Source: a virus
Lineage: Duplodnaviria > Heunggongvirae > Uroviricota > Caudoviricetes
Direction: 5' to 3' (one strand)
Length of the DNA stretch: 32,589 bases
IMG/VR virus record: IMGVR_UViG_3300037466_003234
Of the stretch, positions 1 to 32,589 are shown in pieces; the stretch's first letter is position 1, and each line of letters starts with the position of its first letter. A program made the translations under genes and the position numbers. The notes beneath the pieces were generated by a model, which worked only from the letters and a program-made list of their open reading frames with translations, had not been told where the DNA came from and searched no databases.

Positions 1-454
1 CGTAAATGTAACGATTATAATCGTGCCCATCCCATTTTGAGCCAGGGCAATTAGCCTTCTCTGGACGCATCCAGGCGTGAACGCTCACTAAACCCTTGGT
101 TCCGGTCTTTTGAGCGATAATATCAGCTGCCTTTTCGACTAAATTTGCGATCTCTACAATGGCTTTCTTTTCATCTTCCGAAGGAACGTGCATGACGCCC
201 CAAGAAGGGAGGAAAAGGGCTTCTTTAACAGTAAAGCGCTTGTTAATTCTGGACGAAGGATTGGTCCAATCAATCTCGTGGCTCTCAGGAAGCTCTACAG
301 GCTCAGAGGCAGGGTGCGGATCAGGGTTTCTGACTGGTGCTTCCATCAAAGGAAAGGACATGGTTGCAGCAAGGCCATCTTTGGAGTTAATTTGACCCTT
401 AATTAACCCAGTAACTAAGTCAGCTATTTTTTTCAATAAAGTGAAGTCAGCCAT
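1..454 (-). CDS. Peptidase M15-like (zinc D-Ala-D-Ala peptidase / endolysin-type) protein, 3'-partial
   Basis: Not in ORF track. ATG at 454 with AAGGA SD; open to the window edge: MADFTLLKKIADLVTG...INKRFTVKEALFLPSW...VSVHAWMRPEKANCPGSKWDGHDYNRYIY. The FTxxE and HAWxRP...YN pattern resembles Peptidase_M15_3; the catalytic SxH/D/H residues would lie outside the window. Confidence 0.6.
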   Translation of the reverse strand, partial: MADFTLLKKIADLVTGLIKGQINSKDGLAATMSFPLMEAPVRNPDPHPASEPVELPESHEIDWTNPSSRINKRFTVKEALFLPSWGVMHVPSEDEKKAIVEIANLVEKAADIIAQKTGTKGLVSVHAWMRPEKANCPGSKWDGHDYNRYIY

Positions 455-464
455 ATTTTCCTTA

Positions 465-494
465 TTGCCTTAAATCCTTATCTTGATATATCCT
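465..494 (+). promoter_or_regulatory. Putative promoter for the oxygenase operon (TTGCCT-N18-TATCCT; contains TGATATA at 484-490)
   Basis: AT-rich divergent intergenic region. The TATTTTC(C)TTATTGCCTTAAWTYCWTATCT block recurs at about 26614-26642. Confidence 0.45.
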
Positions 495-519
495 ATCTAT
501 AAGATTCGGGGAGAGCAAT

Positions 520-1335
520 ATGGAAGTAAAAGTTTGTAATCTAAGGGACAACAATTTCGATTCTGACTTCGTTAATTCCGTCATGAACACTGGCTTTGCT
601 GTTATTACGCACCACGGCATTGACCATGGTTTCATTAAGGAAACCCAAATGGCCTGGCGTCTTTTCTTTTTGAGTCATCCTGACCATAAGCTCTCGTTCA
701 TTAACGAGCAAGACCCGAATATGGGCTATAAGGGCATGAAGCAAGAGAAGGCCGTAGGAGCGTCTCAGGCGGATCTCAAGGAATTCTTTCACTGGAAGCC
801 AGGGCAGAAGATGCCAGCTGAAGTCTGGGCACTTACCCAGCACATGTTCTATCAGCTCGAAGACGTTGGCCAAAAGATCCTCTCCGTTCTCGATCTCCAT
901 GGCGATACCGATTATACAAAAGCTTGCTTTGAGAGCGACAACACTATTCTTCGCACTCTCTACTACCCAGCAATGGATTTTACGGCAGAGCAAGGCGCAG
1001 TCCGCGCCGCTGCCCATGAAGATATCAATTTCATCACGTTACTCGTGGCCGCAAGCTCTCCAGGCCTTCAAGTCTTAGATAAGAAAGGTGTTTGGTATGA
1101 TGTCCCTCATGAGGAAAACTCTATCGTGGTTAATATTGGCGACATGCTTCAGCTTGCTTCTAAGGGCATCTACAAATCTACCACTCATCGAGTGGTTAAC
1201 CCAGAGACAAGCGCTTCTGATCGCATATCCATGCCTCTCTTTGTCCATCCTCATGGGTCTACACTACTAGCGGACGGAATTACAGCTCAGCAATACCTAA
1301 ATCAACGTCTCGAAGAGATTTACTTAAGGAAATAA
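520..1335 (+). CDS. 2OG-Fe(II) oxygenase, isopenicillin N synthase/DIOX-like family
   Basis: DIOX_N-like GFAVITHHGI; LRTLYYP; HxD (AHEDINFITLL); NIGDML; distal His (TTHRV); RxS (RISMPLF). GGGGAG SD. Confidence 0.9.
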   Translation: MEVKVCNLRDNNFDSDFVNSVMNTGFAVITHHGIDHGFIKETQMAWRLFFLSHPDHKLSFINEQDPNMGYKGMKQEKAVGASQADLKEFFHWKPGQKMPAEVWALTQHMFYQLEDVGQKILSVLDLHGDTDYTKACFESDNTILRTLYYPAMDFTAEQGAVRAAAHEDINFITLLVAASSPGLQVLDKKGVWYDVPHEENSIVVNIGDMLQLASKGIYKSTTHRVVNPETSASDRISMPLFVHPHGSTLLADGITAQQYLNQRLEEIYLRK

Positions 1336-1336
1336 T

Positions 1337-1573
1337 ATGGAGCAAGGCGACGTTTTATTGTTAACCGATGGCAGAATGCTACAGATCGTTCAGATGGGGG
1401 ATAAAAAGTACGATCTCGCCTGCGTTCAATATATCGATCAAAGCGAACATTCCTTTGTACAGCTATACGAACTTGATGTGGCCCACAACTTGGGTCAGGG
1501 ACCGTCAGTTCTAAGCCACTTTTTTGGGCTTAATAGCCTCCACGTAAGGTTTAACAATCTAGCGAAAGTATGA
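1337..1573 (+). CDS. Hypothetical protein
   Basis: 78 aa, AAGGA SD, directly after the oxygenase stop; ATGA overlap with the next ORF. Confidence 0.7.
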   Translation: MEQGDVLLLTDGRMLQIVQMGDKKYDLACVQYIDQSEHSFVQLYELDVAHNLGQGPSVLSHFFGLNSLHVRFNNLAKV

Positions 1574-1737
1574 GCAGAACCAAGAAGGGCAAGAAACCTC
1601 CTGGCTGGGATTACTGGGGCAAAAGGCCTCTAGGATTCGGATCGTCTGGAACTAAGGGTAAAAGGACCGGAATTAAACGCGAACGCGCTCAGGCAAAGCA
1701 AGCCCTTGAGAAGGCTAAGAAAGACATCAAGGATTAG
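1570..1737 (+). CDS. Small basic protein, 55 aa (below ORF-track cutoff)
   Basis: ATGA-coupled to the upstream ORF; MSRTKKGKKPPGWDYWGKRPLGFGSSGTKGKRTGIKRERAQAKQALEKAKKDIKD*; next ATG starts 1 nt after its TAG. Confidence 0.75.
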   Translation: MSRTKKGKKPPGWDYWGKRPLGFGSSGTKGKRTGIKRERAQAKQALEKAKKDIKD

Positions 1738-1738
1738 T

Positions 1739-2065
1739 ATGAGCTTTAAGTACGACAAAGAACATTGGGATCTAACAATGGCCCGCAGGGAAGAATTTGA
1801 AAAGGCAGGCTATCAAGTGGCCCCCAATCCAGTAGAGGGTTATTTGGGATGGATGGAGGGCATGGTTCTCTGTAATTGCGGCGCTGGCTGCAGAGACACT
1901 GCCGCAGACAATGTTGCAAAGCTTATCGCCCTTGTTAGGGGTGTCCAAAGCGGCCTATCCATGGAAGCTTTGACCGAAATAGCGTTTAAAGACCCTGAAG
2001 AATTCGAAAGAAAGATCCACGACGAAGCGTGGGAAGAGGCAACTCGTCGTGCGACTAAGAGTTGA
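1739..2065 (+). CDS. Hypothetical protein with CNCGAGC motif
   Basis: Start moved from the track's 1706 TTG to ATG 1739 (MSFKYDKEH), which follows the 55-aa ORF stop and an AAGGA. Confidence 0.7.
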   Translation: MSFKYDKEHWDLTMARREEFEKAGYQVAPNPVEGYLGWMEGMVLCNCGAGCRDTAADNVAKLIALVRGVQSGLSMEALTEIAFKDPEEFERKIHDEAWEEATRRATKS

Positions 2066-2369
2066 TTTTGGCACTCACGGTGCTCGCAAGGAAATAACGT
2101 GGTGGAACTCTTTGGAGGATTTCCCTCCCTTTATTTCTTATAATGGTAAGAAATACGAGTTCTTAATGTACGATAGAGATCCGTCTGGACAGGTAGATTA
2201 CACCTTACTGTTTACCGAGATTCCGACCTATGACCCTAATTTTTATAGCGATATGCCCAGCTGGGAAACGTTATTTGGCACTAGGGGCAGTAGTTGCGAG
2301 TGTGGCGCTATTTACACTTCCTTTCCTTGGGATCATATGAGATACTGTAGCCTCTGGAGAAAATGGTAA
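2049..2369 (+). CDS. Hypothetical protein with C-terminal CECG...H...C zinc-finger-like motif
   Basis: GTG start after GGAAGAGG; fills the gap to the ligase. Confidence 0.65.
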   Translation: MRLRVDFGTHGARKEITWWNSLEDFPPFISYNGKKYEFLMYDRDPSGQVDYTLLFTEIPTYDPNFYSDMPSWETLFGTRGSSCECGAIYTSFPWDHMRYCSLWRKW

Positions 2370-2370
2370 T

Positions 2371-3528
2371 ATGATGCTTCCAACGCTATATAAGAAGACC
2401 TCGACCGGCGCTATCCAATACTGGAAAATCGCAGTCCATCAGATCGTTCCAGTCGCAGAATGTCCAGTTCCAGTCGGCGTTATTGTTACCGAACACGGTC
2501 AGTTAGGCACCGATAGTCCTCAGACAACTGAGGACACCATTTCAGAAGGTAAAAATATCGGTAAAAAGAATGAGACTACTGCTGTACGCCAGGCTGAGCT
2601 TGAAGCCCAAGCCAAGTGGGAGAAGCAGAAAAAGAAGGGTTATGTAGAATCGTTGGAAGCCGCTCAAAAGGGCGAAGTTGACGAGATCATCGAGGGCGGT
2701 ATCGTTCCCATGCTCGCCCAGAGCTTTGCTGATCACGGCCATAAGATCAAATATCCTTGTTATGCCCAACCAAAACTCGACGGCATTCGCTGTATCGCCA
2801 TCGTTAAAGATGGCAAATGCACGCTTTGGACACGCACTAGAAAACCAATCACAAGCGTTCCTCATATCGTTGAAGAGATCGAGCGCGTTTATGGCAAGCT
2901 CGACATTATTTTGGATGGTGAACTTTACAACCATAGCCTAAAGAAGGACTTTGAAAAGATCGTTTCGATGGTTCGCCAGGAAGAGCCTGCTGAAGGGTGT
3001 GAAATCGTCCAGTATCACATCTATGACGTTGTCACTGATCAAACTTTTGGTGATCGTTGGGAGAATTTCTTAAGTCGTCTTCCTACTCCAAATGAACCTC
3101 CGAAGTATTGCTTTATGGTAAGCACCGGAATGATTCATTCCGAAGATCAGGTCCAGACAGTTTTTGAAGCGTCTGTCAAAATGGGCTTTGAAGGACTCAT
3201 GCTTCGTAACAAAGATGCGAAGTACGTAAACAAACGCAGCTACGACCTTCAAAAAGTAAAGGAATTTGAAGATGCTGAATTTGACATCGTTGGAGTGGAA
3301 GAAGGTCGCGGAAAGCTTGCTGGAAAAGTCGGCTCTTTCGTTTGTGTTATGCCGAATGGGAAAACCTTCCTTGCCAAAATGGCAGGAGATACCGATCGTC
3401 TTCGCGAATACTTCGAAAACCCAAGCCTATGGCAAGGAAAACGACTCACAGTCAAGTATCAAGGTCTCACAGGAAAAGAGGGTGTGCCTCGCTTCCCAGT
3501 GGGAGTTGCGATACGTGATTACGAGTGA
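2371..3528 (+). CDS. lig: ATP-dependent DNA ligase with N-terminal WGR-like extension
   Basis: Motif I YAQPKLDGIRC; ILDGELY (III); QYHIYDV (IIIa); FEGLMLR (IV); LQKVK (V); RFPVGVAIRD (VI). Confidence 0.95.
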   Translation: MMLPTLYKKTSTGAIQYWKIAVHQIVPVAECPVPVGVIVTEHGQLGTDSPQTTEDTISEGKNIGKKNETTAVRQAELEAQAKWEKQKKKGYVESLEAAQKGEVDEIIEGGIVPMLAQSFADHGHKIKYPCYAQPKLDGIRCIAIVKDGKCTLWTRTRKPITSVPHIVEEIERVYGKLDIILDGELYNHSLKKDFEKIVSMVRQEEPAEGCEIVQYHIYDVVTDQTFGDRWENFLSRLPTPNEPPKYCFMVSTGMIHSEDQVQTVFEASVKMGFEGLMLRNKDAKYVNKRSYDLQKVKEFEDAEFDIVGVEEGRGKLAGKVGSFVCVMPNGKTFLAKMAGDTDRLREYFENPSLWQGKRLTVKYQGLTGKEGVPRFPVGVAIRDYE

Positions 3529-3839
3529 TCGTCGAGTCTATGGCAAGCAAGGTTCTTAATTCGGACCTTTTGTTCGAATAGGAACCTCTGTCTTGCACTG
3601 AAAGCTTCGCTATCGCCTTCGATACACTCGTGTTCGAGTAAGAAGTCGATGCATCGGATCGCCTTATAAAGATAGATCACAGAGACAAAGACTTCGTCGT
3701 CCAGAGCGTGACTCACAAGCTCTGCGAATGAAGAGGCGTAGTCCTCATCCTCTGTTAGTTCGACCTTGTCTTCCTTTGCTTTGGAGATGATCCCTTTCAG
3801 GACTTTTTCAACTTCATCACGATAAACAACGATCCGCAT
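3519..3839 (-). CDS. Hypothetical protein
   Basis: ATG 3839 (MRIVVYRDE) follows AGGAG; preferred over the track's GTG 3878. Tail-to-tail overlap with the ligase. Confidence 0.7.
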   Translation of the reverse strand: MRIVVYRDEVEKVLKGIISKAKEDKVELTEDEDYASSFAELVSHALDDEVFVSVIYLYKAIRCIDFLLEHECIEGDSEAFSARQRFLFEQKVRIKNLACHRLDDHS

Positions 3840-3905
3840 TTTACTCCTAAATACCTCAGCGACCGTCCAAATGGTCACTGCCCCAACAACTACTGGTTAA
3901 CACCA

Positions 3906-3934
3906 ATGGTAATGGCATTTTAAAGCATCGTCAA
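3906..3934 (-). promoter_or_regulatory. sigma70-type promoter TTGACG-N17-TACCAT
   Basis: Read directly on the minus strand upstream of the 3839 ORF. Confidence 0.55.
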
Positions 3935-3960
3935 CTAAAGTGATGCACGAATTAGGCTAA

Positions 3961-4719
3961 CTATCCTCGTTGCCTAGCAAATTCATCGTGCCCATGACCG
4001 ACGTAAGAAACGTGACCCTTTTTGAAGCCCCATCCCTTTGCGAGATATGTCAATGTGCAACGGCAATGCGGGTGTAGACCGAAGGCTGATGGAAAACTTT
4101 CGCCTCTCTTGTGATAACCCTGCTTAAGTTCCGAGAATCTCCAGACACGAGGAGTTCCGTCTGGATGAAGATGCAACTTCATACATTCTTTGCAAGTTGC
4201 ACCGTCTTTTACGACAACGAAAAAGACCAGAGGATCATCGTCACCTTGGCTGGCCGCTACCTTAGTGATGTCCATCATAGCTCCGACGTTACGGAACTTG
4301 GTGCTTTCGCTTTCGGCAATGGCCTTCATTTGAGACTTAGCTTTGCGAAGCTCGTCTTTGATCGCAGCGTCAATGTCGGACTGGGAGAGGGGTGTACCTT
4401 TAGCTTTAGCTTCTTTTACAAGACCGTCCACCTTTTCAACGACATTGGATTTGGTCTTACTCTTCAGGGAGTCGATGTAGCCATAGGCGCTGTCGAGCAT
4501 GCTTTTCAACGCGTCTTGTTCAAAAATGTTAGGCGAGCGGTTATTCATGGCCTCAAGAAATAGATTGGCCAGACTAACGCCGGTCTTGACGTTGAAAAAG
4601 ATGGTCTTTTTATGGCTGAGCTTAGGAACAGAGCCAAGGAACTGCACAGCGATCTTATCGAAAAGATCCTCTACAATTCTGCTTATGGCTTCTTTTCCGC
4701 CGCTGGAGATACCGTACAC
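3961..4719 (-). CDS. Phage head morphogenesis protein (Mu gpF / SPP1 gp7-like)
   Basis: C-terminal DGATCKECMKLH...GLHPHCRCTL motif; located downstream of portal. Confidence 0.85.
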   Translation of the reverse strand: MYGISSGGKEAISRIVEDLFDKIAVQFLGSVPKLSHKKTIFFNVKTGVSLANLFLEAMNNRSPNIFEQDALKSMLDSAYGYIDSLKSKTKSNVVEKVDGLVKEAKAKGTPLSQSDIDAAIKDELRKAKSQMKAIAESESTKFRNVGAMMDITKVAASQGDDDPLVFFVVVKDGATCKECMKLHLHPDGTPRVWRFSELKQGYHKRGESFPSAFGLHPHCRCTLTYLAKGWGFKKGHVSYVGHGHDEFARQRG

Positions 4720-4722
4720 GGT

Positions 4723-5355
4723 TTACTCCTTGGAGGTAATGCCTTCAATGTTTAGGATGTCAGAAATGCTCTTGGATGCAGTCGCTTCTTCTTTTTCCCA
4801 AGCGCTGAACACGTCTTTTAGGATCTCTTCCTGTTTGGTCAAGGCGCGTTTTGCGACAGGGTTCATGTTGGCTTGAGCCTGAGCGCTCATAGGCTTAGCG
4901 GCTGGCTTATTGAGGGCTTCGCCGATGATCTTAACAGCTTCTTGAGCCTTCTTGAGGTTGTAAGCGTCAATTTGGGATTGGCGGAATGACTTAATGCCGT
5001 CCAAGGACTTCTTAAGAGTCTTGTACTCATCAGAATCCTTTTCGGCCTTGCCAAGCATTTGCTCAAGCTGAGAGATGTGCTGATCAAGCTCAGAGCCCAT
5101 AGGGCCTTGCTCTTGTCCAGGCTGAGCTTGCTGCTCTTCGCCACCTTCCTGACCTTCTTCGCCAGGCTGACCTTGGCCTTGAGCCTGCATAGCTGCCTGC
5201 TCCATTGCCTGCTGCTGAGCTTGTTGCTCTTGAACTTGCTGGACCTGAGCCTGCTGCTGACCGGCTTGGAAACCCAAACGATACGCCGTATCTACCGCGC
5301 TCATATACTTGAGTTTGAGTTCTTGATACTTGAGTTTATAATCGACTTTAGACAT
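4723..5355 (-). CDS. Gln/Glu-rich low-complexity protein in the head module
   Basis: MSKVDYKLKY...QQQAQVQQVQEQQAQQQ; start overlaps the portal stop. Confidence 0.75.
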   Translation of the reverse strand: MSKVDYKLKYQELKLKYMSAVDTAYRLGFQAGQQQAQVQQVQEQQAQQQAMEQAAMQAQGQGQPGEEGQEGGEEQQAQPGQEQGPMGSELDQHISQLEQMLGKAEKDSDEYKTLKKSLDGIKSFRQSQIDAYNLKKAQEAVKIIGEALNKPAAKPMSAQAQANMNPVAKRALTKQEEILKDVFSAWEKEEATASKSISDILNIEGITSKE

Positions 5356-7210
5356 CGTCATCACCTTCTAGTAGGTCTTGGATTTCCATCTTGAGGAATT
5401 CCATCGCGTGAGGCTTAGGGGCAAACCAAGCCTGGAGGGCAGATGGATTTGCTTGGGCCATAAGTTGGAGGTATTGGAGGAAGAATGGATCGCGCTTGTA
5501 CTGAAGCATTGGGTCCACGATTGCCGATGGATCACCAAAAAAGCGTGACTTTAGCTCCGAAAGATTCATCATCTTGTCGGCAATAAGCTGCCAGCGCTCA
5601 TTGAATGGGAAGCTTCCGCCGAATGCGTCGCCAATAGGGTCTTTATCTACCTCTTTCAAGACCTGATCGTAGGTCATGTGGGTAGGCATGTCTTGCTGGA
5701 GGCGAGTGGACTCTTGTTCTTTGGATTGAGCGTCGAGGCCTGCTAGGCGGATCTCAACGATCTTGGCAAGGATAGGGTCAATGATTGGGAGGAGGCGCTG
5801 ATTGAGGAAAGTCTGGAACTTCTCGACGAGTGGGCGAAGGCCGGTATCGCGAGCAGCCGTTAATTTGAACTCATTGTTACTCTCAGACAACGTTTGAGAG
5901 TTCGTTCCACGGCTAAGATGAGCATACCCAGGCAACTCATCAGGAGAAATAGAGAAAGCAGAAAGGATATTTCTAGCAACCTGATCGTACATGAACTGAA
6001 AGTCAGAGTCTTGTGCGCCTTCATTGGTGGATACCCATTGAACTTGGTCATCCTTACCCATGCCGAAGATTGGAGTACGGAAGCTGTTAGAGACGTTGTT
6101 AATAGCTGCGTTAAATTGTAGCTTGATGCTCTCAAGCGTTGCCTGATCGACTTCGTCAGATTGAATGACGAGCATGCCCTTGGATGCGCGACCGTTTTGG
6201 AAATAGAGCTTTTTGTACGTGTCGATACTGATGTGAGTAGTAACGCTACTCACGCAAGTGTCGATCGGAGATACAGGATACCCATTATGCTCAATATCCG
6301 TGGACTCAAAGAGGTTAAATACGAGCATTTCCTTGTGGGTAAATGCTTGGCGAGGCACGCCCTCAATGACTTGGAGCCATGCATATTCATCTTGAAGGAG
6401 TCTTTCGAGGTCAATATCGACCTTCTCACCTTTAATGGATTGAAGAAGAGCGATAGCTTGAAGACGAATGCCGTTACCTGCTTCTTCGCCTTTGCGGACG
6501 GCCTTAACGATCGTGCCGGTGTCGGTTGGGCGGAAGCGGTGGAATGGATAGTTTCCGTCCGCGTCTGGAGTTCCAGATAGATCGTAAATAATTTCTGTGG
6601 AGAAACGACCGAAGGTAAGGCCGTTGCGGGTCGAAACGTCAAGGTAATCAGCGAAGGTCATCTTTTGATGCTCTTCGAGACCGTCGGTATGGCCGCAATT
6701 GAGAAGGATTTGTTCAAGGCGCTTAATGCGCTTAGTGACCTGATCGAGCTGGTCTGGATTCATGAGCTTTTCGTAAGCTTCAATGATCTTAACTTCGAGG
6801 CCGATGTCAAAACGGTCTTTACGGAGATGGCCAAAGAGGCTCATCATGTTGCCGCGAGCGCGAAGAATAGCTGCGACCAAGTGATCCTGAACGCGGATCA
6901 TCTTTAGGACTTCATCAGGAAGGAGCTTGCGCTTCGACTTATAGAGGCCTAGGTAATTGTCGGACGGAACTGGATTTTCGGTGAAAGCGAGGGCGGGGGC
7001 CTTCTTTTTAGAAGCCGTACCGGTCGCATTCTTAATGGCGAACATGAGGGATTCGCTATTGTCGTACTTCTCGTAGCTTGAGTCGGCTTTCTCCATCATA
7101 TCGCCAGCTTCTTGGCTTAGAGCGAATACTAGGTTCTTTTTGGACGAGCCATTTACGGACGCCGTAGCGTTTAGCACTGCTTCTGGGGTAGGGGTGTTGT
7201 TTTTGTCCAT
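5348..7210 (-). CDS. Portal protein
   Basis: 620 aa with portal-like segments (LTFGRFSTEIIYD, FHRFRPTD, NGYPVSPIDT, LYFQNG..SKGML, SAFSISPDELPG); lies between TerL and the gpF-like gene. Confidence 0.85.
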   Translation of the reverse strand: MDKNNTPTPEAVLNATASVNGSSKKNLVFALSQEAGDMMEKADSSYEKYDNSESLMFAIKNATGTASKKKAPALAFTENPVPSDNYLGLYKSKRKLLPDEVLKMIRVQDHLVAAILRARGNMMSLFGHLRKDRFDIGLEVKIIEAYEKLMNPDQLDQVTKRIKRLEQILLNCGHTDGLEEHQKMTFADYLDVSTRNGLTFGRFSTEIIYDLSGTPDADGNYPFHRFRPTDTGTIVKAVRKGEEAGNGIRLQAIALLQSIKGEKVDIDLERLLQDEYAWLQVIEGVPRQAFTHKEMLVFNLFESTDIEHNGYPVSPIDTCVSSVTTHISIDTYKKLYFQNGRASKGMLVIQSDEVDQATLESIKLQFNAAINNVSNSFRTPIFGMGKDDQVQWVSTNEGAQDSDFQFMYDQVARNILSAFSISPDELPGYAHLSRGTNSQTLSESNNEFKLTAARDTGLRPLVEKFQTFLNQRLLPIIDPILAKIVEIRLAGLDAQSKEQESTRLQQDMPTHMTYDQVLKEVDKDPIGDAFGGSFPFNERWQLIADKMMNLSELKSRFFGDPSAIVDPMLQYKRDPFFLQYLQLMAQANPSALQAWFAPKPHAMEFLKMEIQDLLEGDDDV

Positions 7211-7225
7211 AAGTTACCTAATCCG

Positions 7226-7245
7226 TATATATCATTGCCCTTATT
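7226..7245 (-). promoter_or_regulatory. AATAAGG-GC-AATGATATATA element upstream of portal
   Basis: Near-identical copy AATAAGGTTCAATGATATATA at 14124-14144 upstream of the sigma gene. Confidence 0.6.
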
Positions 7246-7621
7246 CGGCGGATGCGATGAAAACGGTAATAGAGTCAGTTGTGCTAGGATTTGCGATAAC
7301 CAAGGAATTAACGTCGCCACCCATAAGGAAGTGGCCAGGCTTGGTGGAGGTGTTAATTACGTATGGCTTAATGCTGATAGCGGAGCCATTGACGGTCAAA
7401 TTGGCCTGGAGGTCAGATTCCACGTAGAGGAACTTCTTTTGTGCGCCGGTAAATACGGTTGCAGAGCCGTTCGCTGGGATCGTTAAAACCTGGCTCGAAG
7501 GGTTGGAAACCTGGAGTCCGTCGATCTCGCGGGACCACTTAAAATTGCTCAAGGCAGGGCTATTGCTGCCCTTTGGATCCGAGTAACTACTTAAAAACAC
7601 TAGCAAATTCATGAATGCCAT
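7241..7621 (-). CDS. Beta-rich hypothetical protein, possibly virion structural
   Basis: 126 aa, GAGG SD, S/T/N/V-rich alternating beta pattern, immediately upstream of portal. Confidence 0.7.
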   Translation of the reverse strand: MAFMNLLVFLSSYSDPKGSNSPALSNFKWSREIDGLQVSNPSSQVLTIPANGSATVFTGAQKKFLYVESDLQANLTVNGSAISIKPYVINTSTKPGHFLMGGDVNSLVIANPSTTDSITVFIASAE

Positions 7622-7771
7622 GGAAAATTAAACCTCTTTTAGTATGCGCCTTCATTAAGATTAGGCCTAGAGAGGGAGGATTTTAGTCGGGCAGCTATTG
7701 AATTTTGTTGAATAATTAACATTACCCCCTCAAGCTGTCAGGGAACCTAAGTTGACTATCGAAGGAATCTG

Positions 7772-8074
7772 ATGGCCAAAGTGAGAACGTTGGGAGTGTG
7801 TGTTAAATGTGATGTGCCGGCCAAGGCGAAGGGCTTATGCACCCATCACTACCAGGAGTATTATAGAAAGACTGACAAGGCGCTGCGACAGAAAAGGGAA
7901 GAGCAGGAAAGAGCCTTACTTCCTACGCCATTTGAGGCAGAGCTACTGTTTTCGTCTAAGAAGACCGTTACTAGGCGCTGCAGGGAATGCCATAAGGTCT
8001 TGTCCAAGGATCGTTATTTTGAGTGTTATTCCTGTAATCCCGGCGGTAAGGATTGTTACGGACTCTATTGTTGA
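7772..8074 (+). CDS. Two-zinc-finger small protein
   Basis: AAGGA SD; CVKC...CTHH and CREC...CYSC motifs. Confidence 0.75.
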   Translation: MAKVRTLGVCVKCDVPAKAKGLCTHHYQEYYRKTDKALRQKREEQERALLPTPFEAELLFSSKKTVTRRCRECHKVLSKDRYFECYSCNPGGKDCYGLYC

Positions 8075-8099
8075 CAGTTAGCGGCTTATTTGCTAAATT
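8071..8099 (+). promoter_or_regulatory. Strong sigma70-type promoter TTGACA-N17-(TGc)TAAATT, leaderless
   Basis: Perfect -35 and extended -10; ATG 8106 lies 6 nt after the -10 and has no SD. Confidence 0.8.
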
Positions 8100-8105
8100 A
8101 ACGAT

Positions 8106-8306
8106 ATGCCTAGTTGTCCAATTTGCAAACATGCAGGTTTTCGACAGATAGAAAGTTGGTACCTGCCTTATTTTAAGTGTGATGTTTGCAAGACCGAGTG
8201 GGTTTCTGGTCCAGATGGCATGCCTTACATCGAGCGCATCCAAAATAAGGGTCAGATTCAGGAAATCATTACTGGCGATGGCTTTAGGAGATACAGTAAA
8301 GTATGA
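8106..8306 (+). CDS. Zinc-ribbon small protein
   Basis: CPIC...CDVC; directly under the promoter above. Confidence 0.75.
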   Translation: MPSCPICKHAGFRQIESWYLPYFKCDVCKTEWVSGPDGMPYIERIQNKGQIQEIITGDGFRRYSKV

Positions 8307-8443
8307 CTTGGAGAACTCCCATAGGCCTCATAATTGGATTCTCGATCCCACTTACGCTTTACGTAGTTTATTTGGAATGGGAGTACCGTAGATACATCCG
8401 AGAAATGCGTAAGAGGTTATTTCCAGACGAATATAAGAACTAG
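8303..8443 (+). CDS. 46-aa single-pass membrane peptide (not in ORF track)
   Basis: ATGA overlap with the 8106 ORF; MTWRTPIGLIIGFSIPLTLYVVYLEWEYRRYIREMRKRLFPDEYKN*. Confidence 0.7.
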   Translation: MTWRTPIGLIIGFSIPLTLYVVYLEWEYRRYIREMRKRLFPDEYKN

Positions 8444-8517
8444 AAGTTCTAGCGGGTGCCGCCCTTAATTGGGAATGATGAAGGTTAAACGGCGTCAACG
8501 TAGCAAGGCCCGCAGAC

Positions 8518-10461
8518 TTAAAAATTCCAGTGAAAGCCGCCCTTACGGCCATTTCCGCCCTGCTGAGTCTCATTACCGCCTTGTAAAGCATTCGAGATCT
8601 CTTGGCGCATCTGATTCTGATGCTGGAGGCGCTTAGCAAGCTCTTCTCTGCCTTCTGGAGTCGATCCATCGATTGGTTTGCCATCTGGACCTGTCCAAGT
8701 AACTCCGGGCTTCTGAGGGCCTTTAACAGGGAACATGTTTTGACCGATATAGCGCATGGCGTCGGCAGGGTCGGCAATACCAGGAGTATCGTCTGGCTCA
8801 AGCGTAGGATTACCCGCACCATCGAGCTTAAAGTGATGCTTAACGAAGGCATTAATGGCTTTCATGCCGTTTTCCGTATAGAGAACCTTAAGCCAGCGGC
8901 GTCCGCCACCGTCAACGATCTTAGAACGCAAGGCTTCGATACCACCCATCACGTCTTTGGTAAAAGAAGGCGATTTCATGCCATTTTTATTGAAAGACTT
9001 GATATGTGATGGCATAGCTTGGTCACACCACCATTTTTCGATCTTATACTTGTCGCGGTAGTTAATGGCGATAGCAAGCATGTCTTGGAATTCAAGGCCT
9101 GGAGCCATGTAAAGGTCCACAACCCAGATTTCACCGTTAGGGATCATGGCGAAAACGACAATGACGAAATCGTGGGTATAACCCCAGTCAACTCCGGCGT
9201 AGAATCTAATGCCAAGAGTTTGCATGACATGGAGTAGGTCGATTTCTGAGACCTTCTTTTTAAGCTGAATGCCAAGCTCGCGAGCGGTCTTTTCCATCTC
9301 CTCGCCACCAAGGAGCGTGGTCATGGCCTTTTCGAGCGTAATAACGTTAGTATTGAGCTTATCGTCTTTACTGACGGTCGAATCAAAGCGAGGATAGACG
9401 AGACCCTTACTGGAAGGCTTCCAGCACATAAGCTGGGCTTCACCCATGTCAGGATTGGTCTTACGGAAGGTGTTGATAACAGCCTTAATTGGCTTATAAA
9501 GACCGCCTGTAGCCTCTGGAGGCCTATCTGCAAGGCGTGTTCTACATACGCCAAGGAGAGGGCATGTGACGCAGCCGCCGTGAGCCGTGATCTTTTCCCA
9601 TTTCGTCTTTTCAGCCTCAGGAAGCTCATCAAACTCTTCTTGGCTAAGTGACTTAGGAGGGAGGGCCTTGGTAATATAGCGTTCTTCTTTAGGTAGCTCT
9701 GGCTTATGGCGCTCTGGAGGGCAGCGCTCGGTAACGTCAATGATGTTCCAGCGAACGATCTTGTCACCAGCGATAGGAGCCTTGTCGATCTCCTGCTGCA
9801 TCAAACCGAACGAGAACTTACGAGTGGAGAGCTTAACGGTAAGAGGATGGCGGCCTTTAGCGTAACCCGGAATGAGCTTAGCTTCTTCATACGCCATTGG
9901 ATCTTTAACAACGTCAATCTCGTCAACGAACATAAGCGTGGTATGCTCGGAGTTAGCTCCGCCGAGCGTACACACGATGACGCGAATATAAACGTCGTCG
10001 CCGTTAGGAGTACGGAATTCGATCTTACCCTTATTTTGGGAGGTATTCACCCAGCCCGCAGTCTCCATGAGAGGGGCAAGCTTATTGAAGAAAAGGTTGA
10101 TATACTGAATGGCCTTAGCGGATTGTGATTGAATAGCGGCCATGTGGGCGATCGTCACTTCGAAGTGAAGCATGAGGAGAGCTTCAAGAATCGAGGCGCC
10201 CAAGGTCTTATAGCACTCACGAGCCGAGAGCATGATGTAGCCTGGGATCTCGTCTGCGGTGTTATCTTTGATGGTCTTATAGATCTCCCACATCGCATCG
10301 ATTGGGGAGGCGTTTGAGTCTGGATCTACCGTTCCGATAGGCATATCCAGACCCAAGAAAAACATTACCCAGTCCTTAAGCTCCTGGGGGGAGTTTAGGG
10401 GTTGAAATAAGAGCTTTGCTAGCTCCTGTTTCTTATTGTCGGGTAACTCCTTAAAATTCAT
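8518..10461 (-). CDS. terL: Terminase large subunit
   Basis: Walker A variant SARECYKT, Walker B LMFVDEID, RNase H-like nuclease FYAGVDWGY and C-terminal ADPADAMRY. Confidence 0.9.
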   Translation of the reverse strand: MNFKELPDNKKQELAKLLFQPLNSPQELKDWVMFFLGLDMPIGTVDPDSNASPIDAMWEIYKTIKDNTADEIPGYIMLSARECYKTLGASILEALLMLHFEVTIAHMAAIQSQSAKAIQYINLFFNKLAPLMETAGWVNTSQNKGKIEFRTPNGDDVYIRVIVCTLGGANSEHTTLMFVDEIDVVKDPMAYEEAKLIPGYAKGRHPLTVKLSTRKFSFGLMQQEIDKAPIAGDKIVRWNIIDVTERCPPERHKPELPKEERYITKALPPKSLSQEEFDELPEAEKTKWEKITAHGGCVTCPLLGVCRTRLADRPPEATGGLYKPIKAVINTFRKTNPDMGEAQLMCWKPSSKGLVYPRFDSTVSKDDKLNTNVITLEKAMTTLLGGEEMEKTARELGIQLKKKVSEIDLLHVMQTLGIRFYAGVDWGYTHDFVIVVFAMIPNGEIWVVDLYMAPGLEFQDMLAIAINYRDKYKIEKWWCDQAMPSHIKSFNKNGMKSPSFTKDVMGGIEALRSKIVDGGGRRWLKVLYTENGMKAINAFVKHHFKLDGAGNPTLEPDDTPGIADPADAMRYIGQNMFPVKGPQKPGVTWTGPDGKPIDGSTPEGREELAKRLQHQNQMRQEISNALQGGNETQQGGNGRKGGFHWNF

Positions 10462-10467
10462 ATAATT

Positions 10468-10683
10468 TTAAGATTGCTCTTCGCTAATAACGATATCCCC
10501 GATAAGCTCTAAGGTAACTTTTGCGAATCCTCGACTTGGAATTTCTAGCTTATAATTAGTCACCAAAGGAATTTTAACGCCATTTACATAAACGGTCGCG
10601 CCCATTCCGGTCAAAATTTTACCCTTATGAGCTTTCTTTTTTCTAACTTCAATAGTAGGGATTTTTTGCTTTTCTAATTTCAT
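10468..10683 (-). CDS. Small hypothetical protein (AT-rich)
   Basis: 71 aa between GroEL and TerL; basic N-terminus then beta-strands (ATVYVNGVKIPLVTNYKLEI). Confidence 0.7.
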   Translation of the reverse strand: MKLEKQKIPTIEVRKKKAHKGKILTGMGATVYVNGVKIPLVTNYKLEIPSRGFAKVTLELIGDIVISEEQS

Positions 10684-10765
10684 TTTTTACTCTTTTCTTT
10701 AGGTACACCTACAATTGGTGGGTTCACCAAGGGCTTACCCCACCTATCGTTATATTCTTTAGCCA

Positions 10766-12535
10766 TTACGCACGCTCGTTAGCTTCGTTAACGAAGGAGT
10801 CTGGGTTCTCAACTGCACGCATGAACTCAGAGTCAGCGCGAGCTTCAGCACGCTCGAAAACATCGTCACGAGGGTGGCAAACGAGCCCGCCCATGGTTCC
10901 CAGAACGCATGCGATAGAAACAGCGTTACTTAGGGACTCGGACACTGCCTTGGTCGCGTCAAAGAGGCCTAGCTCTTCAGCTTTGCCAAACTTCTCATTT
11001 TCGATGTCGTAAACGTCACCTGGGTTGTGGACCAAGTGGTTAAGAACGTTTTGGATCTCGTCTTGAGGATAGCCAGCGTTATCAAGAAGGCGGCTAGGGA
11101 GACTTAGGAGGGAGGGCATAAGAACCTCCCTAGCCGGATCGCCAACGTCAAGCTCCTGGGCTAGCTTGAGGGCCATATCAATTGATAATCTGCATCCACC
11201 TGGAAGAGCGCCGTGACCGATAGCGGAACGAACTGCGCAAACAGCGTCTTCGCAGCGGTCATGAGCTTCTTTAAGTTCGCCGTTAGATCCACCGTAAATG
11301 GTAAGCTTTGCGATACCATTGGTGATCTTTCCGAGACGCTCTTCAAGCCACATTCTTTCAGCTTGAGACTCAGCATTTTGCTTTTGCTGCTTGAGTTGGT
11401 CAGCGCGAACTTCAACGTTCACTGCATCTGGATCGCCGATAACGGTCGAGCGGAAGCGATAGCATTCGAAGCTCTCCATTCCGTGTCCGAGATCTTCAAC
11501 CGTTGCTTGGGATAGAGGATCTTTAAGACCGAATACCTTAGCGCCAGTGAAAGCGGCCAAATCCATGAGGAAGTGGAGTTGGCTGTTAAGGAACTGAGCC
11601 ATTGGGGTGATCATTGGAAGGACGTTAATCGTGCTAGGATTTGCGAAGTTGAATGCGAGGGTCGTGAGCACGTTTTCGCTGAATCCGTGGGCAACAATGA
11701 CGACGTTTTTGAAGTCGGCATCTCCGCTGACGTAACGCTCGCCGATCGCAGCAAGCATTTGGTCAACCTGAACGAGGTCGTTGATTTGGCCGTCAAAGAG
11801 AAGGAACAAAGGCTTCTCTAAGTAACAGCGTTGATTTGCTTGGTCGTTTACGAAAGCGGTGTGAAGCTTACCAATCGACTCTTCATATCCGACAGGAATT
11901 GGGAATCCATCGATACGCTCAACCTTGTAGCCTTGAGGGCCAGAGATTTCGCGGATGGTAACGTGCGAAGCGTCGCCATAACCAATCTCTTCAAAGGCTT
12001 GGATAACAGCGTTTGCCATATCTTCGTCGCCGTTAGCCGAAATCTTTGCGACCATCTTGAGCATGGCTTTATTGTCGTCGTTAATTTGAATACTGCGAGA
12101 GTTGATGTATGGAATCAACATTTCGCGAGTGACCTTTTGAATGCGACGAGCTGCGCGTTGAGGGCTATACTTCTTGTGCTGTTCACAGAAAGCAAAAAGG
12201 TTCTTAATGATTGCCTCAGATAGAACCGTAGCCGTGGTCGTTCCGTCACCAGCTTCAGAAGCGGTACGCTGGGCAACGTCGCGAGCTTGCTCAATAATAA
12301 GGTGCTTATAGGCGTTAACTGCACCCAAGGACTTGAAGACCGTAACACCGTCTTTGGTGTTCTTGCTTGGGATGCCCGGATAGTCGCTTTCGATCAAGAT
12401 ATTGCGACCGCCTGGACCCATAGTGCGACCAACTGCGTCGGCAACTTCTCCCATGGTTTCAAGGACTAATGACTTAAGCTTCTTTTGATCCGTTAGATAG
12501 ATCTTTGGCGCTGTTTTCGCCTTACGATGTGACAT
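10766..12535 (-). CDS. groEL: Phage chaperonin GroEL (Cpn60), divergent
   Basis: TMGPGGRN, TKDGVTV, AGDGTTTATVL, KISANGD, EDAVCAVRSA, PGG, GLFDATK; GGGAG SD; no C-terminal GGM repeats. Confidence 0.95.
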   Translation of the reverse strand: MSHRKAKTAPKIYLTDQKKLKSLVLETMGEVADAVGRTMGPGGRNILIESDYPGIPSKNTKDGVTVFKSLGAVNAYKHLIIEQARDVAQRTASEAGDGTTTATVLSEAIIKNLFAFCEQHKKYSPQRAARRIQKVTREMLIPYINSRSIQINDDNKAMLKMVAKISANGDEDMANAVIQAFEEIGYGDASHVTIREISGPQGYKVERIDGFPIPVGYEESIGKLHTAFVNDQANQRCYLEKPLFLLFDGQINDLVQVDQMLAAIGERYVSGDADFKNVVIVAHGFSENVLTTLAFNFANPSTINVLPMITPMAQFLNSQLHFLMDLAAFTGAKVFGLKDPLSQATVEDLGHGMESFECYRFRSTVIGDPDAVNVEVRADQLKQQKQNAESQAERMWLEERLGKITNGIAKLTIYGGSNGELKEAHDRCEDAVCAVRSAIGHGALPGGCRLSIDMALKLAQELDVGDPAREVLMPSLLSLPSRLLDNAGYPQDEIQNVLNHLVHNPGDVYDIENEKFGKAEELGLFDATKAVSESLSNAVSIACVLGTMGGLVCHPRDDVFERAEARADSEFMRAVENPDSFVNEANERA

Positions 12536-12573
12536 TCAGTATTTTCTCCCTTTACTAAATTCTTATTTTTCTT

Positions 12574-12597
12574 ATATCACAGACAAAAACGTGATAT
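12574..12597. repeat. Inverted repeat ATATCAC-N10-GTGATAT in the divergent groEL/helicase promoter region
   Basis: Perfect 7-bp arms at 12574-12580 and 12591-12597. Confidence 0.8.
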
Positions 12598-12600
12598 TTT
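12592..12600 (+). promoter_or_regulatory. Extended -10 (TGa TATTTT), probably leaderless helicase transcript
   Basis: ATG 12608 is 7 nt after the -10; no SD upstream. Confidence 0.5.
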
Positions 12601-12607
12601 AAGTTTA

Positions 12608-14128
12608 ATGAGATTGGTTATTGAGACGCCCACAAAGGCCTTTATTGAAGACTATACCGACGACGAAATGGCATCGTTAATTGTACAATTAACGTATACC
12701 AACACTGCCGTTCATCATCAGATGAAGCGCCACGCCAATAACCACTTTTGGCGCAGCAGGAATAAAGAGACTTGGCAGGCTGAATACGACAAGCTTAAGG
12801 CCGCCGTTAAGAACACGTTAATTTTTGAAGAAGATGGTCGCAAGTTTATCAGACCAGGGTCGATCCCCTATCTGACTGGTTTTGAGATCTCGACTGTAAA
12901 TAACGTCAAGTATCCAAAGATGAAAAAGGTACCTTGGGCTAAACCCTTGCCTTTTGAGCTTCACCCCTACCAAGACGATAGCTGGCAGAAACTTATCGAG
13001 GAATGTCTGGCCCTTGGTATACCTACCAACGTCGAGCTTTGCACTGGAGCGGGTAAGTCTGCGATTCTACTTAAAATTTGCCGTGAGGCGGGACTAAATG
13101 CCGCAATTATTGCTCCCTCTAAAAGTATTTTCCATGAACTTTTAGAGAAGTTTGAGTATCACCTCGGCAAAGGTAAAATTGGCGCTTTTGGCGACGGTAA
13201 AAAGAAGCTCGGAAAACAATTTACAATTTGTATCGGAGACTCCATCGCGAATGTGAAGGAAGGAACCCCGGAATGGGAATTCTTCTCTAAGCTCGACATG
13301 ATGTGCGTTGACGAGAGTCATACCTGGGGCGCCGATAGCCTTGAGGAGATCTGTCATGGTGTACTTTCTAATGTCCCTTATCGCTTTTTCTTTTCTGGCA
13401 CACAAACGCGAGGAGATGGTACAGCGCCGCTTCTACAGAGCATCATTGGCAAGACAGTCTGCACGCTCACGACAATGGAGGCAGTTGCAAAGGGTTATAT
13501 ATGCCCGCATGAGTACCGAATCGTTGAAGTCCAATCATCCAACCCTAATTTCAATAGCCAAGACGCGCTAGAGATGAAGCGTGCCCATTTCTTGGGCAAT
13601 AAAAATATCGCTAAAATCGTCGCTCAACTCGCAAACGCAACGGCGTTAGCATCTGGCAAGCAAACCCTTGTTTTGGTTGAAGAATTGGGTCAGGTAGCCA
13701 TGCTAACGAAGCTTCTAAAAGTACCTTTCGCCTATGCCCATTCCGAAAAGAAAGCGGATAGGCTCGCCGAGCTTGGCCTTGAGAAGGTTAATCCAGCTGA
13801 AAGTGTCGAAAAGTTTAACAGGAACGAAGTTAAGGTGTTAATTGGCACAAGCTGCATTTCTACTGGAACCAATATCTTTCCGACCCACTCGGTTGTGAAC
13901 TGGGTAGGGGGGTCTTCCGAAATTAAGACCAAGCAGGGCGCCGTTGGACGTGCTGTCCGTAAAGGTGCCTCCAATCCTTGGGCCGATAAGTGTGTTCCTA
14001 AGGATAAGGCCGTTATTTTTGACTTTGACGTGATTGACTGCGAAGTTAATAGTAGGCACTTAGCTTTAAGACTTGACTATTACGGAGATTCTGGTCCAGA
14101 TCTCATAAAGTATGTCAAGTTGAAATAA
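12608..14128 (+). CDS. Superfamily 2 helicase, UvsW-like
   Basis: LCTGAGKS (Walker A), CVDESH (DExH), FSGT (III), STGTNI (V), QGAVGRAVR (VI). Confidence 0.92.
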   Translation: MRLVIETPTKAFIEDYTDDEMASLIVQLTYTNTAVHHQMKRHANNHFWRSRNKETWQAEYDKLKAAVKNTLIFEEDGRKFIRPGSIPYLTGFEISTVNNVKYPKMKKVPWAKPLPFELHPYQDDSWQKLIEECLALGIPTNVELCTGAGKSAILLKICREAGLNAAIIAPSKSIFHELLEKFEYHLGKGKIGAFGDGKKKLGKQFTICIGDSIANVKEGTPEWEFFSKLDMMCVDESHTWGADSLEEICHGVLSNVPYRFFFSGTQTRGDGTAPLLQSIIGKTVCTLTTMEAVAKGYICPHEYRIVEVQSSNPNFNSQDALEMKRAHFLGNKNIAKIVAQLANATALASGKQTLVLVEELGQVAMLTKLLKVPFAYAHSEKKADRLAELGLEKVNPAESVEKFNRNEVKVLIGTSCISTGTNIFPTHSVVNWVGGSSEIKTKQGAVGRAVRKGASNPWADKCVPKDKAVIFDFDVIDCEVNSRHLALRLDYYGDSGPDLIKYVKLK

Positions 14129-14144
14129 GGTTCAATGATATATA

Positions 14145-14167
14145 GGGGTTGTAAGGAAAACAACCCC
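14145..14167 (+). promoter_or_regulatory. 8-bp hairpin GGGGTTGT-AAGGAAA-ACAACCCC enclosing the sigma-gene SD
   Basis: Perfect inverted repeat ending 1 nt before ATG 14169; AAGGA sits in the loop. Confidence 0.75.
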
Positions 14168-14168
14168 G

Positions 14169-15203
14169 ATGCAAAAGCAAAAAAGACCAGAAGGTTTCGA
14201 CGATAGCTTCTATAAGCTAGCAGCGGCAGTCACGCGAACCCTTGAGCGCAATAAAGACGGTACCCTCCAGCCAGAGCAGGTCGAAGAGCTTTTGGACGCT
14301 GAACGCAAGTTTAAGGAGACGATCCTTAAATACAGACAAGCTACTGAAATTTATAAAAAATTTCTTCAGAAGGTTTGCATCCAAAACAAGAACATCCTCT
14401 CTGCTCGCCCCTATTTCCGTGAAGCTGCGACCTCTTTTAGCAAAAAGATCACGCCTGCTATCAAGAACGAAGACATCGAAGCCTTAAAGACGTTTAGTAT
14501 CAATTTTCAGTTTATTAAATTCATTAAAGAAAACTGGCTAGGCCCCTTCCCAAAGCGTGCTGAGCAACTTTACGACCGCGTTAATTTGGCCAGAAATAAG
14601 CTCATCGAAAATAACATGCCTTTGGCGATCAATCGAGCAAAGCTTTTCTACCGTAAGGTACCAAAAAGCCACCTTACGCTCATGGACTTTATCCAGATCT
14701 GCTCGATGGGCCTTGCCGCAGGTATCGATAAGTGGTGCGCCCCTAAGTATTCCCCAGTATTCCGCTCAGTTTGCATCGGTCGCATGGTCGGAAACATGAT
14801 CGATAGCTATTCTGAGACCACGCTTCATTTCTACCCCTCAGACCGCCGTATTCTCTATAAGGCCAATTCCATACGTGGCCGCAGGGGCATTGACGATATC
14901 GAAGAATTAACACGCGCCGTTAACGAAAGCTTTAAGCAAGACGCCAAAGAAGGCAAGTCAATCCCTAAGGATAACATCACGGTAAGCGAGCTTTCCTCTC
15001 TTATGAATGCCGCTTCCATGATGAGCGCTGACGCTACGGTTAACGAAGAGGGGTATGGCGTTTACCATTACACCCAAGATACGAATCAAGACATCGAAGG
15101 ATCGTTAATTGAGCGCGAAGCCACCAACAAGATGTTAATTCTTGCAAAAAATCTTCCAATGCTCCACAGAAAAGTGTTGCGTTTGAAGGGTATTAAGATT
15201 TAA
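14169..15203 (+). CDS. sigma70-family RNA polymerase sigma factor lacking region 4.2
   Basis: Region 2: ARNKLIENNMPLAINRAK...LMDFIQICSMGLAAGIDKW...VFRSV; ends NLPMLHRKVLRLKGIKI*, matching region 4.1. Confidence 0.85.
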   Translation: MQKQKRPEGFDDSFYKLAAAVTRTLERNKDGTLQPEQVEELLDAERKFKETILKYRQATEIYKKFLQKVCIQNKNILSARPYFREAATSFSKKITPAIKNEDIEALKTFSINFQFIKFIKENWLGPFPKRAEQLYDRVNLARNKLIENNMPLAINRAKLFYRKVPKSHLTLMDFIQICSMGLAAGIDKWCAPKYSPVFRSVCIGRMVGNMIDSYSETTLHFYPSDRRILYKANSIRGRRGIDDIEELTRAVNESFKQDAKEGKSIPKDNITVSELSSLMNAASMMSADATVNEEGYGVYHYTQDTNQDIEGSLIEREATNKMLILAKNLPMLHRKVLRLKGIKI

Positions 15204-15206
15204 GAT

Positions 15207-15222
15207 AAAAATAAGGATTTAG
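15207..15222 (+). promoter_or_regulatory. AAAAATAAGGATTTAG motif shared with the groEL leader
   Basis: 15/16 identical to AAAAATAAGAATTTAG (minus strand 12570-12555). Confidence 0.6.
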
Positions 15223-15232
15223 GAGAAATAAC

Positions 15233-15571
15233 ATGTCTAAGGGAACTTCTTACAATAACCGCTTGATCGTGGAAGCATATGTTACCGACAAATCCTTGCG
15301 TGCAAACGTAAGCAATGGATTTGCAAAGATTGAACAAAAAGTTCAACTCAAAGGTCTCAGGGTTCTTGTCGATGGGATGATCGCTATTGGAAATACTCCA
15401 GTACGCGTTCCTGCCGGCCACATTGCCTACATCAAGGAAGAGCTTCTTCACACCCAGCCTTGGGCTACCAAGAAGCTTACCTGCGAGACTATGCCAGGCG
15501 TTGAGTTCATCATTGTGGATGCAAACCACGTTGAATTCGTCGCTCCACCTGAAGAGAAACCAGCTGCATGA
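15233..15571 (+). CDS. groES: GroES/Cpn10-like co-chaperonin (divergent)
   Basis: AGGAG SD; NNRLIVEAY resembles DRVIVKR; mobile-loop-like LRANVSNGFAKIEQK; VPAGHIAYI resembles VKVGDIVIF; GVEFIIVDANHVEFV resembles EEVLIMSESDILAIV. Confidence 0.65.
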   Translation: MSKGTSYNNRLIVEAYVTDKSLRANVSNGFAKIEQKVQLKGLRVLVDGMIAIGNTPVRVPAGHIAYIKEELLHTQPWATKKLTCETMPGVEFIIVDANHVEFVAPPEEKPAA

Positions 15572-15771
15572 GCGTAGAATGGGCTATTGTCGATATCGAT
15601 GGTAACGAGGCCAAGAAAGGCACTTGTTCGGCGTGTCACATGGAAAAGTACATCTACGTCAAAACCACCAAGTATTTCTATCCAGCGGTAGTTCACCCTG
15701 GAAAAGCTTCTGACTTCACACCAGTAGATCTTTGCATCGACTGTTTTGGGGAAGGGTATAAAGTAACATGA
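15568..15771 (+). CDS. Small zinc-finger protein
   Basis: CSAC...CIDC; ATGA-coupled. Confidence 0.7.
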   Translation: MSVEWAIVDIDGNEAKKGTCSACHMEKYIYVKTTKYFYPAVVHPGKASDFTPVDLCIDCFGEGYKVT

Positions 15772-15989
15772 TTATAAGCTTTGAAATCGGCAAAATAGCG
15801 GGCAAGCTCGACTGGTCCTACCACAAAGGTATTTGTGGCTGCCGAATCCTTAGCATTGGCCGTTACTATATCACTCTTATCAATAACGACTGTAAGTGTG
15901 GCGTATGTAGGCAATACACCTGCATATGTCCTAAGATTGAACTCAAATGCCTAAACCATGAAGGGCCTGACTGTCCATGCATGTACTGA
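15768..15989 (+). CDS. Small Cys-rich protein
   Basis: CKCGVC...CIC...C...CPC; ATGA-coupled. Confidence 0.6.
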   Translation: MIISFEIGKIAGKLDWSYHKGICGCRILSIGRYYITLINNDCKCGVCRQYTCICPKIELKCLNHEGPDCPCMY

Positions 15990-16951
15990 GAGTTGGAGAT
16001 CCGCACGTCAAAGTGTCTAATCTTGAAGAGTCTGAAAGGCTCATGCAGTTCGTATTGGACCAGGCTAGAAAGCATAAGGTCGATAGGATCGAGCTTCTAG
16101 GGGATCTTTTCCATACCCACGCTATCATTCGCGTTGAGGTCATTCAATTCTGGCAAAAATGGCTCATTCTTTTAAGTGCCGAGTTCGAAGTCGTAGTTTT
16201 AGTCGGCAACCACGATCAGCCAGGCGATGGAAGTTCGGCCTATTCTGCACTTAGCGTCTTTAAAAGGCTCAACATTAAAGGTCTTATTGTTATCGAAGAA
16301 GATACGGCCATGGGTAATATCGGCTATATGCCATATATCCACAGCAACAATGAATTTGTAGCCAGGGCCAATGAGTTGGCTGAACAAGGCTGCACAGTTC
16401 TGGTTTCCCACACAACATATCAAGGAAGTAAATATGATAACGGCATGTATGCGCCTGATGGAGTCGATCCAGACGCTATTTCTGGGAATTTCATCCATCT
16501 TATCTCCGGTCACGTACACACAGAGCAAGAGTACGGCAGAGTTTGGTACCCCGGAACCGCTCGTTGGGATACTGCATCCGACGCCAATAAGCGAAAGGGA
16601 GTTTGGATTTGCGTACACGATAACACCGGAAGGCTTACTTCAAGAGAATTCGTTTCGACAGGAGAAGGGGTTTGCGTACCAATTATCAGTGTCGAATGGA
16701 GGGAGGGTGAGGCTTGTCCAGAACTCCCCGAAGGCGCCAAGACGCAAGTCGAACTCATCGGCTCCTCTGCCTGGGTTGCCAAGGAAAAAGTAAACCTTAA
16801 GGGTAAAGCTTCGATTAAGACCAAGATCACTGACACCAAGAAAGAATCTCGCAAAGCGGGATCTAACCTCTTGGATTTCGTTAACAACCATTTTGAGTCC
16901 AAGATCAAGGATAAGGTGGTCAATAAAATGAAGGAGTTGGGCCTTGTCTGA
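15977..16951 (+). CDS. sbcD: Mre11/SbcD-like nuclease (T4 gp47-like)
   Basis: GDPH, GDLFH, GNHD, SHT and GHVH metallophosphoesterase motifs; YPGT. Confidence 0.9.
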   Translation: MHVLRVGDPHVKVSNLEESERLMQFVLDQARKHKVDRIELLGDLFHTHAIIRVEVIQFWQKWLILLSAEFEVVVLVGNHDQPGDGSSAYSALSVFKRLNIKGLIVIEEDTAMGNIGYMPYIHSNNEFVARANELAEQGCTVLVSHTTYQGSKYDNGMYAPDGVDPDAISGNFIHLISGHVHTEQEYGRVWYPGTARWDTASDANKRKGVWICVHDNTGRLTSREFVSTGEGVCVPIISVEWREGEACPELPEGAKTQVELIGSSAWVAKEKVNLKGKASIKTKITDTKKESRKAGSNLLDFVNNHFESKIKDKVVNKMKELGLV

Positions 16952-17285
16952 CATAATGGATAGAGTCAAAGAAATGGCGCGACTCACCCTATTGAGCGGC
17001 AGGATCAGCGAATTTCATGAAATTAACATGAAGCGCTATTCTAAGATCTTCTTTAACGGAGTGACCGCTGCCAGGATCGACTACGATCTTAGCATGGATG
17101 CCGGCGAAAAACGCTTTGTTCACTATTACCTATCAATTGACGACAAGTTCCAAAACGACAGGCTTGAGAAGCGTTTTGAGATTCTTGAAAACTCCGTCAG
17201 GGCGCTTTTTTGGAGCGATCTTACGATACGTGTGTCTATCAATGATAAATTAGTATTTGAGAGTAAAGAAAATGAGCGACAATAA
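16944..17285 (+). CDS. Hypothetical protein
   Basis: Overlap-coupled at both ends. Confidence 0.7.
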   Translation: MSDIMDRVKEMARLTLLSGRISEFHEINMKRYSKIFFNGVTAARIDYDLSMDAGEKRFVHYYLSIDDKFQNDRLEKRFEILENSVRALFWSDLTIRVSINDKLVFESKENERQ

Positions 17286-18024
17286 GTTTCCTACACTACC
17301 TGGAGAAAAAGAGGTCGAGGTCGTAGAGCCTACGACTGATATTACGGCTGCAGACCTCGTTAAGATCCAGAAATATGTGGATTCGGGCTACCCAGGCCTT
17401 GCTGGCCTCACTGACGCACAGCTTCAACGCGCCTTGGACCTCTACCTTTCTGGTAAGACCTACCATCAGATCTCAAGGATTATGCGCCTTGAGCGTCCGT
17501 TAATTCTTTATCTATCCCATAAGTTTAACTGGTTCCCACTTCGCAGAGAAGTCCTATCCGAGATGGAGCATAACATTCGCGGAAGAGTGATTGAAGCGAA
17601 GCTTGAAAGCCAAGATTTCCTACTTAAATTAACACATGCCTGGCAGAAGAAGATCGGCGATAAGGTCGAGGAATACCTTCGCACAGGTGATGTGGCGCAT
17701 GCCAATGCTATCGACCTGAAAGAGGTCGATAAGTATTTGAAGACGGTTGAGATGCTTCTGAAGATGTCAGACGCCAAACCGGCAGGCAAAGGCGCCGATA
17801 AGGCTCCCACGGTTGGGTTGAACCTTGGAGACGGCGGAGTGACCGTCAAGAAGGTTAATGACAATGAAGTCGAGATTACGCCAAATAATGCGGCGAAGTC
17901 TCTATTGAGCCAAATGGCTAATTTTAGACGTGAACAAGATCGTCTCAAAGGCAGCCAAAGTAGCTCAAATTCATCTGATATAAAGAATTCAACCCAAGGA
18001 GAAAGCGATAATGAGAAAAAATAA
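17272..18024 (+). CDS. HTH-containing protein (possible terminase small subunit or regulator)
   Basis: LTDAQLQRALDLYLSGKTYHQISRIMRLERPLILYLSHKFNW is HTH-like, followed by helical and C-terminal beta segments. Confidence 0.65.
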   Translation: MSDNKFPTLPGEKEVEVVEPTTDITAADLVKIQKYVDSGYPGLAGLTDAQLQRALDLYLSGKTYHQISRIMRLERPLILYLSHKFNWFPLRREVLSEMEHNIRGRVIEAKLESQDFLLKLTHAWQKKIGDKVEEYLRTGDVAHANAIDLKEVDKYLKTVEMLLKMSDAKPAGKGADKAPTVGLNLGDGGVTVKKVNDNEVEITPNNAAKSLLSQMANFRREQDRLKGSQSSSNSSDIKNSTQGESDNEKK

Positions 18025-18892
18025 ACTAGTAGCAGGACTCGTAGTGCTCCTGGCGATCGTATTGATCCCAGTTGCAAGCTTGTCCAAAGCAGGAACCAAA
18101 AAAGAAGACAAGCAAGAAACGATTGTTCTCTCTAGCGATAACACCATCGTTCTTAATACGGAAGTTAACGGCGACTCTGTGGCCAAGGTGATCGCTGACG
18201 CAAAGCGTCTCGACCAACAGATGAGCGGCGTAAGTGAAAAGTACGCAGGAAAGAAGCCTCTTTACCTCTTCCTCAACACCCCAGGTGGAAGCATCCAGGC
18301 TGGACTTGAGCTTATCGAAGCAATTAACGGCCTCGGTCGTCCAGTTCACACGATTACGCTATTCGCAGCTTCCATGGGCTTCCAAATCGCTCAGAACCTT
18401 AACGATCGCTTGATCCTTAAAAACGGTATTCTCATGAGTCACCACGCAGCTGGAGGCTTTGAAGGCCAATTCGGCGGTGTATCTCCAAGTCAAGTCGATT
18501 CTCGCTACCAATTGTGGCTTGATCGCATTAAGGAACTTGATGAACAAACCGTTCGTCGCACTAACGGCAAACAAACCTACGAAAGCTATACTAAGGCCTA
18601 TGACCATGAAATGTGGCTCACTGGCGCTCGTGCTATTGAAGGCGGATACGCAGATCGTATCGTGCTCGTTAAATGCAACTCTTCCCTTAGTGGAACGACT
18701 GAGCATACGGCAAGCTTCCTAGGTATCCCTATTACCTATGAACTCGACAATTGCCCAATTAACACTAGCCCTCTCAACGTGAAGATCGGTGCAAACGCCG
18801 GCCCTATCTCTGACGAGTTCGCTAGACACGTTAAAGAGCAGTTCTCGACTCAGTTCATGGCTCTACACAAAAAAGAAATCCCGATGTACTAA
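18011..18892 (+). CDS. clpP: ClpP-like (S14/S49) protease with N-terminal signal/TM segment
   Basis: LFLNTPGGS, AASMG (catalytic Ser), LMSHH (His), DHEMWLTGARAIEGGYADRI; N-terminus MRKNKLVAGLVVLLAIVLIPVASLSKA. Confidence 0.85.
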   Translation: MRKNKLVAGLVVLLAIVLIPVASLSKAGTKKEDKQETIVLSSDNTIVLNTEVNGDSVAKVIADAKRLDQQMSGVSEKYAGKKPLYLFLNTPGGSIQAGLELIEAINGLGRPVHTITLFAASMGFQIAQNLNDRLILKNGILMSHHAAGGFEGQFGGVSPSQVDSRYQLWLDRIKELDEQTVRRTNGKQTYESYTKAYDHEMWLTGARAIEGGYADRIVLVKCNSSLSGTTEHTASFLGIPITYELDNCPINTSPLNVKIGANAGPISDEFARHVKEQFSTQFMALHKKEIPMY

Positions 18893-18893
18893 T

Positions 18894-19145
18894 ATGCCAT
18901 TAATTGCTTATTCATGCGAATGTAAACATGTGAATAAGAAATTTGTGAGGTCGGCGTCACAGGCGCCGGCCTCCCTTATTTGCGCTAATTGCGGCAAGGA
19001 AGTCAAAAAGTCCTTGTCTGCACCTTCATCTTTGTCTAAAATAGTAGTAGACAATGGTCTCCAAGCTCGTGCGGTAGAAATCGTGCCAAATATTGTTGAG
19101 ATTAACGAAGAACGCGCAAATAAGGATTATAGGAACGATGATTAA
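18894..19145 (+). CDS. FmdB-like zinc-ribbon protein
   Basis: ATG 18894: MPLIAYSCEC...ICANCGKEVKKSLSAP matches the FmdB MPxYxYxC...CPxCG...SAP pattern. Confidence 0.75.
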   Translation: MPLIAYSCECKHVNKKFVRSASQAPASLICANCGKEVKKSLSAPSSLSKIVVDNGLQARAVEIVPNIVEINEERANKDYRNDD

Positions 19146-21198
19146 AGTAAAAACTTTTACCTTAGGCGGCATCGGTAGATTTGTCGATAAACAAACTATT
19201 GATTTCACAAGGTTAGGCAATCTCGTCCAAGTTGACGCTTTCAATAAAAACACCAACGGATCGTCCGGTTCCGGCAAAACGACCCTCTTTAACGGTCTCG
19301 AATATAATCTCGGGATTAACGATTTAGCGGTCACGGTTCTTCAGTCCAGACTCAGCGAAGAAGGTATTTTCACCCTTGGTGAGTATGAAGTTGACGAAAA
19401 AGACCTTAAATTACTCAGATCTAAGTCAAAAGTTACCCTAGAATACGATGGAAACACCTATTCTGGCTCAAAAGCGGTCGATGAAAAGCTCGATCAGATC
19501 CTTTTTGGTGGTATGGACCGCAAAGTTTTCCGTCCAATGCTCCATAAACGCCAAAAAGAGGGCGGATTTTTCCTAGAATTCACCCCAGCGAAGATGAATG
19601 ACTTCCTTACGAGCGCTTTGGACCTCATTTCGGTCAAAAAGAAGCTCGAAGTGGTGGAAGCCGAGTTCAAATTCCTATGGGATCAGTTCGTTAAGACCTC
19701 AAACTCTCGCGAAAGTGCTATAGCCGCATTAGACGCGTCCAGAGACGCCTTGGCGGCCCTAGGCGAAGTGCCGGTGGCGACCGTGGCTCCAGAGGATATT
19801 GAGCGTTTAAAGGCCGAATGGAAGGCCGCAGAGAGGGATTGGCTTGCAGCTGAGCAAGGTCAGAAGTCGGCACTATCTGAGCTTGAGAAGGAAAGACCTC
19901 AAACTTCTATTTTCCCCTACGATAGGGCTCAAATTGAGGCCTATGAGCGCGGAATTAACATTCTAAAAGAAAAGATCTCCCAACTCCAAGAGCAGGAGAG
20001 AAGCAGATATCTAGCTGCAAATCGTACTGCTGTCGTTTTGGGTCGTGATAAGGCCCTTCTTGAAAGCCTTGTAGCGTCTGGAAATAAGGCAAAGACCGAG
20101 GCTGTGGCAGTTGCGGCTAAGATCAAAAAGATTAGAGAGAGCGTTTGTCCGACCTGCGAGCAGTCTTGGGCCAATGACGCCGCCAAGGCCGAAGAGAGCA
20201 AGCTCATGGAGATGATTAAAGATCTCAGAGAGCGCGTTTCTAGCGGTGCCCAGGCCGAGGCAGATTTGGTTAGAGCTAACGCCCGCCTAGAAGAACTGGC
20301 TACAGAACTTCAAGAAAGGCCTCTCCCCGAGGTGGACGATCTTAAGCAGAGCATTTCAGACCTATCAAAGAAGCTTGAGGCAGAGCGCGTTAGGGAAAAG
20401 GATCACGTTTCAACCCAGAATGCTGCCAATAACAAGATCCAGGCAGAATTTACGGCAAAGCAGGCGGAAGTTAGGGCTTGCTATGAGCAGTTAATTCCTG
20501 GTCTTAGAAATACTTCTGTCGGTAAGAAGTATGAATATGAATCAGCCGAAAGAAAGCTAAAAGAAGAAACTGAAGCCGTTGCTCGCCACAGCAGAATGGT
20601 TTCTACCGTGGAAGCTCAGATTGAGAGCCATAAAAATAACGTTGAAAAGCTTAGCAACGAGCTTTCTGATCTAAAAGAGAAGCTCGAAGTCACGGAAGAA
20701 GTTAAAAAGGCTATTAAATCATATATTTCATGCTCTTTTGACGACGCACTGGAACAGATTGGTGATACGGCAACTCGTATTGTTAGGTCCATTCCTAATA
20801 TGGCCAATGCTACGATCCAGCTCGAAGGTGTCAGAGAGACCAAAGACGGTAAAGTCAAGGAAGAAGTCAATGCAGTTATCAGTATGGATGGGGAGATTGG
20901 CGTGCCTATTAAGTCTCTCAGCGGCGGCGAGCGTTCTGCTGTTGATCTCGCTGTCGATTTGGCAGTTATTGACCTTTTAGAAAATAAGACAAATAAGGGT
21001 ATCGACATCTTCATCTTGGACGAACCTTTCACTGGCCTCGACACCGTAAGTATTGAAATGGCCTTAGATGTTCTTAAGAACTCAAACATCAACAAAAAGC
21101 TCATTATCGTTGACCATAATCCTGAAGTAAAACAAATGGTTGAGAGCAGACTTGTGGTCGTTCGCGAAGGCACCACTAGTAAAATTGAACAATCCTGA
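19138..21198 (+). CDS. sbcC: Rad50/SbcC-like ATPase (T4 gp46-like)
   Basis: GSSGSGKT, coiled coil with CPTC hook, LSGGE, ILDEP, IVDH; AGGA SD before ATG 19138. Confidence 0.92.
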   Translation: MIKVKTFTLGGIGRFVDKQTIDFTRLGNLVQVDAFNKNTNGSSGSGKTTLFNGLEYNLGINDLAVTVLQSRLSEEGIFTLGEYEVDEKDLKLLRSKSKVTLEYDGNTYSGSKAVDEKLDQILFGGMDRKVFRPMLHKRQKEGGFFLEFTPAKMNDFLTSALDLISVKKKLEVVEAEFKFLWDQFVKTSNSRESAIAALDASRDALAALGEVPVATVAPEDIERLKAEWKAAERDWLAAEQGQKSALSELEKERPQTSIFPYDRAQIEAYERGINILKEKISQLQEQERSRYLAANRTAVVLGRDKALLESLVASGNKAKTEAVAVAAKIKKIRESVCPTCEQSWANDAAKAEESKLMEMIKDLRERVSSGAQAEADLVRANARLEELATELQERPLPEVDDLKQSISDLSKKLEAERVREKDHVSTQNAANNKIQAEFTAKQAEVRACYEQLIPGLRNTSVGKKYEYESAERKLKEETEAVARHSRMVSTVEAQIESHKNNVEKLSNELSDLKEKLEVTEEVKKAIKSYISCSFDDALEQIGDTATRIVRSIPNMANATIQLEGVRETKDGKVKEEVNAVISMDGEIGVPIKSLSGGERSAVDLAVDLAVIDLLENKTNKGIDIFILDEPFTGLDTVSIEMALDVLKNSNINKKLIIVDHNPEVKQMVESRLVVVREGTTSKIEQS

Positions 21199-21207
21199 AA
21201 ATAACGT

Positions 21208-21235
21208 TTGCGCAAATAAGAAAATAAGGTATTCT
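21208..21235 (+). promoter_or_regulatory. Promoter TTGCGC-N16-TATTCT, leaderless
   Basis: 22-nt block nearly identical to 27525-27546; ATG 21242 is 6 nt after the -10. Confidence 0.7.
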
Positions 21236-21241
21236 AGAGAA

Positions 21242-21481
21242 ATGAATCATCTTATTACGAAGAAGGATCTGTTCCACATCATCAGTGACGCTAAGACTAA
21301 GATGTCTAACCTCACGCTTCCCATGGAGATTTCGGGAAAAGAAGTCGAACAAACAGAATTAGCTACGATTGCTATCGCTGAATCGCTAATTATGTATTTT
21401 AACGCAAATAAGTTATTTACAAATTTACCGCAAATCGACTACACTGACACTAGCTGTAAGTTTGAACCAAACGAGGAATGA
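21242..21481 (+). CDS. Hypothetical protein
   Basis: Start moved from 21140 (inside sbcC) to ATG 21242 (MNHLITKK). Confidence 0.7.
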   Translation: MNHLITKKDLFHIISDAKTKMSNLTLPMEISGKEVEQTELATIAIAESLIMYFNANKLFTNLPQIDYTDTSCKFEPNEE

Positions 21482-21840
21482 CAATGAAATTTAAGAAGGG
21501 TCAAAAAGTAGCCAAGGTTATCTCGGTGATGGGTATCAAGTCAGTTTCTTTCGACCACACTGTCGTTGGCGTTAAAACTGGCAAGCTTCATCTGGAAGAT
21601 TCGTCGCTCACCTATCACCCTGAGAGTGGGCGCGAGTTCGAGAATTACCTTCCCGGTTGCACTAGCTACATTCTGTCTTACGAAGACGGTATCGCCCTTG
21701 TTCAGTCCGGCAACGCCGATCTAGACGGTGGAGAAGTCCTTCCAGATCTATCTAAAACTAAGAAGGTCACTAAAAAAGCTTCTAAAAAGAAGGCTACTAA
21801 AAAGAAAGTAGCTAAAAAACGTACTAAAAAGGCAGCCTAA
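21478..21840 (+). CDS. Hypothetical protein with histone H1-like Lys/Ala-rich tail
   Basis: Ends KTKKVTKKASKKKATKKKVAKKRTKKAA. Confidence 0.75.
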   Translation: MTMKFKKGQKVAKVISVMGIKSVSFDHTVVGVKTGKLHLEDSSLTYHPESGREFENYLPGCTSYILSYEDGIALVQSGNADLDGGEVLPDLSKTKKVTKKASKKKATKKKVAKKRTKKAA

Positions 21841-21851
21841 AGGAGATAACA

Positions 21852-22154
21852 ATGGCACGTCCAAAGAAAGCACAACTCACCCCAATGCAAAAGCTTGCTA
21901 AGGCCATCGGATCTGATGGCGACAGCATTATTCAAGATCTAGAATCTATGGATGGTGCAGGCCTCAATAAGCGCATTGCCCAAGCTCATGAAGCAATCGA
22001 TTCCGCTAAAGAAGAGTTGAATCAAAATCCTGACTATATCCGCCACAAGGAAATGCTCAAGGATGTTAGCTCCTCTTTCCGAGACGCAAAGAAGCGCCAG
22101 AACGCTATTATCAAGGTTTGCCTTGAGCTTCGCAGAGCGCGTGGAGAAGCATAA
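21852..22154 (+). CDS. Coiled-coil hypothetical protein
   Basis: AAGGAG SD; heptad pattern. Confidence 0.75.
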   Translation: MARPKKAQLTPMQKLAKAIGSDGDSIIQDLESMDGAGLNKRIAQAHEAIDSAKEELNQNPDYIRHKEMLKDVSSSFRDAKKRQNAIIKVCLELRRARGEA

Positions 22155-22417
22155 TGCTTTCCGTAGCAGAACTCGTTAAAAACAAGAAGGTTAACTTCAA
22201 GTATTACCGCCAAGGTAACTTGATGTACGAAACCGAATGTGGATTCGAGTTTCCAGTACCTATCTCTGACACTAACGATGCAACGTTTCCAGCCCAAGAG
22301 AAGGCTCTATTTTTCATGCGCTGGATTCGTAAGCACGTAGATCTCGTTAATAACGCTGCTAGACTTGCGTCTTGCGCAACTACTGGCAGCCTTGCAAGCG
22401 ATGAGGAGCACGCATGA
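22154..22417 (+). CDS. Conserved phage hypothetical protein
   Basis: YYRQGNLMYETECGFEFPVPISDT..ATF.AQEKALFFMRWIRK resembles a recurrent large-phage family (from recall, not searched). Confidence 0.75.
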   Translation: MLSVAELVKNKKVNFKYYRQGNLMYETECGFEFPVPISDTNDATFPAQEKALFFMRWIRKHVDLVNNAARLASCATTGSLASDEEHA

Positions 22418-22503
22418 CATTTTGGCAATTTTTAGACAACCACGCTCAGGGCCTAGGTATGTTGGTAGCGATGGGAATTTACTTTTGGGCGTTATCAAGA
22501 TGA
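22414..22503 (+). CDS. 29-aa membrane peptide (not in ORF track)
   Basis: MTFWQFLDNHAQGLGMLVAMGIYFWALSR*; ATGA overlaps at both ends. Confidence 0.7.
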   Translation: MTFWQFLDNHAQGLGMLVAMGIYFWALSR

Positions 22504-23117
22504 CCGAACGAGTTCTCTCACTCGACATGTCAACTAAGACCGGATGGGCTCTGCTAGTCAGTAGCCCTACCGGCTATGTGCTTGAGGGATATGGAACGAT
22601 AACCAAGATCGATACTCCTGACGAGCCTTACCCTGGCAGCTACGTGACTTGGGCTTACTTGTGTTTTGGGGAGATAGTTAGACTTATTGATAACTTCGCC
22701 CCAGATGTTCTCGTGATCGAAGAAACGTCTAAGGGCAGTAAGAATAACCTCTCTCAGAAGATTCTGGAGTTCATCCACTTTTTGGTCGCAAGAATGATCA
22801 AAGAAACTGGCATTAAGGCCGTCTACATGATGACCGAGCAATGGCGTCGTGAGGTTGGCTGTAGCAAGATGAGCGATGCCGATAAAAAGCGAAATAAAGA
22901 AGTTAGGGAATACAAGAAAAAGAATAAAACGAAAATTGCTCGTGATAAAGACGGTAAGGTTATAGGCCTGATTGGAAAGAAGCATCTGAACGTCCGCAGG
23001 GCTAACGAAGTGTTTGGAGACCAGCTATCCGAACCGTTAATTATGAAAGATGAAGATACGGCGGACTCGCTTTTATTGGCATATGCCTATCATTTAAGGA
23101 AGGTGAAAAATGTCTGA
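22500..23117 (+). CDS. ruvC: RuvC-like Holliday junction resolvase
   Basis: VLSLDMSTKTGWA, VLVIEE and DEDTADSLLLA acidic catalytic motifs; start moved to ATG 22500. Confidence 0.85.
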   Translation: MTERVLSLDMSTKTGWALLVSSPTGYVLEGYGTITKIDTPDEPYPGSYVTWAYLCFGEIVRLIDNFAPDVLVIEETSKGSKNNLSQKILEFIHFLVARMIKETGIKAVYMMTEQWRREVGCSKMSDADKKRNKEVREYKKKNKTKIARDKDGKVIGLIGKKHLNVRRANEVFGDQLSEPLIMKDEDTADSLLLAYAYHLRKVKNV

Positions 23118-24078
23118 GAACATTTGGGGCGACGAGTCGCCTTACAACGATACCCTGGAATACGATTCTACTACTGGATCTTTCGTAGAGCCTGAGCAGG
23201 GTTATATTCCTCCAAGTCCACCAAGGCAGCAACGCCCTCAGGCACCTGTCCAGCAATCTCGTTTCGATCTCCCTCCTAAGCAGGAAGCTCAGATGCTTAA
23301 TGAAGTGCTGCAGGATCTTGGCGAAGAAGACGAAGATGATTCAGCGGTCCTTTCGGACGCAGCACTACGCCTTGAACAGGGTCGTCTCTTTCAGATGATC
23401 ATGAGCCACGACATCTTCCAAGGTATGGATGCAGATCCTCGTGCAGTGAGAAACGTTCAGCGCCAGATCCGCAAATTTGCTCGCGAGTCGATGGAAGTAA
23501 TGCTCGGCATGCGTCAATCAAATGTCGCTCAGACACCAGCCCCGCAAGTAGCCTCTCCATTTAACGAAATGGAAGTCCAGGCGCTCAAGATGCTTGCGGC
23601 TAAGGTTACTGGCGGAAAGAGTGAGCAGCCTCAAGCTCAGATAGCGCCTAAAGCTCCTGCAAAGAAGGAAATTACACCTATCACCGGCTCTACTAAGGCC
23701 GCGCAGACGCTAGCACCTATCGCCCCTAAACCGCAGGCTCCAAAGCCTCAACCACAGCCTCAGAAGCCGCTTCAAAGTAAGCCTGTAGCCCCTATACAAA
23801 GACAGGCCCCTGCGACGCCGCAAGAGGCTGCTATGGCAGAAATTAACGCTGTCATGGATGGAAAGCTCACTAAGAAGATTGAAGAAATGACCTCTGACGA
23901 GCTTTTGGAACATAATAGAAAGATTTCTGAAAGGCAGGCTGCACGTAAAGCAAAAGCTACAAACGCATTGCCAATGCCATCTGCTTATCAGGAAGAAATG
24001 CTGCATACGGAAAGGGTGGCCAACGCTGCACCTGCGGTATCGGCAATCGTAGCTGCCTTGAATCAAAACAAGAAGTGA
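23110..24078 (+). CDS. Pro/Gln-rich, largely disordered hypothetical protein
   Basis: 322 aa with host-like codon usage; coupled to ruvC. Confidence 0.75.
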   Translation: MSENIWGDESPYNDTLEYDSTTGSFVEPEQGYIPPSPPRQQRPQAPVQQSRFDLPPKQEAQMLNEVLQDLGEEDEDDSAVLSDAALRLEQGRLFQMIMSHDIFQGMDADPRAVRNVQRQIRKFARESMEVMLGMRQSNVAQTPAPQVASPFNEMEVQALKMLAAKVTGGKSEQPQAQIAPKAPAKKEITPITGSTKAAQTLAPIAPKPQAPKPQPQPQKPLQSKPVAPIQRQAPATPQEAAMAEINAVMDGKLTKKIEEMTSDELLEHNRKISERQAARKAKATNALPMPSAYQEEMLHTERVANAAPAVSAIVAALNQNKK

Positions 24079-24103
24079 TATAACCACTTAAGGAGAAATG
24101 AAA

Positions 24104-24664
24104 ATGTCTGATAAACGTAACGCATCTCAACGAATCGAAGATCTAGAACGCGCCCTAATGTCGCTATTCCAAACCTGCGACAATATGGCTCGTGACCTCA
24201 CCTTGGTCAAGGACGCTGTTAAGATCCTTGGCAACAAAGTTGACGCTATTGCTAAAGCTGCAGGTATCAGCGACGATACGATTTCGGCTATTATGGTCGA
24301 AAATAACGTTGCTGAACTCAAAGGCAAAGTTGACACCCTCGTCTCCTCGGGCGTGCTCGTTCTTACCGACACCGCTGGCGACTCCTCGTTCCTCGTTGGT
24401 AGCGAAATTAACGAAGAAGGTACCGTCGTTAATCCTCGCCTCCAATTCGCCCTCTCCGCTCTCCAAGGCGAACTCCAAGAAAAGCTCAAGGGAAGCAAGG
24501 CTGGCGATGTGATCACGCTTCAAGAAGGAAAGCTTAAGTTCCAAGTTCAGGAAGTCTACAACATCCAGACTCCAACGACTTCGGAAGAAGCCCCAGCTGA
24601 AACGACGACCGAAACGACTTCGGAAGGCGAAGAAGTTGCAGGCGATCAAGCTGCAAATAGCTAA
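24104..24664 (+). CDS. Coiled-coil plus FKBP/GreA-C-like domain protein with acidic tail
   Basis: AGGAG spacing favours ATG 24104; KLKGSKAGDVITL...KFQVQEVY resembles the GreA C-terminal and trigger-factor FKBP folds. Confidence 0.6.
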   Translation: MSDKRNASQRIEDLERALMSLFQTCDNMARDLTLVKDAVKILGNKVDAIAKAAGISDDTISAIMVENNVAELKGKVDTLVSSGVLVLTDTAGDSSFLVGSEINEEGTVVNPRLQFALSALQGELQEKLKGSKAGDVITLQEGKLKFQVQEVYNIQTPTTSEEAPAETTTETTSEGEEVAGDQAANS

Positions 24665-24688
24665 TTAACGCCTAGTAGAAACAGAATC

Positions 24689-24770
24689 TTAAGAGATGTA
24701 GGTGCCTGCGCAGATCGGGGTCGGCAGGCCGTAAGCAAAGCGTTCGCAACGTGAGGCCTACCTCTCTTAA
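24689..24770. ncRNA. Candidate structured RNA (multi-stem), strand unknown
   Basis: TTAAGAGA-T-GTAGGT pairs with GCCTAC-C-TCTCTTAA; inner stems GCCTGC/GCAGGC and GCGTT-CGC-AACGT; GC-rich island in an AT-rich intergenic gap. Confidence 0.6.
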
Positions 24771-24793
24771 TTAACAAGGGATTGGTTTATCGT

Positions 24794-26002
24794 ATGGTTG
24801 AGAAGTTCACAGATATCGAATTAGCGTTCATTACCTCACTCAAAGAAGAAGCTGCTTTGGAGTGGGCCGATATTACCGAGAGATATAATAAAAAGTTTAA
24901 GAAAGACAGAAGCCTTGAGTCCGTCAAGAAAGGCTACCAACGTAATCGCGACCGCGTTAATACGCCGGACGGATTCGTTAAGTTGATGAGCGATACCGCT
25001 CGTACTCGTAAGGCTAACGGCGCTAATGCTCGTGACCTTAAGACCGTACTTGAAGCTTGGGAAAACCGCGAAGACATCTTGGACGCCATCAAGGCAGCCT
25101 CAAAAGGCATCGCTAAGGTCACCGTAAAGCCCGTAAAATTGCCTAAGCCGAGCAAAAATCGTAAGGGTATGACCCTAGAGCTTCTCATCTCGGACGTTCA
25201 CGTTGGAAAGCTCACCAGCAGCTTTAACCATGAAGTCTTGAAGCGCCGCCTAAAGCAGGTCTCCGATACGGTTGTTAAGGAAATTCAACGCGCTCACCGT
25301 GACTATAAAGTGGAAAAGATCATCATCGCTATGCTTGGCGACATGATCGAATCGGCCACCATGCACGGCCCAGAAAGCGCCAAGGGTTGTGAATTCGGCA
25401 ACTCTCGCCAGATCGAAGAGTGCCAAAAACAGCTTTTCCACCTCCTTTTGCTCCCTATCTTTGGGATCGCAAAGCAAATTAACGCTCAAGTCGATTGTAT
25501 CGGTGTTCCAGGCAACCATGACCGCACCGAAGAGCATCGCACGATGAGCAATCCGGGCGAACACAATGTAACCTGGATCATTTACAATTCCCTAAAAGAA
25601 TTCACCTCTTTGGCAGGATTCAAGAACGTTAATTGGTTCATTCCAGTAGACCCTTATCATCTCCATGATATTTATGGGGAAGGAGTGCTTTATGAGCACT
25701 ATGATAATGTAAAGGGTAGTAACCAACGTGCAGGAATTGAACACTTGCTATCAAGAAGAATTAACCAGTTAAAGAAACCGATCGTATTTATCCGTGGCGG
25801 CCACTTCCATGAACCACAAGAAGCCGGCATTGGTAAAATCGTAATTAACGGTAACGTTCCTGGTAACGATGGATTTAGTACAACCCTAGGTTTTGATTGC
25901 GAACCCTCTCAAACCCTTAATTTCTATATCGAAAGAGAGAAGACGGACTCTATTAAGAGACAAACAAGCTTTTATAAGAGATTCCTAATCCAGCTCGATT
26001 AA
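24794..26002 (+). CDS. Calcineurin-like metallophosphoesterase with N-terminal Myb/HTH-like domain
   Basis: ISDVHVG, LGDMIE, PGNHDR, YEHYD, GGHFHE; N-terminal FTDIEL...EWADITERYNKKFKKDRSLESVKK. Confidence 0.8.
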   Translation: MVEKFTDIELAFITSLKEEAALEWADITERYNKKFKKDRSLESVKKGYQRNRDRVNTPDGFVKLMSDTARTRKANGANARDLKTVLEAWENREDILDAIKAASKGIAKVTVKPVKLPKPSKNRKGMTLELLISDVHVGKLTSSFNHEVLKRRLKQVSDTVVKEIQRAHRDYKVEKIIIAMLGDMIESATMHGPESAKGCEFGNSRQIEECQKQLFHLLLLPIFGIAKQINAQVDCIGVPGNHDRTEEHRTMSNPGEHNVTWIIYNSLKEFTSLAGFKNVNWFIPVDPYHLHDIYGEGVLYEHYDNVKGSNQRAGIEHLLSRRINQLKKPIVFIRGGHFHEPQEAGIGKIVINGNVPGNDGFSTTLGFDCEPSQTLNFYIEREKTDSIKRQTSFYKRFLIQLD

Positions 26003-26009
26003 TTGTGGA

Positions 26010-26399
26010 GTGGACGTGAGCAGGCAACAAGAGTTAGACAGACTAGATAGAGCGATCAAAGATGCAGACATGAGGCTCAAGTCGATTAAGAACAGTCTGG
26101 AAGTGATTGATAAGGAAATTAATCAATTAACTGCCTTAGAATCAGATCTTGAACAGAACTTAGCGATTTTAAAGAAAAGACGAATTACTGTATTGGCTAC
26201 CGAATATCGCAAAGCTAGGCAGGAATTGGAGCGATCCAAGGCTAAGCTAGCGATGTTAAAGGTTAATCGTAATAACGCCCAGTCTGCTCTTGAAGAGATG
26301 GAAAAGTTTCTTGCTCAGTCCAAAGAGAACTACGCAAAGATCCTTAAAGAAGCCAGTAACAATGTCCTTAAGGGCAAGTTTGGGAAAAAAGATGGCTGA
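26010..26399 (+). CDS. Coiled-coil hypothetical protein
   Basis: GGAG SD, GTG start, continuous heptads. Confidence 0.7.
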   Translation: MDVSRQQELDRLDRAIKDADMRLKSIKNSLEVIDKEINQLTALESDLEQNLAILKKRRITVLATEYRKARQELERSKAKLAMLKVNRNNAQSALEEMEKFLAQSKENYAKILKEASNNVLKGKFGKKDG

Positions 26400-26610
26400 T
26401 AAAGAAGATCTCCAAAAAAGAGTCAGGGAAGAAGAGGACTACATCCGTTGCTCTAAGTTCTCGAATTCCTTGACCAAATTCGTAGCAAAGAACTCTGAAG
26501 GCGTGGACGATTCCACGATCGCCCGCCTTCTTCTTATGGAAGAATCAGAAGTTACTAGGATCTATCAAGAGGCTGTCGTCCAGCTTCGCGAAGGATTGTC
26601 TGAAGAGTAA
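26392..26610 (+). CDS. Stand-alone sigma70 region 4.2-like HTH protein, 72 aa
   Basis: True start ATG 26392; IARLLLMEESEVTRIYQEAVVQLR aligns ungapped with RpoD VGKQFDVTRERIRQIEAKALRKLR. Confidence 0.65.
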   Translation: MADKEDLQKRVREEEDYIRCSKFSNSLTKFVAKNSEGVDDSTIARLLLMEESEVTRIYQEAVVQLREGLSEE

Positions 26611-26623
26611 CTTTATTTTCTTA

Positions 26624-26652
26624 TTGCCTTAATTTCATATCTCCTGCAATAT
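26624..26652 (+). promoter_or_regulatory. Promoter TTGCCT-N17-CAATAT, leaderless rnhA transcript
   Basis: ATG 26659 is 6 nt after the -10; the upstream block is shared with 451-483. Confidence 0.55.
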
Positions 26653-26664
26653 GGAGATATGAAA
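26633..26664 (+). promoter_or_regulatory. 12-bp hairpin sequestering the rnhA start codon
   Basis: TTTCATATCTCC-(TGCAATAT)-GGAGATATGAAA, perfect pairing. Confidence 0.8.
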
Positions 26665-27306
26665 ATTGAGGTCTTTACTGATGGGTCAGCTACGGTTCCA
26701 ACAAAGCCAGGCGGATGGGCATACGTCCTAGTAATTGACGATGAGAAGCACGCAGAGTGCTCTGGACATGCCGAAGGCGCATCTAATAACGATATGGAGC
26801 TTGAGGCTGCCATTCAAGGACTTGCCGCAGCGCTTAACTACATCGTTGACAACAATGGTCTAGGCACTTTCGCCTCTCTCACTCCCCCCAAGGTTTATCT
26901 CTGCTCGGACAGTCAACTCGTTCTCGGCTGGGCTGATGGCACTTATAGATTCAAACAGCCTCAAGAGGAAAAGAAGGCTAAATATAAAACCCTGGTCGAA
27001 CTGGTAAGACGTATGAAGGTGGAGACCAAATGGATCAAGGGTCATTCGGGCCACGAGCATAATGAGCGCTGCGATAAGCTCGCCAACGAAGCTCGTACAG
27101 GCATTACTAAGAAGAATGAAATGGACGAGGCCAAAGCTCGGGGAGAGACGTTAATTGGCACCAAGAAGTCCGGCACCATGTGCGTTTGGTATAAAGGCAA
27201 GCTTAAGGTTGTCGATCTTGAAACCAATATTGTTGAGGACTTCAAGCGCGAAGTTCACGGCAATCGCGGCAGTATGCTCGAAATCAGAGAGGAGAAATCC
27301 AGATGA
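26659..27306 (+). CDS. rnhA: Ribonuclease HI with C-terminal extension
   Basis: VFTDGS, NNDMELEA, CSDSQL, WIKGHSGHEHNERCDKLA. Confidence 0.95.
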   Translation: MKIEVFTDGSATVPTKPGGWAYVLVIDDEKHAECSGHAEGASNNDMELEAAIQGLAAALNYIVDNNGLGTFASLTPPKVYLCSDSQLVLGWADGTYRFKQPQEEKKAKYKTLVELVRRMKVETKWIKGHSGHEHNERCDKLANEARTGITKKNEMDEAKARGETLIGTKKSGTMCVWYKGKLKVVDLETNIVEDFKREVHGNRGSMLEIREEKSR

Positions 27307-27521
27307 ATAAGGACCAGCTTTTTGGGTACATTGTTGGCGGAGCCGTATATCTTTTTATCGGATTTGTAGGGTCGTTGTGGGCTGAAGATCAACGCTATGT
27401 CAGAGGAGCGGGAGAAGGTTTTGCGGCCATGCTTTTTTGGCCAATCTTCTTCGTGTTAGGCACGCTTAGAGGCCTATTCACTTTAACGATCAAGGTCTGT
27501 AAGGGCTTTGAACGCTTTTAA
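27303..27521 (+). CDS. Small membrane protein (2 TM)
   Basis: GAGGAG SD; two hydrophobic stretches. Confidence 0.7.
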   Translation: MNKDQLFGYIVGGAVYLFIGFVGSLWAEDQRYVRGAGEGFAAMLFWPIFFVLGTLRGLFTLTIKVCKGFERF

Positions 27522-27524
27522 CTA

Positions 27525-27553
27525 TTGTGCAAATAAGAAAATAAGGATATTAT
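27525..27553 (+). promoter_or_regulatory. Promoter TTGTGC-N17-TATTAT, leaderless
   Basis: Duplicate of the 21208 cassette; ATG 27560 is 6 nt after the -10. Confidence 0.75.
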
Positions 27554-27559
27554 TAAAAT

Positions 27560-27964
27560 ATGAGTGAAAATAAGACTGTTTTCGAAACCGCTATTGAAAC
27601 CCTTTTGTCCAAAGTAGACACTACTGAAAAGTTCGTAGTCGATCAGGCGCCAGAAGTTTGTCGCCAGCTTATCGCTGAGAAGAAGGTGACGGAAACGATG
27701 GACGCTACCTTTCACACCTTCTTATTTCCTGTTCTTATATATGCTACCCACGCACTTGCGGTGGCCGCTCAAGGAGACTACGAACGCTATAGCGACAAAC
27801 CTCTTCTTTTCTGGCTTTTAGCCACATTTTGTGGAGTTGCAGCCTTTTTTTCCTTTTTGATCCTTTACGGTGCCGTACAATCCCTTTTAACTCTGAAGGT
27901 AGCCCCGAAAGCCTTTCTTCTTCGCGAATTCAAGTCCATGGTCAGTAAGAAGGATGAAGAATAA
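27560..27964 (+). CDS. Membrane protein (2 TM)
   Basis: Hydrophobic segments TFLFPVLIYATHALAVAA and LLFWLLATFCGVAAFFSFLILYGAV. Confidence 0.75.
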   Translation: MSENKTVFETAIETLLSKVDTTEKFVVDQAPEVCRQLIAEKKVTETMDATFHTFLFPVLIYATHALAVAAQGDYERYSDKPLLFWLLATFCGVAAFFSFLILYGAVQSLLTLKVAPKAFLLREFKSMVSKKDEE

Positions 27965-28599
27965 TGAGCCAATTTTACTTAGCATTTGATAGCGAAACTG
28001 GCGGCCTTAACCCTGCCACGGCGGATATCCTTACTTGGTATGGCGCCATCTTAGATGAAGAGCTTAAAATCGTGGAAGATCTTTATTTGAAGCTTAAGCC
28101 AGATGGCGGTAGACTACCCATCGCTGAAGCTGGTGCTCTAAAAGTTAACGGAATTAACATTCAAGAGCATTTGGCCGATCCAGAAACGGTTACCTATTCT
28201 GAAGGTAAGACTAAGATCGTTGCTATGATAAAGCGCCATCTGAAAAAGAATGGTCGTTATAGCAATATCCGCCCATTGGGCCAAAACGTTCAGTTCGATA
28301 TTGATTGGACTAATCACCATTTGATCCCTAAGGATGAGTGGGATTCAATGATCCATTACGCAAAGGTGTGTACGAAAGTCTGTACGGACTTCTTGAAAGA
28401 CTGCGGCTGGTGGCCCAAAGACCTGGGTTCTCTTGGCTCTGTCGTTGACTTCTTGGGTATTCCAAGACGTTCTGCCCACAACGCCAAAGAAGATACGCTC
28501 ATGACTATAGATGTTTACAAGAAAATGCTTGAGATCATGGCATCCAAGAAAAATAACGGTGCAACACAAGACCTTATTTCCCTCTTGGAGGCAGAATGA
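27964..28599 (+). CDS. DEDDh 3'-5' exonuclease (DnaQ/epsilon-like)
   Basis: AFDSETGG (ExoI), GQNVQFD (ExoII), AHNAKED (ExoIII). Confidence 0.9.
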   Translation: MSQFYLAFDSETGGLNPATADILTWYGAILDEELKIVEDLYLKLKPDGGRLPIAEAGALKVNGINIQEHLADPETVTYSEGKTKIVAMIKRHLKKNGRYSNIRPLGQNVQFDIDWTNHHLIPKDEWDSMIHYAKVCTKVCTDFLKDCGWWPKDLGSLGSVVDFLGIPRRSAHNAKEDTLMTIDVYKKMLEIMASKKNNGATQDLISLLEAE

Positions 28600-28841
28600 A
28601 TTCTATAACGATAGATCTAAATTGGACAAAAGGTCCAGTCTATCGCACTCGTATTTTTGCTGGAATGCAAGCTGAAGTTCGCAAGAGAGAAATATTCGAT
28701 TGGACTTTCATGTCTCATTTAAAGTGGGAACTTAAGATCTTTGGCCTTAACGGAGAAGAAATCTGTTTCGGATACGGACGTACTTTAGCTGAAGCTAAAA
28801 GGTATGCCGTAGAAGCCATGAGAAAGAGATGTGTCAAATGA
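28596..28841 (+). CDS. Hypothetical protein
   Basis: ATGA-coupled; C-terminal GYGRTLAEAKRYA. Confidence 0.7.
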   Translation: MNSITIDLNWTKGPVYRTRIFAGMQAEVRKREIFDWTFMSHLKWELKIFGLNGEEICFGYGRTLAEAKRYAVEAMRKRCVK

Positions 28842-29137
28842 GCAAGGTAGTTTCGTTGGCAGATTACAGAATGAAGAGAAAGCCAGAGCTTGAAAACTTC
28901 GAGTATCACGCTCACATTCTTAGCCTGGACAAAATGGAGCTTCTTGAAGAGATGGTTCGTTTTCAAGAGGAGCGCTCAAAGCTTGGCTACCTTAGCGTTG
29001 ACATGATGATCAGAGGCCGCATCCTATTTAAGGCATTGGAAGAGAACGCTGAGACTGAAGAGCTTAGAATCCTCACCCGCTCTTATCGTAGACATCTGGA
29101 CACCGAGCTTCAGCTGCACATGGAGAAAACTAAATGA
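28838..29137 (+). CDS. Hypothetical protein
   Basis: ATG 28838 (MSKVVSLADYR), ATGA-coupled at both ends. Confidence 0.7.
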   Translation: MSKVVSLADYRMKRKPELENFEYHAHILSLDKMELLEEMVRFQEERSKLGYLSVDMMIRGRILFKALEENAETEELRILTRSYRRHLDTELQLHMEKTK

Positions 29138-29316
29138 AAGTCTATCATGTTTATCTTGATAATCAGCGAGAGCCGCATGATTTTGGCCTCTTCTCTACGG
29201 AGGAGAAGGTGCTAGACTTCTTGAGAAGCGTGTGCGCTCCTACTAAGCCCACCTACTCTGGATGGCGCGTCACTCACTACGGTGACTTTATCGTTAAAGA
29301 GGTAGAAGTAAAATGA
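29134..29316 (+). CDS. Small hypothetical protein
   Basis: GGAG SD; ATGA overlap with dnaE. Confidence 0.7.
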   Translation: MKVYHVYLDNQREPHDFGLFSTEEKVLDFLRSVCAPTKPTYSGWRVTHYGDFIVKEVEVK

Positions 29317-32300
29317 TCGTTAGTCCACATTGCCATGCAGAATCGCCGCTAACTGGATCTACCCTTGCCAATCTCGTTAAGAGAGCTAAGGATCTCGGTC
29401 GCACTCACTTCGCCTACACCGACCATGGACATCTGTCGTCGGCTCTTAAGGCTTATACTCTTTCTAAGAAGGCTGGATTGAAGTTCATTCCAGGCCTTGA
29501 AATCTATTTCAAAGACAATAAGTGCCCAATCACCGCCGGAACCAAGGTGGATCGCTGCAAATACTTTACAGCTACGCTCTATTGCCAAGATCAAGAGGCG
29601 TATCAAGAGCTTTGCAAAATCGTAAGTCGCACCGACTTTCCTACGATCGATATTTATGAAGAAAAGCAGCAGGTTTGGGGCTGGGAAGATCTTGAGAGAA
29701 TTGCTAAATTTAATACTCAGATCGTTCTGAGCGGCGTCCATTGCATGGTGGGCAAAACCATGCTCGCGGGATGCCCTGATCTTGGTGAAATGATCTTTAC
29801 GCACCTAAAGAGCATCTTCAAGGATCGCATGTCGGTAGCACTTCTTTGCGAGCCATGGACTAAAAAATATAGCCAAATCGTGGAGGTCATTTCTGGCGAC
29901 CAAAGTATTACGGTACTTGCGTCGGACATCGTTTCTACCGATAAGGCACGTAAGATCAAGGCTATGGACCTTGTTGAGAAGGATCATCACTCCTTCCTAA
30001 AGTCTACCTACAGCAATAATTGCTATAACGAATACAACCTTCCGATCGAAAAGGTGAAGCTTCATAAGGGCTTTCTGCCACTTCCTGGCGGAGACGCTTC
30101 TTTGAAAGTTAACAAGTTCCTGAAGGCGCTTGCAAGTAAGCATGGAGTTAGCGTTCTAGCGACGGACTACGCCTACTATGCAGCCAAGGAAGATAAGATC
30201 GTTCAGACCATGCGTCTGGAAGGAAATAATAAGCTTCAGCCAAACCTTCACATGAAGACCAGGGACGAGATGCTCGACTATCTCTGTGGCCCTATGGGCA
30301 TTGGCCCTGCACAGGCAGAGTTAATTCTTGCCAACACCGACGCTTGGGCATCCAAGTTCGACGGACTTACTTTGAAGTACGACTGGCGCTTGGCCGATAC
30401 AGGGGAGAATCCTCTGAATCAGGTCATGGATATCATCAAACAAAACGGTCGTATGAGATGGGATGACCCTAAGTACGTGGATCGTTTGCGCGAAGAACTT
30501 AACGTTATTGCTAAAAACGGCATTTACGATCTGACCGGCTACTTCCTGCCAATTCGCGATGTCCTCAATTTCTATAAGGAAAACGGATTCTTGACAGGCC
30601 CAGGTCGTGGTTCCGCAGGCGGCGCCCTTCTTTGCTATTTGCTTGGAATTACGCAAATCGATCCTTTTGATTACGATCTTCCGTTCCAGCGCTTCTTTTC
30701 GATGGTTCGTATTAAGCAAAGGAAGCTTCCCGACATCGACGTGGACTTGGAAGACCGCGTCCCTCTAGTCGGCGAGGATGGCCATTCTGGCTATCTTTAC
30801 GGTAGGTACAAAGATAAGGCTGCTCAGATCTCTACGCGCACCACGATCCGCCTTAAATCGGCTATCCTTGACACCAATCGTTATTTTAAGGGTAAGGTCG
30901 AGGAGGAAGTCGCTACCTTCTCTAAAGGCCTCCCAGCGCCTCCTCAAGGCATCAACGATATCAATTTCGTCTTCGGATATGATGACGACGAAGGCCATCA
31001 CGTTCCAGGCCTGATCGAGCTTTCTACCGAGCTTCAGAACTATGCTGAAGAACGCAAGGAAGAGTGGGAGATCGTTAGTCAGGCCATGGGTTTGACTCGC
31101 GCCTTCTCTAAGCACGCCTCAGCATTCGTTCTCTCGGACGTGCCGATTCAAGACGTGGTTCCTACCAAAGATGGGAACGTTGCTCAGTATGAGGCTAAGG
31201 AGTGCGAAGCCGCAGGCCTGATTAAGTACGACTTCCTCGTTATTAAGCAGCTGAAGGATATTCGCGTTTGCCTCGATATTATCAATAAGAAAAATGGGGA
31301 AAAGAATACTGTAGGCTATTTTAACCACAAAGGTAAAAACACCTACGTTTGGAAGCTTCCGCAAGACGACGAAGTCTATAGAAGCATTTGGACCGGACAG
31401 ACTGAAACTTGCTTCCAAATTAACACGAGGTCGATGATTCCATTCGTTATCGACATGTTGCCTGAAAACATGATGGATCTTGCGACCCTCCTCGCCCTTG
31501 TTCGCCCAGGTCCGATGGACTTCATCGATCCTCATTCTGGTCGCAACATGGTCGAAGAATACATGCTTCGTCGCCGTGGAGAGGCTCAGCCTGACATTCA
31601 GGAGCTTGCCGATCTCTTGCCATCGACCTTTGGCATTATCGCCTTTCAGGAGCAGTTAAACATCATCGCTCGTGACCTCGCCGGAATGTCTGCAGAAGAC
31701 GCAGAAGTTCTCCGCGAAAACATGGCGAAAAAGAAGATGGTTGACCTCATGAAGATGAAGCCTATGTTCATGGCAGGCGCCAAGAATAAGGTTTCTGAAG
31801 AAATTGCCGAAGGTATCTGGGAGCGAATGGTCACCTTCGGTCGTTACGGTTTCTCGGTTATTCACGCCGTGGAATACGCCCATGTGACGTTTGCCTGCAT
31901 GTTCTTAAAACACCACTATCCACTAGAGTGGTGGGCAGCGATCCTCACCAATGCGGATGAGAAAGAAATCACCGGCAAGTTCTGGCCATACGTCAAGGAT
32001 ATGGTGCTCCCTCCAGATATTAACTTGTCTGGCGACACCATGGTCGTTGACTATGACAACCAAAAGATTCGCGCAAAGCTCGGCATCGTTCGCGGTATGG
32101 GCGAGGCAACAATCGAGCCTATCGTGTCTGGTCGTCCATATAAAGACATCCAAGACTTCGTCAATAAGGAAGTTGCCGGTCCAGCATTGACCTGTAAGCT
32201 CATCCACGTAGGGATCTTGGATAGCCTTTTCCCTGGCAAAAAGACTCTTCAAGAGAAGCTTAAGGCCTACGCTGACGCCGTGGAAATTAAGGCCTACAAC

Positions 32301-32589
32301 GACAAGGTTGAAGAAGCCGCAAAGAAGGGTAAGAAGCCAAGAGCTACGCAGCCTAAAGATGGTCAGATCCCAGAAGGTTATCTGAATCTGCATCCTCTCA
32401 AAGACGCAGCTATGAGAAAGTCGGTCTTGCCAAGCATGCCGATCGATCTCTACGCCCTAGGCGCCCAATATTCCAAGGTTTTGGCCCCATTGTCTGGAAG
32501 GGCAAAGGCAGTCGTTATCAGTAATCGCGGCCATGAAACTCCTCTTATTAGGGGAGCGCAGCTTCAGCGCCTAGACGAGGTGGAAGGTG
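29313..32589 (+). CDS. dnaE: DNA polymerase III alpha subunit (C-family), 3'-partial; missed by ORF track
   Basis: ATG 29313, open to the window end (at least 1092 codons): PHP start PHCHAES...YTDHG...GLEIY; PGRGSAGG; KLPDIDVD; SKHASAFV; LIKYDFL; RPGPM; FQEQ; GRYGFSVIHAVEY. Confidence 0.97.
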   Translation, partial: MIVSPHCHAESPLTGSTLANLVKRAKDLGRTHFAYTDHGHLSSALKAYTLSKKAGLKFIPGLEIYFKDNKCPITAGTKVDRCKYFTATLYCQDQEAYQELCKIVSRTDFPTIDIYEEKQQVWGWEDLERIAKFNTQIVLSGVHCMVGKTMLAGCPDLGEMIFTHLKSIFKDRMSVALLCEPWTKKYSQIVEVISGDQSITVLASDIVSTDKARKIKAMDLVEKDHHSFLKSTYSNNCYNEYNLPIEKVKLHKGFLPLPGGDASLKVNKFLKALASKHGVSVLATDYAYYAAKEDKIVQTMRLEGNNKLQPNLHMKTRDEMLDYLCGPMGIGPAQAELILANTDAWASKFDGLTLKYDWRLADTGENPLNQVMDIIKQNGRMRWDDPKYVDRLREELNVIAKNGIYDLTGYFLPIRDVLNFYKENGFLTGPGRGSAGGALLCYLLGITQIDPFDYDLPFQRFFSMVRIKQRKLPDIDVDLEDRVPLVGEDGHSGYLYGRYKDKAAQISTRTTIRLKSAILDTNRYFKGKVEEEVATFSKGLPAPPQGINDINFVFGYDDDEGHHVPGLIELSTELQNYAEERKEEWEIVSQAMGLTRAFSKHASAFVLSDVPIQDVVPTKDGNVAQYEAKECEAAGLIKYDFLVIKQLKDIRVCLDIINKKNGEKNTVGYFNHKGKNTYVWKLPQDDEVYRSIWTGQTETCFQINTRSMIPFVIDMLPENMMDLATLLALVRPGPMDFIDPHSGRNMVEEYMLRRRGEAQPDIQELADLLPSTFGIIAFQEQLNIIARDLAGMSAEDAEVLRENMAKKKMVDLMKMKPMFMAGAKNKVSEEIAEGIWERMVTFGRYGFSVIHAVEYAHVTFACMFLKHHYPLEWWAAILTNADEKEITGKFWPYVKDMVLPPDINLSGDTMVVDYDNQKIRAKLGIVRGMGEATIEPIVSGRPYKDIQDFVNKEVAGPALTCKLIHVGILDSLFPGKKTLQEKLKAYADAVEIKAYNDKVEEAAKKGKKPRATQPKDGQIPEGYLNLHPLKDAAMRKSVLPSMPIDLYALGAQYSKVLAPLSGRAKAVVISNRGHETPLIRGAQLQRLDEVEG

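Follow-up and report, generated by a model that had tools for sequence, protein, structure and literature searches.

The phage gene at 14169–15203 (+) of the window, the whole stretch of 32,589 nucleotides of viral DNA analysed here, encodes a real sigma factor of the sigma70 family, which keeps regions 2, 3, 3.2 and 4.1 and stops before the first helix of the 4.2 helix-turn-helix. The truncation is natural and is a fixed trait of the family. A second gene, at 26392–26610 (+), encodes an acidic 72-aa protein (P0272) that resembles region 4.2 and is a candidate for the second half of the sigma factor. Our leading reading, held with middling confidence, is that the sigma factor is split inside domain 4 and that the small protein would be its second half. 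We put forward more tentatively a specific form of this arrangement: in a large family of Mx1-like phages one chain would comprise regions 2 to 4.1, the 72-aa chain would be an acidified 4.2 helix-turn-helix, and the two would be reassembled on the beta-flap, giving a holoenzyme that does no -35 reading and is dedicated to AATCTTWA promoters.

The sigma gene is an open reading frame of 344 codons (P0001). Residues 1–130 (14169–14558) form a family-specific N-terminal part, seen in the family alignment and as helices in the AF2 model; this conserved helical extension carries the motifs ARPYFRE and INYxF and is absent from the sigma models used. It is followed by the equivalent of regions 1.2/2 (residues ~131–215, 14559–14813; profile alignments), which contains PLAINRA and GL..GIDK, and by region 3 with the 3.2 linker (residues ~216–308, 14814–15092), in which HFYPSD+R.LY+AN is conserved and the linker has low pLDDT. 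Region 4.1 (15093–15200) consists of helices 309–326 and 331–339 with the conserved residues L329, K335 and G341, and then come GIKI and the stop.

Single-sequence searches are too weak to recognise this protein, so family profiles were needed: a Pfam search with P0001 found no sigma domain, phmmer with the single sequence found nothing in the PDB, and Pfam gave a sub-threshold region 2 match on the Mx1 homologue. The family profile (A1, 106 diverse members) matched primary sigma factors in the PDB with E 6e-11, and its positions 138–340 correspond to E. coli RpoD 370–563, where the alignment stops at ...AREAKVLRMRF. For FliA, a query with the E. coli protein returned only sequences more than 90% identical, and we therefore used a diverse set of 31 sequences drawn from 81 Pseudomonadota genomes; hhalign of A1 against this alignment (P 4e-9) places sigma residues 141–340 on FliA 12–200 of 239. 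In two relatives, the NCBIfam sigma models all stop 36–45 positions short of the model end (TIGR02937 at 128–129/165, FliA_WhiG at 186/224, SigBFG at 189/227). The PHROG scan (E <= 1) gave a sole and weak match, phrog_351 'RNA polymerase sigma factor' (E 4e-5, residues 135–189). The AF2 model has a mean pLDDT of 92, with a low-pLDDT linker at residues 281–310 before the two helices of region 4.1, and Foldseek with this model returned primary sigma factors. Domain mapping, which the earlier note had suggested, thus finds regions 2, 3, 3.2 and 4.1 through family profiles and does not find 4.2, while single-sequence Pfam on P0001 calls none of them.

The C-terminus reads ...LAKNLPMLHRKVLRLKGIKI, then TAA, and lies three residues past KVLRLKG and its G341, the counterpart of KVLRMRF at residues 557–563 of E. 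coli sigma70. Within region 4.1, L..hrKVLRLKG aligns with LTAREAKVLRMRF of sigma70 and LPEREKLVLTLY of FliA. The earlier note had claimed that the protein ends after region 4.1 with no -35-reading helix; the RpoD and FliA profiles, the NCBIfam stops and the AF2 model agree on this, and the absence of the 4.2 helix-turn-helix is confirmed. The RpoD register in that note was one residue out, since HMMER pairs K335-V336-L337 with sigma70 K557-V558-L559, and the conclusion is unchanged. Further upstream, in residues 194–210 (14748–14798), the HMMER alignment sets F198, V201, C202, R205 and N209 against RpoD Y430, W433, W434, Q437 and R441. The sigma70 tryptophan pair W433/W434 wedges the -12 base pair, and its absence from the phage sigma would fit a -10 element other than TATAAT.

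The start codon of the candidate partner falls within the end of the preceding gene (26010–26399). At E <= 1 its family comprises 411 proteins, and the 120 matches listed are 66–89 aa long. The AF2 model has helices at 3–15, 26–33, 40–46 and 51–70, and the last two, with pLDDT above 90, form a helix-turn-helix. The relation to region 4.2 emerges from profile comparison. With a profile of 30 sequences (A4), the best three matches among the 177,635 sequences of the PDB all fall in WhiG/sigma28 region 4.2, at non-significant E-values of 0.11–0.3, and hhalign against the FliA alignment gives P 3.3e-5 with a score of 34.4, where the best of 40 column shuffles reaches 18.8 and the reversed profile 10.4. 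In this alignment, residues 34–71 correspond to FliA 201–238, and the FliA coverage of the two phage proteins abuts, the sigma taking 12–200 and the small protein 201–238. Among the 100 ESM-Atlas clusters nearest to the 72-aa protein, 73 are small viral proteins, with PF04545 common among them, and region-4 fragments recur in the AFDB cluster matches to its model, one of them at 0.9 A rmsd over 36 residues, with non-significant E-values.

Other searches with the small protein were empty. Pfam found no family for the single P0272 sequence at E <= 10 and no precomputed Pfam domain is present in the 120 homologues listed; the PHROG (E <= 1) and NCBIfam scans had no match, the gp33 family being among the PHROGs. 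Foldseek (PDB, AFDB) and VIA-align with the model gave nothing significant, with sigma region-4 and other helix-turn-helix entries recurring. Because the single-sequence scans are empty and the Foldseek and VIA-align matches are non-significant, the protein could be a generic helix-turn-helix. Considering the profile alignments, we regard it as a remote homologue of region 4.2. Of what the earlier note had proposed for this gene, remote homology to the missing segment and presence in 16/16 near-complete relatives stand behind the candidacy, and the role of partner is what we infer.

The recognition helix of the small protein differs from that of sigma70 in its charge. Positions 51, 52, 53 and 55, which correspond to sigma70 R584, E585, R586 and R588, are glutamate in 23/30, 22/30, 25/30 and 15/30 sequences, the consensus helix start is (S/T)EEEVE, and the median net charge of the family is -5.5 (30 sequences). 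The basic and polar DNA contacts of sigma70 (R584, E585, R586, R588, Q589) are missing from this helix. Judged from charge alone, it is unlikely that the small protein reads DNA; because its recognition helix is acidic, the system still has no plausible -35 reader when the small protein is included. The two C-terminal ends read …LKGIKI in the sigma and …REGLSEE in the small protein, and neither obviously looks like a clamp-binding tail. The modelled helix 26–33 may duplicate the 4.1 helix that the sigma already has, instead of complementing it.

The two genes occur together. Sigma-bearing records were collected with a 16-sequence alignment (sigma identity to the query 36–100%), and 20 of these 21 viral records carry exactly one copy of the small gene, among them all 16 that are at least 90% complete; the sole record without it is a fragment (57% complete). 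Of the 50,697 deposited phage records, Myxococcus phage Mx1 is the only one that the sigma and the small protein each match, and the source phage is a relative of Mx1. The Mx1 sigma (WNM70309.1) has 335 aa and is annotated as 'putative RNA polymerase sigma factor', and the helicase-sigma-phosphoesterase gene order is the same. The small gene of Mx1 is an unannotated 80-aa ORF (L004:4965-5207 (+), that is OR576727.2 about 157455-157697 (-)), with WNM70294.1 on one side and the gene for DNA polymerase III alpha on the other. Here too the gene order matches: phosphatase, coiled-coil protein, small ORF, further genes, DnaE. In the window, a metallophosphatase gene (406 aa) and a gene for a coiled-coil protein of 129 aa precede the small ORF in the same orientation and span 24782–26399 (+). 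An RNase H gene (PF00075) lies 3' of this ORF at 26659–27306 (+), and an open-ended ORF of 1092 aa at 29313–32588 (+) matches the Mx1 DNA polymerase III alpha gene in position; because of these two neighbours, we place the small gene in a replication module, 11 kb from the sigma gene. The joint distribution is what a partnership would predict, yet a core gene of any kind in this clade would show it too.

The genomes also contain a promoter-like motif with no -35 element. Upstream k-mer enrichment was computed from crude ORF calls in three genomes spanning 36–47% GC: G001, a 170,122-bp viral record whose encoded sigma is 100% identical to that of the window, and G009 and G013, whose sigmas are 57% and 49% identical and whose GC contents are 47% and 36%. 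AATCTTWA heads the list of upstream 8-mers in G009 and G013 and is one of the leading few in G001; it has 11–16 sense-strand sites per genome against 0.8–0.9 expected (P 7e-10 to 3e-15), its copies are mostly intergenic, and its end lies at a median of 27 nt from the start codon. Across 47 sites, no position from -45 to -6 exceeds 0.13 bit, so that no conserved -35 element is seen upstream, and the conserved part measures only about 10 bp, (C/G)(C/G)(C/T)AATCTTWA. The motif precedes the orthologous genes for a 2180-aa and an 860-aa protein in 3/3 genomes, together with many other large genes. In Mx1 (GC 55%), CAATCTT or a one-base variant stands 7–45 nt before the portal and tail sheath genes and several neighbouring genes of the structural block, the tail sheath gene having CAATCTA; CAATCTT sites stand, for example, upstream of the portal gene at 8615 and of the gene at 37603. 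In the window, the motif AATCTTAA occurs at 24685–24692 (+), 90 nt before the metallophosphatase gene and also upstream of its G009 and G013 orthologues; at 7655–7662 (-), ~35 nt before the 126-aa gene 7241–7621 (-); and at 10468–10475 (-), just upstream of the 647-aa ORF 8518–10461 (-), which is GroEL-like according to the first reading of the sequence.

A second motif precedes the sigma gene itself. The extended -10-like TGATATA at 14136–14142 (+) is separated from the sigma start codon by 26 nt and is kept upstream of sigma in relatives: in close relatives it often stands 8 nt before the ATG, and distant relatives have TGGTATA. Thirteen upstream regions of G001 contain it, where 0.94 would be expected. 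We considered TGATATA as the promoter that the phage sigma itself would read and find this less likely, given its standard extended -10 look, its changes between lineages (TGGTATA, TGTTATA) and its absence from the first 50 kb of Mx1. AATCTT, unlike TGATATA, is kept throughout the phage family. We infer that the TGnTATA sites are host-type promoters that would turn the sigma gene on, and that AATCTTWA would be the sigma's own single-element promoter; the assignment is made because the motif follows the phage family and not host composition. The link between AATCTTWA and the sigma is by association, and the motif could also be due to a host sigma acting with a phage activator, or to a signal at the RNA level.

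Two observations on TGATATA stand beside this assignment. The window has 8 copies against 2.8 expected, five of them before or between genes, at 484–490 (+), 7228–7234 (-), 12573–12579 (-), 17976–17982 (+) and 24076–24082 (+), and these five are candidate early or middle promoters of the extended -10 type. In many relatives, namely at the loci L006, L007, L018, L025, L027 and L029, TGATATA(T/A) is only 8 nt from the sigma ATG, where the window has a spacing of 26 nt; a transcript started from the 8-nt spacing would be leaderless or nearly so.

We propose the following sequence of events. First, host RNA polymerase would transcribe the sigma gene, probably from the upstream TGATATA. Second, the sigma would steer core polymerase to one-element promoters, (C/T)AATCTTWA with no -35 element, placed ~15–40 nt before structural and other genes; its regions 2, 3, 3.2 and 4.1 would bind core polymerase and read or melt the -10-type element. 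Third, the 72-aa acidic protein would give in trans the two helices that domain 4 lacks, completing the fold on the 4.1 helices of the sigma, on the beta-flap or on both, in the manner of sigma4 and T4 gp33, and would do so without reading DNA. A sigma4-less holoenzyme is described in PMC7948647 as initiating poorly, and on that account the phage sigma would have a reason to need a sigma4 surrogate. In this scheme, the binding of the two proteins to each other or to the flap, and the reading of AATCTTWA by the sigma, are the steps that we deduce from the arrangement of the parts.

Two alternatives to a sigma split inside domain 4 have to be weighed. In the first, which we judge unlikely, the truncated sigma acts alone and the 72-aa protein is an unrelated small helix-turn-helix regulator of the replication module; regions 2 and 3 would then read the single element, and the 4.1 helices would suffice for the beta-flap or be dispensable. 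The AF2 model of the sigma is indeed confident throughout in the absence of a partner, but the poor initiation by a sigma4-less holoenzyme (PMC7948647) speaks against a sigma working in this way. Small viral Sigma70_r4 proteins are common, which favours this alternative; against it, the FliA alignments of these two proteins abut exactly at 200/201. The small gene sits among replication genes at a distance of 11 kb from the sigma gene, although both genes share an identical narrow distribution. Helix 26–33 could make the small protein a self-contained three-helix helix-turn-helix; its acidic recognition helix, however, would be unusual in a DNA-binding regulator.

T4 AsiA and gp33 are precedents for the second alternative, which we consider quite improbable. 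Here the 72-aa protein would be a host shut-off factor, a 4.2 mimic that does not bind DNA and is not a sigma subunit. Its target would be either the beta-flap, for which it would compete with domain 4 of the host sigma, or region 4 of the host sigma itself, so that -35-dependent host promoters would be silenced while the extended -10 (TGATATA) and AATCTTWA promoters of the phage stay on. In favour of this explanation are the sigma4.2-like fold and acidic surface of the protein, the two T4 precedents (PMC2988020 for gp33) and the candidate promoters of the phage, which need no -35, but it leaves unexplained why the piece is exactly what the phage sigma lacks and why both genes are restricted to the same clade. 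Host shut-off would moreover be compatible with a sigma split inside domain 4, since, by analogy, gp33 does both jobs.

An origin of the truncation in pseudogenisation, misassembly or a contig-specific frameshift has next to no probability and is excluded because the sigma end is conserved: nothing favours it save the failure of single-sequence Pfam to call a sigma domain, whereas many studies have yielded sequences with the same end (940 clusters at 90% identity, 405 at 50%), the cultured phage Mx1 shares it, the downstream gene is only 29 nt away, and the helix-turn-helix is absent from all frames. The conservation on which the claim of the earlier note depended is therefore present, and no intact 4.2 was found in these homologous phage sigmas. 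The homologues (940 at 90% clustering, 405 representatives at 50%) align up to their own C-termini, and nearly all have 335–365 aa (341–364 aa among the 120 matches listed of the 940). Fusion of 4.2 onto longer family members was considered and found in none of those checked; the longer relatives inspected still end 3–13 residues past K-x-L-x-L-x-G, and their extra length consists of insertions or inteins elsewhere. The next gene in the window has its own AGGAG and starts 29 nt after the sigma stop. Read-through of the TAA would add merely 20 residues before the next stop, and the other two frames after it contain stops or the next gene, in keeping with the earlier statement that neither read-through nor a shifted frame encodes a 4.2 helix. 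The whole of G001 has no match to Sigma70_r4 (PF04545) at E <= 10; its only match to PF08281 (r4_2), a weak one, is the C-terminal helix-turn-helix of a serine recombinase/resolvase and was rejected as a sigma piece.

To our knowledge, split sigmas are known in a handful of cases (T4, SPO1, SigO-RsoA and Tn916), and the break always lies between whole domains. The T4 late system is a 'split sigma' with sliding-clamp activation, in which gp55 is a minimal sigma2-like protein. T4 gp33 binds the beta-flap at the sigma4 site and recognises no DNA sequence (PMC2988020). The likeness to gp55 and gp33 lies in a phage sigma with no -35 reader, in promoters that in our case are candidates for a single-element class, and in a small acidic partner with no DNA reading of its own (PMC2988020), the partner being a proposed one in our case. 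The phage sigma differs from gp55 in keeping regions 3, 3.2 and 4.1, which gp55 lacks, and the small protein differs from gp33 in resembling sigma region 4.2 in sequence; neither the sigma nor the small protein matches the gp55 or gp33 PHROGs at E <= 1. The promoter-like motif with no -35 element fits the T4 analogy drawn in the earlier note, and the analogy is qualified in that the sigma keeps sigma3, the 3.2 linker and 4.1 and in that the small protein is 4.2-like with no match to the gp33 PHROG. A sigma split inside domain 4, and not a copy of gp55/gp33, would be the closer description.

In B. subtilis SigO-RsoA and Tn916 Sig7-Sig8, sigma functions are described as residing on two polypeptides that act jointly with RNA polymerase (bioRxiv 10.64898/2026.10.01.756105, citing MacLellan 2008). 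Those systems are split between whole domains (sigma2/sigma4) and the pair reads -10 and -35; the phage pair, in contrast, would have its break inside domain 4 (4.1/4.2), with an acidic 4.2 piece and no -35 element seen. SPO1 gp34 and gp33, both of which the same preprint describes as needed for late transcription (bioRxiv 10.64898/2026.10.01.756105), are alike in being two phage polypeptides. Group 3 sigmas (FliA/WhiG, SigB/F/G) give the best full-length profile alignments, with regions 2, 3, 3.2 and 4.1 collinear; compared with them, the phage family has no 4.2, has the conserved 130-aa N-terminal extension and has W433/W434 substituted. Our literature search found no description of this phage sigma family.

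If the leading reading is true, the break would lie inside domain 4 across hundreds of related phage genomes, together with a version of the -35 reader that repels DNA. This would bear on the roles of sigma4 beyond -35 reading, namely flap binding and initiation, and on how phages keep their own transcription apart from that of the host. The phage would gain a second control point in the supply of its small subunit, and other phages that encode small Sigma70_r4 proteins, of which there are many, may be organised in this way too. For the clade as a whole, AATCTTWA is a concrete candidate for the late promoter. The proposal is testable, as Mx1, which has both genes, and Myxococcus xanthus are cultured.

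Several minor observations were made along the way. Four sigma homologues of 589–824 aa (P0177, P0188, P0197, P0245) carry an intein (PF14890, Hint) at the position equivalent to window ~14811–14822, between ...SYS and (S/E)T..HFYP, where regions 2.4 and 3.0 meet; once spliced, they would be sigmas of normal length that also end after 4.1. The serine recombinase gene of G001 (G001:C1:921-1598 (-); PF00239, E 4e-47) lies near one end of the record and is unexpected in a large genome of the lytic myovirus type. The window has 59% of sampled 31-mers in common with G001, the record nearest to it, and the two differ by one or more indels (~148 bp) in the part of the window that precedes the sigma gene; the window is a strain-level variant of G001. 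The window DNA occurs in rhizosphere and soil metagenomes.

Follow-up and report, generated by a model that had tools for sequence, protein, structure and literature searches.

Sigma domain 4, together with the beta-flap, is the main switch-point for the redirection of host RNA polymerase by phages. The solutions known so far employ either unrelated proteins, such as gp33, AsiA and gp39, or sigma factors that are split between regions 2 and 4. In the case of phage T4, gp33 fills the sigma-4 site and grips the flap tip helix in the manner of sigma-4, and it does so without binding DNA itself (PMC7892883). Sigma factors composed of two subunits include T4 gp55/gp33, SPO1 gp33/gp34, SigO-RsoA and Sig7-8 of Tn916 (bioRxiv 10.64898/2026.10.01.756105). 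Extended -10 promoters function independently of sigma domain 4 (PMC3950348).

In the current study, we describe a phage locus that invites comparison with these systems. The DNA that was analysed, hereafter called the window, is 32,589 nucleotides long and is part of an uncultured phage of about 170 kb. It encodes a sigma factor that ends early and, in a separate gene, a small acidic protein that we call P0001 (Table 1). An earlier note, made from the letters of the sequence, had proposed that P0001 might be the missing half of a split sigma factor. An identical P0001 is encoded in a 170,122-bp IMG/VR record. Of 50,697 deposited phages, Myxococcus phage Mx1 is the only one with relatives of P0001, the sigma factor and the portal protein (tblastn for P0001 and the sigma factor).

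Table 1. Positions and attributes of the features considered in the window
Feature	Position	Strand	Attributes
Extended -10-like box, TGATATAT	14136..14143	+	25 nt before the sigma start codon
Phage sigma70-family factor	14169..15203	+	344 aa; regions 1.2-2-3 and two region 4.1 helices; ends in the loop before 4.2
Extended -10-like box, TGATATAA	24076..24083	+	Heads the gene string from 24098 to P0001
Metallophosphatase-type exonuclease	24782..26002	+	Metallophos (Pfam); phrog_284, E 8e-49; first of the conserved trio exonuclease, coiled-coil, P0001
Coiled-coil ORF	26010..26399	+	129 aa; basic (+7); TGA stop overlaps the P0001 ATG
P0001 gene	26392..26610	+	72 aa; ATG start, TAA stop; net charge -6
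Predicted layout of P0001			Family-specific N-terminal module, then sigma-4.2-type helix-turn-helix at residues 34-72 (alignment and AF2)
Strong RNA hairpin	26626..26672	+	Between P0001 and the RNase H gene; -26.2 kcal/mol, z -5.7

The truncated sigma factor and its promoter-like boxes

The sigma gene is found in a cluster of the order helicase, sigma, phosphoesterase. In a distant relative (G045, minus strand), the helicase gene located directly upstream of the sigma gene appears, when its translation is inspected by eye, to be interrupted by an insert resembling a homing endonuclease or intein. The sigma factor is far diverged, and its match to the PHROG sigma family is weak. Regardless, it is a true member of the sigma70 family: the top 50 PDB matches of its AF2 model (pLDDT 80) in Foldseek are all sigma70-family proteins with a probability of about 1.0, and its family profile matches more than 60 distinct sigma chains in region 2.

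In a profile alignment, residues 251-338 of the phage sigma factor correspond to residues 108-199 of FliA and end at the 4.1 motif LPEREKLVLTL, and the structural model exhibits a disordered linker that is followed by two final helices (309-327 and 331-339). Across all aligned relatives, few parts of the protein are conserved as well as the ending, LP.LHRKVLRLKG.K. The Mx1 sigma factor (40% identity) stops in the same manner, and the sigma factors of a distant clade (E 1e-53) end about 10 residues later, still without region 4.2. Truncation after 4.1 was observed in all sigma relatives examined, down to about 30% identity, with lengths of about 335-365 aa. The absence of region 4.2 on which the earlier note had built its proposal is therefore upheld, in that the profile stops at FliA 199 and over 100 relatives, including Mx1 and members of distant clades, retain this end. 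A search of five complete genomes of the lineage for other Sigma70_r4 or r2 domains returned none beyond the P0001 homolog itself and one stop-interrupted ORF, both of which match weakly. Given that the end is kept in all relatives and that these five genomes carry no other Sigma70_r4 gene, we conclude that the phage sigma factor truly lacks region 4.2.

The sequence TGATATWW, which is a form of the extended -10 box TGnTATAAT, occurs 10 times in the window where 3.7 matches are expected, and none of 100 shuffled sequences reaches this count. Among these are the matches at 484, 7227 (minus strand), 12572 (minus strand), 12592, 14136, 17976 and 24076. In a near-identical complete genome (G002), 18 of the 41 matches reside in the intergenic 8.8% of the DNA (binomial P 3e-9). 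Some 20 sites, oriented in the sense direction, are located 8-64 nt ahead of the starts of replication and structural genes. The box upstream of the sigma gene is kept in 32 of 38 related loci. No information content is apparent in the sequences upstream of the boxes, which are hence without a -35 element. Canonical sigma-70 promoters and terminators were also sought between positions 22000 and 30000, and neither was present above shuffled expectation. Boxes of this kind fit a sigma factor that has no region 4.2, but the primary sigma factor of the host could equally read them.

The small acidic protein and its likeness to sigma region 4.2

The P0001 reading frame is a genuine gene. The start codon is supported by an N-terminus common to 20 close homologs (53-88% identity, 69-88 aa), and an exhaustive HMMER search uncovered relatives in 121 clusters. 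With one exception, these are short stand-alone proteins (47-103 aa). A match of 2042 aa (P0251) is a repeat adhesin and was dismissed as spurious. The Mx1 homolog (OR576727.2, 157464-157688, minus strand) is an intact ORF with a profile E of 7e-25 that is unannotated in GenBank, and it sits between the hypothetical protein WNM70294.1 and DNA polymerase III alpha. No homolog was found in the SPO1 genome with the P0001 profile. For the two most divergent members (P0260 and P0258), a scan of IMG/VR found no loci, and their short contigs show the same gene order as the other P0001 loci.

The first 33 residues of P0001 hold the most conserved motif of the family, D[FY]I..P[KR][YF].NSL, and no likeness to sigma region 4.1 is detectable there by hhalign. 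We also considered whether this module might have originated by duplication, and rejected the idea when hhalign against the C-terminus of the phage sigma factor gave no likeness. The AF2 model has a pLDDT of 74 overall and of 84-92 over residues 40-70, with helices predicted at residues 3-15, 26-33, 40-46 and 51-70. The chain stops 2 residues past the last of these helices in the sequence ...REGLSEE, in which no tail of the clamp-binding type is recognizable by eye.

Likeness to region 4.2 emerges from the family and not from the single protein, since the P0001 sequence alone matches nothing in Pfam (E<=1) or PHROG. When 121 family representatives were compared with Pfam, the most common match was Sigma70_r4 (PF04545; 20 members, best E 8.5e-6), and the other matches were to the PhyR sigma-like domain (6), GerE (5) and Sigma70_r4_2 (2). 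Against the aligned C-terminal domains of four E. coli sigma factors, hhalign assigns the P0001 profile a probability of 70% (E 4e-5) over residues 37-72, corresponding to region 4.2 only. A search of PDB sequences with the profile of close homologs revealed no sigma factor, and it took the deeper 121-member profile to reach NarL and FliA. Its best match is the NarL C-terminal domain (E 0.012), and it also finds residues 201-242 of E. coli FliA (E 0.063) and three further sigma factors (E 0.1-0.16). Pairwise comparison by hhalign equates residues 34-70 of P0001 with FliA 201-237 (E 6e-4) and residues 29-66 with NarL 162-199 (E 4e-4), and by this measure the helix-turn-helix resembles NarL/LuxR about as closely as it does sigma-4. 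In a comparison of language-model features, the named clusters nearest to P0001 consist of viral proteins of 65-79 aa, 63-100% of which have Sigma70_r4 (score 0.93-0.95).

The earlier note had described P0001 as a stand-alone sigma-4.2-type helix-turn-helix protein that aligns to RpoD without gaps and keeps the hydrophobic core, and most of this description has withstood examination. Pfam counts, profiles and language-model neighbours bear out the domain type at the level of the family. Comparison by hhalign of the family profile with E. coli RpoD returns exactly the same gap-free pairing, in which residues 43-66 correspond to RpoD 576-599, with an E of 0.083 that is not significant when taken alone. 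In the hhalign alignment, P0001 has a hydrophobic residue at each of the core positions of FliA helices 3 and 4. The note had also suggested that Sigma70_r4 be sought by profile and by fold, and here the outcome is divided: the family profiles are supportive, whereas a Foldseek search with the P0001 model places sigma factors among generic helix-turn-helix matches, none of them significant. These matches include SigF, SigR, WhiG, DosR and PhyR, all at E>1, and also SigD. Searches with the model of the PDB by Foldseek, of VIA (wide), of BFVD and of AFDB Swiss-Prot yielded non-significant rows only, and the best VIA Z of 5.0 was to unrelated helices. The likeness to sigma factors is thus one of sequence profiles, the fold evidence being weak. 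With this caveat in mind, we judge that the C-terminal half of P0001 probably represents a helix-turn-helix of the sigma-4.2/LuxR superfamily, a relationship that is remote but reproducible, and for which sigma-4 appears to be the slightly better label.

The predicted recognition helix of P0001 carries the substitutions that had been claimed for it, wherein R584, E585, R586, R588 and Q589 of RpoD are replaced by E51, S52, E53, T55 and R56. The basic residues with which region 4 of Sigma-70 reads the -35 box are absent from P0001. In the family consensus, the helix begins with [TS]EEEVE. Over positions 50-56 the net charge averages -2.4 and is below zero in 108 of 121 family members, and the entire protein is net negative in 81 of 121. 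Because positions 50-56 are acidic across the family, canonical DNA reading by this helix seems very unlikely. The four-helix domain of LuxR/GerE proteins, with its dimerisation and DNA-reading helices, also differs from P0001, which ends after a recognition helix that is acidic.

Genomic neighbourhood and co-occurrence with the sigma gene

The P0001 gene is part of a replication and recombination module with the order SbcC, RuvC-like, metallophosphatase exonuclease, coiled-coil ORF, P0001, RNase H, DEDDh exonuclease and DnaE. The P0001 homolog follows an ORF of 124-142 aa, with an overlap of stop and start, in 30 of 30 distinct loci, among them those of members that are 27-30% identical, and DnaE is found closely downstream of the P0001 homolog wherever the available flank suffices. 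For the ORF in the window, Pfam returns coiled-coil noise only and an Atlas look-up was uninformative. We consider the coiled-coil protein a likely partner of P0001, or at least one that is co-translated with it. The coiled-coil neighbours exhibit a conserved C-terminal motif, NNV[LIV]..FG.K / KVLEFK, which resembles a peptide docking tail.

Several other features of this neighbourhood were recorded. The exonuclease has a weak Myb/SANT-like match at its N-terminus (PF13873, E 0.008, residues 28-59). A gene for a sliding clamp of the DnaN type was not detected in any of five genomes (G002, G005, G007, G045 and G047), though each encodes a DnaE-type polymerase, and these phages may rely on the clamp of their host or on a very divergent clamp of their own. 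The 3' arm of the hairpin downstream of P0001 contains the ribosome-binding site (GGAG) and the ATG of the RNase H gene, and the structure may serve as an element for translational occlusion, processing or stability.

Two further claims made for this locus can be assessed at the level of genomes. One held that P0001 supplies precisely the part that the sigma factor lacks, and the ends of the two proteins do agree as sequences: the sigma factor ends at FliA 199-204 and the P0001 likeness starts at FliA 201, a junction that corresponds to the loop connecting helices 2 and 3 in domain 4. This agreement is a complementarity of sequence only. The other was the expectation that homologs of P0001 co-occur with sigma factors lacking region 4.2, and both genes are indeed present in 21 of 21 near-complete genomes, all of which belong to one lineage. 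A truncated sigma factor is encoded in 7/7 near-complete records that carry a P0001 homolog, a P0001 homolog in 12/12 that carry the sigma factor, and both in 2/2 near-complete genomes of a distant clade, where P0001 is about 30% identical. We regard this co-occurrence as weak evidence, because all carriers form one broad Mx1-like lineage with a common gene order and are phylogenetically non-independent. A fused form of the sigma factor and P0001 (a Rosetta stone) was not present among the relatives seen. The two genes are separated by 11 kb in the window and by about 11-15 kb in relatives, and are never adjacent. They accordingly do not show the adjacency or co-transcription that is found in split sigma pairs.

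A possible role for P0001 and its relation to known systems

Strict conservation of only half a helical domain would be improbable without a partner to complete it. We tentatively propose that P0001 could be this partner, acting as a surrogate for region 4.2 that has no part in DNA reading, and we caution that this assignment, drawn from sequence comparisons, is somewhat more apt to prove wrong than right. P0001 would take the structural place of region 4.2 in the holoenzyme formed with the phage sigma factor, where it would pack on the orphan 4.1 hairpin of the sigma factor, on the beta-flap tip helix, or on both. This would leave domain 4 and the RNA exit region properly occupied, with the surface towards the upstream DNA acidic and making no -35 contact. 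The choice of promoters would be left to sigma regions 2 and 3, reading the TGATATWW boxes of the extended -10 type. The basic coiled-coil protein would probably belong to the same complex, and could tie it to the replication or recombination machinery, as gp33 and gp45 do in T4. A fuller version of the proposal, which we consider unlikely, describes a sigma70 factor that is naturally split inside domain 4 and is completed on the beta-flap by an acidified 4.2 together with a coiled-coil adaptor from the replication operon, such that the replication or recombination machinery would license -35-independent transcription.

Against the proposal that P0001 stands in for region 4.2, its place in the replication module, between the exonuclease/coiled-coil pair and DnaE, equally suggests a role in replication or recombination. 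Moreover, its own helix at residues 26-33, to which helix 7 of NarL aligns, may allow P0001 to form a self-contained three-helix domain that has no need of the sigma 4.1 hairpin. The lack of a fused form, the distance of 11 kb from the sigma gene, a likeness to NarL equal to that to sigma-4, and boxes that the host primary sigma factor could read also count against it. P0001 and the coiled-coil protein could instead assist the exonuclease or the DnaE replisome as an accessory complex, in which the sigma-4-like helix-turn-helix would serve purely for protein binding and have no connection with the phage sigma factor. We hold this alternative to be rather unlikely, but it has points in its favour: the window, Mx1 and relatives at 27-30% identity all share, without variation, the order exonuclease, coiled-coil protein of about 127 aa, P0001 and DnaE, the two small proteins are of opposite charge (+7 for the coiled-coil protein and -6 for P0001), and P0001 never adjoins the sigma gene. 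However, no known family of replisome or nuclease accessory proteins was matched in Pfam or PHROG, and the orphan half of domain 4 in the sigma factor would be left unexplained. A position in the replication module is, besides, compatible with a transcription role, and T4 gene 33 likewise resides beside rnh, 59 and 32.

Two other explanations would give P0001 a role in transcription. P0001 might be directed at the host, as a competitor or decoy that binds the host beta-flap or a partner of host sigma region 4 and disables -35-dependent host promoters without contacting the phage sigma factor. Phage promoters that are independent of -35 would thereby be favoured, with an outcome similar to that of gp39 or AsiA, or to sigma mimicry of the PhyR type. 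This would agree with a sigma-4.2-like core that bears an acidic DNA-facing helix, with the PhyR sigma-like matches in 6 family members, and with phage promoters that look to be of the extended -10 class, which escapes sigma-4 displacement (PMC3950348). It nevertheless seems distinctly unlikely to us, in that Pfam and PHROG gave no sign of homology to AsiA, gp39 or gp33, and that the tight coupling to the coiled-coil gene would go unexplained. It is also conceivable, but in our estimation highly improbable, that P0001 is an ordinary small DNA-binding regulator of the neighbouring replication genes, with a helix-turn-helix of the LuxR or sigma-4 type. Small phage proteins with Sigma70_r4 or other helix-turn-helix domains are common, and it is the NarL C-terminal domain that gives the best PDB sequence match. 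Such a role is difficult to reconcile with a recognition helix whose start is acidic in most members (EEEVE), with the acidity of P0001 as a whole, and with the absence of the fourth, dimerisation helix of GerE.

If P0001 does stand in for region 4.2, then a sigma factor cut between 4.1 and 4.2 that operates with a free 4.2-like module devoid of DNA-reading charge would represent a new architecture. As a counterpart of the T4 gp33/gp45 logic, it would be homologous and sigma-derived, and it would show a DNA-reading domain evolving into a pure protein adaptor. It would also explain how -35-less promoters are used in a phage lineage that is large, widespread and almost uncultured (metagenomic relatives in the hundreds, with genomes of ~155-177 kb). 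Both genes occur in Myxococcus phage Mx1, whose genetically tractable host makes the idea open to a direct test.

Among the described systems, the Thermus phage P23-45 protein gp39 and T4 AsiA are, like P0001, small phage proteins. They remodel sigma-4 or the beta-flap and abolish -35 recognition, to the advantage of extended -10 or phage promoters. However, gp39 and AsiA act on the primary sigma factor of the host and have unrelated folds and sequences, and P0001 matches neither of them in Pfam or PHROG. The sigma-like domain of PhyR and the LuxR/GerE proteins exemplified by NarL belong to the same helix-turn-helix superfamily as P0001, and PhyR demonstrates that a sigma-like domain can be a protein-binding decoy instead of a DNA reader. 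Unlike these proteins, P0001 is stand-alone, having no receiver domain, no region-2-like part and no fourth helix of the GerE type.

The T4 system of gp55 and gp33, with gp45, likewise involves a phage sigma factor that has no -35-reading domain and promoters that consist of a -10 element only. In T4, gp33 is a separate small acidic protein that occupies the sigma-4 site on the beta-flap without binding DNA, which for P0001 is only proposed, and in both systems the gene for the small protein is located among replication genes. There are also clear differences. T4 gp33 has no structural relationship to sigma region 4 (PMC7892883). P0001, in contrast, is related to region 4.2 by sequence and matched no gp33 family in PHROG or Pfam. 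T4 gp55 has only a region-2-like domain, whereas the phage sigma factor described here keeps regions 2, 3 and 4.1. For the gp45 clamp of T4, neither a clamp gene nor a clear clamp-binding tail was found as a counterpart.

The B. subtilis pair SigO-RsoA, the Tn916 pair Sig7-Sig8 and the SPO1 pair gp33-gp34 resemble the proposed arrangement in distributing the functions of a sigma factor over two polypeptides that need to meet on core RNA polymerase. In those pairs, the split falls between regions 2 and 4, the genes lie side by side, and the region-4 part reads the -35 box (bioRxiv 10.64898/2026.10.01.756105). In contrast, the break in the phage described here falls inside domain 4, between 4.1 and 4.2, the two genes are 11 kb apart, and the part resembling 4.2 is acidic. 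Relative to the known two-part sigma factors, therefore, what would be new is the site of the split inside domain 4, a small part that would be sigma-derived and yet acidic, and a genomic link to replication genes.
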